Part shown: piece after piece, positions 1-64,000 of the stretch
Position numbering within the stretch: position 1 is the first letter of the stretch
Layout: each line of letters begins with the position of its first letter
Sequence record: PZ509022.1
Length of the DNA: 64,000 bases
From: a phage
Strand: one strand, 5' to 3'
Position numbers and translations under genes: made by a program
The notes under the pieces: generated by a model
Databases searched by the model: none
What the model was told of the DNA's origin: nothing
Seen by the model: the letters and a program-made list of their open reading frames with translations, nothing else

Positions 1-393
1 GTTTGAACTATAAGCTTCCATAAAGGAACGAAGATGTCGCTGAGACTCTGCTAACCCTGAGCGGTCAAATTCATCAATAACGATTACTTTTTGACGACCA
101 TCAAATGAAGCGGCGCTGGCAAAATTAGTCAAAGGACCACGAACGAAATCAATTTTACAATCTGACCCATTCACAAACATCATATCAGCATTTACATCAT
201 GACACAATGCTTTTGCTACAGTTGTTTTACCTGTTCCTGGAGAAGGAGAATGAAGAATAATATGTGGAATCTTACCTTTACTTGTAATAGATTTAAAGGT
301 TTCTTTATCAAAGGCGGGAAGAATACATTCATCGATAGTAGATGGACGATATTTCTGTTCAAGAATGTGTTCTTTTTCATTTACGGTAATCAT
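1..393 (-). CDS. 44: Clamp loader large subunit gp44, N-terminal 131 codons; gene continues past the window start
   Basis: Reverse complement of 1-393 reads MITVNEKEHILEQKYRPSTIDE...SPSPGTGKTTVAKA with Walker A; ATG at 393-391; sits directly downstream of gene 45 as in T4. Confidence 0.88.
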   Translation of the reverse strand, partial: MITVNEKEHILEQKYRPSTIDECILPAFDKETFKSITSKGKIPHIILHSPSPGTGKTTVAKALCHDVNADMMFVNGSDCKIDFVRGPLTNFASAASFDGRQKVIVIDEFDRSGLAESQRHLRSFMEAYSSN

Positions 394-428
394 AATTTCC
401 TCATTCAAGTTTTAGTGTAAATTATAAA

Positions 429-440
429 GGGCCGAAGCCC
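429..440 (-). terminator. GC hairpin GGGCCGAAGCCC (UUCG tetraloop on the minus-strand RNA) between genes 45 and 44; RNA stability or attenuator element
   Basis: Perfect 4-bp GC stem with tetraloop immediately downstream of the gene 45 stop; same motif recurs at several gene ends. Confidence 0.4.
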
Positions 441-444
441 TCTA

Positions 445-1131
445 TTAAAAATCGTGGGTAGAATCAGCTTCAAGAGCTACTACATAATTCGCGTGTTCAC
501 CTTCAAATTTAGCAGCGCCTTGTTTACCTTTTGCCCAGAGCAGAAGTTTATAATTTCCTGGTTGCATTTTCATATTTGCCATATTGATAATGAAATTAAA
601 TGTGTTTTCACCATCATAATCACCAAGAGTCAAAGAATATTTAACACGAGTCAAAGCAGAATCTTCTACTTTATTAAAACCGTTAATTACGATTTTACCT
701 TCTTTTACCGTGATAGCAATTGTATCAATTTGCAGACCACGAGATACACGCAACAGTTGTTGAAGGTCTTCAGCTTTAATTTCAGTAACAACAGATGCTA
801 CCGGGAATGGAATTGGTTTATTAGGAGCAACTACTGTACTCGGATCGGCTGCTGGCCAAAAAATTGTTGAGCGGGCATCAGCAATTTTAATATTTCCATC
901 TTCTGACTGGGAAATTTCTGCATCATCATTAACTAGAGACAGAATACCGAGAAAACCGTTCAAATCGTAAATTGCTACATCAAAATCAATAACGTCAGAA
1001 ATATTTGCTTCCGCATAAGTTGTACCATTAACTGCGCGAGTCATAATAAATTGACCGGATTTAAGCATAATACCAGAGTTAATAGTAGCGAAATTTTTGA
1101 GCAGAGCAGTAGTATCTTTAGACAGTTTCAT
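445..1131 (-). CDS. 45: DNA polymerase sliding clamp gp45
   Basis: 228-aa ORF; translation matches T4 gp45 as I recall it (MKLSKDTTALLKNFATINSGIMLKSGQF...). Confidence 0.96.
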   Translation of the reverse strand: MKLSKDTTALLKNFATINSGIMLKSGQFIMTRAVNGTTYAEANISDVIDFDVAIYDLNGFLGILSLVNDDAEISQSEDGNIKIADARSTIFWPAADPSTVVAPNKPIPFPVASVVTEIKAEDLQQLLRVSRGLQIDTIAITVKEGKIVINGFNKVEDSALTRVKYSLTLGDYDGENTFNFIINMANMKMQPGNYKLLLWAKGKQGAAKFEGEHANYVVALEADSTHDF

Positions 1132-1186
1132 GTAATTTCCTTCAATTCAAATGAGATTTAATTTTATAACTAATTTAATAAAGCAA

Positions 1187-1576
1187 TTAACGATTAAAAT
1201 CAGCCGCAATTGTTTCCGCAACAATTTGAGCAGCAACAATTAGACGTTCATCTGCATTACCGCAATAATCATCTTCAAGACGTTCACCACATGAAGTCAT
1301 AATAAATTTAGCACCGGCGTTTAGGGATTCTGTAGTATGTTTGCGCATTAGTTCAATCCATTTATTACTTACTTCACGATCGATAGCTTCATAATACGCA
1401 TGACGAGCAGGTGCAGATTTAATTTTGTTCTGAATAACTTCCATTGCGTTATCAGAAAGAGACAAAACCCATGCTCGACGAATTTTATTTTGGTTTTGTG
1501 GATTTGATTCAGAACGCACGTGTTTTGGCTGAATATCTTTTACATCAACGTTATAATTCACAGTAATTTTAGTCAT
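1187..1576 (-). CDS. rpbA: RNA polymerase-binding protein RpbA
   Basis: 129-aa ORF between genes 45 and 46, same size and position as T4 rpbA. Confidence 0.8.
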
Positions 1577-1585
1577 AATACACCT

Positions 1586-1774
1586 TTAGTCATAATAATC
1601 AGTAACAGTCCAAGCTTCATTTCTATTGGACATTATTTTTGTATATTCTGCTTTAAATGCATTCCTAAGCATAGATTCAGTAACTATATGCTCTTCATTA
1701 GAAAAATTATTTCTCAGAATATATCGTTTTATTTCAGGAATAGTTAATAGATGCTGTCCAGTTGAATATTCCAT
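1586..1774 (-). CDS. 45.2: Small hypothetical protein (position of T4 45.2)
   Basis: 62-aa ORF tightly packed between rpbA and gene 46. Confidence 0.6.
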   Translation of the reverse strand: MEYSTGQHLLTIPEIKRYILRNNFSNEEHIVTESMLRNAFKAEYTKIMSNRNEAWTVTDYYD

Positions 1775-1829
1775 GTTTTTCCTCCATAGAGATTATACTC
1801 TAATAAATTAAAGCATAATCTCTTATAAA

Positions 1830-3512
1830 TTAAACCATTACAGTAAATCGACCAACTTTCTTCATTTGAAGATGCTGACCGTATGCTTGTGGGTCATGGT
1901 CTCTATGCGAAATAACAAAAACATTAGTATTTTTTAAACTATCTAAAATAGTTGAAATAGCTTTTACACCTTCAACGTCGGTCGCTGAATCAAAAACTTC
2001 ATCAAGAATTAGTGTGTTTATTTTAACACCTGAAACTTTTTCAGCAATATCACGCCAAGTAAATAAAATAGCAATATCAATTCGTGCTTTTTCACCTTGA
2101 CTGAATGAAGCATAACTAAAATCTTCACGACCACGGGATTTAATTGTCTCATTAAATTCTTCATCTAATGTAAACACATAATCCGCTTCCATTATTTTAA
2201 GATAATAGTTAATCTGCTTATTAAATAATGGAATGTACTTTTTAATAATAGCACCTTTAATACCAGAATCTTTGAGCATATCAGTCAAAATTCCTCGGTG
2301 GTATTTTTCCATTACTAAATTAGTTTTTGTCTTAACAATTTTATCAAGTTCTTCTTGAAGCAGTGCTATTTCATCAGCATGGTCAATAAACTCAGAAGAT
2401 GCTTTTTCTATAGCCGCTTTAACTTTTTTAGCTTTATCTACTGCTGCGATCAGAGATTGCTTTTTATTGCGAATATCATTTGCCAACGACTGCTGAGTTT
2501 TAATATTATCTCGGTATTCATCAACAAGAACTTTTAAATTATCACGATGTGTTGAAAGCTGTTCAAACGAATGCGTGCATTCAGAAACTTTATCTTTAAT
2601 TTTAGAAACAACTTTATCACCGGAACTCAATTGTGACAAACAGGTTGGACATAATCCACCTTCGTGATACATATTAATGACTTTATTATACGAGTCAATT
2701 TTTGATTTAATTAAAACTGCTTCTTGACCGATTTTATTAAATGCATCAGTCGGGTCTTCATCTAAAACAATATTAACTAATCTTTCATTAGCTTCTTCTA
2801 TTTCCGATTTTAGCGTTCTAGCTTCTTTTGCCAAATCATCATACATATTTTGCAGACGAGTAAGGTTGTCACCAGTTAATTTTTTCTGGCGTTCAACATT
2901 ATCATTATATATTTTAATTTGTTGGATAATACTATCTTTTTTAACATCAAGCACTTGGTTTTGTGAATTTAATTCACGTATTAGTGCTTTATTAAGCTTA
3001 TCCATTTCAGCTAATGTTCCTACCTCAAGCAGGTCTTCCACAAGCTTTCTTCGTGCAGGGGTCGACAAACCCATGAAAGGGGTATACCCTGCTGTACCAA
3101 GGACAACAATCTGCTTGAAACTGGCATATGACATTCCGATAAGCTGTTCAAATTCTGCTTGGAAATCTTTACTGCTGGCAGATTCATTAAGACGTGTACC
3201 GTTAACGGTGATTTCAAAAACGTTCGGTTTTTGTCCTCTTTTGATATAGTACTTTTTCTCATCATATTCCATCCACAGTTCAACTAAAAGTTCTTTCTTA
3301 TTTGTGCTGTTTATTAATTGACCTTTCTTTACATCACGAAATGGCTTGCCAAAAAGCCCAAATGTGATGGCTTCTAACATAGTAGACTTACCACCGCCAT
3401 TTCGGCCAGTAATAAGAGTTTTTTGAACCTTATCTAATTGAATGTCAATCCCATTTTGACCAACTGACATTATATTTTTATATTTTACTCTATTAAGTTT
3501 AAAATTCTTCAC
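1830..3512 (-). CDS. 46: Recombination endonuclease subunit gp46 (Rad50/SbcC-like ATPase)
   Basis: 560-aa ORF; N-terminal Walker A GRNGGGKST, long central coiled coil with CPTC zinc hook, C-terminal signature and Walker B (LILDEVFD). Confidence 0.95.
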   Translation of the reverse strand: MKNFKLNRVKYKNIMSVGQNGIDIQLDKVQKTLITGRNGGGKSTMLEAITFGLFGKPFRDVKKGQLINSTNKKELLVELWMEYDEKKYYIKRGQKPNVFEITVNGTRLNESASSKDFQAEFEQLIGMSYASFKQIVVLGTAGYTPFMGLSTPARRKLVEDLLEVGTLAEMDKLNKALIRELNSQNQVLDVKKDSIIQQIKIYNDNVERQKKLTGDNLTRLQNMYDDLAKEARTLKSEIEEANERLVNIVLDEDPTDAFNKIGQEAVLIKSKIDSYNKVINMYHEGGLCPTCLSQLSSGDKVVSKIKDKVSECTHSFEQLSTHRDNLKVLVDEYRDNIKTQQSLANDIRNKKQSLIAAVDKAKKVKAAIEKASSEFIDHADEIALLQEELDKIVKTKTNLVMEKYHRGILTDMLKDSGIKGAIIKKYIPLFNKQINYYLKIMEADYVFTLDEEFNETIKSRGREDFSYASFSQGEKARIDIAILFTWRDIAEKVSGVKINTLILDEVFDSATDVEGVKAISTILDSLKNTNVFVISHRDHDPQAYGQHLQMKKVGRFTVMV

Positions 3513-3724
3513 AAAAGATTCCTTTTAATGTATCTTTTAGACCATTCTATCATATCATCATAATCTAAAAAGTATTCATCAAATTCAGCCATGCAAACAA
3601 CACCTTGTGCTGCTTTTGATGTGATATAAATTATTCCAACATATCTAGAATCTTCTTCGGTATAATCAATATTTGCTATGAATTCATCATTAATGTCAAA
3701 TGTCGAAAACTTCACAGTATGCAT
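3509..3724 (-). CDS. Small hypothetical protein (46.1-like)
   Basis: ORF between 46 and 47; start taken at the internal Met (MHTVKF...) to limit overlap with the upstream ORF; start uncertain. Confidence 0.5.
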   Translation of the reverse strand: MHTVKFSTFDINDEFIANIDYTEEDSRYVGIIYITSKAAQGVVCMAEFDEYFLDYDDMIEWSKRYIKRNLL

Positions 3725-3959
3725 CCTTAATACAAGATACAGCCATATCTCGTAATGATTTAGGCGTGTCATTATCTAAAATGTTGAAGTTAAAAGATAC
3801 AGCCCAGTCAGTGCAGACTGTAACCTTTTTAATACAATTATCTTCAACCTCTAGTGGTTCAAACCAATATTCAATAATTTCTTTATGACCAATATCATCT
3901 TTTACTTCACATTCAAAATGCTGACTCATCACAACATTTTTAAATTCATCAAAAGTCAT
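3696..3959 (-). CDS. Small hypothetical protein (46.2-like)
   Basis: 87-aa ORF; start overlaps the gene 47 stop. Confidence 0.55.
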   Translation of the reverse strand: MTFDEFKNVVMSQHFECEVKDDIGHKEIIEYWFEPLEVEDNCIKKVTVCTDWAVSFNFNILDNDTPKSLRDMAVSCIKDAYCEVFDI

Positions 3960-4975
3960 TGTGTTGCCTCTACATATAACTGATTTGCATATTGAATAAG
4001 TGCTTCACGGTCAGAATCAGTGATGTCTGGAATTGCATTAATGTATTCTTCCATCAATGTCTGAAGAGATTGAACTTCAACTTCTTCACTGTCATCTGAC
4101 TCGACAGAGTTATCAATTTTTGACACAACTCGTAATGAATGCACAACTTTTTCTAGTTCAGATTCGAACTTCGTCAGATTTTTGTCTACCTCAGTTACTA
4201 TAACACGTACTGATAGATTTGTAAAATCTTTATAGTCAATTTTTCCTTTAAATGGATAATGAATTCTACGATGCCAGGTAGTATTGTTTGGAATAAATTC
4301 CATTCGTTCTGTTTCTGTATCAAACATCCAGAACCCACGAGGGTCATTCTCGTCACCTGCAGTTAGTGTCCATGGTGTCCCAATGTATCTGACGTTTGCA
4401 GCCTCAGAGATAGTATGGAAGTGACCAGACCACACCTCTTTATAAGTCTTAAGGAAATCAGGTTCAAGACCGTGAGATTTCATTCCTTTATAAAAATAAA
4501 ATCCATTCAGTTCCCAGTGACCAACACAAAAAGAAGCAGATGAAGTTTTGATGTGCTCAAGAATTTCACCAGTATTTTCTTCGCACATCCAAGGAATTAA
4601 ATCAATTAAACATCCGTCAAAATCGACTGTAGTAGGCTTATCATATACTTTAACATTAGGATATTTAGCCAAAAGCTCAGTAGAAGCATTTGGGGTTAAA
4701 GTATTTTTAAAGTGCATATCATGGTTTCCTACAACAGTATGTAGGGTAATACCAGCATCATCAAGCATTTGAACTATTTCACGGGCGAACTCCATAGTTT
4801 TATGTGTGATTGCTTTTCGCACATCAAAAATATCGCCATATTGAATCCATGTAGTAATTCCATTTTTCTTAGAATATTCTATTGCTTGTTTAATTCCATC
4901 CAACTGAATAGATTGAACCCACTCATCATCGGCTTTAACGCCTAAATGCCAATCACCTAAATTTAAAATTTTCAT
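3956..4975 (-). CDS. 47: Recombination endonuclease subunit gp47 (Mre11/SbcD-like phosphoesterase)
   Basis: 339-aa ORF; metallophosphoesterase motifs (GDWH, GDIFD, GNHD, GHFH). Confidence 0.95.
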   Translation of the reverse strand: MKILNLGDWHLGVKADDEWVQSIQLDGIKQAIEYSKKNGITTWIQYGDIFDVRKAITHKTMEFAREIVQMLDDAGITLHTVVGNHDMHFKNTLTPNASTELLAKYPNVKVYDKPTTVDFDGCLIDLIPWMCEENTGEILEHIKTSSASFCVGHWELNGFYFYKGMKSHGLEPDFLKTYKEVWSGHFHTISEAANVRYIGTPWTLTAGDENDPRGFWMFDTETERMEFIPNNTTWHRRIHYPFKGKIDYKDFTNLSVRVIVTEVDKNLTKFESELEKVVHSLRVVSKIDNSVESDDSEEVEVQSLQTLMEEYINAIPDITDSDREALIQYANQLYVEATQ

Positions 4976-5112
4976 ATATCAAGAACCGTCATTGAAATGC
5001 AAAATAAAATTATTGAAATAAATCCATCTGGAGTGCTAAAGAACCCAATCCAACATGCTCTAGTGAATAGATAAAATGCAAGAAAAAGTATCACATATCC
5101 AAGAAATATCAT
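4972..5112 (-). CDS. Small hydrophobic protein (47.1-like), about 46 aa
   Basis: Hand-translated ORF MIFLGYVILFLAFYLFTRACWIGFF..., ATG at 5112-5110, stop overlaps the gene 47 start (ATGA); below the ORF-track size cutoff. Confidence 0.45.
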   Translation of the reverse strand: MIFLGYVILFLAFYLFTRACWIGFFSTPDGFISIILFCISMTVLDI

Positions 5113-5138
5113 TATATCAAACTCCGTATAAAGCTAAA

Positions 5139-5150
5139 GGGCCGAAGCCC
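5139..5150 (-). terminator. GC hairpin GGGCCGAAGCCC at the 3' end of a-gt
   Basis: 4-bp GC stem with UUCG tetraloop on the minus-strand RNA, flanked by AAA/TTT, overlapping the a-gt stop. Confidence 0.45.
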
Positions 5151-5151
5151 T

Positions 5152-6354
5152 TTATTTTGTAATAATGTCAAACTGTTCTTTAAAGCAGAAGCTTGAATCT
5201 TGATGCTGATACAAAAATTCATATGCTTTTTCTCGCTCACGGTCATAAAGAGCTCTGTCAGATGACAGTTCTTTAATACGCTCGAATGTTGATTCCATGT
5301 CATTTTCATCAAACCAAATGATACCGCTATCATGCGAGGTCAAAGGAGTATTATCAACACGGAATTTTAAATTTTCGCCAGTAGATTTCCAGAAAACAGG
5401 AATTGTACCGCAAGCACCTAATTCAAGATGAGTATATTCTAGTGAGCGTTGTAAGTATTTCTGGTTAAGTTTACTCAACTGATATCCAAAGCCAGATTTA
5501 CTCATTCGTTCAAGCATTTCACTATTAATATAACAATCTAGGATTTGTGCCGGTTGATTCGGCGTGAGATTCATTTTATCGATCTCACGATTACCGTAAT
5601 ATTCATACGGAATACCTTTTTCCTTAATTGCAATAAAAGCAGGGGAACGTTCAAGACCTTCCATTACAGTGGATTTACCAGCAGGTTTTAAGAATTTTTC
5701 ATGAAAATCAAACATCTGATAAAAACCTTTCCATGTAGTCGTACGACCAATCCAACGGTTGATGTTCATGTTAATTTCAGAAACATCTTTCCAATAAGTT
5801 GACCGAACCTTCGCAATATCCATAGGAGGCTGAAAGTTATATACTGTTGGTGCTTCTTCAATATCATCAAACAGAGAAACAGTTTCTGGATACCATTCTT
5901 TCATCAAAACTTTATTAAAATCGCCATTATCAGAATGACTAAAAATAACATCAGCTCGACGAACAGTTTCTTCTAATCCCAAATTTCGACGCAAAGAAAG
6001 AACAGAATGATCATGCTGATAAACTACAACACGAATAGAAGGTTTAATATTATCTAAAAGTTTTTTATAGTTATTAATCGTGGCTTCTTGAACGGAAGTA
6101 GCAGGAACAGAATTAATAATTAGAATATCACAATCATTTACCAGCTTAAGTGCTTTATCGTATTCTTTAGCTAAAATAACTGGAATTGAAAATGATTTGT
6201 GGTCATGAGAACTTGTACGAGTAAATGATTTATCTTTAGCATAAACCAAAGTTACTTCATGACCATTTTTAATAAACCAATCACGCTGCTCAAGAGAAAA
6301 TTTAGTTACACCGCAACCTTCAAGACCTCGAGCCATAAAAATACATACTTTCAT
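5152..6354 (-). CDS. a-gt: DNA alpha-glucosyltransferase
   Basis: 400-aa ORF in the T4 a-gt position between 47 and 55; translation consistent with the T4 AGT sequence as I recall it. Confidence 0.88.
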   Translation of the reverse strand: MKVCIFMARGLEGCGVTKFSLEQRDWFIKNGHEVTLVYAKDKSFTRTSSHDHKSFSIPVILAKEYDKALKLVNDCDILIINSVPATSVQEATINNYKKLLDNIKPSIRVVVYQHDHSVLSLRRNLGLEETVRRADVIFSHSDNGDFNKVLMKEWYPETVSLFDDIEEAPTVYNFQPPMDIAKVRSTYWKDVSEINMNINRWIGRTTTWKGFYQMFDFHEKFLKPAGKSTVMEGLERSPAFIAIKEKGIPYEYYGNREIDKMNLTPNQPAQILDCYINSEMLERMSKSGFGYQLSKLNQKYLQRSLEYTHLELGACGTIPVFWKSTGENLKFRVDNTPLTSHDSGIIWFDENDMESTFERIKELSSDRALYDREREKAYEFLYQHQDSSFCFKEQFDIITK

Positions 6355-6406
6355 TTAATATCCTCTTTGTTTTGGTTTATTTTACCAAAAATTTATAAAG
6401 CAATAT

Positions 6407-6420
6407 AGGAGCCGAAGCTC
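6407..6420 (-). terminator. GC hairpin GGAGCCGAAGCTCC upstream of a-gt
   Basis: 5-bp stem with CGAA/UUCG tetraloop directly after the stop of the upstream small ORF. Confidence 0.4.
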
Positions 6421-6612
6421 CTATCCGCATAATACGCCATACAGAGGCTCATTAGAACTTCTAAATTTTATGCGCTTATATGTTATAGTTCCTTCTGCTT
6501 TAGCTTTATCGTAAGACTCTTGAAAGCGTCTCATCATTTCTACTTTAGAGGAACGAATTTTATTATAATCTATTTCAGAAGTCTGGTGTTCATCTTTCAT
6601 AACTGCCACCAT
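6421..6612 (-). CDS. Small hypothetical protein
   Basis: 63-aa ORF, tightly packed in the a-gt to 55 interval. Confidence 0.5.
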   Translation of the reverse strand: MVAVMKDEHQTSEIDYNKIRSSKVEMMRRFQESYDKAKAEGTITYKRIKFRSSNEPLYGVLCG

Positions 6613-6803
6613 TTTTTAACTTGATAAGAATCAACCCACACTTTCATATTAGGGTCTGCTCTTACAATAGGAGGATTAACTTCTTTAATTGAACTATCAT
6701 GGTATTCTTTTTCAGAAATTTTCACACAAAGATGACCATTCAAAGATTCAGTAAATCCTGCATTAATTTTAAGACGCTTGAATTTTACGTGTGTAAGCAT
6801 CAA
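6597..6803 (-). CDS. Small hypothetical protein
   Basis: 68-aa ORF overlapping its neighbours by a few codons. Confidence 0.5.
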   Translation of the reverse strand: MMLTHVKFKRLKINAGFTESLNGHLCVKISEKEYHDSSIKEVNPPIVRADPNMKVWVDSYQVKKWWQL

Positions 6804-7086
6804 TCATATCCTCAATCTGCGATCTAGTAGTCTTCCAAAGAATACTGATGAGTTCATCGTTATATGGCTGTTTTAGAATATCCCGACTTTTCTTGATAGC
6901 ATATTCGTATTGAGCAAAATTATTATTTTCAGCCGCAATCTGAGCGTGCTTATAAAGACGATTCAGTTCGCGTTTATTTTTAGACAATAACTTATTTGCT
7001 TTTCTTTCTGCTTCAAGACGGTTCTTTTCTTCAATAGAAGAAATAAGCTTTTCCACTTCATCATTAATTTCGGGTTTATCAGTCAT
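6769..7086 (-). CDS. Hypothetical coiled-coil protein
   Basis: 105-aa ORF, charged helical sequence. Confidence 0.55.
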   Translation of the reverse strand: MTDKPEINDEVEKLISSIEEKNRLEAERKANKLLSKNKRELNRLYKHAQIAAENNNFAQYEYAIKKSRDILKQPYNDELISILWKTTRSQIEDMIDAYTRKIQAS

Positions 7087-7087
7087 A

Positions 7088-7306
7088 TTATTTCTCTAAT
7101 ATAAAATAAAAATCATCATCTGTTAAATGATACCGATAGTTTAATTCTACACCATTAGATTTAAAAGCGGTATCATACGGATTTTCTGGATCAATATCAA
7201 TGTCAAGAGCTAAAACTTCCCTGAGATACATTTTAAGTAAATAGGGAATAGCTTCAACTTCAGGTATTTCTTCCAAGAATCCGGAGAGGTTAATCGTTAG
7301 CCTCAT
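7088..7306 (-). CDS. Small hypothetical protein
   Basis: 72-aa ORF immediately downstream of gene 55. Confidence 0.5.
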
Positions 7307-7847
7307 ATAAAAAATCCAAACTAGGAGAATCGTCTACAACACTTTTCTTTTCAGCCCCTGGTGTTCTATAGGTTGATTCTTCGTAATGCGTCATTTTATC
7401 GTAGATGTCTTGAATAAAAGTTTCATCTACTAACGCAACCATATCGTCGTCACGGCTGTCATAGACATTGTGAACGAAGTAACTATATTTCTTTGCAACT
7501 TCCTTACGTTCTTTTTTAATACGTTGGACGAATGCATTAAAACAAGCTTGAGTTATATACGCATGTGGGTTTTTATATTTCGTTTCATCAAAATTGTGAA
7601 GTCCCTTAATAGAAGCTTCTATACCATCTGCAATCATTTCTTGTTTCCAAGACTGGGTGTATCCTGAAAAGTTGAAACGTTTAGATAAGCCTTCTGCAAT
7701 AAGCATAATGGCTAATCCGATAGTATCATTCTGACGAACTACTTTATTTGGGTCTTTATTATTTGCTAATTCTGTTTTCCAATCAATAATAGCTTGTAAA
7801 AGCTCTTTATTGTTTACGTAATTATATTTAGGCTTAGTTTCTGACAT
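7290..7847 (-). CDS. 55: Late transcription sigma factor gp55
   Basis: [28 protein letters not shown]...; start set at the second Met to give 185 aa as in T4 gp55; the first Met at 7853 is also possible. Confidence 0.9.
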
Positions 7848-8190
7848 TTTCACCTCTTAGCTCAATTCATAGATCTATTATATCATAATATTTGAAGATC
7901 TATCTTAAAGCATAGAGGATATCAGTTATCTAAGTAAACAGTATGCTTGGAACACTTTTTCCATCATCTTTTTAAATTCATGAATATCTATGTAATGACT
8001 AGTTAAATCAGCATGATATAAAAAGTCTAAAACTTTTCATGTGTACTAACATATTCACTTTCATTTAATTCAGAAACATGGCTTTCCCAATATCCAACAC
8101 CAGTCTTATTTGGGAAAAATGAAATTTTCATGTATTGGTCAACATAGAAAATGCCATAATTTTCAATAGTAATAGAAATATTAATAAATT

Positions 8191-8406
8191 TCATACATTC
8201 ATCAACTTAGCCGCTTCAAGAGCTGCATCTAGTGAATCAAATTGATCGACATATTCAATCAGTTCGCCATAATTGGCATATAACCACCATTGGCTAAATT
8301 CATACTCAAGGATGAATCCATTTCCTTCAATTTGAGTTAAACCAATGCCATTTGTATTTACTTCATATCCAGCAAGACGCAAATCGTTAATAAGAGCTTC
8401 GTTCAT
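8191..8406 (-). CDS. Small hypothetical protein
   Basis: 71-aa ORF. Confidence 0.5.
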   Translation of the reverse strand: MNEALINDLRLAGYEVNTNGIGLTQIEGNGFILEYEFSQWWLYANYGELIEYVDQFDSLDAALEAAKLMNV

Positions 8407-8408
8407 AA

Positions 8409-8735
8409 TTATACCTTAGTAATTTTCAGGTCTGCAAATTTTTTCTTGCGTTGATTTTTCATACGACGAATAGTTTTATCGGAAATTTCATGCTTTTGAT
8501 AAGCTTTAGATTCTACGCCAAAAGCTTTAACATCAAATTCTGACAAGATATATTGAACCAACAATTCACGGACAGTGTTGCGTCCAATCTTCTGATCATT
8601 CTGTTTCATCGTCTGATGAAGCTCTTTTTCCCATTTATCCAAAATTTGAGGAGTTACAATATCGCCTTTTTCTAGCAAAGAAACTACTTTATCGTATGCG
8701 TAAGAATTAATGACGTTTTTAATTTGAATAGTCAT
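8409..8735 (-). CDS. Hypothetical protein
   Basis: 108-aa ORF with basic C-terminus. Confidence 0.55.
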   Translation of the reverse strand: MTIQIKNVINSYAYDKVVSLLEKGDIVTPQILDKWEKELHQTMKQNDQKIGRNTVRELLVQYILSEFDVKAFGVESKAYQKHEISDKTIRRMKNQRKKKFADLKITKV

Positions 8736-8773
8736 ACATTATCCTCAATTACGTTAAAATTTTATTATCCAAA

Positions 8774-8789
8774 AAGGGCCGAAGCCCTT
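8774..8789 (-). terminator. GC hairpin AAGGGCCGAAGCCCTT
   Basis: Stem-loop with CGAA/UUCG tetraloop at the stop of the 8788-8988 ORF. Confidence 0.4.
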
Positions 8790-8988
8790 AGCTAAACTTT
8801 TTGGCACCCTTCCAGCCTTCGTACATCATTGCGGCTGATATTAATATTGCTCCTGAGCAACTTGAATATTTGTGATTCCAAAACCAGTTCAGAAAAACTT
8901 CGTCATCAATACCTTGGGCTATCATATTTTCAAAGAACTGACGACGAGCTTCGGCAATTCGCTGCGATAATTTAGATTCAGGATTCAT
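8788..8988 (-). CDS. Small hypothetical protein
   Basis: 66-aa ORF. Confidence 0.5.
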   Translation of the reverse strand: MNPESKLSQRIAEARRQFFENMIAQGIDDEVFLNWFWNHKYSSCSGAILISAAMMYEGWKGAKKFS

Positions 8989-9204
8989 TTAAATTTTCCA
9001 GTTACCGTTTTCATCAATAAATTTAATCCAGTCATTTACTGACCACTTGGTCGTATCGCCTTTTGGAGCAATATTTAAAGTGTATAATCCTTGTTTAAAA
9101 AGCATGCGTTTGATATTCATATTTTCCTCAGCTGTAACGATAGCACTCGTTTGATTTACGCTTAGCAACTCGTTGAGAAGTATTGTAATCAAAATCATCG
9201 TCAA
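8989..9204 (-). CDS. Small hypothetical protein (start uncertain, possibly the internal Met at 9120)
   Basis: 71-aa ORF that overlaps the next ORF unless the later start is used. Confidence 0.4.
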   Translation of the reverse strand: MTMILITILLNELLSVNQTSAIVTAEENMNIKRMLFKQGLYTLNIAPKGDTTKWSVNDWIKFIDENGNWKI

Positions 9205-9421
9205 TGTAAACTGATTTTTTCAACTTTCTTACTTCACCGCGTAATTGACGATTTAGCTCATCTTTAACTTCTGAATCAATGCCTTTCATTCTACGCCATT
9301 TATCTGAGCGAAAAATGTTTTCAACCATATCTTTATGACTTACCCCATCAGGAGCTTTACGCTTTCCGAAATAGTCATAATCACGCACTTTTAAGTCTTT
9401 ACGACGATACGTTTTACCCAT
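9128..9421 (-). CDS. Basic hypothetical protein
   Basis: ORF 9128-9466 trimmed to the Met of MGKTYRRKDLK... Confidence 0.45.
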   Translation of the reverse strand: MGKTYRRKDLKVRDYDYFGKRKAPDGVSHKDMVENIFRSDKWRRMKGIDSEVKDELNRQLRGEVRKLKKSVYIDDDFDYNTSQRVAKRKSNECYRYS

Positions 9422-9596
9422 GGAGTTTAATTTTCTTAGCAACTGAACTAAATACAGCACGATCACAAATCATGCGTTTATGTAACTTGAGTATAATATA
9501 GCAAACTTCAAAACTATTTACATGAGTAACACGAACAGCATTACCATTAATGAGATAATACTGTCCCTTTTTAATTTCTTTATCAACCATAACCAT
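9414..9596 (-). CDS. Small hypothetical protein
   Basis: 60-aa ORF preceded by an early-type promoter and a GAGGAA ribosome-binding site. Confidence 0.45.
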   Translation of the reverse strand: MVMVDKEIKKGQYYLINGNAVRVTHVNSFEVCYIILKLHKRMICDRAVFSSVAKKIKLHG

Positions 9597-9624
9597 ATCA
9601 ATTCCTCAAAGGCAATTCATATGT

Positions 9625-9657
9625 TAATAATACCACAGTTTGAGCTCGTTGTAAACA
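9625..9657 (-). promoter_or_regulatory. Sigma70-type early promoter (TTTACA -35, 17-bp spacer, TGnTATTAT extended -10) on the minus strand
   Basis: Plus strand shows gtaaac at 9651-9656 and ataata at 9627-9632; the architecture is shared with about 13 other sites in the window. Confidence 0.5.
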
Positions 9658-9737
9658 ACTTTGTGAAAATTATTTTAGGGAATGATAAGAAAGGAACGAT
9701 AGCTTAGAATGGTAATATACAGAATGCGAGAAAGAAA

Positions 9738-9750
9738 GGCCCAGAGGGCC
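9738..9750 (-). terminator. GC hairpin followed by a U-run on the minus strand, downstream of nrdH
   Basis: GGCCC-AGA-GGGCC stem-loop; the minus-strand RNA continues UUUCUUUCU. Confidence 0.45.
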
Positions 9751-9754
9751 CGTC

Positions 9755-10063
9755 TTAGTCTTCTATGATATCTCTATCATATCCAAGTGAAATGAGAGTT
9801 TCTTTGAAGTGTTTAATGTTCTTTTGTCTAGAATCATTAATGAAAATGACTGGATAACGAATGTTAAGAGATGTGAATCCAGCGCGTTTAGCAAGAGATA
9901 CAATCAGTGGACGATCATACTCAATCTTACCGTTATTTGTAAGAACTTTATAGAAAGTAAAAGGAGCATTGAGCTCCTTTAGAAGTTTTGTAACTGATTG
10001 ACATCCAGGACAACGACCAACTTCATCTGGAATTCCATAGACTTCAATCTTATTTTGTTTCAC
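9755..10063 (-). CDS. nrdH: Glutaredoxin-like protein NrdH
   Basis: 102-aa ORF with a CPGC redox motif near the N-terminus; located next to nrdG/nrdD. Confidence 0.8.
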   Translation of the reverse strand: MKQNKIEVYGIPDEVGRCPGCQSVTKLLKELNAPFTFYKVLTNNGKIEYDRPLIVSLAKRAGFTSLNIRYPVIFINDSRQKNIKHFKETLISLGYDRDIIED

Positions 10064-10065
10064 AA

Positions 10066-10278
10066 CTATTCCTTACTAAGAGCAGCATTCAGCTTGTTAG
10101 TAATTTTATCCAGACGCTCATTGAACTCACTAGAAGATAAGCCCTTTTCTGGAGAAATCAAACTAATCACGAAAAATATAGCAATAAAAGGAATAAGGAA
10201 AATAGCTCCAACTGCCATAAACAGAAAGAATGTTACAGATGTAAGAAAATCAGCTAAACCTTTACGAAATTTATACAT
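10066..10278 (-). CDS. Small membrane protein
   Basis: 70-aa ORF with a hydrophobic helix (FFLFMAVGAIFLIPFIAIFFVISLI). Confidence 0.55.
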   Translation of the reverse strand: MYKFRKGLADFLTSVTFFLFMAVGAIFLIPFIAIFFVISLISPEKGLSSSEFNERLDKITNKLNAALSKE

Positions 10279-10393
10279 ATTTTACCCTTAATTGATTAAC
10301 CAAGCATTGATAAGCACTAAACTATATTGGGAATAAAATTCTGGACCAAAATGAAAAATCATATCATTTATAGTATCCATAATGTAATTCAAT

Positions 10394-10864
10394 TTAATCA
10401 TGTTTCCACACCCCATCGGTATTTGACCAAAGCCGCTGATTATCTGATCCTCGCCACAGCTTTTTAGTCGGAAGATTTTTCTCATACTTCCCATCAATAA
10501 TAACATCAACATATTTAAGCATTTCTAGCTGTTTAACATCTTCAAACTTATATCCTGTCCACAACCAAATGCTTTTATTGGGATAAAGATTTTTTACTGT
10601 TTGAACAATGCAATGAATAACATCTCGGTTATCAGGATAGAGAGGGTCACCTCCAGTTATAGTCAATCCTTCTATATAATCATTATTCAAACATTCAATT
10701 AATTGTTCTAGTGTTTCACCAGTGAATGGAATACCATTTCTAGCATTCCATGTTGATTTATTATAACACCCTTCGCATTTATGCAAACAACCTGTAACGA
10801 AAAGAACGACCCTGCAACCAGGGCCATTCACAAAATCGCAAGGATAAAATCTATCATAATTCAT
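10394..10864 (-). CDS. nrdG: Anaerobic ribonucleotide reductase activating protein NrdG (radical SAM)
   Basis: 156-aa ORF with the CxxxCxxC cluster (GCLHKCEGCYN); overlaps the nrdD stop. Confidence 0.9.
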   Translation of the reverse strand: MNYDRFYPCDFVNGPGCRVVLFVTGCLHKCEGCYNKSTWNARNGIPFTGETLEQLIECLNNDYIEGLTITGGDPLYPDNRDVIHCIVQTVKNLYPNKSIWLWTGYKFEDVKQLEMLKYVDVIIDGKYEKNLPTKKLWRGSDNQRLWSNTDGVWKHD

Positions 10865-12678
10865 TGGTGTTTAACCCTATGCATGATTTCTTTATTTTTA
10901 CCGAGATTAAATCCGCGTTCGTTCGGATTTCCCAAATAACCACATGTTCTTCTTATTGTGTTCATCTTTTTAGGATCAGTTTCTCCACAAATAGAACAAA
11001 CAAATCCGTTTTCAGTAGGAGTCATTTCATGGGTACTTCCGCATGTAAAACATTTATCTACTGGCATATTAACACCAAAATAATCTAAATGTTGTGCAGC
11101 ATAATCCCATACGGCCTCAAGGCCTTTTAAGTTATTTTTCATATCAGGAAGTTCAACATAAGAAATGTGACCACCTGTCGCAATGAAATGATATGGCGCT
11201 TCACGAGAAATCTTTTCAAACGGAGTAATATTTTCTTCTACTGAAACATGGAAACTATTAGTGTACCAGCCTTTATCAGTAACATCCTTTACACTTCCAT
11301 ATTTCTCAGTATCAAGTTTACAGAAGCGATAGCACAGGTTTTCAGCAGGAGTAGAATACAAGCTAAAAGCAAAACCAGTTCTTTCAGTCCACTGCTTAAG
11401 ACGAGCATTCATTTTAGTTAAAATTTCTTGTCCAATATCACGACCGACAAGAATATTCAATTCGTGAATACCAATGTATCCTAGGGACACTGAACTTCTA
11501 CCGTTTTTAAATAACTCAATTATGTCGTCATCAGGTTTAAGACGAACCCCGAATGCACCTTCTTGGTAAAGAATAGGAGCAACAGTAGCTTTAACTCCTT
11601 TTAAGGAACTAATTCTACACATCAAAGCTTCAAAACATAAATCCATTCGTTCATTAAATAGCTCAACAAATTTCTGTTCATTGAATTGTGTTCCAATATA
11701 AGAATCTAACGCGATGCGAGGAAGATTCAGTGTTACAACACCAAGATTATTACGTCCATCAAGAATTTCATTACCAGTCGAATCTTTCCATACGCTCAAG
11801 AAACTACGGCAACCCATTGGAGAAACAGGAACAGATGAACCAGTGATAGCTTTATTGTTCTTAGCTGAAATAATATCAGGATACATCCTTTTGCTTGCAC
11901 ACTCTAGAGCAAGCTGCTTAATATCATAGTTCGGATCGTCTTTGTAAAGATTAACGCCTTCTTCGACGAACATAACAAGCTTAGGGAAAATAGGAGTTAT
12001 CCCATCACGACCGAGACCTTTAATACGATTTTTCAGAATTGCTTTCTGAATCATTCGTTCAGTCCAGTCAGTTCCCGTACCAAATGTAATTGTTACAAAA
12101 GGCGTTTGTCCGTTTGAACTAAAGAGAGTATTTACTTCATATTCATAAGCTTGGAATGCATCGTATACGTCTTTTTCTGTTTTAGATTGAGCATAATTCA
12201 ACGCATCAGCGATTTGCCATTTTTCTGCATCCTCAATATGTTTTGCATATGTGCGTTTAACATAAGGAGAAAGTACTTTATCTACATTAGCAAAAGTCGT
12301 TCCGCCGTATTGGTGAGAAGCAACCTGTGCAGTAATTTGTGCCATAATTGCAGTAGCAACGCCAATTGATTTAGGAGTTTCAATTTGAGCATTGCCTAAT
12401 TTAAATCCATTCTCAAGCATTCCTTTTAAATCTACTAAACAGCAATTAGTAAAAGGCAATGATATACTGTAATCTAAATCGTGAAAATGAATTAATCCGA
12501 CATTATGAGCATTTACAATATGGCTCGGAAGAATACTACAAGCGATATGTTTAGAAACAATACCGGCCATTAAATCTCTTTTTGTTGGAAAGACACGAGA
12601 ATCTTTGTTGGCATTTTCGGTATTTAATTCTTTATCTTTATTTGAAATAAAATTTAAAACATCTTTCTCTAAAGACAT
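10861..12678 (-). CDS. nrdD: Anaerobic ribonucleoside-triphosphate reductase NrdD, uninterrupted
   Basis: 605-aa continuous ORF with the C-terminal glycyl radical motif RRTCGYLG and zinc-ribbon cysteines; no intron-like interruption. Confidence 0.95.
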   Translation of the reverse strand: MSLEKDVLNFISNKDKELNTENANKDSRVFPTKRDLMAGIVSKHIACSILPSHIVNAHNVGLIHFHDLDYSISLPFTNCCLVDLKGMLENGFKLGNAQIETPKSIGVATAIMAQITAQVASHQYGGTTFANVDKVLSPYVKRTYAKHIEDAEKWQIADALNYAQSKTEKDVYDAFQAYEYEVNTLFSSNGQTPFVTITFGTGTDWTERMIQKAILKNRIKGLGRDGITPIFPKLVMFVEEGVNLYKDDPNYDIKQLALECASKRMYPDIISAKNNKAITGSSVPVSPMGCRSFLSVWKDSTGNEILDGRNNLGVVTLNLPRIALDSYIGTQFNEQKFVELFNERMDLCFEALMCRISSLKGVKATVAPILYQEGAFGVRLKPDDDIIELFKNGRSSVSLGYIGIHELNILVGRDIGQEILTKMNARLKQWTERTGFAFSLYSTPAENLCYRFCKLDTEKYGSVKDVTDKGWYTNSFHVSVEENITPFEKISREAPYHFIATGGHISYVELPDMKNNLKGLEAVWDYAAQHLDYFGVNMPVDKCFTCGSTHEMTPTENGFVCSICGETDPKKMNTIRRTCGYLGNPNERGFNLGKNKEIMHRVKHQ

Positions 12679-13490
12679 AATTCTAATTTATCCTTTTGAA
12701 ATTCTTCGTCTAAATATGGGTTCCAACCCATTTTAAACCTTTTGATGAAATTATCAATTCTAAATTTCGGTAAATTTAACTCCGCAAAAATAGATGATTT
12801 ACTTTTAAAATCTGGACCTAAATAATCATATAAAATTTCTGCGTATTTTAACCATAATATATAAGTACCAGATTTAATTGCTCTAGGAGTTTTCCAAGGT
12901 TTTACGCCGTACATCGGATTTCCACTTCCTTTATGCCTGATAGAAGATGAAATTCCAATTTTAATTTTAGCTTCCTTTGTGTGCGAAAATCCATGATGTG
13001 GATTTTCTTTCCAGTATTTTTTAGAAGCTTCTGATATTTTCTTTCTGGCTAAATTAGTATGATGCTTTCCATAAAATCCATGATTTTTACCTTTATTACG
13101 ATTTCTTTTAATCATGGTTATTGATTGCTTTTCTCTAGTTTCTTTAGAAGGGGAAACACCGTACGTTGTAAATTGACCATTAGCATATGCTAAATTAAAA
13201 TACTCTTTATTCCATATATCTTTTTCTATATTCTTTTGAAATTCAGCTTCAATGCTAGTTATTTGTTCATCTCCGACTAATTGAAAATATAATATTTCAA
13301 CTTTCGGTGTTTCTTTCAACAGAGCTTTTTGAAATTCGGAAGATGACGAAGACGAATAATAAAATTTACCATTTTTATCAATAATATTCGTTCCGTCAAA
13401 AGTGCAATTGGTTTTACTTCCAATATAATAATATGGCGGGGTTTTAGCATTAATTCTACTAATAAATGATAGTTTATATACTACATTCAT
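12669..13490 (-). CDS. Seg-like GIY-YIG family homing endonuclease (freestanding)
   Basis: 273-aa ORF; N-terminus VVYKLSF...YYYIGSKTN resembles the GIY-YIG motif; C-terminal basic repeats (GKHHTNLARKKISEA, GFSHTKEAKIKIG) resemble NUMOD3 DNA-binding modules; stop overlaps the nrdD start. Confidence 0.65.
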   Translation of the reverse strand: MNVVYKLSFISRINAKTPPYYYIGSKTNCTFDGTNIIDKNGKFYYSSSSSSEFQKALLKETPKVEILYFQLVGDEQITSIEAEFQKNIEKDIWNKEYFNLAYANGQFTTYGVSPSKETREKQSITMIKRNRNKGKNHGFYGKHHTNLARKKISEASKKYWKENPHHGFSHTKEAKIKIGISSSIRHKGSGNPMYGVKPWKTPRAIKSGTYILWLKYAEILYDYLGPDFKSKSSIFAELNLPKFRIDNFIKRFKMGWNPYLDEEFQKDKLELCL

Positions 13491-13960
13491 TTTAAACTCT
13501 TTCTAAGCTGCTTCTTAAATGAAGCTATTAACTGTGTTTTGGTGTCAGATTCATTATATTCAAATCCTCTTTGAAGCATCTCAGCCATCATTTCCTCTTT
13601 TCCTAAACGAGAAAATTCCTTTGATTTATCTCCAACAAAGTTAGGGTGAATATTATTTTGGGTGTAATCGGATTTTAAATAAGTAAGTAAATTTTCTAAC
13701 CATTCAAGATAATCAACACCTTGACCCTTTAAGCCAGAACGATTAAATTTATGCTTCATTTGACCTTCCGCTGCATTGCAGAGATTACAGAGCAATCCAC
13801 GTACCTTTCCTGCTTTTGGTCCATTTAATTCATGATCATGGTCAAGGTGATTAGCTTGAACATCAGGATTTAGTTCTCGTTGGCAAATTAAGCATTTACC
13901 GTTTTGTGCATCATAAAATTTCTGTTTTTCTTCTTTATATAATTTGCCAGTCAATAACAT
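13487..13960 (-). CDS. 49: Endonuclease VII (Holliday junction resolvase) gp49
   Basis: 157-aa ORF; matches T4 endo VII including the zinc-binding cysteines (CLICQ...CNLCN). Confidence 0.92.
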   Translation of the reverse strand: MLLTGKLYKEEKQKFYDAQNGKCLICQRELNPDVQANHLDHDHELNGPKAGKVRGLLCNLCNAAEGQMKHKFNRSGLKGQGVDYLEWLENLLTYLKSDYTQNNIHPNFVGDKSKEFSRLGKEEMMAEMLQRGFEYNESDTKTQLIASFKKQLRKSLK

Positions 13961-14001
13961 AATAAACCCTTACCTTAAATAGATAAGGGTATTTATTATT
14001 T

Positions 14002-14505
14002 TCAAGTATTGTAAAACATTTGATTCAATCGCTTATATTGCCGAATCTTTTGGTCAGAAAAAGAAATTTGGGTTTCAAGCCATTCAATATATTCTGCCGC
14101 AGCTTGCATCAAATTTCCTTCATAGCCATCGTTATTTTCTTGTGCAGCTAATTTAGCTAATGCGTATGGAATACGTTCACCTTGAAAATCGGCTTTAGGC
14201 TTCTGAACAACTTGATTAGTTCTCTCTACAACTTCTTCAATTTCACCATTTTCTACTGATTCAGTATTCCACAAGCACCAATACGTAGTTGGCTTATCGT
14301 AGATGTTAATAATCTTTCCATCAGAAAGTTCAATTTCAATAATTCCAGTATCAGGTTCTATATCATCTTCACATTCTTTTGCAAGTTCACGAACTTTAAA
14401 GACAGTACCTGCACTAAGTTCCGGCCAGTAATTACATAGCTCTTTATCAGCACGATTAATTCTAAACCACTTATCTACTGTAATCATGTCCCATCTCCAT
14501 ATCAA
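14002..14505 (-). CDS. Hypothetical protein in the position of T4 pin (protease inhibitor)
   Basis: 167-aa ORF between 49 and nrdC; naming rests on position only. Confidence 0.5.
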   Translation of the reverse strand: MIWRWDMITVDKWFRINRADKELCNYWPELSAGTVFKVRELAKECEDDIEPDTGIIEIELSDGKIINIYDKPTTYWCLWNTESVENGEIEEVVERTNQVVQKPKADFQGERIPYALAKLAAQENNDGYEGNLMQAAAEYIEWLETQISFSDQKIRQYKRLNQMFYNT

Positions 14506-14609
14506 TTAAGTCATTTATCGTTGGTTCATTATATATTGTTTCTTCATCAGTGTAAACCGGTTCTTCCGGCTCTGGCTCTACAGTTTCCCATCTAACCGCC
14601 CACCAAGGT

Positions 14610-14819
14610 TTAACCCCGAAGCTTATTAAGTTCTTCATAATCAATCCAGGATTCTAATCCTGATGGCAAATCAGATTCAATTTCCCAAAGAAGTTCTTCA
14701 ATTTTCTGAAGACGATCTAGTTCTTCGGCTGGAATAGTAACCATTGACGGAGCTCGTGATACATTAATATCGTAAATCATATTTACCCCAGTTTGACCAT
14801 GCAATCGCCGTATTTCCAC
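14610..14819 (-). CDS. Small hypothetical protein
   Basis: 69-aa ORF. Confidence 0.5.
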   Translation of the reverse strand: MEIRRLHGQTGVNMIYDINVSRAPSMVTIPAEELDRLQKIEELLWEIESDLPSGLESWIDYEELNKLRG

Positions 14820-14998
14820 TTAGAAATAGACTTTTCACCGTTAGAATAATAAACTTCGAGTTTAGCACGATTATTTTTAATTTGAATAACCTTTGCTGTC
14901 ATCAAAGTTCCATACCCATAGTAAACTGCAACTTCATCACCTACATATACCGCGCTTCCGCGGTAATCGTGAATATAGTCAGTTCCTTCGAGCATCAT
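14783..14998 (-). CDS. Small hypothetical protein
   Basis: 71-aa ORF; start overlaps the nrdC stop. Confidence 0.5.
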   Translation of the reverse strand: MMLEGTDYIHDYRGSAVYVGDEVAVYYGYGTLMTAKVIQIKNNRAKLEVYYSNGEKSISKWKYGDCMVKLG

Positions 14999-15258
14999 TT
15001 AAAATATTCTCGCAGTTGGTCAAATCCACCAATATGACTTCCATCAGGAGCAAATACCTGAGGCATTGTCAAGCCGATTTGAGTATCACGACCTAGTTTA
15101 GTCAGAAGCTCAGCGATTTTCTCATCATCAAAAACACCTTTTTCCGGCATAATGTTGATAAATTCAAACGGCTGTTTCTTCACGGTCAAAAGACGTTTTG
15201 CATTATCGCAATACACACATTTATGGATGTTGCTATCATAACCATATACTTTAAACAT
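14995..15258 (-). CDS. nrdC: Thioredoxin/glutaredoxin NrdC
   Basis: 87-aa ORF with the CVYC active site; matches T4 thioredoxin. Confidence 0.9.
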   Translation of the reverse strand: MFKVYGYDSNIHKCVYCDNAKRLLTVKKQPFEFINIMPEKGVFDDEKIAELLTKLGRDTQIGLTMPQVFAPDGSHIGGFDQLREYFK

Positions 15259-15259
15259 A

Positions 15260-15502
15260 TTATTCCTTAATTCCTAGTACTTGTTTAAAAGTCTCGTCGT
15301 AATCAAGACTTTGGCCCGTTTGTTCTTTATGTTTGTATATAATATCACTTACTTCTGATAGCATATTTTTATATGAACGAGTTAAAGCAGATTTAAGCAC
15401 GCTGTATCTATCAGGAAATTTACCGTGTTCATTATAATAAGCTATTGCTAATTCACGGACTGCCTTTTCAGCAGTCTCCATATATTCTTTACGCTTGGCC
15501 AT
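15260..15502 (-). CDS. Small hypothetical protein
   Basis: ORF 15260-15661 trimmed to the Met of [13 protein letters not shown]...; the N-terminal extension overlaps the next gene. Confidence 0.45.
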
Positions 15503-15806
15503 TTTCTTCTCGGTCAAATCGGTGTTTACAATGGCGACATTTATAACGAAGATTACTAGTCTGCCAATGGACCAATTGCACCTGTTCAGTTCCACATTCA
15601 GGGCAATTAGGAACGTTTTTAGAAGCGCGTTCGCGGCGTTCAACCATAACCATAATGGCATACCAAGCAGGAGGTTTAAAATCTAAATCATCACAACCAT
15701 GAATCTTTCCGCGCATTTCCAGATCGTCTTCTTCACCAGCCATAATAATTTTAATTAGACTGGAATTACTTGAAGCTGCAATATCTTCTAATAGACGCTT
15801 TTTCAT
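15489..15806 (-). CDS. Small zinc-ribbon protein
   Basis: 105-aa ORF with CPECG...CRHCKH, a four-cysteine/histidine ribbon. Confidence 0.55.
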
Positions 15807-16732
15807 TTCAATACCTCAATAGCATTACGTAAACCATTTGCTTTTGCATTAAGAGCTTTTAACAATTTAGTGTGTTCGGCAATCTGAGCTTCAACTTCAA
15901 CTAGTCGAGATTTGAGGTATTCACGTTCTTCGCTCAAGTTATCAATCTTTTCTACTTTAGGCTCTTTTACAACTGTCTTATATGTATTAGGGTTCTTCAG
16001 TTTAATTAAAATGCGTGAACTGTATAACATTGAACCATTATCTTCGGTTTCGTCATACATTTCTACTACATCCATAATTTTTAACATCATGCGGAGTTTA
16101 TAAGACAACGAACGAATAGTTTTGTTGTGCTTATTAATTTCTTTAGCTGTCATGGTGCCGAGATTACGTGAGTAATAATAAGGAACCTGGATATTAATTA
16201 ATACTGATGAACCACCTGGCTTGTGTGTTACTTCATCAGCAATAACCCAATCTTTAACATGAACTTTATTTGTACGATTATCGCCACCTGTGAATAATTT
16301 ACAAGAATGTTTAAAAAGCATATTCACTTGGTTATTGAATTCACAAGCAAATTTATCAGCAAATTTAGTTTCAGGAATGGTAGATAACCAATCAGCTAAA
16401 TGAGTCTTTTTAACATCGTTAATAATAGTAAATTCAACCAAATCGGTTATAGATGTCGCAGTTTTAATGAAGCTCGGCTTCATAAAGTTTTTAATGTTAT
16501 CACGAGCTACAGTAGAAGATAACATACGAGAACGTTTGAACCATTGAAGCAACGTCCCTAACGAATGAGAATAAGCGTTTTGAGTATCTTTACAGATATG
16601 ATTTTCCTGGCCAACATATTGAAGGAAATCACGAAGAATATTATTGATTACTGCTCTGTGTCCGATCTGATAATTACGGTGTTTAGTAATAAGACTGTCA
16701 AAATAATCAATATAATGTTTACGAGTTTTCAT
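15803..16732 (-). CDS. Hypothetical protein, paralog family member 1 (globular N-domain plus C-terminal coiled coil)
   Basis: 309-aa ORF; begins MKTRKHY; C-terminal roughly 45 aa is heptad-like ([44 protein letters not shown]). Confidence 0.7.
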   Translation of the reverse strand: MKTRKHYIDYFDSLITKHRNYQIGHRAVINNILRDFLQYVGQENHICKDTQNAYSHSLGTLLQWFKRSRMLSSTVARDNIKNFMKPSFIKTATSITDLVEFTIINDVKKTHLADWLSTIPETKFADKFACEFNNQVNMLFKHSCKLFTGGDNRTNKVHVKDWVIADEVTHKPGGSSVLINIQVPYYYSRNLGTMTAKEINKHNKTIRSLSYKLRMMLKIMDVVEMYDETEDNGSMLYSSRILIKLKNPNTYKTVVKEPKVEKIDNLSEEREYLKSRLVEVEAQIAEHTKLLKALNAKANGLRNAIEVLK

Positions 16733-16784
16733 GTTCTTCTCACTTGGTTAATGATTTATACTCCGAGCCATCCTTGGCTTTAAA

Positions 16785-17786
16785 TTACTTAATTAACTGT
16801 AAAGCTTGTTCCAGACGATCAAGACGATTAACAGATTCTTCCCAAATCCTTTTAGCCTGCTCATATTCTTTCTGCGCTTTATTAGAAATTTCTAGAACTT
16901 CTTTATAAGCTTTTTCTAGTGCAATAACTTCTGGACGAATTTCTACCGGTTCAGGTGAATCGTCAAGACATTCCATTAGTTCCTCAAGGGTAGTTTCTTC
17001 TTTAGGAGTATTCACAATTTCATCACATTTTTGTTGGTAAATTTCTTTATCAGTAGGTGAATAAGCACATTTCACTTCACGAAGGCTAATTACGAGTTTA
17101 TATCCTTCCCAACCGCATATATTCTTAAAAGGATATGTATGAATATTTTCTACTGTTTCCATACAAAGTAATGCGGTCTCTAATTGACGAGTTATAGTGC
17201 TAGCAATTGAGAAAAATTTATTAATATTCTTTTGGTTAGTTTCTGGTGTAAAAAATCCATAATTCACAAAAATAGATACTTTATTTTTATCAAGTTCATA
17301 TTCTTTTATGATAATCATATCAGAAGCCAAAGGATGAATTTGACGATAATCGCCATAACATAATTTAGAAGCTGATTTTAGAATCTGTCCTTTGAAAAGT
17401 CTGAAATTACTAATCCAACGACGAGTAAAAATATTCTCAGGGTCTTCTTTATTATTAAGATGATAAGAATTAACATCACCGAACCAATTATATCCTACTA
17501 CATCTTTGGTTCGTTTAATTTCTTTCCCAAAATTACCAAGAATATCCCGATTAACCAAATATGAAAGAAGACGAGACTCTTTAAAGGTTTTCTTGATAAC
17601 ATCTTTATCTACACGACTAGAAATTTTACGAATTTCATGAATAAATTTAGTAGAAGAAACAATACTTGCATCAACACTATTGAGCCATTGATTGATAATA
17701 GAAAGAACGATATTTTGACCAAACATCGGTATAGCTTTATCATCAATAACGCTATTGAATGATTTGATATATTCGTTACGAGTCAT
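16785..17786 (-). CDS. Hypothetical protein, paralog family member 2
   Basis: Start placed at the Met of MTRNEY (17786): GAGGAG ribosome-binding site and an early promoter lie just upstream; C-terminal coiled coil. Confidence 0.65.
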   Translation of the reverse strand: MTRNEYIKSFNSVIDDKAIPMFGQNIVLSIINQWLNSVDASIVSSTKFIHEIRKISSRVDKDVIKKTFKESRLLSYLVNRDILGNFGKEIKRTKDVVGYNWFGDVNSYHLNNKEDPENIFTRRWISNFRLFKGQILKSASKLCYGDYRQIHPLASDMIIIKEYELDKNKVSIFVNYGFFTPETNQKNINKFFSIASTITRQLETALLCMETVENIHTYPFKNICGWEGYKLVISLREVKCAYSPTDKEIYQQKCDEIVNTPKEETTLEELMECLDDSPEPVEIRPEVIALEKAYKEVLEISNKAQKEYEQAKRIWEESVNRLDRLEQALQLIK

Positions 17787-17812
17787 ATTAATCTCCTCAG
17801 TAGAAAGTAAGA

Positions 17813-17846
17813 ACATTATACCACATCCTTGTGGCAAAGTAAACTA
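17813..17846 (-). promoter_or_regulatory. Sigma70-type early promoter (TTTACT, 17 bp, TATAAT) on the minus strand
   Basis: Plus strand shows gtaaac at 17839-17844 and attata at 17815-17820; overlaps the stop of the upstream paralog. Confidence 0.5.
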
Positions 17847-18869
17847 GTTCAGTGCATTTAGTGCATTGTTCAGTTTAGAACGTTGCTTTGTCAGATTTTG
17901 AACCCTTGACTGAGCTTGTTCTAACGCTTTTTCAGCTTCTAGCACTTCATTGGTCGCTTTAACGAGTTCATCATCTACTGCCTTAAGGGACTTCTCAATC
18001 GCATCCGCGTGCCATTTTTCAACAGGTTTAAGACTCGGATTTTCAATAGGAAGAAAATTCACTTTATTGAATTTCCATGCATCATTATTACCTGAACTAT
18101 ACATCCAAAATTTAGAATCGTTTGATGAGTAATTGGATAAATTTAAATTTAAGTTATCTTGCACTTCTTGCTTTTTCTCTTGCGGGACTTCGTCCTTTCT
18201 CAAAAATTCATATTTAAATGAAACAATCATATCAAGTTCATATGTTGTTGTATCTAACTTAAATCGTTCAAAACGAGGTAAAATCTTAGATTGAACAGCA
18301 GCAACAACATCCATATACTTAAATGCTTCTGTCAACTGTGATTTAAGGCATTCACAAATTGAAAGAGAATTTTTTGTATTAGGTTTAAAGCTAATTCGTG
18401 CAGTTCTATTATTTTCTTTTAACGGTCTTACTTCCATCTGAAGAGTATAACCATCAAATTTCAGATTCTTTAAGTTAATATCAGAACCTTTTAATCGACT
18501 AGCCGTAGACAAAATTTGCTTTAATTGTTTACGGAATAGAGCAATAAATCTCCATTCAAGACGATAATGATTTGGATTAAAAAATCCTGTTGATAAATCA
18601 ACCTTACTCTGACCAACGCCTTGAACAAATAGAGGATTTTTATAATCAATAGTTTTACAGAAATCGGTGAGCTGCTCACGAGCAGTCATTTGTGTAATAT
18701 ATCCCGCTTTACTAAAATGACGTAACCATTCACTGCTATTCATATACTTAAAGTGAATGGAACTATTAACTCTATCAGGGTCTAAATTATTTTGGCACAA
18801 AAATGTCATAACATTACGGGTATAGCTAGCATTACGAACCATATCTTCAATTTGAGAACGAGTTTTCAT
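17844..18869 (-). CDS. Hypothetical protein, paralog family member 3
   Basis: 341-aa ORF; begins MKTRSQ like member 1; shares the SLS...YMDVV block; C-terminal coiled coil. Confidence 0.7.
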   Translation of the reverse strand: MKTRSQIEDMVRNASYTRNVMTFLCQNNLDPDRVNSSIHFKYMNSSEWLRHFSKAGYITQMTAREQLTDFCKTIDYKNPLFVQGVGQSKVDLSTGFFNPNHYRLEWRFIALFRKQLKQILSTASRLKGSDINLKNLKFDGYTLQMEVRPLKENNRTARISFKPNTKNSLSICECLKSQLTEAFKYMDVVAAVQSKILPRFERFKLDTTTYELDMIVSFKYEFLRKDEVPQEKKQEVQDNLNLNLSNYSSNDSKFWMYSSGNNDAWKFNKVNFLPIENPSLKPVEKWHADAIEKSLKAVDDELVKATNEVLEAEKALEQAQSRVQNLTKQRSKLNNALNALN

Positions 18870-18877
18870 GGTGTTCC

Positions 18878-19786
18878 TTAAGATTTAAGTAAATCAACGA
18901 TTTTAATTAATTTTTCACGCTCAGATTTAGCTTTACTACTCAATCCAGATAGTCTGAAAATTTCATCATCATATTGCTGAATAGAAATATTTAGCTCTTC
19001 AATCTGCTTATTAAAATAAGCAATTTGTTCAGAATGTTTTTCATTACTGCGAACTGGTACAGGTTTTGTAGGTAATTTAGTTGAACTGGATTCATCTGGG
19101 CGATAAATTAAAATGCAATTTGAACCAATCGGACATTTAGCACCAGACACATATTCTAATATTCCGGCTTCTTTTAAAACTTCAAAAGCTAAACAGAGAT
19201 GATGCCCCATATTAACATAATCTGTAGAGCGAGCTCTGATGTAATAATCATCTCCACGAGTACTAAATTTAAAGCATTTAAGGTCTTCTGTATTATTGGT
19301 CTTAAAAATCATTTGTTTATCTAGACCTTTAGCTAATCGAGCGCCTAATGCTAATAATCGTCTTTGATTTTCCCACAAATCTGCGATCATTTGGTCAAAT
19401 GATAATTTCGGCATTAGTCGACCATAAAGGTCGTATCCTTTATTATAATTGCGAAGGATTTCACTCGCATTAATACGAGACAATGCTCCAATTTTATTAA
19501 GGGCTTTCATAATGCGATTAGATAAACCCATTCCAGACCCGTTTGTTCGCTGCAAATGTTTTTCTAATCCAAATCCAATATCAACTTTAAACTTATCTAA
19601 AATTTCTGCATGAACATCTCTGTCAATAACATTCAAATCCAAAGTTGGGTTAAATCTATGAAAAAATTTATCTGGCTCTCCACGACGAAGTACAGTCCAT
19701 TCATTTGATTTTTTATTAACTAAAGATTTAATTACTGCATTGACATTATTAATTACTACTGACATATTTTCCTCACTCAATTTCAA
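18878..19786 (-). CDS. Hypothetical protein, paralog family member 4
   Basis: 302-aa ORF; C-terminal coiled coil (QIEELNISIQQYDDEIFRLSGLSSKAKSEREKLIKIVDLLKS). Confidence 0.65.
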   Translation of the reverse strand: MKLSEENMSVVINNVNAVIKSLVNKKSNEWTVLRRGEPDKFFHRFNPTLDLNVIDRDVHAEILDKFKVDIGFGLEKHLQRTNGSGMGLSNRIMKALNKIGALSRINASEILRNYNKGYDLYGRLMPKLSFDQMIADLWENQRRLLALGARLAKGLDKQMIFKTNNTEDLKCFKFSTRGDDYYIRARSTDYVNMGHHLCLAFEVLKEAGILEYVSGAKCPIGSNCILIYRPDESSSTKLPTKPVPVRSNEKHSEQIAYFNKQIEELNISIQQYDDEIFRLSGLSSKAKSEREKLIKIVDLLKS

Positions 19787-20186
19787 TTTTAATTTTACTA
19801 AATACGCAGAATATGATGGAAAAGACTATATAAGCACCACACACAGATTGAACTAATACCATTCCAAAGAACCAAACAATATTATCAAACAATGTCTGTT
19901 TTACGTCGAAAGGACGTAAACTTACAGTAATATTATCGCCTTTTTCTATTGATGAATACATCTCTGGGGAAATATATTCACTAAATCTATAACCGTCTTT
20001 GAGTTCATATACGGCAATAAACGATAAACTAGACCCCTTTCCTTGAGTTCCTGTAAGGGTATTAACTACAGTAACATCATAATCTTTATAATGCATATAA
20101 TCATTAATTGCGTAATAACCATATGCAACTACTACGCATAAACAACATATCAATAAATTCAATCTTTTAATTATCAACTGTTTCAT
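19773..20186 (-). CDS. Membrane protein
   Basis: 137-aa ORF with hydrophobic segments at both ends. Confidence 0.6.
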   Translation of the reverse strand: MKQLIIKRLNLLICCLCVVVAYGYYAINDYMHYKDYDVTVVNTLTGTQGKGSSLSFIAVYELKDGYRFSEYISPEMYSSIEKGDNITVSLRPFDVKQTLFDNIVWFFGMVLVQSVCGAYIVFSIIFCVFSKIKIEIE

Positions 20187-20241
20187 AATAATCTCAATTA
20201 AAAGGGCTTAGAACCATTATACCATCCTTGGTATAAAGCGG

Positions 20242-20769
20242 TTATGCGAGTACCGTCTTTAACCGTTCTTCAAACTTCCGAAGAGTATTTTGGCGTTCAG
20301 CTCTTTGCTTTTTGTAAGTTTCAATACGCTCTGAAATGAGAGTGTATCGTTCATTTACTGATTCTTTCATAAAATCAGGAATTTCACGAGAAGCTTTAAT
20401 CTCATCAAATTTATCAATAACAGCTTGCTCTTCAGCAATTAAGTTATCATACATCAAAATATCTTTCTTGATGAACTCAATATCTTCTTGAGTTACACGA
20501 GATAATTTAGATGCTTTATCCTTTTTGTACTGTTCGTTAGTATCACGAGACCAGTGCAATGTACGATTTTTATTCGTATTTTTGTAAATTTCTACAATAC
20601 CAATCTCATCGATAATAACGATCCAATTCCAACGAGATTTGTAAATTTGTCCTCCGTCAACCGTGATTTCACCTCCGATTGAGATGTCATTAAAGAACTT
20701 ACTTTGTGCTTCAGATTTAAATTTACCATCGTTGTAATTTACCAGGTTGAAAATATCTTTAGCGTTCAT
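20242..20769 (-). CDS. Hypothetical protein
   Basis: 175-aa ORF with upstream early promoter and GGAGG ribosome-binding site. Confidence 0.6.
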   Translation of the reverse strand: MNAKDIFNLVNYNDGKFKSEAQSKFFNDISIGGEITVDGGQIYKSRWNWIVIIDEIGIVEIYKNTNKNRTLHWSRDTNEQYKKDKASKLSRVTQEDIEFIKKDILMYDNLIAEEQAVIDKFDEIKASREIPDFMKESVNERYTLISERIETYKKQRAERQNTLRKFEERLKTVLA

Positions 20770-20795
20770 TTTCTGTTCCTCCGTAGTTGATAGGG

Positions 20796-20828
20796 TAATA
20801 ATACCACGGAAGAACAGTCTTGTAAACC
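20796..20828 (-). promoter_or_regulatory. Sigma70-type early promoter on the minus strand
   Basis: Plus strand shows gtaaac at 20822-20827, a 17-bp spacer, and ataata at 20798-20803. Confidence 0.5.
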
Positions 20829-20829
20829 A

Positions 20830-21144
20830 CTAAAAGAAACTTCTTTCACAATTTTTTCCACTGAACCATGCGCTTACCGCTTTCTTAGTCTCAGGAGCAG
20901 TGTTATCCATAAACCATTCAAAGGCAGCCTTTTTATGATTCTGGAGGGCTTCTCGGGCTTTAATCTGCTCACGGTCTATTAACACTAACATATGAGCCTT
21001 TCTTGTCACCATGGGCTTCTTATGATTTTTTGAATACTCCCAGTCATTTGTCCATCGCATTGTCGTTGCGAACTTAAATACTGCTTCTTTAATTTTAGTT
21101 TCGTAAATTTCACGAGCCTTTGAGTATAACATCATTACCTCCAT
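20830..21144 (-). CDS. Hypothetical protein
   Basis: 104-aa ORF. Confidence 0.55.
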   Translation of the reverse strand: MEVMMLYSKAREIYETKIKEAVFKFATTMRWTNDWEYSKNHKKPMVTRKAHMLVLIDREQIKAREALQNHKKAAFEWFMDNTAPETKKAVSAWFSGKNCERSFF

Positions 21145-21233
21145 TCACCAGTTTAATTCTAGTCATCTTTTTAATGGCAGTCCATATAATCTATTTCTGA
21201 ACTGCCTTTTTGTCATAGAAGTCCTCTTATGAA

Positions 21234-22202
21234 TTATTTCAGAAGAGTAACCTCAGCAATTTCTTCCCAACCGTTTTTGTCGGTCATAATAAAGTCAGCA
21301 AGATAAAGAGCAGTACGCAGTGAAACATTGCGTAAACGGTTAACATTGACTTTCATCCATGATAATGCTTTATAAGTTTCTTCATCAGAAAGACCACGCT
21401 TTTGCATCATGTCGGTTGAAAGAATAACATCTTCAACCCTGACCATAATTTCTTCATTAGTGTGAACACCCAAATCCAAATAAACTGAGCGGGACACTAA
21501 TGCTTGTAAATGTGGAGCAAGTTTAGTACCACGGTCTAATTCGCGGTCAATGTCAACGTTTGTGATAAAAACAATCGTTCCTTTAAATTCAAACTCACGC
21601 TCAATGCCTTTTTCTTCTAAGTAAGAAGATGCAGTGCTCCAGCAGACTTTACGGGTCTCTCCAGTGTCCAGAGCAGCTTTCAGAAGATTAAGAATGTCCA
21701 TATCAGAGAAAACATCCACATCATCAATCAAAAGGACAGAATTCTCTTCACGATTATTCCAAAGCTGTTCATAAAGACCGATACCGGAGATTTTACCGTT
21801 AATGCTTTTATATTCAATGTATCCATTGTCATTTGCTTTATTTAAAGCTTTATCTAAAGAATACGTTTTACCAATACCCGCCGCACCAGAGATAATTAAT
21901 GAACGAATGTTTCCGTTAATAATACCATTCGTCATCATTCCCATAACATTAAATCTTTTATTAATGCGGGTTTTCATATCTTCATACGATTCTTTAACTT
22001 CTTCAACTTTTACACCATCATATGAAATGTCTGATTTGTAAACCCAAACGCCGCGACGCTTACCGTCAATTTCAACAAAAACTTTACCATCTCCTTGTGC
22101 ATCTACCGGAGCATTATCTGGGAACCATTCGCCTAAGAGCTCAAAAGTTCCAGAGATTTCTTTACCGAAGTAGATACCCTTATTGATAGTTACAGTTTTC
22201 AT
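21234..22202 (-). CDS. AAA+/P-loop ATPase
   Basis: 322-aa ORF; Walker A GAAGIGKT and Walker B VLLIDDVD. Confidence 0.7.
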   Translation of the reverse strand: MKTVTINKGIYFGKEISGTFELLGEWFPDNAPVDAQGDGKVFVEIDGKRRGVWVYKSDISYDGVKVEEVKESYEDMKTRINKRFNVMGMMTNGIINGNIRSLIISGAAGIGKTYSLDKALNKANDNGYIEYKSINGKISGIGLYEQLWNNREENSVLLIDDVDVFSDMDILNLLKAALDTGETRKVCWSTASSYLEEKGIEREFEFKGTIVFITNVDIDRELDRGTKLAPHLQALVSRSVYLDLGVHTNEEIMVRVEDVILSTDMMQKRGLSDEETYKALSWMKVNVNRLRNVSLRTALYLADFIMTDKNGWEEIAEVTLLK

Positions 22203-22259
22203 TTTATTCTCCTTTGATTTGATAGGACTACTATAACATAATCCTATCAGTTTGTATAC

Positions 22260-22460
22260 TTATTTTGACATTTCTTCGATGTCACGACGATACCCGTCAC
22301 GAACTTCACGAAGAGCTTCAAGGCCACACATAGGCTCGATACCTGTAATGTGAACTTGATTAATCTGATACTCTACATCTTCTAACTGAGCGAAAACATA
22401 ACGACGTTCAGCTGCACAACCAGATTTAGCTTTACCGAAACGCTTATTCAAAGTAGTCAT
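22260..22460 (-). CDS. Small hypothetical protein
   Basis: 66-aa ORF with an early promoter upstream. Confidence 0.5.
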   Translation of the reverse strand: MTTLNKRFGKAKSGCAAERRYVFAQLEDVEYQINQVHITGIEPMCGLEALREVRDGYRRDIEEMSK

Positions 22461-22496
22461 TTTGTATCTCCAATTTACTCATTTGTTTTGATAGGT

Positions 22497-22529
22497 CTAT
22501 AGTATCAACAACTACAGACCATGTAAACA
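22497..22529 (-). promoter_or_regulatory. Sigma70-type early promoter on the minus strand
   Basis: Plus strand shows gtaaac at 22523-22528, a 17-bp spacer, and atagta at 22499-22504. Confidence 0.5.
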
Positions 22530-22531
22530 AT

Positions 22532-22795
22532 TTATTTTAATTTTCGCCAAATTTTTACTGCTTCTCGCCTCGATACTTCTACGGCGCCAAGTTCTATAGC
22601 TTTTTGACGACGACTTGCACGTAAGTCATAATGTTTAATGCGTTTATCTTGAAACCAAGAACGTTTCATTCCTATTGCTTCTGCCATTTCGTGAAGCTCT
22701 TCAATATCTCCATCAGTGAACATATGACAATTTTTAGTTGGATGACCGCGAAGTTTCCATCCATGATTCATTAAAACATCTACGTAAACTGTCAT
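22532..22795 (-). CDS. Hypothetical protein
   Basis: 87-aa ORF. Confidence 0.55.
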   Translation of the reverse strand: MTVYVDVLMNHGWKLRGHPTKNCHMFTDGDIEELHEMAEAIGMKRSWFQDKRIKHYDLRASRRQKAIELGAVEVSRREAVKIWRKLK

Positions 22796-22941
22796 TGATT
22801 CTTCTCCAAATAAGTTTCGATAATTTTCTGGGCGAGATAAACCGCGTTATCTTCAGTTGCGTCTTCTAAGAAACTTTCAAAACACTCTGAAATTTCTTCT
22901 GTATCAATCAACTTTTTTACTTCAATTGGTGTAATTTTCAT
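22792..22941 (-). CDS. Small acidic hypothetical protein, about 49 aa
   Basis: Hand-translated ORF MKITPIEVKKLIDTEEISECFESF...; stop overlaps the downstream start (ATGA); early promoter just upstream. Confidence 0.4.
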   Translation of the reverse strand: MKITPIEVKKLIDTEEISECFESFLEDATEDNAVYLAQKIIETYLEKNQ

Positions 22942-22974
22942 TTTGTTTTCCGTTTAAGTGTTTGTTTTGATAGT

Positions 22975-23008
22975 TGTATAGTACCATAAAGCTTTATGCT
23001 TGTAAACA
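22975..23008 (-). promoter_or_regulatory. Sigma70-type early promoter on the minus strand
   Basis: Plus strand shows gtaaac at 23002-23007, a 17-bp spacer, and atagta at 22978-22983. Confidence 0.5.
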
Positions 23009-23037
23009 ACTTTGTGAAAAATTTTTGAAATAAAAAA

Positions 23038-23053
23038 GGAGCCCGAAGGCTCC
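23038..23053 (-). terminator. Rho-independent terminator (minus strand)
   Basis: GGAGCC-CGAA-GGCTCC hairpin followed on the minus strand by UUUUUU; directly after the stop of the 23057-24070 gene. Confidence 0.65.
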
Positions 23054-23056
23054 CTA

Positions 23057-24070
23057 TCATTTATAATAACTTCGATGGTTTTCGAGATACACCTTCTCAA
23101 GGAAGTCATCCCAGAAACTCATGTCTACTTTTTGCTGCATACCGTTCTTAGAAGCTTCAGTAGATGCTGCTTCTACTTGATCGACCACATCTTCCAAAAA
23201 CTCTTGAACCGTTTTAAATGGATGTTTACCCAACTTCACGTCGAGAATAAATGGAGCGTCTTGAAGTGGATAAACCAAGTCACCAGTTTTGTAAATTTCC
23301 AATAGTTGAAGTCCACCACGGCATGCATGGCTCAGAGCTTTCCAGTCAATGCCTTCATTGGCTTCGGCCTTACGAGCGCGTTCACCGTATTCAGCATCTA
23401 ATTTGTTCAGTGACTGCTTAAGCTCAATAAGAGAAAGCGTTGTCTGATATTTACGACCCAACACAGTGTAGAACGTTTGTGGGCCTGTTTTCTCATGATT
23501 ATGGAACACCCATTCACAGAATTCGTTTTCTGGAAGACGATGCTTAATATCTTCAACTTTAGTACGACGCTGCTTAATAGAACCATCTTCTTGGTAATCA
23601 ATCCATTGCTCAGGGATTTGATTAACTACTTTCAATACATCACGTAATGCAGCCAAACGAGAACCCTTGACGCCATATTTAGAAGCTTGCTTACGGACAT
23701 ATCCTAAATAGGATTTCATGTTAGTCGTATAAAAACGAGAACGGTTGTCTTGAATAAACTTCCACACATCAGGCAAATCAGATTTAACCACTAGTTCAGG
23801 TGGAGTGTGAAGCATATCCAATGCTACAGTTTCACCATCTGCTGCTAATTTAAAGAAATATTTAAGACTGTATAGTTCATGGTCAATATCATCTTTAGTG
23901 TTTTTAGATGATGTGTTGTTAGTGTTTTTACTCATGTGCTCTTTAACATTTCCGATAAGAATATCACGAGCAGGAGGAACAAAGATTTCTTTAAAATCTA
24001 CATCAGATTCTGGGGTAGAAGTTCCATAAAGATGACTACCAAAATAGCTTTTCATTACTGTTTTCATCAT
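23057..24070 (-). CDS. Pol-beta-superfamily nucleotidyltransferase-domain protein
   Basis: 337-aa ORF; N-terminal GS-x8-SDVD motif (YFGSHLYGTSTPESDVDF) typical of minimal NTase folds, followed by a roughly 250-aa helical region. Confidence 0.7.
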   Translation of the reverse strand: MMKTVMKSYFGSHLYGTSTPESDVDFKEIFVPPARDILIGNVKEHMSKNTNNTSSKNTKDDIDHELYSLKYFFKLAADGETVALDMLHTPPELVVKSDLPDVWKFIQDNRSRFYTTNMKSYLGYVRKQASKYGVKGSRLAALRDVLKVVNQIPEQWIDYQEDGSIKQRRTKVEDIKHRLPENEFCEWVFHNHEKTGPQTFYTVLGRKYQTTLSLIELKQSLNKLDAEYGERARKAEANEGIDWKALSHACRGGLQLLEIYKTGDLVYPLQDAPFILDVKLGKHPFKTVQEFLEDVVDQVEAASTEASKNGMQQKVDMSFWDDFLEKVYLENHRSYYK

Positions 24071-24528
24071 TCAGCCTTATATTCAATAACAGGACATACT
24101 TTAGCTTTACGAGCTTTTAAAAATTCGACGATAATCGATTTCTTGGGTTGAATAGGAGGTAAACCTTTATACGCCCTATCAATATTTTCTACGTGTAAAG
24201 CATAATCCTTTTTCCATTTATAATCTTTATATTTTTCACGCAGTTGTGCAGGAATAACAAATGAACCGATAATAAGTAAAACAAGCAAAATGGCAAGTAT
24301 AAATGCTGATGGAATAAGAGTCCATAAACTACCAAAAATAAGCCATTTCTGCATGATTTCTGCGCAGATAATAGTTAGACCTGCGAGTATAGTACATCCG
24401 AAAAAAGAAACGAAAAATGTAGGAATAACAATAGACCAAAAATACGCGCACAGTGTCTTAGGTCGTTGCCATTCATCGTTAAACAATTTGAATAATTTAT
24501 AGTGCCAAGAGTTTTCATTAATAATCAT
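24067..24528 (-). CDS. Small integral membrane protein
   Basis: 153-aa ORF with two or three predicted transmembrane helices; 4-nt overlap with the NTase gene suggests translational coupling. Confidence 0.6.
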   Translation of the reverse strand: MIINENSWHYKLFKLFNDEWQRPKTLCAYFWSIVIPTFFVSFFGCTILAGLTIICAEIMQKWLIFGSLWTLIPSAFILAILLVLLIIGSFVIPAQLREKYKDYKWKKDYALHVENIDRAYKGLPPIQPKKSIIVEFLKARKAKVCPVIEYKAE

Positions 24529-24530
24529 AA

Positions 24531-25052
24531 TTATCCTTTCATTGAAGGTGTAACAGTTGTTAAATACTTAATCATAGCTTCAGCTTCTGATTTTGATAAT
24601 GAAATTTCTCCATTGTTTTGACGAATAGAAATAAAATCCGGATGACGGTCACCACCAGCTTTTAAAACACACATATAAGTATCAACTTCATCTTCAATAT
24701 TTGAAATGATTGAAGCAGTTCCACATGAATGCGGTTTTTGATAAATCAATACAGCTTTTCTTCCACCGTTTGACTGTTCATAAACTTTTAACACATCAAA
24801 CAAATCACTTCTTTTATCAATAGCTAAAATGTTGTTTTCATCTTCAATGTTAAATCCTTCGGATACTTCATAAAGTGTCACCCATAAATCACCTATATCG
24901 ATAGTAGCATTTTCCTTTCCATGACTTTCAAGAGCATGACAAATTTTCTTGATTTCGTCATAACTCATTTTAATAATATCATCTCCTTGACTAAGGAAGA
25001 TGTCATTTTTAAATTCAACACGAATTAAACCACTTTCACTTGAAATAAACAT
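24531..25052 (-). CDS. Hypothetical protein
   Basis: 173-aa ORF. Confidence 0.6.
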   Translation of the reverse strand: MFISSESGLIRVEFKNDIFLSQGDDIIKMSYDEIKKICHALESHGKENATIDIGDLWVTLYEVSEGFNIEDENNILAIDKRSDLFDVLKVYEQSNGGRKAVLIYQKPHSCGTASIISNIEDEVDTYMCVLKAGGDRHPDFISIRQNNGEISLSKSEAEAMIKYLTTVTPSMKG

Positions 25053-25273
25053 ATTTCCTCACTTTGAAATCATAGTTGGAATAACAGAATCAAGATAAGT
25101 CTTTAGTGCAATAGCTTCGTCTTTGGTAAATGTGACAATATGTGCTCGAAAATCGTCAATTTGACGAATAGTTAAGACGTCTCCATCTTCATAGCATTTT
25201 GAAACATTTAAAATAGTTTCATCATTATGATTACAGGAGTTAGTAATAATAGCATTGCAATTTTTAAGCCATT

Positions 25274-25612
25274 TTAAACTATGTTTTCTTTCATTAGAAT
25301 AATAAAATATTTAATCTTAGTTATAAAATTATCCCAATTGTTAATTGATAAGCATATTGACTCGCTTTCAATATTAAATCCTAGGCATAAAGAATAGAAA
25401 TGAATTTTATGCTCATCATTAATGCTTACAATTTTATCAGTATAAGGTTTTTCAATTTGGGTTAAATGAATAATTTCGCTAGGCGTAAAATATAGCATAT
25501 CGTCTTCTTGCGTCAAACGATACATATTATTTACTTTTTCTATAGCCAATTCACCAAAAAATGAACTAACTTCTAATACTAATCGTTTCATATTAATCCT
25601 TTTTATTGGCAC
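25274..25612 (-). CDS. Hypothetical protein
   Basis: 112-aa ORF. Confidence 0.5.
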   Translation of the reverse strand: MPIKRINMKRLVLEVSSFFGELAIEKVNNMYRLTQEDDMLYFTPSEIIHLTQIEKPYTDKIVSINDEHKIHFYSLCLGFNIESESICLSINNWDNFITKIKYFIILMKENIV

Positions 25613-25871
25613 GAATTTGTTCTAAAATTTTAGAATATTCCTTTGTATCAGATTTACGTACAATTGATACACTATAAGGCATACTATCGGTGTCTTTTAT
25701 AAAGCGTTCCAAATGACACTCTAACAAAATTTCTGGATTATAAATCGTGTACATCAAATTACCTGTTGCTCCACGATATTGGCAGATTTCTACTGATTGA
25801 ACACCATTCCATAATTTTGTTAAAACTAAATCACCTACTTCTAATTTAGGAAAGCCCATGTTATTCACCAA
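25593..25871 (-). CDS. Hypothetical protein
   Basis: 92-aa ORF. Confidence 0.5.
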   Translation of the reverse strand: MVNNMGFPKLEVGDLVLTKLWNGVQSVEICQYRGATGNLMYTIYNPEILLECHLERFIKDTDSMPYSVSIVRKSDTKEYSKILEQIRANKKD

Positions 25872-26046
25872 TTAAAGTTTCAATATAAGAATCAAGATTT
25901 ACTTTAGCTTCTTCCATAAGAGTTTTGTATTTAATCTTGTTAGCATGTCCGGAGAAAGCTGATTCATCAATAATTGTTGATGTATGAACAGCTTTACTAT
26001 ACGTCTCAATTAATTCTCTTAATTTAAAAGCCTGCTCACTTGTCAT
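25861..26046 (-). CDS. Small hypothetical protein
   Basis: 61-aa ORF. Confidence 0.45.
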   Translation of the reverse strand: MTSEQAFKLRELIETYSKAVHTSTIIDESAFSGHANKIKYKTLMEEAKVNLDSYIETLIGE

Positions 26047-26176
26047 TACATACTCCTTTGAATAATATCAATAATGTTGTTCACCAGATTATAAGTAAAC
26101 ATTGGGTAATTATATTGAATCATCACATACACAACAAACAAAACTTTCATTCTCTTCTCCTTGGCAGTTGACAAGA

Positions 26177-26209
26177 TTACTATACCATAACCTTGTCAAC
26201 TTGTAAACC
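26177..26209 (-). promoter_or_regulatory. Sigma70-type early promoter on the minus strand
   Basis: Plus strand shows gtaaac at 26203-26208, a 17-bp spacer, and actata at 26179-26184 (TGGTATAGT extended -10 on the minus strand). Confidence 0.5.
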
Positions 26210-26210
26210 A

Positions 26211-26384
26211 TTAAATGGCGTTTTCAATAAAATTCTGAAGCTTTGTGTGAGCATCAACCATGATTTTCATTTCTTCTTTTGCGAAAGCTGTACCTCTTTC
26301 CCGAGCAGAATACTCATAGTCAGAAACTGCGTTAGCATATTCTTCAATTAGTTTCATTAAAAACATCTGCTTTTCAGTTTTCAT
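26211..26384 (-). CDS. Small hypothetical protein, about 57 aa
   Basis: Hand-translated ORF MKTEKQMFLMKLIEEYANAVSDYEY...; start overlaps the upstream stop. Confidence 0.35.
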   Translation of the reverse strand: MKTEKQMFLMKLIEEYANAVSDYEYSARERGTAFAKEEMKIMVDAHTKLQNFIENAI

Positions 26385-26568
26385 TATTCCACCTAATCAT
26401 TTCAAGATATTGAACTAACTTAGCTTTGGATTTATCCAAATCCTTTTTAGCTGCTTCTATACCGTCGTATGAATATCCTTCACAATGCTCAACTGCTAAT
26501 TGATATGAATCTATTTCAATATCACGTGCTAATTTAATGATTTTTTCAAACTGTTCGCGTGTTAGCAT
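26374..26568 (-). CDS. Small hypothetical protein
   Basis: 64-aa ORF. Confidence 0.5.
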   Translation of the reverse strand: MLTREQFEKIIKLARDIEIDSYQLAVEHCEGYSYDGIEAAKKDLDKSKAKLVQYLEMIRWNNEN

Positions 26569-26570
26569 AC

Positions 26571-26774
26571 TTAAACTCTCGTATTATGATCGATAATTTC
26601 ATCAAGAAACATATCTAACGCTTCTACAGCATTATTAACTTTATCTTCAAGTTCTTCAATACTTTTATTTGCAATTCCTGACGAAAACCAAGCAAAGTCA
26701 CTAAGTTCCTCATCTGCTTTACGAATTAAAGCTACCAATTCCTTAATTTTATCCGCTTGTTCGATACTAATCAT
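26571..26774 (-). CDS. Small hypothetical protein
   Basis: ORF trimmed to the Met of [14 protein letters not shown]... Confidence 0.45.
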   Translation of the reverse strand: MISIEQADKIKELVALIRKADEELSDFAWFSSGIANKSIEELEDKVNNAVEALDMFLDEIIDHNTRV

Positions 26775-26959
26775 TATTCTACCACATATGAAAGAGAGAA
26801 TATTGCACACGCCATGTGAGTTGCAACTTCATCACACATATTATAACGTTTCTTAAGAAGTTCTACAAGTTCTTCACTAGTAACTTCATCCATGTCGACG
26901 AAAAAATCACCATTAATGATGACGTAGATATTTCCTTCTTGATTGAGTGCTTCAATTTT
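26774..26959 (-). CDS. Small hypothetical protein
   Basis: ORF trimmed to the Met of MKIEALNQ...; AGGAG ribosome-binding site and promoter upstream. Confidence 0.45.
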
Positions 26960-26988
26960 CATGATGTTCTCCTCTTTATCTGATAGTT

Positions 26989-27021
26989 GTATAGTACCAC
27001 AACTCAAACGGAAAGTAAACC
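26989..27021 (-). promoter_or_regulatory. Sigma70-type early promoter on the minus strand
   Basis: Plus strand shows gtaaac at 27015-27020, a 17-bp spacer, and atagta at 26991-26996. Confidence 0.5.
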
Positions 27022-27035
27022 GGTAAAATGAAAAA

Positions 27036-27053
27036 AGTCTCCCGAAGGAGACT
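27036..27053 (-). terminator. Rho-independent terminator (minus strand)
   Basis: AGTCTCC-CGAA-GGAGACT hairpin followed on the minus strand by UUUUUU. Confidence 0.6.
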
Positions 27054-27057
27054 AATG

Positions 27058-27444
27058 TTATTCGAGGGAAAGAAGATACTTACTCTGGTAAAACATTCCA
27101 GTAATATCATCTATCGTGCTTTGAATGGCTGGAGGCATTTCTTTATAAATGCTGTTAGATTGGTCTAGTATGCGATCAATCATTTTAATTGTGTCGGTAG
27201 GAAGTTTACTGGCATCTGGAATTGAAGGTGTGTATTTTCTACCAGAATACCCCAAATATTGCTCACCAAATTTATCAATCAAATCTGGCAACTCGGAGAA
27301 AATAAAATCGTATGCTTTGTGTCTAGCATAATTTTTAGTTTCAAAATGTGCAGAATGAAAATAAGCTTGTGCAGCCATTAATAAACCTAAGTATTCATCT
27401 GCCTTTGAAGGTTTTCCACTTTGTGAAAAGTCGCTGAATTTCAT
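27058..27444 (-). CDS. Hypothetical protein (position of T4 rI.-1)
   Basis: 128-aa ORF directly downstream of rI. Confidence 0.55.
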
Positions 27445-27734
27445 TCAGTCTCCAATTTAATGTTCATAATTCTAGCGTATGATTGTGCCATCTCCGCGCC
27501 TCGCTCTATACATTCAAAATCAGAAGAGCACGGGTCATTTTTATAGGTCGTTCTCATAAAACTATAGAATTGTTCAGACGATTCTACGCTTTTATTTTCA
27601 AAAAGTGTATAAACGTGCCTAATACCAGATTCCATAAATTTATCAAAATGAGGATCGACATTCGCTTCAATCGGTGGAGATAAAGCAAACGCTAATCCTA
27701 GCATGGCAAATAGTGCCGTTGCTTTTAAGGCCAT
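27441..27734 (-). CDS. rI: Lysis inhibition regulator rI (periplasmic antiholin)
   Basis: 97-aa ORF with an N-terminal signal-anchor (MALKATALFAMLGLAFALSPPIEA) and conserved cysteines; matches T4 RI. Confidence 0.85.
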   Translation of the reverse strand: MALKATALFAMLGLAFALSPPIEANVDPHFDKFMESGIRHVYTLFENKSVESSEQFYSFMRTTYKNDPCSSDFECIERGAEMAQSYARIMNIKLETE

Positions 27735-27746
27735 AAAGGCCTCCTA

Positions 27747-27959
27747 TCATTTTTGTCCTGTATTTACTTTATGCCGATGCACGGCCTTAACTTTATCAAG
27801 GTATTTTTCAAAATTTCGCAATCTAGTATAGTCTGCCGGAGATTGGTTGAGTGATACTTCTCGACGCAAAGCTGAAATGATATTTCCAACTTCCCTACGA
27901 ATTTCATCTAATTGAAGAACAGTAAGATTGCGAAGTTGCTTTTCAGTTAATTGTAGCAT
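27747..27959 (-). CDS. Small hypothetical protein (rI.1-like)
   Basis: 70-aa ORF between tk and rI. Confidence 0.5.
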
Positions 27960-28001
27960 ATATACCCCTTTAGTTAGATAAACCTATTTATAACTTTTGC
28001 A

Positions 28002-28583
28002 CTAACCGAGCTTTTTAGTTAATTCGTTCCAATGTTTTCTACACAAAGAAACATAAATTTCATCACCAATACAGATTTGATTACCTTCTTTAACTGGTGT
28101 TCCATCTTCCATTAATCGAGCTGTCATAATAGCTTTTTTACCACAATGACAAACTGCCTTTAGTTCAATAAGTTTATCTGCAATCGCCAAAAGTTCTTTA
28201 GAACCTTCAAATAATTTTCCAGCGAAATCAGTCCTTAGCCCATAAGCCATAACAGGAACATTATATGTATCAACAATTCGACTTAATTGATGCACCTGTT
28301 CAGTTTTTAAAAACTGAGCTTCATCTACAAATACACAATGAATATCTTTTTGTGCTTCAGCCCATTTATAGAACTCAAAAATATCCATATCATCCGTAAT
28401 AATATTCGCTTCCTGCTTAATTCCAATGCGAGAAACGACTTCACAGACAGAATCGCGAGTATCAATAGCAGGCTTAAGAACTAATACACCCATTCCGCGT
28501 TCTTTATAATTATGTGCAGCAGTCAAAAGAGAAGCAGATTTTCCAGCATTCATTGCTGCGTAAGTAAAAATTAAACTCGCCAT
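28002..28583 (-). CDS. tk: Thymidine kinase
   Basis: 193-aa ORF; P-loop MNAGKS, Walker B VFVDEAQF, C-terminal zinc cysteines (CHCGK...CRKH). Confidence 0.92.
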   Translation of the reverse strand: MASLIFTYAAMNAGKSASLLTAAHNYKERGMGVLVLKPAIDTRDSVCEVVSRIGIKQEANIITDDMDIFEFYKWAEAQKDIHCVFVDEAQFLKTEQVHQLSRIVDTYNVPVMAYGLRTDFAGKLFEGSKELLAIADKLIELKAVCHCGKKAIMTARLMEDGTPVKEGNQICIGDEIYVSLCRKHWNELTKKLG

Positions 28584-28592
28584 ATCACCTTC

Positions 28593-28784
28593 TTAAAGCA
28601 TATTCACATAAGCTATTAATTCGTTTTCTTTCTTATCAAACCGATCAGCAAATTCTTCTTGCTGTTCGGGAGATAGCGGGCCGTATTCATCATAAAAGGT
28701 GTTTGCTTCTGTATGCTCATCTAGAAGTTCATGGATAAGCTCAAACAATTTATCTTTTTGTTCTTTACTCAGACTCATAACCAT
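28593..28784 (-). CDS. Small acidic hypothetical protein
   Basis: 63-aa ORF. Confidence 0.5.
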   Translation of the reverse strand: MVMSLSKEQKDKLFELIHELLDEHTEANTFYDEYGPLSPEQQEEFADRFDKKENELIAYVNML

Positions 28785-29002
28785 GTCACCTTTAAGCAGT
28801 ATTCTTCTACATGCTGTTTACGACCTTTCTTATCAATAAAGGTATATTCAACGAATGTTCCAATGTAGTCTTTATCTACATCATGTGGACTATTAATTGG
28901 ACATTTAGTACGGCAAATGCGTTCCCATTGACGAATAATTACTGCCTTATTCTTTGGGTCATACGGATGTGGATAATGTATATTCATAATAACGGTTCCC
29001 AA
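28775..29002 (-). CDS. Small hypothetical protein
   Basis: 75-aa ORF. Confidence 0.5.
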   Translation of the reverse strand: MGTVIMNIHYPHPYDPKNKAVIIRQWERICRTKCPINSPHDVDKDYIGTFVEYTFIDKKGRKQHVEEYCLKVTWL

Positions 29003-29451
29003 TCAACAATCACAATTTCTAATTTAGAGGAATATGTATCTAAAATCCCCTCAATAATATCCCAGTTCCCTTTACCTATGGCTGCTCCAATCCTAGGCAT
29101 ATAGATTGTAGGTTTAATCAGTTTATTTTCACCAAACTCATTTAATTCTAACATACAATTCATTAAAGCGGAATACTCAAAATTTGGCCCTGGTTGAAAT
29201 TGAGTATAAAGATTAAAGCAGTAAGCTTTATGAGTCCTAAAGTATTTTTCATAGACTGAGTAAGAACCGAGTTTAGTTACATCGCCCCATTCTGTCTGTA
29301 ATTTATCAGCTTCCAAAATTTTAGGGAAAGCTTTGGTTAATTGACCCGCTACGCCTGAACCCATAGTATGAAAACAATTGCATCCATGCGCAATATTTTT
29401 ACCTTCAGCGAAAAGGGCGACAATATCGCCCTTGATATATTTTACAATCAT
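28984..29451 (-). CDS. Macro-domain (ADP-ribose binding/processing) protein
   Basis: 155-aa ORF; KGDIVALFAEGKNIAHGCNCFHTMGSGVAGQL resembles the macrodomain nucleotide-binding loop. Confidence 0.6.
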   Translation of the reverse strand: MIVKYIKGDIVALFAEGKNIAHGCNCFHTMGSGVAGQLTKAFPKILEADKLQTEWGDVTKLGSYSVYEKYFRTHKAYCFNLYTQFQPGPNFEYSALMNCMLELNEFGENKLIKPTIYMPRIGAAIGKGNWDIIEGILDTYSSKLEIVIVDWEPLL

Positions 29452-29789
29452 CTAGTACTCAATCCTCGATTATAAGAATCTACCAAACGGTCAACCATTG
29501 AATGACAAGCGGCTTTATCTTTCTCCTCCGCAACTGAACATTCTAAGGTATTCCACTTTTTAGCATATCGTTTTAATAATGTATCGTTTTTGTATCTGCT
29601 TGATTTATCTCTTTCTCCGTCTTTATATGCATATATTAATTTCTGTGCAAATTCAGCTTGGCATGCTTTATTTTTCCCACAATAATCTGCCGCAGTGCGG
29701 TTTACATATTCTCTAATTTCAGTATATGATGTATCTGCTAACGCAGAAAATGAAATTAATCCTATACATAAAACCAAAATTTTAGTCAT
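29448..29789 (-). CDS. Secreted hypothetical protein
   Basis: 113-aa ORF with a classical signal peptide (MTKILVLCIGLISFSALA-DTS) and several cysteines. Confidence 0.55.
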   Translation of the reverse strand: MTKILVLCIGLISFSALADTSYTEIREYVNRTAADYCGKNKACQAEFAQKLIYAYKDGERDKSSRYKNDTLLKRYAKKWNTLECSVAEEKDKAACHSMVDRLVDSYNRGLSTR

Positions 29790-30327
29790 TTACTATTTCC
29801 AAAAGTTTATTATTTTTAAGGTAATTAGCCTTTTCTAGGACTTCAGAAGCATATTTAGAACCAGCTTTAACATTCCATCCCGAATTATAAGAGGATATTG
29901 CTTTTCTTATATCGCCCTTATGTATATTTAACCAATAAGAAAGTTCAATGTACGCCCAGGAAGCTGAATTGGACCGTTTATTCAACATTCTTTTTATTTC
30001 AGCATCGGTCATATTATAACCAAGTTCCTTAACTCTCGCTCGCATAGTAGGCAAATAATTTTGGAACATTCCGTAGGCGTGATGCTTTGGTTTAGATTTT
30101 AAATTAACTCCGCCAGAGCTTTCTTGCCATAAAATGGCTGCCATTATATGACCTAATCCGCTCTTGTGGATATTTTTGTGTGTTTTATATTTTCCATCCT
30201 TAGAAAATTGTTCCCCGAATTGATACGCGTAACGCATGTTATCGAGTTGGACATTACTGAAAGTATGCTCGGAGCTATGCGCCATCATTGAAATGGCCAA
30301 TAGACCAGCGAGTAGTGCTTTTCTCAT
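29782..30327 (-). CDS. Secreted lytic-transglycosylase-like protein
   Basis: 181-aa ORF with a signal peptide (MRKALLAGLLAISMMAHS) and an SLT-like catalytic region (ILWQESSGG). Confidence 0.6.
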   Translation of the reverse strand: MRKALLAGLLAISMMAHSSEHTFSNVQLDNMRYAYQFGEQFSKDGKYKTHKNIHKSGLGHIMAAILWQESSGGVNLKSKPKHHAYGMFQNYLPTMRARVKELGYNMTDAEIKRMLNKRSNSASWAYIELSYWLNIHKGDIRKAISSYNSGWNVKAGSKYASEVLEKANYLKNNKLLEIVND

Positions 30328-30334
30328 GCTTACC

Positions 30335-30796
30335 TCATTGAGTTTTAATTACTGCTTTAGAAGCCTTTCCTGGTAAACGACGACTGTTGATAATTGCCAT
30401 CCTACATTGAAGTGACGGGTCTTTGAACTTCGCGTTAGGTTTACAAACTGTAAATCCAAGCCAAAGATTTCCATCTGTGATTTCTAAACGTCCAGGACGA
30501 TATTCAACCCCATCAATAAAATCCTCGTCAATGTCAGGACGCGGAGGCATACTCAGGAATTCATTAACTTCTAAAACATGGTCTTTTATTTTATGGAATA
30601 ATTCAAAAACATATGTCTCATCAATCTCCCGTTGAATTGCACGATCAAGAAGATGTTGAGAATATTTTAGATGAAACGATGAGACTCCTGCTGCTTTTGA
30701 TGCCTCACGAATCTCATTGTTAATTTGACGAAACTCCGACTCAAAGTGACGACGAAGCTTATTTCGACGGATAAAAACTTCTGTATTGATAGTCAT
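30335..30796 (-). CDS. regB: Site-specific endoribonuclease RegB
   Basis: 153-aa ORF; same length and position as T4 RegB (between tk and denV); translation consistent with RegB as I recall it. Confidence 0.88.
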   Translation of the reverse strand: MTINTEVFIRRNKLRRHFESEFRQINNEIREASKAAGVSSFHLKYSQHLLDRAIQREIDETYVFELFHKIKDHVLEVNEFLSMPPRPDIDEDFIDGVEYRPGRLEITDGNLWLGFTVCKPNAKFKDPSLQCRMAIINSRRLPGKASKAVIKTQ

Positions 30797-30821
30797 GTTA
30801 TTCTCCTCTTAACTGATAGAA

Positions 30822-30854
30822 AAATTATACCACAGTCAAGAGGAAAAGTAAACA
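30822..30854 (-). promoter_or_regulatory. Sigma70-type early promoter upstream of regB
   Basis: Plus strand shows gtaaac at 30848-30853, a 17-bp spacer, and attata at 30824-30829. Confidence 0.5.
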
Positions 30855-30855
30855 G

Positions 30856-31176
30856 TTATTCTTTAAATCTAATCAATTTATTCATAGACTTTGAAACTTC
30901 TGCACGAACCTCATGTAGATTTTTGAGCTGTTCAAGACGCTGCTCATAGTAAGCAATTTCATCTTCTTCGAGACAGTCCTGTGAATCTTCTTTAAGATAA
31001 CGTGCATAGTCCTGGAAAGCGTTACGAACTACTTCCTGGAAGTCATCAAGACTTTGAATTTTCTTAGGAGCAACAGATACACGACGAGGGGCAGTATAAT
31101 ACTCATAACCAAACCCTGCGCTTAATTGAGCCATTAGTATTTTTCCTCTGGTTGGAACACTGCGCGACAAGCCCAC
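30856..31176 (-). CDS. Hypothetical protein
   Basis: 106-aa ORF. Confidence 0.5.
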
Positions 31177-31400
31177 ATACTGGCTTCTTTGAGTTTCATT
31201 TTAGCAATAGTTAACTGATCGAGGCTTTCGGCGTAATTCTTCGCGAGTTCATCATCTTCACAGCTATCAAATGCTTCCCAGAATTCATCATATAAAGCAT
31301 CAAAGATAAGCCCTAAACGAACTTCAGCATCTTTGATAGCATTCACTTTACTGATTTTATCGTCAGTATGTGGTTTATAACCTTTAATGTCTTCAATCAT
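31134..31400 (-). CDS. Small acidic hypothetical protein
   Basis: 88-aa ORF. Confidence 0.5.
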
Positions 31401-31614
31401 ATTTTACTTCCTCACCTGTTCCCAAATCATATTCAACTAAACGAATAGGTTCATGAATGCCATATCCTTGAACAGAAATTTCTGTCGTAGGATAAATTCC
31501 ATTAATATCACCCATGTTCCATGCTTCGTTAAATTGCTGTTCGCCTGAATTACTAAACCACTCGGCGAAAGCATTTAGCACATCTTCAGAACCTTCAATA
31601 ATTATCTTTGCCAT
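31393..31614 (-). CDS. Small hypothetical protein
   Basis: 73-aa ORF. Confidence 0.5.
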   Translation of the reverse strand: MAKIIIEGSEDVLNAFAEWFSNSGEQQFNEAWNMGDINGIYPTTEISVQGYGIHEPIRLVEYDLGTGEEVKYD

Positions 31615-31976
31615 TACAAACTCTCGGTGAAGGTACGAGCGATAACGTCGCGCTGCTGTTCCGGAGTCAGAGAGTTAAAGCGAACTGCATAACCGGATAC
31701 ACGGATGGTCAGCTGCGGATATTTTTCCGGATGCTTAACTGCATCTTCCAGAGTTTCACGACGCAGAACGTTAACGTTCAGGTGTTGACCACCTTCAATT
31801 TTAACTGTAGGCTGTTGCTCAATTTCAATTTCACGGGCATGCAAACCATAGAAAATTTCTGGGTCTACAAAAGAGTCCTCTTTAAAGGTTTTAGAGACAA
31901 TAATTCGTGCTTGAATACCATCTTCAAAATAAATAGTACCTTTATGTGTGCCTTCAAGAATTTGATATGCTTTCAT
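31614..31976 (-). CDS. Autonomous glycyl radical cofactor (GrcA/YfiD-like; T4 Y06I type)
   Basis: 120-aa ORF; the C-terminal roughly 60 aa ([63 protein letters not shown]) matches E. coli GrcA as I recall it, including the glycyl radical motif RVSGY. Confidence 0.85.
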
Positions 31977-31982
31977 ATAACC

Positions 31983-32363
31983 TCAATTAAAAAATAAATT
32001 TATCCAAGATTGTTCTTTAATTAAAAATGGCTCAGAATCATATGCCATTAAACTCTGTGTGATTAGTCCTTTAAAAGGCCCATCAATAAATTCCATGGTA
32101 AAATATGGAATTTTATTCATTAGCCGTGCATTAGGAGCCGTGCACAAAACTCTGCATCCTTTGAATACGCCTTTTTGTAATTTGTATTGCTTGGGATAAA
32201 ATTCGCTCAAAATGTTATTTTTTGCCAAAATTTCAAAATGATTCACCAATTTATTTTTAATAGTTTTTGGCGAAAAATAAAGATATTCGAAAAGCTGAGT
32301 GTCTGTCATCATTGCATTCCGATTACGAAAAACTGTGGACGAGTAATACCACCAATGCAACAT
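31983..32363 (-). CDS. Hypothetical protein (start uncertain, possibly 32312)
   Basis: 126-aa ORF overlapping the upstream gene unless the internal Met is used. Confidence 0.45.
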   Translation of the reverse strand: MLHWWYYSSTVFRNRNAMMTDTQLFEYLYFSPKTIKNKLVNHFEILAKNNILSEFYPKQYKLQKGVFKGCRVLCTAPNARLMNKIPYFTMEFIDGPFKGLITQSLMAYDSEPFLIKEQSWINLFFN

Positions 32364-32896
32364 TTAATATTACAGCAGCAGTGTACAGTGTCAATATGGA
32401 CACTATAAATCTTATCCATATCAGGAGATTTGACAGGCTCATCAATTATATACAAAATTCGCGAAAGCGATAAACCTCTGAACTTGCTTCCTTTATTACC
32501 AATAAAACTGCGCACAGAATCAGTAAATAAACGAAAACGTATATCATCATTAGAATAACGCGAAAATTCCTTTTTAATATTATCTGCGGAAATTTTAGCG
32601 TAAGCTGAAGTATTAGAAAGAACAATAACTGTTCCACCGTCATACAACCAATTAGCGGCAAAATTAGTTACTGCAGTTGATTTACCAGATTGACGCCCAC
32701 CATCTAGTCGAAGTGTACAATACTGTTTAAGTAAGTCTTCAAATGGCGGGATATATTCGTTTTTACAAATTTCTTCTACTCTAGCATCAGAATGGTGTGT
32801 AAAAGCATTCATCAGGGATAGATAAGGACCAGTTAAAAATGTTCTCATTTTGTTCTCTCTAGGTTTGGGCCATTCCATGGCGCATGAATTGTCCAT
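32309..32896 (-). CDS. P-loop NTPase-like hypothetical protein
   Basis: 195-aa ORF; Walker A-like GGRQSGKST and Walker B-like LYIIDEP. Confidence 0.55.
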   Translation of the reverse strand: MDNSCAMEWPKPRENKMRTFLTGPYLSLMNAFTHHSDARVEEICKNEYIPPFEDLLKQYCTLRLDGGRQSGKSTAVTNFAANWLYDGGTVIVLSNTSAYAKISADNIKKEFSRYSNDDIRFRLFTDSVRSFIGNKGSKFRGLSLSRILYIIDEPVKSPDMDKIYSVHIDTVHCCCNIKCCIGGITRPQFFVIGMQ

Positions 32897-32993
32897 TTCT
32901 GTATTTACCCATTACCGCACTTGGGCTCGACCTTATTACAGGTTGGCGGGAATCCCTCACAGAATCATGAGGTCCAGGTTATTCCCATGTTAT

Positions 32994-33410
32994 TTAAATG
33001 TAAATATTTTTGCCGTAATACTTATACCAGTGTGGCTTCATTAAAATTTTTTCATCGAGTCGTTGTTGACTCAACTTAATAGCTGATTTGCATGGATTAT
33101 AATCATTTTTCCATTCTACTGGAATATCGCTGATGTCAGGAACTTCAGTATCTTTTATACTGAACCCGCGTTTTAAGCATTCCGTTATAATGTCCGATTG
33201 ACGCTTTCGCAAAAATTCTAACTTATCGTAAAAGAAAGTAACATGACCAGAACCTAAAATAAATTTAGAAGATATTTTAAAATCTTTAACACGCTTACCA
33301 TTTGCCACATGCTTACGAACTATACCAAAAACACGCGGCAATTCACGGTATTCTGCGATTAAATGTTGATCAGCAAGTTCAGATACTAAAGTCAAATTAA
33401 TACGAGTCAT
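32994..33410 (-). CDS. denV: Endonuclease V (pyrimidine dimer DNA glycosylase) DenV
   Basis: 138-aa ORF starting [17 protein letters not shown]..., matching T4 endonuclease V. Confidence 0.93.
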
Positions 33411-33433
33411 TTTATCCCTCCAAGTAACTGTGA

Positions 33434-33466
33434 ATATACTATCACAATTCTAGGAGAAAGTAAACA
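33434..33466 (-). promoter_or_regulatory. Sigma70-type early promoter upstream of denV
   Basis: Plus strand shows gtaaac at 33460-33465, a 17-bp spacer, and atacta at 33436-33441. Confidence 0.45.
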
Positions 33467-33469
33467 ACT

Positions 33470-34000
<531 letters not shown>

Positions 34001-34456
34001 TTAAAAGAGGCTGTTCATTATTCGGTAAAGTGAAGGACCCATCACATATTGCCACTGAGTACGAGGAATAAGAGCAAAAGCATCCATCTCTGGAATCATA
34101 ACGCCATCTTTATTTTCAAAATAAGACTCGCAATGGCAATTTCTAAACATCTCATGCTCTACTGGAATCGTATAATAAAATAACTGTAAGTCTTTATTAC
34201 TAGAATATTTAAATACACCTAGGTCTTCTAGAAGGTCTGGATTATAATTGCTAAAACCGGTCTCTTCTAAGCATTCTCTTTTTGCAGCTTCCAGTGCATT
34301 CAAATCAGAACTTTCTACACGTCCCTTTGGAATATCCCAGCGATGTGCCATCATTCCAGGCTTACGAGAACCAGTAACCCGACCCATAAATAAATCTTTA
34401 TCTTCTGTCATGAAGATAATACCAGCTGATAATGTTTTCATTTTAATTTCCTGCAT
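34001..34456 (-). CDS. nudE: Nudix hydrolase NudE (e.1)
   Basis: 151-aa ORF with a Nudix box (GRVESSDLNALEAAKRECLEETGF). Confidence 0.85.
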   Translation of the reverse strand: MQEIKMKTLSAGIIFMTEDKDLFMGRVTGSRKPGMMAHRWDIPKGRVESSDLNALEAAKRECLEETGFSNYNPDLLEDLGVFKYSSNKDLQLFYYTIPVEHEMFRNCHCESYFENKDGVMIPEMDAFALIPRTQWQYVMGPSLYRIMNSLF

Positions 34457-34926
34457 TCAGTGATAAAGTTATTTAAATTTTGAGTATATTTCTTTTCATC
34501 AAAAATCTTTTGTTGTCTGCGTAGCCGCCATGGCATTTCAATGAACGTGTACCATATCCCAGATAATATTGATGCTGTAAAAATATTAACAAGTATGGTT
34601 AAAAGAATCCAATCTCCTATTCTGTCCATTGGATTTTTTATAAAAAAGTAAAATACGAATGATGACACAGGAAGACTAATGATATACCACAGAATCATAA
34701 TCTTATCTGTGAACCATTCAGCATTCGTTAACTTAGCACGACCATTATGAATACACACGAATTTATCATCTGTTACAGTAGATGGCTTAACTGCTTGATA
34801 TCCCATTCTAAACTCCCTAATTAATCGTTTCTTTGTATCTTCAGAACAGCCGCTCCAGTCAACTCTATCAACTGAAATGCCATCGTCCCCATCATCTAAA
34901 TCATACCAGCGAGTTTTTAAAATCAT
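34438..34926 (-). CDS. Membrane protein (e.2-like)
   Basis: 162-aa ORF with two hydrophobic helices. Confidence 0.55.
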   Translation of the reverse strand: MILKTRWYDLDDGDDGISVDRVDWSGCSEDTKKRLIREFRMGYQAVKPSTVTDDKFVCIHNGRAKLTNAEWFTDKIMILWYIISLPVSSFVFYFFIKNPMDRIGDWILLTILVNIFTASILSGIWYTFIEMPWRLRRQQKIFDEKKYTQNLNNFITECRKLK

Positions 34927-35285
34927 TTAATTTTCCTACAATCACTCACAAACTCTTCCATTGATTCTTTTTCAATATAAGACATATAGCTATTATATTC
35001 CTTTAATTGTATTTTGTAATCCTTTTTTCTTTGCCAATTTATTTTAAAATTATCATAATGAAAATATAACATGGTACCAAAGAATGAAAATAATGAAATC
35101 GCTATAGTAAAACGAAGTTCACTCCAAACCTCTGTTATAATTACTGTGCCGTCGATATTTAAAATAAAACAGTCAATTAACAATCCAATAAGACTACCCG
35201 CAAGAGCTGTAAATACTGATACAGCAAGAATTAATAGTGCCTCAGGAAACGAATATTTGACTTTATTTAGTTTTGGCTTTTGCAT
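34923..35285 (-). CDS. Membrane protein (e.3-like)
   Basis: 120-aa ORF with two transmembrane segments. Confidence 0.55.
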   Translation of the reverse strand: MQKPKLNKVKYSFPEALLILAVSVFTALAGSLIGLLIDCFILNIDGTVIITEVWSELRFTIAISLFSFFGTMLYFHYDNFKINWQRKKDYKIQLKEYNSYMSYIEKESMEEFVSDCRKIK

Positions 35286-35680
35286 CGTGATTCCTTAACA
35301 AATTTCATAATTTCATCAAATTCATACATATCTAGCTTAAGCTGGTGTTCCTTTTTAATCTTTTTACACTGAGCTTTCCAATCACGTACACGTTTACGAT
35401 AATGTCTTCCTTGATACCAGTATCCTACCCAATTTACGGGTACTAATAAAAGTGGAACTATTAATGGAAGAATTAGCATTAACACAAGTATTTCGCCAGA
35501 ATCAATATCAGTCATAACATCTAAAACACCTCCAATAATCAATAGAATTACAAATGATATGAGTATAACAGGACCTATTAACACATCAGTAGAAATTATC
35601 TGACGCTTTGGTTCATACTTCACAGGTTTACTTGGAAGGTATAGTGATGGTTTTGACATATTCTCTACATTCCTTAACAA
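35267..35680 (-). CDS. Membrane protein (e.4-like)
   Basis: 137-aa ORF with two transmembrane segments. Confidence 0.55.
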   Translation of the reverse strand: MLRNVENMSKPSLYLPSKPVKYEPKRQIISTDVLIGPVILISFVILLIIGGVLDVMTDIDSGEILVLMLILPLIVPLLLVPVNWVGYWYQGRHYRKRVRDWKAQCKKIKKEHQLKLDMYEFDEIMKFVKESRCKSQN

Positions 35681-36242
35681 ATTTTTCTAGTAATAAATCA
35701 CTTTCAAAATTGGGATTTTCTACAAATTTATCAAAAAGATCATCAACAATAGTTAAGATATTCTTTTTACTAAGAATACGTTTATTTTCATGCTTCGTTT
35801 CAGAATCAACTATAAGAGTAAAGAAATATTTCTTGCCCTGAAATTTTACAGTAGTATCAATATAAAATAAATTTGACTTTTGTAAATTACGTTTAAACCA
35901 TGCGTCACTTAAACTATAAACACCGAGATAATCAAAATCGTCGTTTAAATAACAAACCGTCCATTCAGGAGAAATGAAATCAGTAAATTCAACATCAAAA
36001 TCACACGTCAATGAATGAATTGATTCAATACTGTTAATGAGTATTCCAGGACGTATTAAAGACTTTTTACCTCTAGAAAATCTTCCGGAAAGGCTTTCAT
36101 CAGTTTCATATGAAGACCCCCAATAGTAATTACGTCCTTCTGCCATGCGTTTAAGAGCATTTAGTAATTGGTCTGGAACATCAACCTGTCTTTGGAACTC
36201 TTCAAACATTGAATTGAAATCACTTTGCATTTTCATTTTCAT
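35628..36242 (-). CDS. Hypothetical protein (e.5-like)
   Basis: 204-aa ORF. Confidence 0.55.
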   Translation of the reverse strand: MKMKMQSDFNSMFEEFQRQVDVPDQLLNALKRMAEGRNYYWGSSYETDESLSGRFSRGKKSLIRPGILINSIESIHSLTCDFDVEFTDFISPEWTVCYLNDDFDYLGVYSLSDAWFKRNLQKSNLFYIDTTVKFQGKKYFFTLIVDSETKHENKRILSKKNILTIVDDLFDKFVENPNFESDLLLEKFVKECREYVKTITIPSK

Positions 36243-36261
36243 TCCTATTTACTCCAAGTAT

Positions 36262-36279
36262 AAGGGGCCGAAGCCCCTT
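36262..36279 (-). terminator. GC hairpin AAGGGGCCGAAGCCCCTT
   Basis: 5-bp GC stem with tetraloop at the stop of the 36284-36877 gene. Confidence 0.5.
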
Positions 36280-36283
36280 ATCA

Positions 36284-36877
36284 TTATTTCAGAGAATTAA
36301 TGTATTCCTGAACATCGGCAGAGGTAGTTTCAACCCCAGAAATATTACCGTTAAAGGTTTCAACTCGAGCAAGGGTATCTTCAATATCAACCTTAGTCAG
36401 TGCTGCAATTTCAACTACATCATCAGCAGTACTAATTCCAAGGGCATTTGCTGCACGAGTTTCACGGATATATTCCAATTTAACCGCAAGTTCTTGACGA
36501 GCATCATCTAACTCAACTACTTTCTTGGCGATTTCAATTCGCATTTCAGCATAACCGTCAGCCTTAGTAGTCAACTGCTCAGCTGTTCGACGATATAGTA
36601 AACCGAGTTTAGCATGCATTGTTACATCTTGGCCTTCGGAAAGAAGTTTACGAATTTCACGCTCTTTTGATTCGGCCTGTCGATTCTTTTCGATAACAAG
36701 TTCACGAATACGTTTTTCTTCGTTAATAGATTTAACAGAAGCAGTTTTTAGATCTTTAATTTTATCAAGTAGTTTTGCTGCTGCAGCAGTATACTGTTCT
36801 TCGACAGATAGATTTTTAGCCATAGCAGAACCAAGTTTAGTGCGAATAAACTCAACAATTTTCTTCAGTGTGTTCAT
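36284..36877 (-). CDS. Coiled-coil hypothetical protein (e.6-like)
   Basis: 197-aa ORF, predominantly charged helical sequence. Confidence 0.6.
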
Positions 36878-36978
36878 AGTATTTCCTTAGGTTAATTGAG
36901 ATTTAAAATCCGTAGGAGTATAATACTCTATCGTCAAATTATAGGCTCATAATATCTCAATCATGAGCCTGCGTAAAC

Positions 36979-37242
36979 TTATTTCATATTATTGAAATAT
37001 TCTTCTGCGATTTCGTCGTTATCATGGTAAACTTTAGAAGACAGTTTAACATAACCTTCTGCTGTGAACATATTAATCACAACTTTTACAGTATACCACT
37101 GACCGTCTTCATTACCCATTACTGCGTAAGTTTCAAACATCGGATGATCAGGACCGATAACTTTAATATCATTCACTGTACGACCGAAATATTCTGAAAC
37201 GCATTTCATAAAGAAGTTGAACAGTTCGCCGTAATTATCCAT
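36979..37242 (-). CDS. Hypothetical protein (start at the internal Met)
   Basis: Start placed at MDNYGELFNFF (37242) because an early promoter (-10 at 37286-37291) lies inside the longer ORF; GGAG ribosome-binding site upstream. Confidence 0.5.
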   Translation of the reverse strand: MDNYGELFNFFMKCVSEYFGRTVNDIKVIGPDHPMFETYAVMGNEDGQWYTVKVVINMFTAEGYVKLSSKVYHDNDEIAEEYFNNMK

Positions 37243-37283
37243 TTCATTCTCCAAGTTGTTTTCTGTATCAGTAGTTGATAGTT

Positions 37284-37316
37284 GTATAGTACCATGGAAG
37301 AACAGAGATGTAAACA
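37284..37316 (-). promoter_or_regulatory. Sigma70-type early promoter on the minus strand
   Basis: Plus strand shows gtaaac at 37310-37315, a 17-bp spacer, and atagta at 37286-37291. Confidence 0.5.
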
Positions 37317-37444
37317 GTTTTGTGAAAAAATTTTTAGGGAATTCTAGGGCAGGGATGGGCAATTAAAGGATAGGATAATATATTATAAAGGGTATAAACT
37401 AAATGATGCCTAGAGAGGTCCAGAAAGGCCTAGATACCAAAAAG

Positions 37445-37463
37445 CCCTATCATTTAGATAGGG
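37445..37463 (-). terminator. Rho-independent terminator (minus strand) after the internal-protein gene
   Basis: CCCTATC-ATTTA-GATAGGG hairpin followed on the minus strand by UUUUU. Confidence 0.55.
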
Positions 37464-37471
37464 ATTTAAAA

Positions 37472-38035
37472 TTATTTACCTAGTTTACTTATTATAGCTT
37501 CTGCAGCAGCTTTTAGCTTAGATGCAGTGTTAATACGATTTTTAATTTCAGTATACGCATCGCCAAGAACATCAAGGCTATCAGAATAAACACTTACACT
37601 ATTGCGTTCGCTATTTGAAATAGAACCTTTAGTTTTGCGGTCAAAATCGGTGTACACGTCTTGAAGATCGCGGGCTGCCTTCTTTGCATCATCCAATGCA
37701 TCAAGAGCTTTATTCAAAGCATTAACGTATTTTTTAGTGTCGAACATATTCTTAGAAATTTTAACAGGTGCGCGTTCAGGAGTAGCTAACACAGATTTAG
37801 GAACCTGAGCGCCAGATGCCAATTTCTTAGAAATTTTGAAAAATGCTTTATTGAATTTATTTTCTTGACTCATTGTAAAAGAACTATTATCGATGTTGTA
37901 CATTTCAATAGCTTTAGCTTTCCACTTAAGAAAATCGCCGCGGTCTTTTGGGTCCAATTGGAAGAATACTTTAGTAAGATCTGCTTCAGATGGTAATTTT
38001 GCTGCTTCGGTTAAAAATTCGGCATAGGTTTTCAT
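37472..38035 (-). CDS. Capsid-targeted internal protein (IPIII-like)
   Basis: 187-aa ORF beginning MKTYAEFLTEA-AKLP: MKTY capsid-targeting start with an L-x-E prohead-protease site; basic, Ala/Lys-rich. Confidence 0.65.
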   Translation of the reverse strand: MKTYAEFLTEAAKLPSEADLTKVFFQLDPKDRGDFLKWKAKAIEMYNIDNSSFTMSQENKFNKAFFKISKKLASGAQVPKSVLATPERAPVKISKNMFDTKKYVNALNKALDALDDAKKAARDLQDVYTDFDRKTKGSISNSERNSVSVYSDSLDVLGDAYTEIKNRINTASKLKAAAEAIISKLGK

Positions 38036-38130
38036 TTAAAATCCTTGAAATAATTTATCGGTTGGTTATTAATTATTTATTACTTTGTTACTATCCGTAA
38101 CAGCGTTATCCGAGTGATTCAAACTAAAAA

Positions 38131-38152
38131 GCCCCAACCTTTCGGTCGGGGC
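38131..38152 (-). terminator. Rho-independent terminator (minus strand) ending the tRNA/stable-RNA transcription unit
   Basis: GCCCC-GACC-GAAA-GGTT-GGGGC hairpin followed on the minus-strand RNA by UUUUU. Confidence 0.55.
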
Positions 38153-38460
38153 TAAGCCTTGCGGCAACCTTGTCGGGGTTCCACCTGCTAAGGCAAGTGT
38201 TTGTACGAAACGCCGGGATTCGAACCCGGTTATTAAGCAGTTGACGCTACTCAATATTTTTAAAAGGCCATATCTCGACCATATCCGAACGTTCCGTCAA
38301 AAACGCTACTCGGCTTACGGCAAAGATATTTCCTCGAATCGATAATTCGGTGCGCCGTTTCTGCTGTGATGTAAGGGGATATTAACAAATCGTAAAGATT
38401 TGTTAAGACCAGTCCTTACTCAGGGAACATCAGTCCGACGACTTACCGGTAGCGACCCGG
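38153..38460 (-). ncRNA. Structured non-coding RNA region, possibly T4-type stable RNAs (species 1/2); exact ends undetermined
   Basis: No credible ORF; T-arm-like element CCGGGTTCGAATCCCGG, GNRA hairpins (GCCGCAAGGC); sits where T4 carries rnaC/rnaD next to the tRNAs. Confidence 0.35.
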
Positions 38461-38464
38461 TTTC

Positions 38465-38815
38465 TTAATATTCTTTTAAAGCATCAATCTGTTCACGGCG
38501 TTTACGCCATAAATCAATTGCTTCATACGCAGATTCAGCATTTCGAATTAGACGGCATTTATATAAAGACTCGTGATTTTGATATTGCGTAGATAACGTA
38601 ATTTTATCTAAAAGGTCTTTACGTTCAAAGTATTCGTAACCATCTAAGCCAAATGAACGATTTTTGAGAAATTGCCAATGACCATATTCGTTTTCGACAT
38701 AAACATAATCCGCGTGTTGATAAAGCAAATTAATTACACGTTCAGAAATAACAGTGTCATTGTGATTAAAATAAAATGTTAAATCATGAACTACTAAATA
38801 AACATTACCTTTCAT
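38465..38815 (-). CDS. Hypothetical protein
   Basis: 116-aa ORF starting 16 nt downstream of tRNA-Arg. Confidence 0.55.
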   Translation of the reverse strand: MKGNVYLVVHDLTFYFNHNDTVISERVINLLYQHADYVYVENEYGHWQFLKNRSFGLDGYEYFERKDLLDKITLSTQYQNHESLYKCRLIRNAESAYEAIDLWRKRREQIDALKEY

Positions 38816-38831
38816 ATTTTCCTCACTTAAT

Positions 38832-38907
38832 TGGTCGAGGCAGTAGGGATCGAACCTACGACCTAGGACTTAGAAGGTCCTTGCTCTTCCTTCTGAGCTA
38901 TGCCCCG
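38832..38907 (-). tRNA. tRNA-Arg (anticodon UCU)
   Basis: Hand-folded 76-nt cloverleaf: acceptor CGGGGCA, anticodon loop CTTCTAA, T-arm GTAGG-TTCGATC-CCTAC, encoded CCA. Confidence 0.8.
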
Positions 38908-38911
38908 TAAT

Positions 38912-38987
38912 TGGGGTGACCGATGGGAGTCGAACCCATGACTACGAGAATCACAATCTCGAGTTCTACCAACTGAACTACGGCCAC
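38912..38987 (-). tRNA. tRNA-His (anticodon GUG)
   Basis: Hand-folded 76-nt cloverleaf: acceptor GTGGCCG, anticodon stem CGAGA/TCTCG, loop TTGTGAT, T-loop TTCGACT, CCA. Confidence 0.7.
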
Positions 38988-39081
38988 ATTAATACCTACT
39001 CCAACAATCAAGATGTCTTCACACGAAATTAAGAGAAGAGTGATCAGTTCAACCCCGATAATCGCGTCAAGTAGATATTAA

Positions 39082-39097
39082 TGTGACAATTGTCACA
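39082..39097. promoter_or_regulatory. Perfect 16-bp palindrome TGTGACAATTGTCACA (CRP-consensus-like half sites TGTGA-N6-TCACA)
   Basis: Read directly in the spacer between tRNA-Asn and tRNA-His. Confidence 0.3.
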
Positions 39098-39101
39098 AAT
39101 T

Positions 39102-39176
39102 TGGCGGACGTGATAGGATTCGAACCTATAACCAATCGCTTAACAGGCGATCGCTCTGCCATTGAGCTACACATCC
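39102..39176 (-). tRNA. tRNA-Asn (anticodon GUU)
   Basis: Hand-folded 75-nt cloverleaf: acceptor GGATGTG, anticodon stem ATCGC/GCGAT, loop CTGTTAA, T-loop TTCGAAT, CCA. Confidence 0.7.
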
Positions 39177-39180
39177 AAAT

Positions 39181-39267
39181 TGGTGGGGAGTGATGGAGTC
39201 GAACCACCCGAGTCGCAATGACAATGGATTTACAGTCCACACCGCTACCTCTACGGGATAACTCCCC
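39181..39267 (-). tRNA. tRNA-Tyr (anticodon GUA), type II with long variable arm
   Basis: 87-nt: acceptor GGGGAGT, anticodon loop CTGTAAA, long variable arm, T-loop TTCGACT, CCA. Confidence 0.6.
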
Positions 39268-39280
39268 TTAATTCTTAATT

Positions 39281-39355
39281 TGGTGGCCCTGGGTGGAATT
39301 GAACCACCATCTGGCGATTATGAGTCGCTTGCTTGAACCTTCCAGCTACAGGGCC
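39281..39355 (-). tRNA. tRNA with CAU anticodon (Met, or Ile if lysidine-modified)
   Basis: 75-nt: acceptor GGCCCTG/CAGGGCC, anticodon loop CTCATAA, T-arm GGTGG-TTCAATT-CCACC, CCA. Confidence 0.6.
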
Positions 39356-39356
39356 T

Positions 39357-39432
39357 TGGTGCTGATTGACGGAATCGAACCGCCGACCTTCTCATTACAA
39401 GTGAGTTGCTCTACCTACTGAGCTAAATCAGC
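39357..39432 (-). tRNA. tRNA-Thr (anticodon UGU)
   Basis: 76-nt: acceptor GCTGATT/AATCAGC, anticodon loop CTTGTAA, T-loop TTCGATT, CCA. Confidence 0.7.
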
Positions 39433-39437
39433 AAAAC

Positions 39438-39527
39438 TGGCGGAGGCGATAGGATTTGAACCTATGAGTCGCCGGAGCGACTGCCGGTTTTCAAGACCGG
39501 TGCATTAAACCACTCTGCCACGCCTCC
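39438..39527 (-). tRNA. tRNA-Ser (anticodon UGA), type II
   Basis: 90-nt: acceptor GGAGGCG, anticodon stem CCGGT/ACCGG, loop CTTGAAA, long variable arm, T-loop TTCAAAT, CCA. Confidence 0.75.
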
Positions 39528-39530
39528 AAA

Positions 39531-39538
39531 TATTTATA
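39531..39538 (-). promoter_or_regulatory. Late-promoter-like TATAAATA box (minus strand) at the segB 3' end / tRNA-Ser 5' junction
   Basis: Plus strand tatttata at 39531-39538, about 4-11 nt upstream of the tRNA-Ser 5' end. Confidence 0.35.
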
Positions 39539-40184
39539 TATTGTTAATTTGATTTAGAATTCTTTTTGCTTGAGTATGACTTACACCAATATGCTTAGCA
39601 TATTTAGATAATTCACCACGCTTAGAAAAATCATATAATTTAGAAATTTCTATTCTTCTTTTTCTTTCATCCGCCGAAACTTTTGCTTCGTTTGCTTTTG
39701 CTATTTTACGTTTAGCTTCTTGAGAGTGAGTTTTACCAGCAAAGCCATTCTTCATTAATCCATTTGAAGACCATCCTTTTAATTTTCCGTTAGAATGTGC
39801 CTTTTTAACACCCAATGAAATTAATTCGCGTTGCTGGTCTGTCATAGGATAATTATTTATATGATCCCATCCACCTTCACCACCAAGTTTTAAATTATAC
39901 ACATCTGGTCTATTTAAAAACTCTTCCGTGACAATATTTTTCTCGGCTTCAAGCATAGATTCTTTATCATCAAAATACTCTAATATTTCTTTAGAAAAAT
40001 TTTCTATACCATACTTATCTTGGGCTCTTTTTAATAATTTACCAGAACCCATATATCCATCATCTAAATTTTCGGTAGAATGCACACCAATATAAATTTT
40101 ATTATTAATTTTATTTGTTATTTTATAAAGATAAAAATGCATATCAGTCCCTAATAAAGAACTGAGCGTCTCACGACGAGTCAT
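39534..40184 (-). CDS. segB: GIY-YIG homing endonuclease SegB, inserted within the tRNA cluster
   Basis: 216-aa ORF; N-terminal GIY-YIG motif (YLYKITNKINNKIYIGVHS); occupies the gap between tRNA-Gly and tRNA-Ser as segB does in T4. Confidence 0.85.
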   Translation of the reverse strand: MTRRETLSSLLGTDMHFYLYKITNKINNKIYIGVHSTENLDDGYMGSGKLLKRAQDKYGIENFSKEILEYFDDKESMLEAEKNIVTEEFLNRPDVYNLKLGGEGGWDHINNYPMTDQQRELISLGVKKAHSNGKLKGWSSNGLMKNGFAGKTHSQEAKRKIAKANEAKVSADERKRRIEISKLYDFSKRGELSKYAKHIGVSHTQAKRILNQINNI

Positions 40185-40187
40185 AAA

Positions 40188-40261
<74 letters not shown>

Positions 40262-40266
40262 CAAAT

Positions 40267-40353
40267 TTGGTGCGAGAAGTGGGACTCGAACCCACAAGGA
40301 AATCATTCCGCAGCATTTTAAGTGCTGTGCCTTTACCAATTTGACCATTCTCG
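40267..40353 (-). tRNA. tRNA-Leu (anticodon UAA), type II
   Basis: 87-nt: acceptor GCGAGAA, anticodon stem CAGCA/TGCTG, loop CTTAAAA, long variable arm, T-arm GTGGG-TTCGAGT-CCCAC, CCA. Confidence 0.8.
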
Positions 40354-40354
40354 C

Positions 40355-40427
40355 GCTGGGAATAAAGGACTCGAACCTTTGCATCCTGGAATCAAAATCC
40401 AGTGCCTTACCAACTTGGCTAATTCCC
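40355..40427 (-). tRNA. tRNA-Gln (anticodon UUG), CCA not encoded
   Basis: Acceptor TGGGAAT/ATTCCCA, anticodon stem CTGGA/TCCAG, loop TTTTGAT, T-arm AAAGG-TTCGAGT-CCTTT; 1-nt spacer to tRNA-Leu (dimeric precursor arrangement). Confidence 0.75.
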
Positions 40428-40525
40428 AATTATTAACAAAGGCTCTCAAGCAAGAACCCTTGATGATAGAGGGTATTAATCAGTGCGATATGAGTTAATA
40501 ATAACAAATAATTCTTAAAGCATAT

Positions 40526-40813
40526 TTACCATTTATGATAATACATATTTATGATGCATTCAAGACCCAAAGGATTCTTGAAAATATCATATTCAAGAGG
40601 ACCTTTTTCTGTTTCAATAAAGAAATCAAAATTTACTGTATTAAATTTACGATCTTCCTTTACTAATTTAACCTGCGAAGATGAACGATCAATGTAAACC
40701 TTTTCAACTTCAAAACATGTTAAAATGCCATAATCATTAATCAAGGCTTTAGCTGCTTCTTGATCATATTTATATCCATTTTCAACAGACGATACTTTTG
40801 CATAAAGAATCAT
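40526..40813 (-). CDS. Hypothetical protein
   Basis: 95-aa ORF. Confidence 0.5.
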   Translation of the reverse strand: MILYAKVSSVENGYKYDQEAAKALINDYGILTCFEVEKVYIDRSSSQVKLVKEDRKFNTVNFDFFIETEKGPLEYDIFKNPLGLECIINMYYHKW

Positions 40814-40815
40814 TA

Positions 40816-41220
40816 TTAACCTTTATCAACAATAGTGTGAGTATGGGCATTTACAATTTGCCACCAATCGAAACTATCGCCAAATCGTTTTGATTTATTG
40901 TCTTCAATAATTTGACGTAATTCATCTTCTGTTTCAGCATACGCAATCAAATCATCATATCCACCGCAAGGATAATAATTATCGCCTGCAAACAAAAGAA
41001 AATTTACTTTAGATGGGTCTACATAATAATGCTCTTTAGGATATTTAGTTCCTTTCCAATCAGTTACTTCAACATAACGGTAAGAAAATCCATTTTTACT
41101 TTCAACCCAACTCCACGCTTCAAAAGGAGTATTAAAAACTCTATCAGGTATTAAATTACCTTCAAAATGAGAAGGATTTGCATAATCCCCAGCATAAACA
41201 TAATATTCGTTAATATTCAT
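40816..41220 (-). CDS. Hypothetical protein
   Basis: 134-aa ORF, aromatic-rich. Confidence 0.55.
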   Translation of the reverse strand: MNINEYYVYAGDYANPSHFEGNLIPDRVFNTPFEAWSWVESKNGFSYRYVEVTDWKGTKYPKEHYYVDPSKVNFLLFAGDNYYPCGGYDDLIAYAETEDELRQIIEDNKSKRFGDSFDWWQIVNAHTHTIVDKG

Positions 41221-41406
41221 TTATTCACCTTTAGAAATTTTATCCATAACGATAGCAATTAAACCAATTAAAAATGCTACTACAAGTGAAAAAACATTTT
41301 CTGCTGTAGTCAATAATCCGCATATAAATCCAACAAACATTGAAAAACTAAAAGCAGAAGCAGAAATTGCAATAGCAACATTTCGAATTAATTCACAACG
41401 TTTCAT
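41221..41406 (-). CDS. Small membrane protein
   Basis: 61-aa ORF with two hydrophobic helices; early promoter and GGAG ribosome-binding site upstream. Confidence 0.55.
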   Translation of the reverse strand: MKRCELIRNVAIAISASAFSFSMFVGFICGLLTTAENVFSLVVAFLIGLIAIVMDKISKGE

Positions 41407-41432
41407 TTTATTCTCCTCGGTAGTTGATAGGG

Positions 41433-41465
41433 TAATAGTATCACAACTAAAACCCTATGTAAACA
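41433..41465 (-). promoter_or_regulatory. Sigma70-type early promoter on the minus strand
   Basis: Plus strand shows gtaaac at 41459-41464, a 17-bp spacer, and atagta at 41435-41440. Confidence 0.5.
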
Positions 41466-41482
41466 ACTTTGTGAAATATTTA

Positions 41483-41770
41483 TTACAAAAGATTTTTAGC
41501 AATAATCTTGAGATGTGCTGCAGAAATGTGTTTAGCTTTAAACAACGCAGTTTCTTCGGCAGGAGAGATAACGATTGTAGCACCATCCTTTTTAGCAGAC
41601 CACCCATCACCTAGGTAAACAGTACCTTTGATTTCTTCGCCATCAACCAAGCTAATCATTGGTTTACCTTCTCGTCCTTTATTTGCTTTAATAACTTCAG
41701 AAGTAAGAGTAGCCTCGGTAATGGTAGAAACCGGGGTAGTTGTAGAAGTAAATTCTTTAAATGTTTTCAT
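41483..41770 (-). CDS. ipI: Internal protein I (capsid-packaged, injected with the DNA)
   Basis: 95-aa ORF starting MKTFKEF with an ITEA prohead-protease site; size and position match T4 ipI. Confidence 0.8.
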   Translation of the reverse strand: MKTFKEFTSTTTPVSTITEATLTSEVIKANKGREGKPMISLVDGEEIKGTVYLGDGWSAKKDGATIVISPAEETALFKAKHISAAHLKIIAKNLL

Positions 41771-41798
41771 TTTATTTTCCTAATTAATTTTGATGAGA

Positions 41799-41831
41799 TA
41801 ATAGTATCACTACCTCATCAACGTGTAAACA
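41799..41831 (-). promoter_or_regulatory. Sigma70-type early promoter upstream of ipI
   Basis: Plus strand shows gtaaac at 41825-41830, a 17-bp spacer, and atagta at 41801-41806. Confidence 0.5.
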
Positions 41832-41842
41832 ACTTTGTGAAA

Positions 41843-42539
<697 letters not shown>

Positions 42540-42540
<1 letters not shown>

Positions 42541-43265
42541 TATAGTACCTTTAGTGTATTTTTAATTTTAGAAAAAAGTTCTTCAAGAGAACCATCGTTT
42601 GTAATTACTAAATCGCCATCACGAATTGGCAATCCAGCTTCTGTAATATGAGTATCATTGGATTTTTGACCAGGACGAACTACATGAATTACTGTAGCAC
42701 CCATCGCCCTAGCCGCATCCATTTCATGATCTTGACGAGTATCAGGAACGATATAATAATCATAACCTGAGTTAAATTTATCAAGATAATCTAAAGCAAA
42801 TAATTTTACCCAATACATGCGGTCGAAGTTATTAACAATCAAATCCGTACCTAGGGCTTGCATCAGACGACGGACTGACCATTGATCTTCAATATTATTT
42901 ATAACGTCAGTAATTTTGTTAAATGCTACGAAATTAACTGATTCTTTTCCTTCGTCATCAAAAACAAACACACCTTTAATTGGGCTTTTGCCGTTAAGAT
43001 AGCAAAATGCTTGTTCCATAATCGTGATTACTTCTAATTTAGTCAGATTTAAATTAGTCTCACGATCATAGTCAATTCCTTCAAACTCTTTACGAGTCAA
43101 GCAAGGATAGTCGGTGTTTGCTGCAAATACTCCCCATGCATAAGCCAATGCATCCTTAATAGGGCCAGCAAGTTGGTATTTAACTGCAGAATAATTACTC
43201 ATGATAAAATCAGCAGTAGTATCTTTTCCACTACGCTTTACACCGCTTAAAAAGATTAGTTTCAT
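42540..43265 (-). CDS. 1: Deoxynucleoside monophosphate kinase gp1
   Basis: ORF trimmed to MKLIFLSGVKRSGKDT (241 aa) with a P-loop; the ORF-track start at 43304 is 13 codons longer. Confidence 0.88.
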
Positions 43266-43314
43266 GTGTTTCTCCTCAAATTTAATTAAGATTATAACAC
43301 ACAAAACTGAAGCA

Positions 43315-43845
43315 TTAAACTTCTGCTATAATTTTACCATCTTTTTCTACTTGAAAATAGGTGTAAGGAATCGTTGCTGTACATACTAAAGCCGGGTCTG
43401 AATCTTCCGTGTAGCTAAATTCTACTTCAGATAGGTCAGAAACCCAAGGCTTATAAAAATTTATTGACATCACGATTTCAGTTTTACTATTATCTAAAAT
43501 GTAAAGCGTAATGTATTCAGGACCTGTTTTTTGGGCAGTATTTTCGCCTGTAAGATAGTTACTAGTTCCTAGCATCCATTCATACATTCCTATCCACGAC
43601 TTAAGCTCTTCGTCAACTATAAATCTCACGATGAGTGGATCGTACTCAAATGTAACACCTGGACGTTGTGCTCGACCAAGTCCAAACGGCCCAGTCACGG
43701 TATCAGTAACAGGTATTCTAATTCCTGGAATAGGAACTGACTGAGCATTTAAAGTAAAAGCAGATGTAGTATTACTATGTGGTATTGATACTACAAAGTT
43801 AGTTGTATTTGCTTGGTTAAAAATTTGTTGCAGTGCTTGCGACAT
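43315..43845 (-). CDS. 3: Tail completion / sheath stabiliser gp3
   Basis: ORF trimmed to MSQALQQIFNQANTT (176 aa, the T4 gp3 length). Confidence 0.8.
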   Translation of the reverse strand: MSQALQQIFNQANTTNFVVSIPHSNTTSAFTLNAQSVPIPGIRIPVTDTVTGPFGLGRAQRPGVTFEYDPLIVRFIVDEELKSWIGMYEWMLGTSNYLTGENTAQKTGPEYITLYILDNSKTEIVMSINFYKPWVSDLSEVEFSYTEDSDPALVCTATIPYTYFQVEKDGKIIAEV

Positions 43846-43951
43846 ATATTCCTCATAATGCTTTATAAATGTTGGTGGTATAATGGGTCTAAGTCCCTTC
43901 CATTCAATTCCAATTAGAACAAACAATAGAAAAGAATGGAAGATAATAGAA

Positions 43952-44776
43952 TTAGATATTTGACCAGACTTTGTTTGCAGAGAAACGTTTTCCTTTTGAA
44001 ACGAACTGCTGAAGTGGCATTAACACAACGTTCGCCCAGTCTTTCGGGGCGATTTCAACAAGGCTACCCATAATATTACCAGGTATATATGCCTTAATCA
44101 TTTGGTCTGCACCCCTAAATCCTTTCACTTGACTCCAATCAATTTTTAATTTCGTTTTATTAGTAATAGTAGGTGTATTTGAATATTGCTTTAAAAGCTC
44201 TTCTAGAAACTGTTGACGAGCTTTAGGTGGAATATAGTGCAAGTTCAATCCGTGCATTAAATTATGCTTACCTAAACCAAGGTAAATTATCAAAGGAAAT
44301 TTATCCCAGTAAGGAAGAGTTTCCTTGTGTTTAGCATCATAAGCAAAAGCATATATTCGTCCCGGCTGCGGGCGAACAACCTTATGTCCTTTTACTTGCT
44401 TAATAGTTTCAGCAAACCATTTTCTGGTTTTATTATTAATTGCTGCGCCTTCATTACGAATTTTATCGCGCAATGTTTGTCTGAATGAATTTATCATAAG
44501 CAGTTGTCTTTCTTGCTTATTGAGTTTATTCATTGGTTTTGATTCAAGCTTTTGAATCTTTTCAGCCGTTTTAATTCCTGAAGCATATTTTGACATTGCT
44601 GAAGTAAACGTAGAGTATTTGATTCCTCTTTCTTCAGCAAATTGCTTTCCTGTCATTCCTTTTGCTTTGGCCTTTTTATATTCAAGACCTATCTGAATCC
44701 ATTTCTTTTCGTTTAATGATTGCTTAACTTTTGGAACTTGGGGAGTGCTTTCATTAATTATTTGAAAAATAGCCAT
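43952..44776 (-). CDS. 2: DNA end-protector protein gp2
   Basis: 274-aa ORF in the T4 gene 2 position; stop overlaps the gene 4 start. Confidence 0.85.
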
Positions 44777-45228
44777 TATGCCCCCTTAAAGCCAAGAGCT
44801 CGTAATCCATCTTCTGTTAGAATTCTAAATTTTATTCCACGCTTTTCAGCTAAAGATTGTGCTGCTTTCCATTTGTCAGTATTAACGGAATATGTATAAA
44901 TTTCATTCATAAATCTTTTCTTCGCTGCAGTTGTTAGATGTGCTGGTTTAACCGGTGGTTGTGTTTCTTTTTTAGGTTTTATTTCAATAAAAAATTCTTG
45001 TCCAGAAGAATCTTTCATCCAAATATCCATGAAGTATCTACGTTTTTTCCCTTCTGCATTACAAAAATAAGGAATTACTGCTGTTTCACTACCCCATGCA
45101 ATAATTTCTGGATTTTTATCTAACCATTCAAAAAAGAATTTTTCCCAATTTGATCTATACGTAATTTTTTTAGGGTCACCTCTATACTTTGATATATTTT
45201 TAGGAACCCATTTTCCAGAATATGCCAT
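44776..45228 (-). CDS. 4: Head completion protein gp4
   Basis: 150-aa ORF with a late promoter box upstream. Confidence 0.85.
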
Positions 45229-45239
45229 TGGATTCTCCT

Positions 45240-45247
45240 TATAAATA
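45240..45247 (+). promoter_or_regulatory. Late promoter box TATAAATA for gene 53
   Basis: Exact TATAAATA about 29 nt upstream of the gene 53 ATG; GGAGG ribosome-binding site follows. Confidence 0.65.
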
Positions 45248-45254
45248 GATAATA

Positions 45255-45262
45255 TATTTATA
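45255..45262 (-). promoter_or_regulatory. Late promoter box TATAAATA (minus strand) for gene 4
   Basis: Plus strand tatttata at 45255-45262, about 27 nt upstream of the gene 4 ATG; divergent from the gene 53 promoter. Confidence 0.6.
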
Positions 45263-45275
45263 AACAGGAGGGCCC

Positions 45276-45866
45276 ATGCTCTTTACATTTTTTGATCCGA
45301 TTGAATATGCGGCCAAAACGGTGAATAAAAACGCGCCGACTATTCCTATGACAGATATTTTTAGAAACTATAAAGACTATTTTAAACGCGCTCTTGCGGG
45401 ATACCGCTTACGTACTTACTATATTAAAGGTTCACCACGCCCGGAAGAATTAGCAAATACTATATATGGAAATCCACAGCTGTATTGGGTTTTATTGATG
45501 TGTAATGATAATTATGATCCATATTATGGATGGATTACTTCACAAGAAGCAGCTTATCAAGCATCTATACAAAAATACAAAAATGTGGGTGGAGACCAGA
45601 TAGTATATCATGTGAATGAGAACGGTGAAAAATTTTATAATTTAATATCATACGATGATAATCCATATGTTTGGTATGATAAAGGTGATAAAGCTAGAAA
45701 ATATCCTCAATATGAAGGAGCACTTGCTGCGGTCGATACGTATGAAGCGGCTGTTCTTGAAAATGAAAAACTTCGTCAAATAAAAATAATAGCAAAATCA
45801 GACATTAATTCATTTATGAACGACCTTATACGTATAATGGAGAAATCTTATGGAAATGATAAGTAA
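45276..45866 (+). CDS. 53: Baseplate wedge protein gp53
   Basis: 196-aa ORF, same length and position as T4 gp53. Confidence 0.9.
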   Translation: MLFTFFDPIEYAAKTVNKNAPTIPMTDIFRNYKDYFKRALAGYRLRTYYIKGSPRPEELANTIYGNPQLYWVLLMCNDNYDPYYGWITSQEAAYQASIQKYKNVGGDQIVYHVNENGEKFYNLISYDDNPYVWYDKGDKARKYPQYEGALAAVDTYEAAVLENEKLRQIKIIAKSDINSFMNDLIRIMEKSYGNDK

Positions 45867-47577
45867 TAACCTTAATTGGTTTGTTGGTGTTGTTGAAGAT
45901 AGAATGGACCCATTAAAATTAGGTCGTGTTCGTGTTCGTGTGGTTGGTTTGCATCCACCTCAAAGAGCACAAGGTGATGTAATGGGTATTCCAACTGAAA
46001 AATTACCATGGATGTCAGTTATTCAACCTATAACTTCTGCAGCAATGTCAGGAATTGGAGGTTCTGTTACAGGGCCAGTAGAAGGAACTAGAGTTTATGG
46101 TCATTTTTTAGACAAATGGAAAACTAACGGAATTGTCCTTGGCACGTATGGTGGAATAGTTCGCGAAAAACCGAATAGACTTGAAGGATTTTCTGACCCA
46201 ACTGGGCAGTATCCTAGACGTTTAGGAAATGATACGAACGTACTAAACCAAGGCGGAGAAGTAGGATATGATTCGTCTTCTAACATTATCCAAGATAGTA
46301 ACTTAGACACCGCAATAAATCCCGATGATAGACCACTATCAGAGATTCCAACCGATGATAATCCAAATATGTCAATGGCTGAAATGCTTCGCCGTGATGA
46401 AGGATTAAGACTAAAAGTTTATTGGGATACCGAAGGATATCCGACAATTGGTATTGGTCATCTTATCATGAAGCAGCCAGTTCGTGATATGGCTCAAATT
46501 AATAAAGTTTTATCAAAACAAGTTGGTCGTGAAATTACAGGAAATCCAGGTTCTATTACAATGGAAGAAGCGACAGCTTTATTTGAGCGTGATTTGGCTG
46601 ATATGCAACGTGACATTAAATCACATTCTAAAGTAGGACCAGTCTGGCAAGCTGTCAACCGTTCTCGTCAAATGGCATTAGAAAATATGGCATTTCAGAT
46701 GGGTGTTGGCGGTGTAGCTAAATTTAACACAATGTTAACTGCTATGTTAGCCGGAGATTGGGAAAAAGCATATAAAGCCGGTCGTGATTCATTGTGGTAT
46801 CAACAAACAAAAGGCCGTGCATCCCGTGTTACCATGATTATTCTTACGGGGAATTTGGAATCATATGGTGTTGAAGTGAAAACTCCAGCTAGGTCTTTAT
46901 CGGCAATGGCTGTGACTGTAGCTAAATCTTCTGACCCTGCTGACCCTCCTATTCCAAATGACTCGAGAATTTTATTCAAAGAACCAGTTTCTTCATATAA
47001 AGGCGAATATCCTTATGTGCATACAATGGAAACTGAAAGCGGACATATTCAGGAATTTGACGATACCCCGGGACAAGAACGATACAGATTAGTTCATCCG
47101 ACTGGAACTTATGAAGAAGTATCACCATCAGGAAGAAGAACAAGAAAAACTGTTGATAATTTGTATGATATAACAAATGCTGATGGTAATTTTTTGGTAG
47201 CCGGTGATAAAAAGACTAACGTCGGTGGATCAGAAATTTATTACAACATGGATAATCATCTTCACCAGATAGATGGAAGTAATACAATATTTGTACGTGG
47301 CGACGAAACGAAAACTGTTGAAGGTAATGGAACTATCCTAGTTAAAGGTAATGTTACTATTATAGTTGAAGGTAATGCTGACATTACAGTTAAAGGAGAT
47401 GCTACCACTTTAGTTGAAGGTAATCAAACTAATACAGTAAATGGAAATCTTTCTTGGAAAGTTGCTGGGACAGTTGATTGGGACGTTGGTGGCGATTGGA
47501 CAGAAAAAATGGCATCTATGAGTTCTATTTCATCTGGTCAATACACAATTGATGGATCGAGGATTGACATTGGCTAA
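45850..47577 (+). CDS. 5: Baseplate hub and tail lysozyme gp5
   Basis: 575-aa ORF; N-terminal OB domain, central lysozyme domain related to e (EMLRRDEGLRLKVYWDTEGYPTIGIGH), C-terminal VxGxxxxx beta-helix repeats. Confidence 0.96.
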   Translation: MEMISNNLNWFVGVVEDRMDPLKLGRVRVRVVGLHPPQRAQGDVMGIPTEKLPWMSVIQPITSAAMSGIGGSVTGPVEGTRVYGHFLDKWKTNGIVLGTYGGIVREKPNRLEGFSDPTGQYPRRLGNDTNVLNQGGEVGYDSSSNIIQDSNLDTAINPDDRPLSEIPTDDNPNMSMAEMLRRDEGLRLKVYWDTEGYPTIGIGHLIMKQPVRDMAQINKVLSKQVGREITGNPGSITMEEATALFERDLADMQRDIKSHSKVGPVWQAVNRSRQMALENMAFQMGVGGVAKFNTMLTAMLAGDWEKAYKAGRDSLWYQQTKGRASRVTMIILTGNLESYGVEVKTPARSLSAMAVTVAKSSDPADPPIPNDSRILFKEPVSSYKGEYPYVHTMETESGHIQEFDDTPGQERYRLVHPTGTYEEVSPSGRRTRKTVDNLYDITNADGNFLVAGDKKTNVGGSEIYYNMDNHLHQIDGSNTIFVRGDETKTVEGNGTILVKGNVTIIVEGNADITVKGDATTLVEGNQTNTVNGNLSWKVAGTVDWDVGGDWTEKMASMSSISSGQYTIDGSRIDIG

Positions 47578-48106
47578 TATACTTCCAATGAGCGCTGATT
47601 TAGGAGAATCCATGGAAGGTTCTTCTATCGACGTCACCTTTACCGCTCAATTAGAAACAGGTGAAACGTTAGTATCTATAAATATAACTAGTTACGAAGA
47701 AACTCCTGGGGTTTTAGTAGAAGAAAATCGTTTATATGGAACGTATGAATCTGTATTTGGATTTGGAAATGATGCGTTGAAATATCGTTTAGATAATGAA
47801 TTTAAAACTGCTGCTTCATGGGAAGACCTTCCAACTGATTCTAATACTCAGTTATATTTATGGAAAGCTCCTCAAAACCTCCAGAAGACATTCACTTACG
47901 AAGTAACATTAATATATGACTACCAAGAACAAGGTGAATCTGGAGGTTCTGGCAGTAATTCTAGGTCATCTTCTGATACTACTGAACCGACGAATCCTCC
48001 AGCTCCAATAAGAAAAACTCTTGTTAAAAATTATACAAAAACTATAGTTGGAAATTGGAGTCGTTGGGCTAATAAATTGAGAAGCTACGTGTATGAGAGG
48101 CCATAA
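47549..48106 (+). CDS. 5.1: gp5.1-like hypothetical protein
   Basis: 185-aa ORF between genes 5 and 5.4; start uncertain. Confidence 0.65.
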
Positions 48107-48400
48107 ATGTCAGGATTGAGTTATGATAAGTGTGTTACTGCCGGCCATGAAGCATGGCCTCCAACAGTTGTGAATGCTACACAAAGTAAAGTATTCACTG
48201 GAGGAATTGCTGTTCTCGTAGCAGGCGATCCAATTACAGAACATACAGAAATTAAAAAGCCATATGAAACACATGGCGGAGTGACACAACCTAGAACTTC
48301 TAAGGTATATGTCACTGGAAAGAAAGCTGTTCAAATGGCTGATCCAATATCATGCGGTGATACTGTGGCTCAGGCATCATCTAAAGTATTCATTAAATAG
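48107..48400 (+). CDS. 5.4: gp5.4 PAAR-repeat spike-tip protein
   Basis: 97-aa ORF directly after 5.1 and before gene 6. Confidence 0.8.
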
Positions 48401-48408
48401 GATTTAAA

Positions 48409-50391
48409 ATGGCAAATACCCCTGTAAATTATCAATTAACAAGAACAGCAAATGCTATTCCCGAGATATTCGTCGGGGGTACGTTTGCTGAAATAAAACA
48501 AAACCTCATTGAATGGCTTAATGGTCAAAATGAATTTTTGGATTATGATTTTGAAGGCTCAAGATTAAACGTTCTGTGTGACCTTTTGGCTTATAATACG
48601 CTGTACATTCAACAGTTTGGTAATGCTGCTGTGTATGAAAGCTTTATGCGTACTGCTAACTTACGAAGTTCAGTTGTTCAAGCTGCACAAGATAACGGAT
48701 ATTTACCTACTTCAAAATCCGCTGCGCAGACCGAAATTATGTTAACATGCACAGATGCATTGAATAGAAATTACATTACTATTCCTCGCGGTACTCGCTT
48801 TTTAGCATATGCAAAGGATACTTCTGTTAATCCTTATAACTTTGTATCTACCGAAGATGTTATTGCTATTCGTGATAAAAATAACCAATATTTTCCGCGT
48901 TTAAAATTGGCCCAGGGGCGTATAGTAAGAACTGAAATCATTTATGATAAGTTAACACCTATTATCATTTATGATAAAAATATTGATAGAAACCAGGTTA
49001 AATTATATGTTGATGGAGCGGAATGGATTAACTGGACGAGAAAGTCAATGGTTCATGCTGGTTCAACATCAACGATTTACTATATGCGTGAAACTATTGA
49101 TGGAAACACTGAATTCTATTTTGGCGAAGGTGAAATTTCTGTTAATGCTTCTGAAGGAGCTTTGACCGCTAATTATATCGGAGGTCTTAAACCTACCCAG
49201 AACTCTACGATTGTTATTGAGTACATCAGTACTAACGGTGCAGATGCGAATGGCGCAGTCGGATTTTCATATGCAGATACATTAACAAATATAACTGTCA
49301 TCAATATTAATGAAAATCCAAACGACGACCCAGATTTTGTCGGAGCAGATGGCGGCGGTGATCCAGAAGATATTGAGCGTATTCGCGAATTGGGTACTAT
49401 TAAACGCGAAACTCAGCAACGATGCGTAACTGCGACTGACTACGATACATTCGTTTCAGAGAGATTTGGTTCTATTATTCAAGCTGTTCAAACTTTCACT
49501 GATTCTACTAAACCTGGGTATGCATTTATTGCTGCTAAACCTAAATCAGGACTGTATTTAACTACTGTACAACGTGAAGATATTAAAAATTATCTCAAAG
49601 ACTATAATTTAGCTCCTATTACGCCATCAATTATTTCTCCTAATTATCTTTTTATTAAGACTAATTTAAAAGTCGCATATGCTTTAAATAAGCTGCAAGA
49701 ATCCGAACAGTGGCTCGAAGGTCAAATAATTGATAAAATTGATCGCTATTATACCGAAGATGTAGAAATTTTTAACTCGTCTTTCGCTAAATCTAAGATG
49801 TTAACTTATGTAGATGATGCAGATCATTCTGTCATTGGTTCATCAGCGACTATTCAAATGGTTCGTGAAGTACAAAACTTCTATAAAACACCTGAAGCAG
49901 GTATTAAATACAATAATCAAATAAAAGATCGTTCTATGGAATCTAATACGTTTTCATTTAATTCTGGACGAAAGGTTGTAAATCCTGATACTGGTTTAGA
50001 AGAAGATGTATTATATGATGTTCGTATAGTATCAACAGACCGAGATTCTAAAGGAATTGGTAAAGTTATTATTGGTCCATTTGCTTCTGGCGATGTTACA
50101 GAAAATGAAAACATTCAGCCATATACAGGCAATGATTTTAATAAATTAGCAAATTCTGATGGACGCGACAAATACTATGTTATCGGTGAAATAAATTATC
50201 CGGCTGACATGATTTATTGGAATATCGCTAAAATTAATTTAACATCTGAAAAATTTGAGGTTCAGACTATTGAATTATATTCTGACCCAACCGATGATGT
50301 TATCTTTACCCGTGATGGTTCACTGATTGTATTTGAAAATGATTTACGTCCGCAATACTTAACTATCGATTTGGAGCCTATATCACAATGA
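48409..50391 (+). CDS. 6: Baseplate wedge protein gp6
   Basis: 660-aa ORF, T4 gp6 length and position. Confidence 0.93.
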   Translation: MANTPVNYQLTRTANAIPEIFVGGTFAEIKQNLIEWLNGQNEFLDYDFEGSRLNVLCDLLAYNTLYIQQFGNAAVYESFMRTANLRSSVVQAAQDNGYLPTSKSAAQTEIMLTCTDALNRNYITIPRGTRFLAYAKDTSVNPYNFVSTEDVIAIRDKNNQYFPRLKLAQGRIVRTEIIYDKLTPIIIYDKNIDRNQVKLYVDGAEWINWTRKSMVHAGSTSTIYYMRETIDGNTEFYFGEGEISVNASEGALTANYIGGLKPTQNSTIVIEYISTNGADANGAVGFSYADTLTNITVININENPNDDPDFVGADGGGDPEDIERIRELGTIKRETQQRCVTATDYDTFVSERFGSIIQAVQTFTDSTKPGYAFIAAKPKSGLYLTTVQREDIKNYLKDYNLAPITPSIISPNYLFIKTNLKVAYALNKLQESEQWLEGQIIDKIDRYYTEDVEIFNSSFAKSKMLTYVDDADHSVIGSSATIQMVREVQNFYKTPEAGIKYNNQIKDRSMESNTFSFNSGRKVVNPDTGLEEDVLYDVRIVSTDRDSKGIGKVIIGPFASGDVTENENIQPYTGNDFNKLANSDGRDKYYVIGEINYPADMIYWNIAKINLTSEKFEVQTIELYSDPTDDVIFTRDGSLIVFENDLRPQYLTIDLEPISQ

Positions 50392-53300
50392 CAGTAAAAG
50401 CACCTTCAGTCACTAGTCTCAGAATTTCCAAGTTATCCGCAAATCAGGTGCAAGTACGCTGGGATGACGTTGGTGCTAATTTCTACTATTTTGTAGAAAT
50501 CGCTGAGACAAAAACAGACTCGGGGGAAAATCTCCCGAGTGATCAATATCGTTGGATTAATTTAGGATATACAGCAAACAATAGTTTCTTTTTTGATGAT
50601 GCTGATCCACTAACATCATACATCATTAGAGTAGCTACAGCTGCACAAGATTTTGAGCAATCTGATTGGGTTTATACGGAAGAGTTTGAAACTTTTGCTA
50701 CGAATGCTTACACATTTCAAAACATGATTGAAATGCAATTAGCCAATAAATTCATTCAGGAAAAATTTACTCTTAACAATTCTAATTATGTCAATTTTAA
50801 TAATGACACTATAATGGCTGCATTGATGAATGAATCGTTCCAATTCAGCCCATCATATGTTGATGTTTCATCAATCAGTAATTTTATTATTGGTGAAAAT
50901 GAGTATCATGAAATACAAGGTTCCATTCAGCAAGTATGTAAGGATATTAACCGAGTTTATTTGATGGAATCAGAAGGGATTCTATATCTTTTTGAGCGTT
51001 ATCAACCCGTGGTTAAAGTATCTAATGATAAAGGACAAACCTGGAAAGCTGTGAAGCTCTTCAATGACCGTGTAGGATATCCTTTATCTAAGACAGTATA
51101 TTACCAATCTGCGAACACAACATACGTTCTAGGATACGACAAGATTTTCTATGGCCGTAAATCGACTGACGTTAGATGGTCAGCAGATGATGTCAGATTC
51201 AGTTCGCAGGATATAACATTTGCTAAACTTGGCGACCAGTTACATTTAGGATTTGATGTAGAAATCTTTGGTACTTATGCGACTTTACCAGCGAATGTAT
51301 ATCGTATAGCTGAAGCCATTACTTGTACGGATGATTATATCTATGTTGTTGCCAGAGATAAAGTTAGATATATAAAAACGAGTAATGCACCTATAGATTC
51401 TGACCCGTTATCACCAACATACTCGGAAAGACTTTTTGAACCTGATACAATGACTATAACTGGAAATCCTAAAGCAGTATGCTATAAAATGGATTCTATC
51501 GGTGATAAAGTTTTTGCTCTTATTATTGGTGAAGTTGAAACATTAAATGCCAATCCGAGAACTTCAAAAATAATTGATTCTGCTGATAAAGGAATATATG
51601 TTTTAAATCATGACGAAAAAACATGGAAAAGAGTTTTCGGTAATACCGAAGAAGAAAGAAGACGTATTCAACCTGGATACGCAAACATGTCAACTGACGG
51701 TAAATTAGTTTCTCTGTCTTCGAGTAATTTTAAATTTTTAAATGATAACGTTGTTAATGACCCTGAAACTGTAGCAAAATATCAGTTAATCGGTGCCGTT
51801 AAATATGAATTTCCTCGTGAATGGTTAGCTGATAAGCATTATCATATGATGGCATTTATAGCAGATGAAAAGTCTGATTGGGAAACTTTTACGCCTCAGC
51901 CAATGAAATACTATGCAGAACCATTCTTTAACTGGTCTAAAAAGTCTAATACACGGTGCTGGATAAACAACTCTAATAGGGCTGTGGTAGTTTATGCAGA
52001 TTTAAAATATACTAAAGTTATTGAAAATTTTCCAGAAACATCGCCAGATAGATTAGTTCATGAATACTGGGATGACGGCGATTGCACTATAGTAATGCCA
52101 AACGTTAAATTCACGGGATTTAAAAAATATGCGTCTGGGATGCTTTTTTATAAATCCTCTGGTGAAATAATTTCTTATTACGATTTTAACTATCGAGTGA
52201 GAGACACGGTTGAAATAATTTGGAAGCCAACTGGAATATTTTTAAAAGCATTTTTACAAAACCAAGAGCATGAAACTCCTTGGGCACCAGAAGAAGAGCA
52301 CGGATTAGCTGACCCTGATTTAAGACCATTGATTGGCACAATGATGCCTGATTCTTATTTACTACAAGATTCGAATTTTGAGGCATTTTGCGAAGCATAT
52401 ATTCAATATCTTTCTGATGGATATGGAACTCAGTATAACAATTTACGAAATTTAATTCGTAACAAATATCCACGAGAAGAGCATGCATGGGAATATTTGT
52501 GGTCAGAGATATATAAAAGAAACATTTATTTAAATGCTGACAAACGTGATGCTGTTGCAAGATTTTTTGAATCACGTAGCTATGATTTTTATTCTACTAA
52601 AGGAATTGAAGCATCATACAAATTTCTTTTTAAAGTTCTTTATAATGAAGAAGTTGAAATTGAAATTGAATCTGGTGCTGGTACTGAATACGATATAATC
52701 GTTCAATCTGATTCTTTAACTGAAGATTTGGTAGGACAAACGATTTATACATCTACAGGAAGATGTAATGTTACTTATATAGAAAGAAGTTATTCTAATG
52801 GTAAATTGCAATGGACCGTAACTATTCATAATCTTTTGGGAAGATTAATTGCTGGTCAAGAAGTTAAAGCAGAAAGACTTCCGAGTTTTGAAGGCGAAAT
52901 TATTCGTGGTGTTAAAGGAAAGGATTTGCTTCAAAATAATATAGACTATATTAATAGAAGCCGATCATATTATGTAATGAAAATTAAATCCAATTTACCT
53001 TCTTCTCGCTGGAAATCTGACGTTATTCGTTTTGTTCATCCAGTAGGATTTGGATTTATAGCAATTACCCTTTTAACGATGTTTATTAATGTTGGTTTAA
53101 CTCTTAAACACACAGAGACTATAATTAATAAATACAAAAACTACAAATGGGATTCTGGATTGCCTACTGAATATGCTGATAGAGTAGCTAAATTAACTCC
53201 AACTGGCGAAATTGAACATGATTCAGTGACAGGAGAAGCAATTTATGAACCTGGCCCAATGGCTGGTGTAAAATATCCTCTTCCTGATGACTATAATGCT

Positions 53301-53486
53301 GAAAATAGTAATTCAATATTTCAAGGTCAATTGCCTTCTGAACGACGCAAGTTAATGAGTCCTCTATTTGACGCATCTGGAACAACATTTGCACAGTTTA
53401 GGGATTTAGTTAATAAACGTCTAAAAGATAATATAGGAAATCCAAGAGACCCTGAAAATCCAACACAGGTTAAAATAGATGAATGA
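50388..53486 (+). CDS. 7: Baseplate wedge protein gp7
   Basis: 1032-aa ORF, T4 gp7 length and position; start overlaps the gene 6 stop. Confidence 0.93.
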   Translation: MTVKAPSVTSLRISKLSANQVQVRWDDVGANFYYFVEIAETKTDSGENLPSDQYRWINLGYTANNSFFFDDADPLTSYIIRVATAAQDFEQSDWVYTEEFETFATNAYTFQNMIEMQLANKFIQEKFTLNNSNYVNFNNDTIMAALMNESFQFSPSYVDVSSISNFIIGENEYHEIQGSIQQVCKDINRVYLMESEGILYLFERYQPVVKVSNDKGQTWKAVKLFNDRVGYPLSKTVYYQSANTTYVLGYDKIFYGRKSTDVRWSADDVRFSSQDITFAKLGDQLHLGFDVEIFGTYATLPANVYRIAEAITCTDDYIYVVARDKVRYIKTSNAPIDSDPLSPTYSERLFEPDTMTITGNPKAVCYKMDSIGDKVFALIIGEVETLNANPRTSKIIDSADKGIYVLNHDEKTWKRVFGNTEEERRRIQPGYANMSTDGKLVSLSSSNFKFLNDNVVNDPETVAKYQLIGAVKYEFPREWLADKHYHMMAFIADEKSDWETFTPQPMKYYAEPFFNWSKKSNTRCWINNSNRAVVVYADLKYTKVIENFPETSPDRLVHEYWDDGDCTIVMPNVKFTGFKKYASGMLFYKSSGEIISYYDFNYRVRDTVEIIWKPTGIFLKAFLQNQEHETPWAPEEEHGLADPDLRPLIGTMMPDSYLLQDSNFEAFCEAYIQYLSDGYGTQYNNLRNLIRNKYPREEHAWEYLWSEIYKRNIYLNADKRDAVARFFESRSYDFYSTKGIEASYKFLFKVLYNEEVEIEIESGAGTEYDIIVQSDSLTEDLVGQTIYTSTGRCNVTYIERSYSNGKLQWTVTIHNLLGRLIAGQEVKAERLPSFEGEIIRGVKGKDLLQNNIDYINRSRSYYVMKIKSNLPSSRWKSDVIRFVHPVGFGFIAITLLTMFINVGLTLKHTETIINKYKNYKWDSGLPTEYADRVAKLTPTGEIEHDSVTGEAIYEPGPMAGVKYPLPDDYNAENSNSIFQGQLPSERRKLMSPLFDASGTTFAQFRDLVNKRLKDNIGNPRDPENPTQVKIDE

Positions 53487-54483
53487 TTCAAGTGTTATCT
53501 ATCGTGCGATAGTTACTTCAAAATTTAGAACAGAAAAAATGTTGAATTTTTATAATTCAATTGGGAGTGGTCCGGATAAAAACACTATCTTTATCACATT
53601 TGGAAGATCAGAACCGTGGTCATCAAATGAAAATGAGGTGGGCTTTGCTCCACCTTATCCAACTGATTCTGTATTGGGTGTAACTGACATGTGGACTCAT
53701 ATGATGGGAACCGTAAAGGTTCTTCCATCTATGCTTGATGCAGTTATTCCTCGCAGAGATTGGGGAGATACTAGATATCCGGATCCATACACATTTAGAA
53801 TTAACGATATTGTAGTGTGTAACTCAGCTCCTTACAATGCTACTGAATCAGGCGCAGGATGGCTAGTATATCGTTGTTTAGATGTTCCTGACACAGGAAC
53901 ATGCTCAATAACATCTTTGACTGACAAGGATGAATGTATTAAGTTAGGTGGAAAATGGACTCCTTCTGCTAGGTCAATGACTCCTCCTGAAGGTCGAGGA
54001 GATGCTGAAGGAACAATTGAACCTGGGGACGGGTATGTGTGGGAATATCTATTTGAGATTCCGCCTGATGTATCTATAAATAGATGCACGAATGAATATA
54101 TCGTGGTTCCTTGGCCTGAGGAATTAAAAGAAGACCCGACTAGATGGGGGTATGAAGATAATCTCACTTGGCAGCAAGATGATTTTGGATTAATTTACCG
54201 TGTTAAGGCAAATACTATCCGTTTTAAAGCATATTTAGATTCAGTTTATTTTCCTGAAGCTGCATTGCCAGGAAATAAAGGATTTAGACAAATATCAATA
54301 ATCACGAATCCTCTTGAAGCTAAAGCTCATCCAAATGACCCAAACGTTAAAGCTGAAAAGGATTATTATGATCCGGAAGATTTAATGAGGCATTCGGGCG
54401 AAATGATTTATATGGAAAATAGGCCACCTATTATTATGGCAATGGATCAGACAGAAGAAATCAATATTCTGTTTACATTTTAA
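53479..54483 (+). CDS. 8: Baseplate wedge protein gp8
   Basis: 334-aa ORF, T4 gp8 length and position. Confidence 0.93.
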   Translation: MNDSSVIYRAIVTSKFRTEKMLNFYNSIGSGPDKNTIFITFGRSEPWSSNENEVGFAPPYPTDSVLGVTDMWTHMMGTVKVLPSMLDAVIPRRDWGDTRYPDPYTFRINDIVVCNSAPYNATESGAGWLVYRCLDVPDTGTCSITSLTDKDECIKLGGKWTPSARSMTPPEGRGDAEGTIEPGDGYVWEYLFEIPPDVSINRCTNEYIVVPWPEELKEDPTRWGYEDNLTWQQDDFGLIYRVKANTIRFKAYLDSVYFPEAALPGNKGFRQISIITNPLEAKAHPNDPNVKAEKDYYDPEDLMRHSGEMIYMENRPPIIMAMDQTEEINILFTF

Positions 54484-54488
54484 ATTAA

Positions 54489-54506
54489 GGGAGCCCATGG
54501 GCTCCC
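54489..54506 (+). terminator. Rho-independent terminator after gene 8
   Basis: Palindrome GGGAGCCCATGGGCTCCC followed by TTTTT. Confidence 0.65.
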
Positions 54507-54514
54507 TTTTTCTT

Positions 54515-54522
54515 TATAAATA
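54515..54522 (+). promoter_or_regulatory. Late promoter box TATAAATA for gene 9
   Basis: Exact TATAAATA about 25 nt upstream of the gene 9 ATG. Confidence 0.65.
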
Positions 54523-54546
54523 CTATAAACTCATAAGGAAACCGCT

Positions 54547-55413
54547 ATGTTCATTCAAGAACCAAAGAAATTGATTGATACCGGCGAAATTGGTAACGCT
54601 TCTACTGGTGATATCTTATTCGACGGTGGTAATAAAATTAATAGTGATTTTAACGCAATTTATAATGCGTTTGGCGATCAGCGCAAAATGGCAGTAGCAA
54701 ATGGCACTGGAGCAGATGGTCAAATTATCCATGCTACTGGGTATTATCAAAAACACTCTATTACAGAGTACGCAACTCCAGTGAAAGTTGGCACTAGACA
54801 TGATATTGATACCTCTACTGTAGGTGTTAAAGTTATTATTGAAAGAGGCGAACTCGGCGATTGTGTTGAATTCATTAACTCTAATGGATCAATATCAGTT
54901 ACTAATCCTTTAACAATTCAAGCTATTGATTCAATTAAAGGTGTTTCAGGTAATTTAGTAGTAACTAGCCCATATAGTAAAGTAACTTTACGCTGTATTT
55001 CATCTGATAATTCTACATCGGTTTGGAATTATTCTATTGAAAGTATGTTTGGACAAAAGGAATCACCAGCTGAAGGTACATGGAATATTTCTACATCCGG
55101 ATCAGTTGATATTCCACTATTTCATCGCACTGAATACAATATGGCTAAATTGTTAGTTACGTGCCAATCGGTAGATGGAAGAAAAATTAAAACAGCAGAA
55201 ATAAATATTCTTGTGGATAATGTTAATTCAGAGGTCATTTCTTCTGAATATGCTGTCATGCGAGTTGGGAATGAAACTGAAGAAGACGAAATCGCTAATA
55301 TTGCATTTAGTATTAAAACAAATTATGTAACAGCGACTATAAGTTCTTCAACTGTCGGTATGAGAGCAGCAGTTAAAGTTATCGCTACGCAGAAAATCGG
55401 GGTGGCTCAATAA
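54547..55413 (+). CDS. 9: Baseplate wedge / long tail-fibre attachment protein gp9
   Basis: 288-aa ORF starting MFIQEPKKLIDTGEIGNASTGD, matching T4 gp9. Confidence 0.93.
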   Translation: MFIQEPKKLIDTGEIGNASTGDILFDGGNKINSDFNAIYNAFGDQRKMAVANGTGADGQIIHATGYYQKHSITEYATPVKVGTRHDIDTSTVGVKVIIERGELGDCVEFINSNGSISVTNPLTIQAIDSIKGVSGNLVVTSPYSKVTLRCISSDNSTSVWNYSIESMFGQKESPAEGTWNISTSGSVDIPLFHRTEYNMAKLLVTCQSVDGRKIKTAEINILVDNVNSEVISSEYAVMRVGNETEEDEIANIAFSIKTNYVTATISSSTVGMRAAVKVIATQKIGVAQ

Positions 55414-57221
55414 TGAAACAAAATATTAATATCGGTAATGTTGTTGATGATGGTACCGGTGACTACCTGCGTAAAGGTGGTATAAAAATAAATGAAAACT
55501 TTGATGAACTTTATTATGAACTTGGCGATGGAGATGTTCCATATTCAGCCGGTGCCTGGAAAACTTATAATGCTTCATCCGGTCAAACATTAAAAGCTAA
55601 GTGGGGAAAATCATACGCTATTAATACCTCTTCTGGAAGAGTAACTTTACAACTTCCTAAAGGAACTGTTAATGATTATAATAAAGTAATTAGAGCTAGG
55701 GATGTATTTGCAACATGGAACATTAATCCAGTTACTTTAGTAGCTGCTTCTGGGGATACAATTAAAGGGTCGTCATCGTCAGTTGAAATTAATATTCAAT
55801 TTAGTGATTTAGAGCTCGTTTATTGCGCTCCAGGACGTTGGGAGTATGTCAAAAACAAACAAATTGATAAAATTATTAGTTCAGATATTAGTAATGTAGC
55901 TCGCAAAGAATTTTTAGTAGAAGTTCAAGGACAAACTGACTTTTTAGATGTTTTCCATGGAACTAGTTATAATGTCAATAACATCAGAGTAAAACACCGC
56001 GGTAACGAATTATATTACGGCGATGTATTTAGTGAAAACAGTGACTTTGGCTCTCCGGGCGAAAATGAAGGAGAACTAGTTCCTCTTGATGGATTTAATA
56101 TTCGATTAAGACAGCCTTGTAATATTGGCGACACTGTTCAAATTGAAACGTTTATGGATGGTGTATCACAATGGAGAAGTTCATATACAAGACGTCAAAT
56201 TAGATTGTTAGATTCAAAATTAACGTCAAAAACTTCTTTAGAAGGAAGCATTTACGTTACTGATTTATCAACAATGAAATCAATTCCATTTTCTGCTTTT
56301 GGATTAATTCCAGGAGAACCTATTAATCCTAACTCTCTTGAGGTTCGTTTTAATGGAATTTTGCAGGAATTAGCTGGCACAGTTGGAATGCCATTATTTC
56401 ATTGTGTTGGTGCCGATTCAGACGATGAAGTAGAATGCTCTGTTTTAGGTGGAACTTGGGAACAATCTCATACCGATTATTCAGTTGAAACTGATGAAAA
56501 CGGCATACCTGAAATTTTACATTTCGATAGAGTATTTGAGCATGGTGACATTATCAATATCACCTGGTTTAATAATGATTTGGGTACATTATTAACAAAA
56601 GACGAGATTATTGATGAAACTGATAATCTTTATGTATCGCAAGGACCAGGGGTAGATATTTCCGGTGATGTAAATTTAACAGACTTCGATAAAATTGGTT
56701 GGCCAAATGTAGAAGCAGTTCAATCTTATCAACGCGAATTTAATGCTGTTTCAAATATCTTTGATACGATTTATCCTATTGGAACTATATATGAAAACGC
56801 TGTTAATCCAAACAACCCTGTTACATATATGGGATTTGGCTCATGGAAATTATTTGGGCAAGGAAAAGTTTTAGTTGGATGGAATGAAGATATTTCGGAT
56901 CCGAATTTTGCTCTAAATAACAACGATTTAGATTCTGGCGGAAATCCTTCGCATACTGCAGGTGGAACAGGTGGTTCTACTTCTGTTACATTGGAAAATG
57001 CTAATCTTCCTGCAACTGAAACAGATGAAGAAGTTCTAATAGTTGATGAAAATGGATCAGTCATTGTTGGTGGGTGTCAATACGATCCAGATGAATCCGG
57101 TCCAATTTACACTAAATACCGTGAAGCTAAAGCATCTACTAACTCTACTCACACTCCGCCAACATCAATAACTAACATTCAACCGTATATTACAGTTTAT
57201 CGTTGGATAAGGATTGCATAA
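55413..57221 (+). CDS. 10: Baseplate wedge / short tail-fibre attachment protein gp10
   Basis: 602-aa ORF, T4 gp10 length and position. Confidence 0.93.
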
Positions 57222-57880
57222 TGAGTTTACTTAATAATAAAGCGGGAGTTATTTCCCGCTTAGCCGATTTTCTTGGTTTTAGACCTAAAGCTGGTAATAT
57301 AGATGTAATGAATCGTCAATCAGTTGGGTCAGTGACAATTTCTCAATTAGCGAAAGGTTTTTATGAACCAAACGTAGAATCAGCTATTAATGACGTTCAT
57401 AATTTTTCTATAAAAGACGTTGGTACAATTATTACTAATAAAACTGGTGTTTCTCCTGAGGGTGTTTCTCAAACTGATTATTGGGCATTTTCTGGAACTG
57501 TAACAGACGATTCTCTTCCTCCGGGTTCTCCTGTTACGGTATTAGTATTTGGTCTTCCAGTTTCAGCAACAACTGGAATGACGGCAATTGAGTTTGTTGC
57601 AAAAGTTCGTGTTGCCATTCAAGAAGCTATTGCGTCATTTACTGCTATCAACTCATATAAAGACCATCCAACAGATGGTAGTAAATTAGAAGTTACTTAT
57701 TTAGATAATCAAAAACATGTATTAAGCACATATTCTACATATGGAATAACTATTTCACAGGAAATTATTTCTGAGTCTAAACCTGGCTACGGTACATGGA
57801 ATTTATTAGGCGCACAAACGGTAACTTTAGATAATCAGCAGACTCCTACAGTATTTTATCATTTTGAGAGAACAGCATGA
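57221..57880 (+). CDS. 11: Baseplate wedge protein gp11
   Basis: Start placed at [10 protein letters not shown] (219 aa), overlapping the gene 10 stop as TAATG; the ORF-track start is 6 codons longer. Confidence 0.9.
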
Positions 57881-59460
57881 GTAATAATACATATCAACAC
57901 GTTTCTAATGAATCTCGTTATGTAAAATTTGATCCAACTGGTACAAATTTTCCGGAAGAGATTACTGATGTTCAGGCTGCTATAGCAGCCATTTCTCCTG
58001 CTGGCGTAAATGGAGTTCCTGATGCATCGTCAACAACAAAGGGAATTTTATTTCTTGCCACTGAACAGGAAGTTATAGATGGAACTAATAATACCAAAGC
58101 AGTTACACCGGCAACGTTGGCAACAAGATTATCATATCCAAATGCTACCGAAGAAGTTTATGGACTTACACGTTATTCAACAGACGATGAAGCTGTAGCT
58201 GGTGTTAATAATGAATCATCTATAACTCCGGCTAAATTTACTACAGCAATTAATCACATTTTTGATACACGAATTTCTTCTGAAAGTTCACTTGGCGTTA
58301 TTAAGTTATCATCTCTACCGCAAGCATTAGCTGGTGCAGATGATACTACTGCAATGACTCCATTAAAAACGCAGCAGTTAGCTATTAAATTAATTGCGCA
58401 AATTGCTCCTTCTGAAACCACAGCTACCGAATCGGACCAAGGTGTTGTTCAATTAGCAACAGTAGCGCAGGTTCGTCAGGGAACTTTGAGAGAAGGCTAT
58501 GCAATTTCTCCTTATACGCTAATGAATTCTACTGCTACTGAAGAATATAAAGGCGTAATTAAATTAGGAACACAATCAGAAGTTAACTCGAATAATGCTT
58601 CTGTTGCTGTTACTGGTGCAACTCTTAATGGTCGTGGTTCTACAACGTCAATGAGAGGCGTAGTTAAATTAACTACAACTGCCGGCTCACAGAGTGGAGG
58701 TGATGCTTCATCAGCACTAGCTTGGAATGCTGACGTTATCCACCAAAGAGGCGGTCAAACTATCAATGGAACACTTCGCATTAATAACACGCTCACGATA
58801 GCTTCAGGCGGAGCAAATATTACCGGTACAGTTAACATGACCGGTGGTTATATTCAAGGTAAGCGTGTCGTAACACAAAATGAAATTGATAGAACTATTC
58901 CTGTCGGAGCTATTATGATGTGGGCTGCTGATAGTCTTCCTAGTGATGCTTGGCGTTTTTGCCACGGTGGAACTGTTTCAGCGTCAGATTGTCCATTATA
59001 TGCTTCTAGAATTGGAACAAGATACGGCGGAAGCTCATCAAATCCTGGATTGCCTGACATGCGTGGTCTTTTTGTTCGTGGCTCTGGTCGTGGCTCTCAC
59101 TTAACGAATCCAAATGTTAATGGTAATGACCAATTTGGTAAGCCTAGATTAGGTGTAGGTTGTACCGGTGGATATGTCGGTGAAGTACAAAAACAGCAGA
59201 TGTCTTATCATAAACACGCTGGCGGATTCGGTGAGCGTGATGATTCTGGGGCATTCGGTAATACCCGTAGATCAAATTTTGTTGGTACACGTAAAGGACT
59301 TGACTGGGATAACCGTTCATACTTCACCAATGATGGATATGAAATTGACCCGGCATCGCAGCGAAATTCCAAATATACGTTAAATCGCCCTGAATTAATT
59401 GGAAATGAAACACGTCCATGGAACATTTCTTTAAACTACATAATTAAGGTAAAAGAATGA
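57877..59460 (+). CDS. 12: Short tail fibre gp12
   Basis: 527-aa ORF, T4 gp12 length and position; Thr/Ser/Gly-rich repeats. Confidence 0.93.
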
Positions 59461-60920
59461 CAGATATTGTACTGAATGACTTACCATTCGTTGACGGCCC
59501 TCCTGCAGAGGGCCAGAGCCGCATTTCCTGGATTAAAAACGGCGAAGAAATATTAGGAGCTGACACACAATATGGAAGTGAAGGCTCAATGAATAGGCCC
59601 ACAGTTTCTGTATTAAGAAATGTTGAAGTTCTCGATAAAAACATCGGAATACTTAAAACATCTTTAGAAACCGCAAATAGTGATATTAAAACAATTCAGG
59701 GCATCTTAGATGTATCTGGTGATATAGAAGCTTTAGCACAAATAAGTATCAATAAAAAGGATATTTCTGACCTCAAAACGCTAACCAGTGAACATACAGA
59801 AATATTAAATGGAACTAATAGTACAGTTGACAACATTCTTGCTGATATTGGTCCATTTAACTCCGAGGCCAACTCTGTATACAGAACGATCAGAAATGAT
59901 TTACTGTGGATAAAGCGTGAACTTGGACAATACACAGGTCAAGATATTAATGGTCTTCCTGTTGTAGGAAATCCTAGCACAGGAATGAAGCATCGCATCA
60001 TTAATAATACTGATGTCATCACTTCACAGGGAATACGTTTAAGCGAATTAGAAACAAAATTCATTGAATCTGATGTAGGTTCTTTAACTATTGAAGTTGG
60101 TAATCTTCGCGAAGAGCTTGGACCGAAACCACCGTCATTTTCACAAAACATCTACAGTCGTTTAAATGAAATTGACACTAAACAGACAACATTCGAATCT
60201 GACATTAGTGCTATTAAGACCTCAATAGGATATCCAGGAAATAATTCGATTATCACGAGTGTTAATACAAACACTGATAATATTGCATCTATTAATTTAG
60301 AGCTAAATCAAAGTGGAGGTATTAAACAGCGTTTAACAGTTATTGAAACTTCCATTGGTTCAGATGATATTCCTTCGAGTATTAAAGGTCAAATCAAAGA
60401 TAATACAACTTCAATCGAATCTCTGAATGGAATCGTCGGTGAAAACACTTCATCCGGTTTAAGAGCGAATGTTTCGTGGTTAAACCAAATTGTTGGAACT
60501 GATTCTAGCGGTGGACAACCTTCTCCTCCTGGGTCTCTTTTAAACCGAGTTTCTACAATTGAAACTTCTGTTTCAGGTTTGAATAACGATGTTCAGAACC
60601 TACAAGTAGAGATTGGTAATAACAGCACAGGAATTAAAGGGCAAGTTGTAGCGTTAAATACTTTAGTAAATGGAACTAATCCAAACGGTTCAACTGTTGA
60701 AGAGCGCGGATTAACCAATTCAATAAAAGCTAACGAAACCAACATTGCATCAGTTACACAAGAAGTGAATACAGCCAAAGGTAGTATATCTTCTCTGCAA
60801 GGTGATGTTCAAGCTCTACAAGAAGCAGGTTATATTCCTGAAGCTCCAAAAGATGGTCAAGCTTACGTTCGTAAAGACGGCGAATGGGTATTACTTTCTA
60901 CCTTTTTATCACCAGCATAA
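59457..60920 (+). CDS. wac: Fibritin (whisker) wac
   Basis: 487-aa ORF with coiled-coil repeats and the C-terminal foldon [27 protein letters not shown]. Confidence 0.96.
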
Positions 60921-60923
60921 CAT

Positions 60924-60939
60924 GGGGCCGCAAGGCCCC
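60924..60939 (+). terminator. Terminator hairpin after wac
   Basis: GGGGCC-GCAA-GGCCCC stem-loop 4 nt after the wac stop; T-run follows after a short gap. Confidence 0.55.
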
Positions 60940-60952
60940 AAAGGATTTTTAA

Positions 60953-62654
<1,702 letters not shown>

Positions 62655-62695
62655 TAAATATTATAAACTAATTAAAGCCCAGATTAGGAGAAATC

Positions 62696-64000
<1,305 letters not shown>

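Follow-up and report, generated by a model that had tools for sequence, protein, structure and literature searches.

Small stable RNAs from the end of the T4 tRNA operon, known as species 1 and species 2, were described in the 1970s. The T4 record X03016 carries them under these names together with a 'pot. terminator', and the corresponding ncRNA genes rnaC and rnaD are annotated in the RB3 and T4T records. Both T4 RNAs have been classed as late, with RNAC detected as a discrete transcript of about 140 nt by Northern blot (PMC9697503). Their roles are given as unknown in reviews (PMC3014915, PMC9697503).

Identity and layout of the locus

The window analysed here (the whole stretch of 64,000 nt from record PZ509022.1) belongs to an RB69-like T-even phage whose tRNA operon lies on the minus strand. 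When searched by BLAST against 50,697 phage records, the locus matched 806 of them, and 333 covered at least 80% of the query. In T4 X03016, the DNA labelled 'species 2 RNA', 'species 1 RNA' and 'pot. terminator' aligns at 87-98% identity with window positions 38125-38468 (minus strand); the matches also include the rnaD and rnaC annotations of RB3 and T4T. Positions 38125-38468 make up the distal end of the tRNA operon, and their parts, in order of transcription, are as follows.

38348..38468, minus strand: rnaD homologue (T4 'species 2 RNA'), about 120 nt, 86.8% identical to T4 X03016
38342..38347, minus strand: 6-nt spacer AAUUAU from rnaD to rnaC, with U at rnaC position -1; identical in T4
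38205..38341, minus strand: rnaC homologue (T4 'species 1 RNA'), 137 nt encoded, 135/137 nt identical to T4
38154..38204, minus strand: conserved 3' trailer containing a pair of small hairpins, one of them GCAA-capped; 97.5% identical to T4 when taken together with the terminator
38125..38153, minus strand: predicted intrinsic terminator of the tRNA operon from a terminator scan, with 10-bp stem, GAAA loop and U-run

Judged by sequence homology, the two RNA genes are almost certainly the counterparts of T4 rnaD and rnaC, and it is very probable that they are also structured stable RNAs embedded in the tRNA operon. The homology to T4 runs over their full length (98.5% identity for rnaC, 86.8% for rnaD), with 97.5% for trailer and terminator together, which is the same range as that of the tRNA genes shared with T4 (89-100%). 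The rnaC gene differs from T4 X03016 4741-4877 at two positions and is 100% identical to that of RB3, and rnaD is 96.6% identical to RB69; its scaffold elements P0, P1, P1b and CCCUG are identical to those of T4. T4 and the window phage have in common the order rnaD, 6-nt spacer, rnaC, trailer and terminator at the operon end, with both RNAs on the same strand as the tRNAs and rnaC as the last RNA gene. The length of the spacer is comparable with the 1-10 nt gaps that separate adjacent tRNA genes in these clusters.

The arrangement differs upstream, which leaves the homology unaffected. While T4 rnaD starts 1 nt after tRNA-Arg, in the window phage a 116-aa ORF (38465-38815) lies between tRNA-Arg (38832-38907) and rnaD, and its TAA stop codon overlaps the rnaD 5' end. 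This arrangement was also encountered in RB69 and several viral contigs. The rnaD gene ends in ..GGCGCACC-G here and in ..GGCGCACC-A in T4, giving CCG instead of CCA. The tRNA set of the window phage is larger than that of T4, with additional His, Asn, Tyr and Met (replacing T4 'Ile') and without Pro.

An earlier note on this DNA had described one structured non-coding RNA block of about 330 bp at 38131-38460, downstream of tRNA-Arg, and had pointed to the T4 species 1 and 2 RNAs for the location. This agrees with the annotations above. The extent was approximately right and slightly too narrow, and the block does lie downstream of tRNA-Arg, though not directly, owing to the 116-aa ORF. Instead of one block, two independent RNA genes were found, followed by the trailer and terminator. 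Structure was evident in each segment, with folding z-scores against shuffles of -3.85 for rnaD, -4.42 for rnaC and -3.98 for the trailer (0/200 shuffles as good). The terminator assigned to the block in that note was located at 38153..38126 (minus strand) as a G+C-rich hairpin with a 10-bp stem containing 7 G-C pairs, a GAAA loop and UUUUU including the stem-closing U. We class it as a predicted intrinsic (Rho-independent) terminator; no second copy of its pattern occurs in the window, and 100 window shuffles gave 0 matches. Together with a second helix in the trailer, GCC-GCAA-GGC, it accounts for the GNRA-capped helices mentioned there. The trailer is also retained in Dhakavirus MX01 and in the Gaprivervirus-type TH55 and pEC-M719, all of which are without rnaC.

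A covariance-model search, as the earlier note had advised, returned no Rfam family for rnaC or rnaD in 38125-38468 at gathering score, and the sole match at E<=10 was a 16.6-bit tRNA-Sec echo in the 3' part of rnaC. ARAGORN called neither a tRNA nor a tmRNA in 38125-38468, in line with the failure of the note to fold a complete cloverleaf there, and detected no tmRNA anywhere in the window; Rfam likewise gave no tmRNA match. By blastn, the block matched none of 5,426 complete E. coli genomes, indicating that it is phage-specific, and a host origin or host antisense target was rejected on this basis. The minus strand carries the late-promoter motif TATAAATA at 39538, 39861 and 40774, positions that lie within the cluster or upstream of it. 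A late promoter just upstream of the block was considered and rejected, as the motif occurs at chance frequency (12 in the window vs 10.6 expected).

Conserved folds of rnaC and rnaD

We sought recurrent secondary structures among relatives of both genes. The predicted elements, all on the minus strand, are listed below for rnaC and then for rnaD.

38335..38341, minus strand: 5' strand CGAUUCG of the rnaC acceptor-type stem, paired with 38212-38206 (CGUUUCG), 7 bp
38265..38334, minus strand: rnaC long arm (positions 8-77), apical loop UUGACG at 38300-38295
38231..38256, minus strand: rnaC second arm, about 10 bp, 6-nt loop CGUCAA at 38246-38241
38213..38229, minus strand: rnaC T arm CCGGG-UUCGAAU-CCCGG, canonical in the window
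38445..38461, minus strand: rnaD P0, the 5' hairpin, stem ACCGG/CCGGU and 7-nt loop
38353..38440, minus strand: rnaD rod comprising P1, P1b, CCCUG and P2
38440-38436 paired with 38357-38353, minus strand: rnaD P1
38431-38426 paired with 38365-38360, minus strand: rnaD P1b, tandem G·A/A·G, then U-A, G-C, U·G, U-A
38425-38421, minus strand: rnaD CCCUG element, invariant in 22/22 and 19/19 sequences
38422-38367, minus strand: rnaD variable P2 hairpin

The window genes score 174.5 bits (rnaC, family model R1) and 155 bits (rnaD, family model R2). Across 27 distinct rnaC sequences from about nine genera, 95.8% of cells are paired and 27 pairs have changed on both sides, and across 19 rnaD sequences the values are 86.3% and 19 pairs, with the reservation that the A8 and A7 alignments were fitted to the model, which biases them in favour of structure. 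A MAFFT alignment of rnaC gave 97.7% paired cells with both sides changed in 22/46 pairs; 0/500 shuffles were as good, and slid controls reached 37-50%. A further rnaD alignment gave 83.6% paired cells and 17 two-sided-change pairs, and the shuffle control for rnaD was likewise 0/500. Both secondary structures are, on this comparative evidence, very likely correct. The earlier note had asked for such compensatory changes and named an absence of conserved structure as grounds for refutation; the changes are numerous in both RNAs, and that absence was not borne out.

We found that rnaC is tRNA-like at one end only. The third pair of its acceptor-type stem is compensatory, A-U in 9/27 and G-C in 18/27 distinct sequences, and all other pairs as well as two U·U mismatches are invariant. 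Position U137 (38205) occupies the place of a discriminator, and the stem is followed by an encoded U-CCA in members of the Marfavirus clade and by U-ACA in the other rnaC genes. The T-arm-like element that had been reported for the block, CCGGGTTCGAATCCCGG, is real and sits at 38229..38213 (minus strand), with the tRNA-like part confined to rnaC. Its middle stem pair is U-A in 14, G-C in 10, A-U in one and U·G in one of the 27 sequences. Winklervirus-like members have a non-canonical T loop (UGCAUNC), which implies that a full tRNA elbow is dispensable.

The remainder of rnaC consists of two arms. In the three upper helices of the long arm (helices 3-5), 16 of 18 pairs have changed on both sides, and the 4-bp stem below the UUGACG loop reads CGUU/AACG, GUAU/AUGC, GUAG/CUGC or ACGU/ACGU among relatives. 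The second arm, labelled 'pot. stem-loop structure' in T4 X03016, has two-sided changes in 8/9 stem pairs. The apical loops UUGACG and CGUCAA are complementary to each other, and the loop-loop pairs are kept in 100% of the 27 sequences. In the Marfavirus clade (four sequences) they read UUGGCG/CGCCAA, a coordinated change from A-U to G-C, and the other positions of the 12 loop nucleotides are invariant. This loop covariation amounts to one evolutionary event. We propose an intramolecular kissing interaction between UUGACG and CGUCAA, a proposal to which we give equal weight for and against. The arms measure about 25 bp and 10 bp, so that the long arm would need to bend for its loop to make contact.

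One alternative tRNA-like fold of rnaC, in which the internal CGGAACG (positions 46-52) pairs with the 3' CGUUUCG without mismatches, was examined and rejected. A U to C change in the 3' strand leaves an A·C mismatch with the internal partner, whereas the 5'-terminal partner changes from A to G and keeps its pair. The sequence at positions 46-52 is unrelated in Gelderlandvirus and Marfavirus types, which also counts against the internal fold. It was noted separately that an ARAGORN call of 96 nt in one relative (L028) appears to be based on a comparable internal-start fold.

In the rnaD fold, a 5' hairpin precedes a rod that contains the invariant CCCUG and the variable P2. In P0, 4/5 pairs have changed on both sides among the 19 sequences; its counterpart is UCAGAA/UUCUGA with a 4-nt loop in Jiaodavirus-type sequences and UUGGAA/UUCUGA with one mismatch in Karamvirus. 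The final P1 pair is flipped from G-C to C-G in three sequences, and P1b has the variants UGUU/AGCA, UUUAAU/AUUAAA and UGAAU/AUUCA. At least six unrelated versions of P2 were encountered, exchanged in a cassette-like manner between otherwise identical scaffolds of different phages. Two further features were considered for rnaD and discarded. A canonical kink-turn is at odds with the flanking strands, which depart from the 3-nt bulge geometry of the standard motif, and the tandem G·A occurs only in T4-type sequences, with Watson-Crick pairs in its place in other genera. A conserved CCA end is contradicted by the CCG found here and by CCC, CCU or CAG elsewhere.

Distribution among tRNA clusters and proposed processing

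In relatives, rnaC and rnaD are interspersed with tRNA genes, in most cases no more than 10 nt away from one, and occur independently of each other. Karamvirus rnaC is flanked by tRNA-Trp and tRNA-Gly with spacers of 7 nt and 6 nt, and in three viral contigs (L052, L081 and L106) rnaC lies directly 3' of tRNA-Met. The rnaD gene starts a few nt from tRNA-Asn in Karamvirus and Jiaodavirus, from tRNA-His in L081 and L106, and from tRNA-Met in A73; in Marfavirus F48 it is separated from tRNA-Asn by about 36 nt, and in L082 tRNA-Asp comes directly after rnaD. In two relatives ARAGORN mistakes part of rnaC for a tRNA of 95-96 nt. A pattern scan of viral contigs for rnaC returned 113 pattern hits, mostly by chance, and among the newly added loci only 10 passed the covariance model. 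We also encountered rnaD in one Vequintavirinae phage, to which it has spread independently. The two RNAs form separable modules: Tevenvirinae genera carry both or only one of them, and a single occurrence falls in Vequintavirinae. Joint action is not required.

RNase P, 3' exonucleases and the CCA-adding enzyme need no more than a minihelix of acceptor stem and T arm for recognition. The 3' portion of rnaC would offer these enzymes such a minihelix, and tRNA-type processing of rnaC and rnaD is, on the sequence features, moderately probable. Both RNAs would be co-transcribed with the tRNAs and excised by host tRNA-maturation enzymes. A cut by RNase P at rnaC +1, after AAUUAU, would form the rnaC 5' end and simultaneously release the rnaD 3' end, and trimming of the trailer and terminator would subsequently proceed as far as the helix. 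The other parts of rnaC, with its long variable arm and 10-bp arm possibly joined through their apical loops, are not tRNA-like. The rnaD 5' end typically abuts the 3' end of the preceding tRNA; the 116-aa ORF between tRNA-Arg and rnaD implies that this end is not formed here as it is in T4. Mature ends of the T4 RNAs differ by 1-2 nt across records (137 vs 139 nt for rnaC, 120 vs 119 nt for rnaD), and for this reason we only infer post-transcriptional CCA addition.

Possible functions and likeness to known systems

A literature search that included p2Sp1 and species 1 RNA returned no functional study. We tentatively read rnaC and rnaD as stable structured protein-binding RNAs, which might for example present some host or phage factor with a tRNA-shaped decoy or with a scaffold. 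A more specific and more speculative version is that rnaC is a tRNA-end mimic locked by the kissing helix, and that rnaD is an invariant protein-binding scaffold (tandem G·A, CCCUG) with a hypervariable cassette hairpin. If so, both could serve as counter-defence or host-takeover decoys in an arms race with host factors that bind or sense tRNA-like RNAs by recognition. The P2 swaps, the presence of rnaD in Vequintavirinae and a convergent rnaD SNP in three lines adapting to ECOR34, a semi-permissive host (PMC12685909), point in this direction.

The same SNP would also suit regulators that act in trans by base pairing (sRNAs of the Hfq/ProQ type) or a leader that controls neighbouring genes in cis. 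The two RNAs have been termed 'small regulatory RNAs' (PMC9697503), a regulatory role has been suggested (PMC12685909), and the block ends in a Rho-independent terminator hairpin with a U-run, as many sRNAs do. However, mature T4 species 1 RNA stops before the trailer and terminator (X03016), which leaves the terminator outside the stable RNA. Nearly all conserved nucleotides lie in helices or in the two mutually complementary loops, which makes antisense regulation less likely, and conserved stretches that may be single-stranded are very short (CCCUG and an AAAAU linker only). Neither was an antisense-target match found in the 5,426 E. coli genomes, and the gene downstream has its own spacing and differs among phages. 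We consider a regulatory role of this kind unlikely.

Decay from tRNA genes into pseudogenes with no function of their own is a very unlikely account. It has in its favour the acceptor-type stem and canonical T arm of rnaC, the tRNA-Sec echo, the ARAGORN calls over rnaC in two relatives and the tRNA slots that rnaC occupies, and derivation of rnaC from a tRNA gene is possible. Yet rnaC is 98.5% identical between T4 and the Mosigvirus-like window phage, making it as conserved as working tRNAs, and its non-tRNA arms have been maintained through compensatory changes in about nine genera. The invariant U·U mismatches, the UUGACG/CGUCAA loops and the rnaD CCCUG indicate selection, and rnaD is without any tRNA features.

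Self-cleavage of a T4 'p2Sp1' precursor was reportedly observed in the Apirion laboratory in the 1980s. That the rnaD-rnaC precursor is a self-cleaving ribozyme is highly improbable, despite the superficial resemblance of rnaD CUGAUG...GAAAC to a hammerhead core and the strongly conserved internal-loop sequence typical of catalytic cores. No Rfam 15 ribozyme family matched even at E<=10, and the search for p2Sp1 gave nothing relevant. The hammerhead reading was ruled out by topology, in that no stem I separates CUGA from the would-be cleavage site and position 9 is U instead of A, and by the plain Watson-Crick UUUAAU/AUUAAA that replaces the 'core' in Karamvirus and Jiaodavirus.

Coding of small proteins by the only ORFs of the block, on the minus strand and of 61 aa (38069-38254) and 42 aa (38260-38388), is scarcely credible, as the earlier note had held for lack of a plausible ORF: both frames exist, and many phage records place 'hypothetical protein' CDSs there (e.g. 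F48 vBKpnF48_274), but both begin with TTG and cut across RNA helices, one spanning the rnaD/rnaC boundary and the other the rnaC 3' part, trailer, terminator hairpin and U-run, variation tracks base-pair covariation (27 two-sided-change pairs in rnaC and 19 in rnaD), and the rnaC long arm and rnaD P2 are swapped for unrelated, similarly folded sequence that would break the reading frames.

The elements themselves are already known, and their presence in an RB69-like phage is ordinary; what is added here are structure models and the distribution of rnaC and rnaD. In RB69-type and many public records the genes are unannotated or lie under spurious 'hypothetical protein' or 'tRNA' features, and Rfam holds no family for either. 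The question of species 1 and 2 function is about 50 years old, and the covariation-supported models make tests by designed mutations possible, namely of the acceptor/T-arm minihelix with its invariant U·U mismatches, the complementary loops, CCCUG and the cassette-like P2.

Among RNAs with known structure, rnaC resembles canonical tRNA (RF00005) in that its acceptor-type stem of 7 bp stacks on a T stem of 5 bp with UUCGAAU loop, and in its single discriminator nucleotide, its tRNA slot in the operon and the CCA encoded in one clade. It differs in lacking both a D arm and a 7-nt anticodon loop, its second arm instead carrying a 6-nt loop on a stem of about 10 bp. At 137 nt, with two invariant U·U mismatches and an acceptor that starts with C1-G72, it is missed by ARAGORN and the Rfam tRNA model.

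The tRNA-like domain of tmRNA, the bacterial Y RNA YrlA and mascRNA-type 3' modules are tRNA-like modules for processing or mimicry. The one YrlA-type match at E<=10 in the part of the sequence that was searched falls on the real tRNA genes at 38882-38944, with none in rnaC or rnaD. Unlike tmRNA, rnaC is without a tag reading frame and without a pseudoknot ring, and to our knowledge a kissing-loop body has not been described for tmRNA, YrlA or mascRNA-type modules. What rnaC has in common with all three is an acceptor/T-arm mimic grafted on a non-tRNA body, through which tRNA enzymes would define the ends of rnaC and the RNA would be stabilised.

Identity and composition of the block

The block was read on the minus strand because all ten tRNA genes in the window (38832-40428) lie on that strand. 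We searched 38040-38480 (-) against 50,697 phage records by blastn and found matches in 806 records, mainly T-even phages of enterobacteria, headed by ECO07P1 (98.4%) and RB69 (97%). The aligned DNA of T4 record X03016 is labelled 'species 2 RNA' (4615-4734), 'species 1 RNA' (4741-4877) and 'pot. stem-loop structure; pot. terminator'. The records of RB3, T4T and T4 strain 147 annotate ncRNA rnaD and/or rnaC ('small, stable RNA'), and that of RB69 leaves the homologous region without annotation. The block is the known T-even rnaD-rnaC-terminator module, and its presence in this phage is unremarkable; no match was found in 5,426 complete E. coli genomes.

Parts of the module, with identity to T4
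38468..38348 (-), rnaD (species 2 RNA), by alignment; 86.8%
Between rnaD and rnaC (-), spacer AAUUAU, by alignment
38341..38205 (-), rnaC (species 1 RNA), by alignment; 98.5%
38204..38154 (-), trailer, by alignment; 97.5%
38153..38126 (-), terminator 3' of the trailer: 10-bp stem, GAAA loop and U-run

The earlier note had pointed to the two T4 species RNAs at this location, and the T4 annotation and alignment identity bear this out. It had described a single RNA block at 38131-38460, downstream of tRNA-Arg. That interval overlaps the actual extent (38125-38468), which is a composite of rnaD, rnaC, trailer and terminator; tRNA-Arg is separated from the block by a 116-aa ORF (38465-38815 (-); PHROG 3355, RB69ORF150c homologue), whose TAA stop (38467-38465) falls within the stretch homologous to the 5' end of T4 rnaD. 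The individual elements that it had named were recovered: the T-arm-like CCGGGTTCGAATCCCGG at 38229..38213 (-), the closing hairpin with its U-run (38153..38126; this pattern occurs once in the window and in none of 100 shuffles), and GNRA-capped helices, namely the GAAA hairpin and a GCC-GCAA-GGC hairpin just upstream of it. It had been unable to fold a complete cloverleaf, and ARAGORN reports neither tRNA nor tmRNA in the block; it had seen no credible ORF, and the sole candidates are two TTG-initiated frames of 61 and 42 aa. Searching the block against Rfam 15 produced no hit at the gathering score; relaxing the cutoff to E<=10 yielded just a 16.6-bit tRNA-Sec echo across the T-arm region. 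Its structured, non-coding character was confirmed by shuffle-tested folds of the rnaD, rnaC and trailer segments (z -3.9 to -4.4; 0/200 shuffles as good for each) and by pair covariation, the compensatory changes that it had proposed to look for being found in both RNAs.

Folds of rnaC and rnaD

Fourteen rnaC sequences from six genera were aligned with MAFFT, and the RNAalifold consensus contained both-side changes in 22/42 pairs. On this alignment our rnaC structure, including a loop-loop helix, left 97.7% of cells paired, compared with 37-50% in slid controls, and had both-side changes at 22 pairs (0/500 shuffles reached this result). R1, our covariance model for rnaC, identified 10 true homologues among 90 pattern-matched viral contigs. 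Further GenBank phages brought the total to 27 distinct sequences (Tequatrovirus, Mosigvirus, Gaprivervirus (VR7), Karamvirus, Winklervirus, Gelderlandvirus, Kanagawavirus, Moonvirus and Marfavirus), in which 95.8% of cells were paired and 27 pairs had both-side changes, the alignment having been fitted to the model and so biased toward structure. The modelled fold is a four-way junction.

Elements of rnaC
Terminal stem: 7 bp (CGAUUCG/CGUUUCG), with two invariant U·U mismatches
Long arm: sequence wholly replaced in Gelderlandvirus, Kanagawavirus and Marfavirus types, pairing retained
Second arm: about 10 bp
T arm: one nucleotide after the second arm

At pair 3 of the terminal stem, 9 of the 27 sequences have A-U and the other 18 have G-C. 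The stem is followed by U and then ACA in most phages, or CCA in the Marfavirus clade, which fits a tRNA-type 3' end, CCA addition being putative; T4 records place the mature ends of rnaC and rnaD with differences of 1-2 nt. It was noted that the loop sequences UUGACG, at the tip of the long arm, and CGUCAA, in the second arm, are perfect complements. The 4-bp stem beneath UUGACG differs in each lineage, and the hexamer is thus kept in a loop. The four Marfavirus-clade sequences have UUGGCG and CGCCAA instead, a coordinated change that is the sole variation in the 12 loop columns. We give an intramolecular kissing interaction roughly an even chance, because the change represents a single evolutionary event and the arms are unequal in length, so that the long arm must bend for the loops to meet.

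For rnaD we used 22 distinct sequences and a second covariance model, R2. Two alignments gave 83.6% and 86.3% of cells paired, with both-side changes at 17 and 19 pairs (0/500 shuffles).

Elements of rnaD
P0: 5' hairpin, both-side changes at 4/5 pairs
P1: 5 bp, the last pair G-C changed to C-G in three contigs
P1b, T4-type: tandem G·A/A·G, then N-N', G-C, U·G and U-A
CCCUG: invariant across all sequences
P2: terminal hairpin, at least six unrelated versions

The N-N' pair of P1b alternates between U-A and A-U, and the whole segment is UUUAAU/AUUAAA in Karamvirus and UGAAU/AUUCA in one contig (L052). The simplest reading of the three Cs of CCCUG is a bulge. One contig, L013 (3787-3916 (-)), has flanks and scaffold identical to window 38341-38474 (-) and an unrelated P2; its P2 type also occurs in Gaprivervirus-type pEC-M719, and group member TH55 has the window's type. 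Since unrelated versions sit on an identical scaffold and one type is common to another group, P2 behaves as an exchangeable cassette, the scaffold being fixed. The exchange also concerns L006, L014 and L020, and the same types recur across genera.

Genomic context and neighbouring features

In relatives, rnaC and rnaD lie inside tRNA clusters, mostly no more than 10 nt from a tRNA gene. In Karamvirus and Gelderlandvirus, rnaC is flanked by tRNA-Trp and tRNA-Gly (spacers of 7 nt and 6 nt in myPSH1140); it lies immediately upstream of tRNA-Trp in Winklervirus and directly 3' of tRNA-Met in several contigs. A few nucleotides separate rnaD from tRNA-Asn, tRNA-His or tRNA-Met; in Marfavirus F48 it follows tRNA-Asn by about 36 nt, and in one contig tRNA-Asp is directly 3' of it. 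The two RNAs are distributed independently of each other. Dhakavirus MX01 and some Gaprivervirus-type phages are without rnaC, rnaD joining the trailer directly or via an ORF; the loci retrieved from Winklervirus and Gelderlandvirus, which are short, contain only rnaC; and Karamvirus, Marfavirus, Kanagawavirus and Moonvirus carry both, hundreds of nucleotides apart. Outside Straboviridae, the Vequintavirinae Escherichia phage A73 has a clear rnaD homologue directly after tRNA-Met (107 bits; L009 886-1000), implying that the rnaD module moved horizontally on its own.

Several further features were noted. In two relatives (L028 7816-7911, L086 8491-8585) ARAGORN reports a 95-96-nt 'tRNA-Phe' or 'tRNA-Met' across the 3' two-thirds of rnaC, and in many GenBank phage records, F48 and PG7 among them, rnaC or rnaD is covered by 'hypothetical protein' CDSs or a 'tRNA-Met'; these are likely annotation artefacts. 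A conserved non-coding stretch (..GTTAATGTGTTAA.AAAGATTATATCTGTGCA..) follows rnaD in L022 (~1575-1640) and L024 (~1082-1150); present in Karamvirus and Marfavirus loci and absent from the window, it is a candidate for a third conserved RNA in the tRNA region. The sequence of the terminator hairpin, AGCCCCGACCGAAAGGTTGGGGCTTTTT, single-copy in the window, is repeated ~600 nt downstream, past the next gene, in six comparison loci (L013, L015, L021, L012, L018 and L027). The tRNA genes shared with T4 are 89-100% identical to it (tRNA-Leu, Gly, Ser and Thr, 96-100%), except tRNA-Arg(UCU), 38832-38907 (-), at 63% (T4 locus L001, 1422-1496); this gene appears replaced, not drifted. The 114-nt tRNA-Asn/tRNA-His spacer contains a perfect 16-bp palindrome, TGTGACAATTGTCACA (39082-39097), a possible site of protein binding or endonuclease action. 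A 216-aa ORF in the tRNA-Gly/tRNA-Ser interval (39534-40184 (-)) has GIY-YIG-like motifs (..KIYIGVHS.., ..YMGSGK..) and probably encodes a SegB-like homing endonuclease within the tRNA cluster, in the same position-class as T4 segB.

Proposed processing and role

From homology, the structures, the tRNA-operon context and established tRNA biology, we propose that rnaC and rnaD would be co-transcribed within the tRNA transcript and freed by tRNA-processing enzymes. In rnaC, the acceptor/T-arm minihelix would supply the RNase P site (U at -1) and act as a stop for 3' trimming enzymes; the cut at the rnaC 5' end would also release the rnaD 3' end. In most phages the rnaD 5' end would be set by 3' maturation of the upstream tRNA. 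T4 has no ORF between tRNA-Arg and rnaD; in the window phage the intervening 116-aa ORF means that this maturation could not define the end, which must form differently.

Reviews and omics papers explicitly give the role of mature rnaC/rnaD as unknown (PMC3014915, PMC9697503). Conserved nucleotides are nearly all structural, and invariant scaffolds accompany one hypervariable hairpin. For these reasons a protein-binding, decoy or scaffold role is favoured, at low confidence, over antisense regulation. An experimental-evolution study reports that one identical rnaD SNP arose in three lines as they adapted to a semi-permissive E. coli host (PMC12685909), which hints at host-specific relevance. 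An Hfq-type sRNA is less favoured, because in T4 the terminator would be outside the mature RNA and conserved single-stranded sequence is scarce. Dead tRNA genes do not fit, since conservation equals that of working tRNAs and the non-tRNA arms are under selection. Small-protein coding is contradicted by the covariation and wholesale arm replacement, and is excluded for practical purposes. A ribozyme, reportedly raised in the 1980s, is backed by neither Rfam nor the comparative data.

In the literature searched we found no description of secondary-structure models for rnaC/rnaD, of complementary-loop covariation, of the invariance of the U·U mismatches and CCCUG, of P2 cassette behaviour or of the modular distribution. 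These structure models, loop covariation, invariant features, cassette and distribution provide concrete handles on an old question, and the findings refine a known RNA pair rather than introduce a new kind of element.
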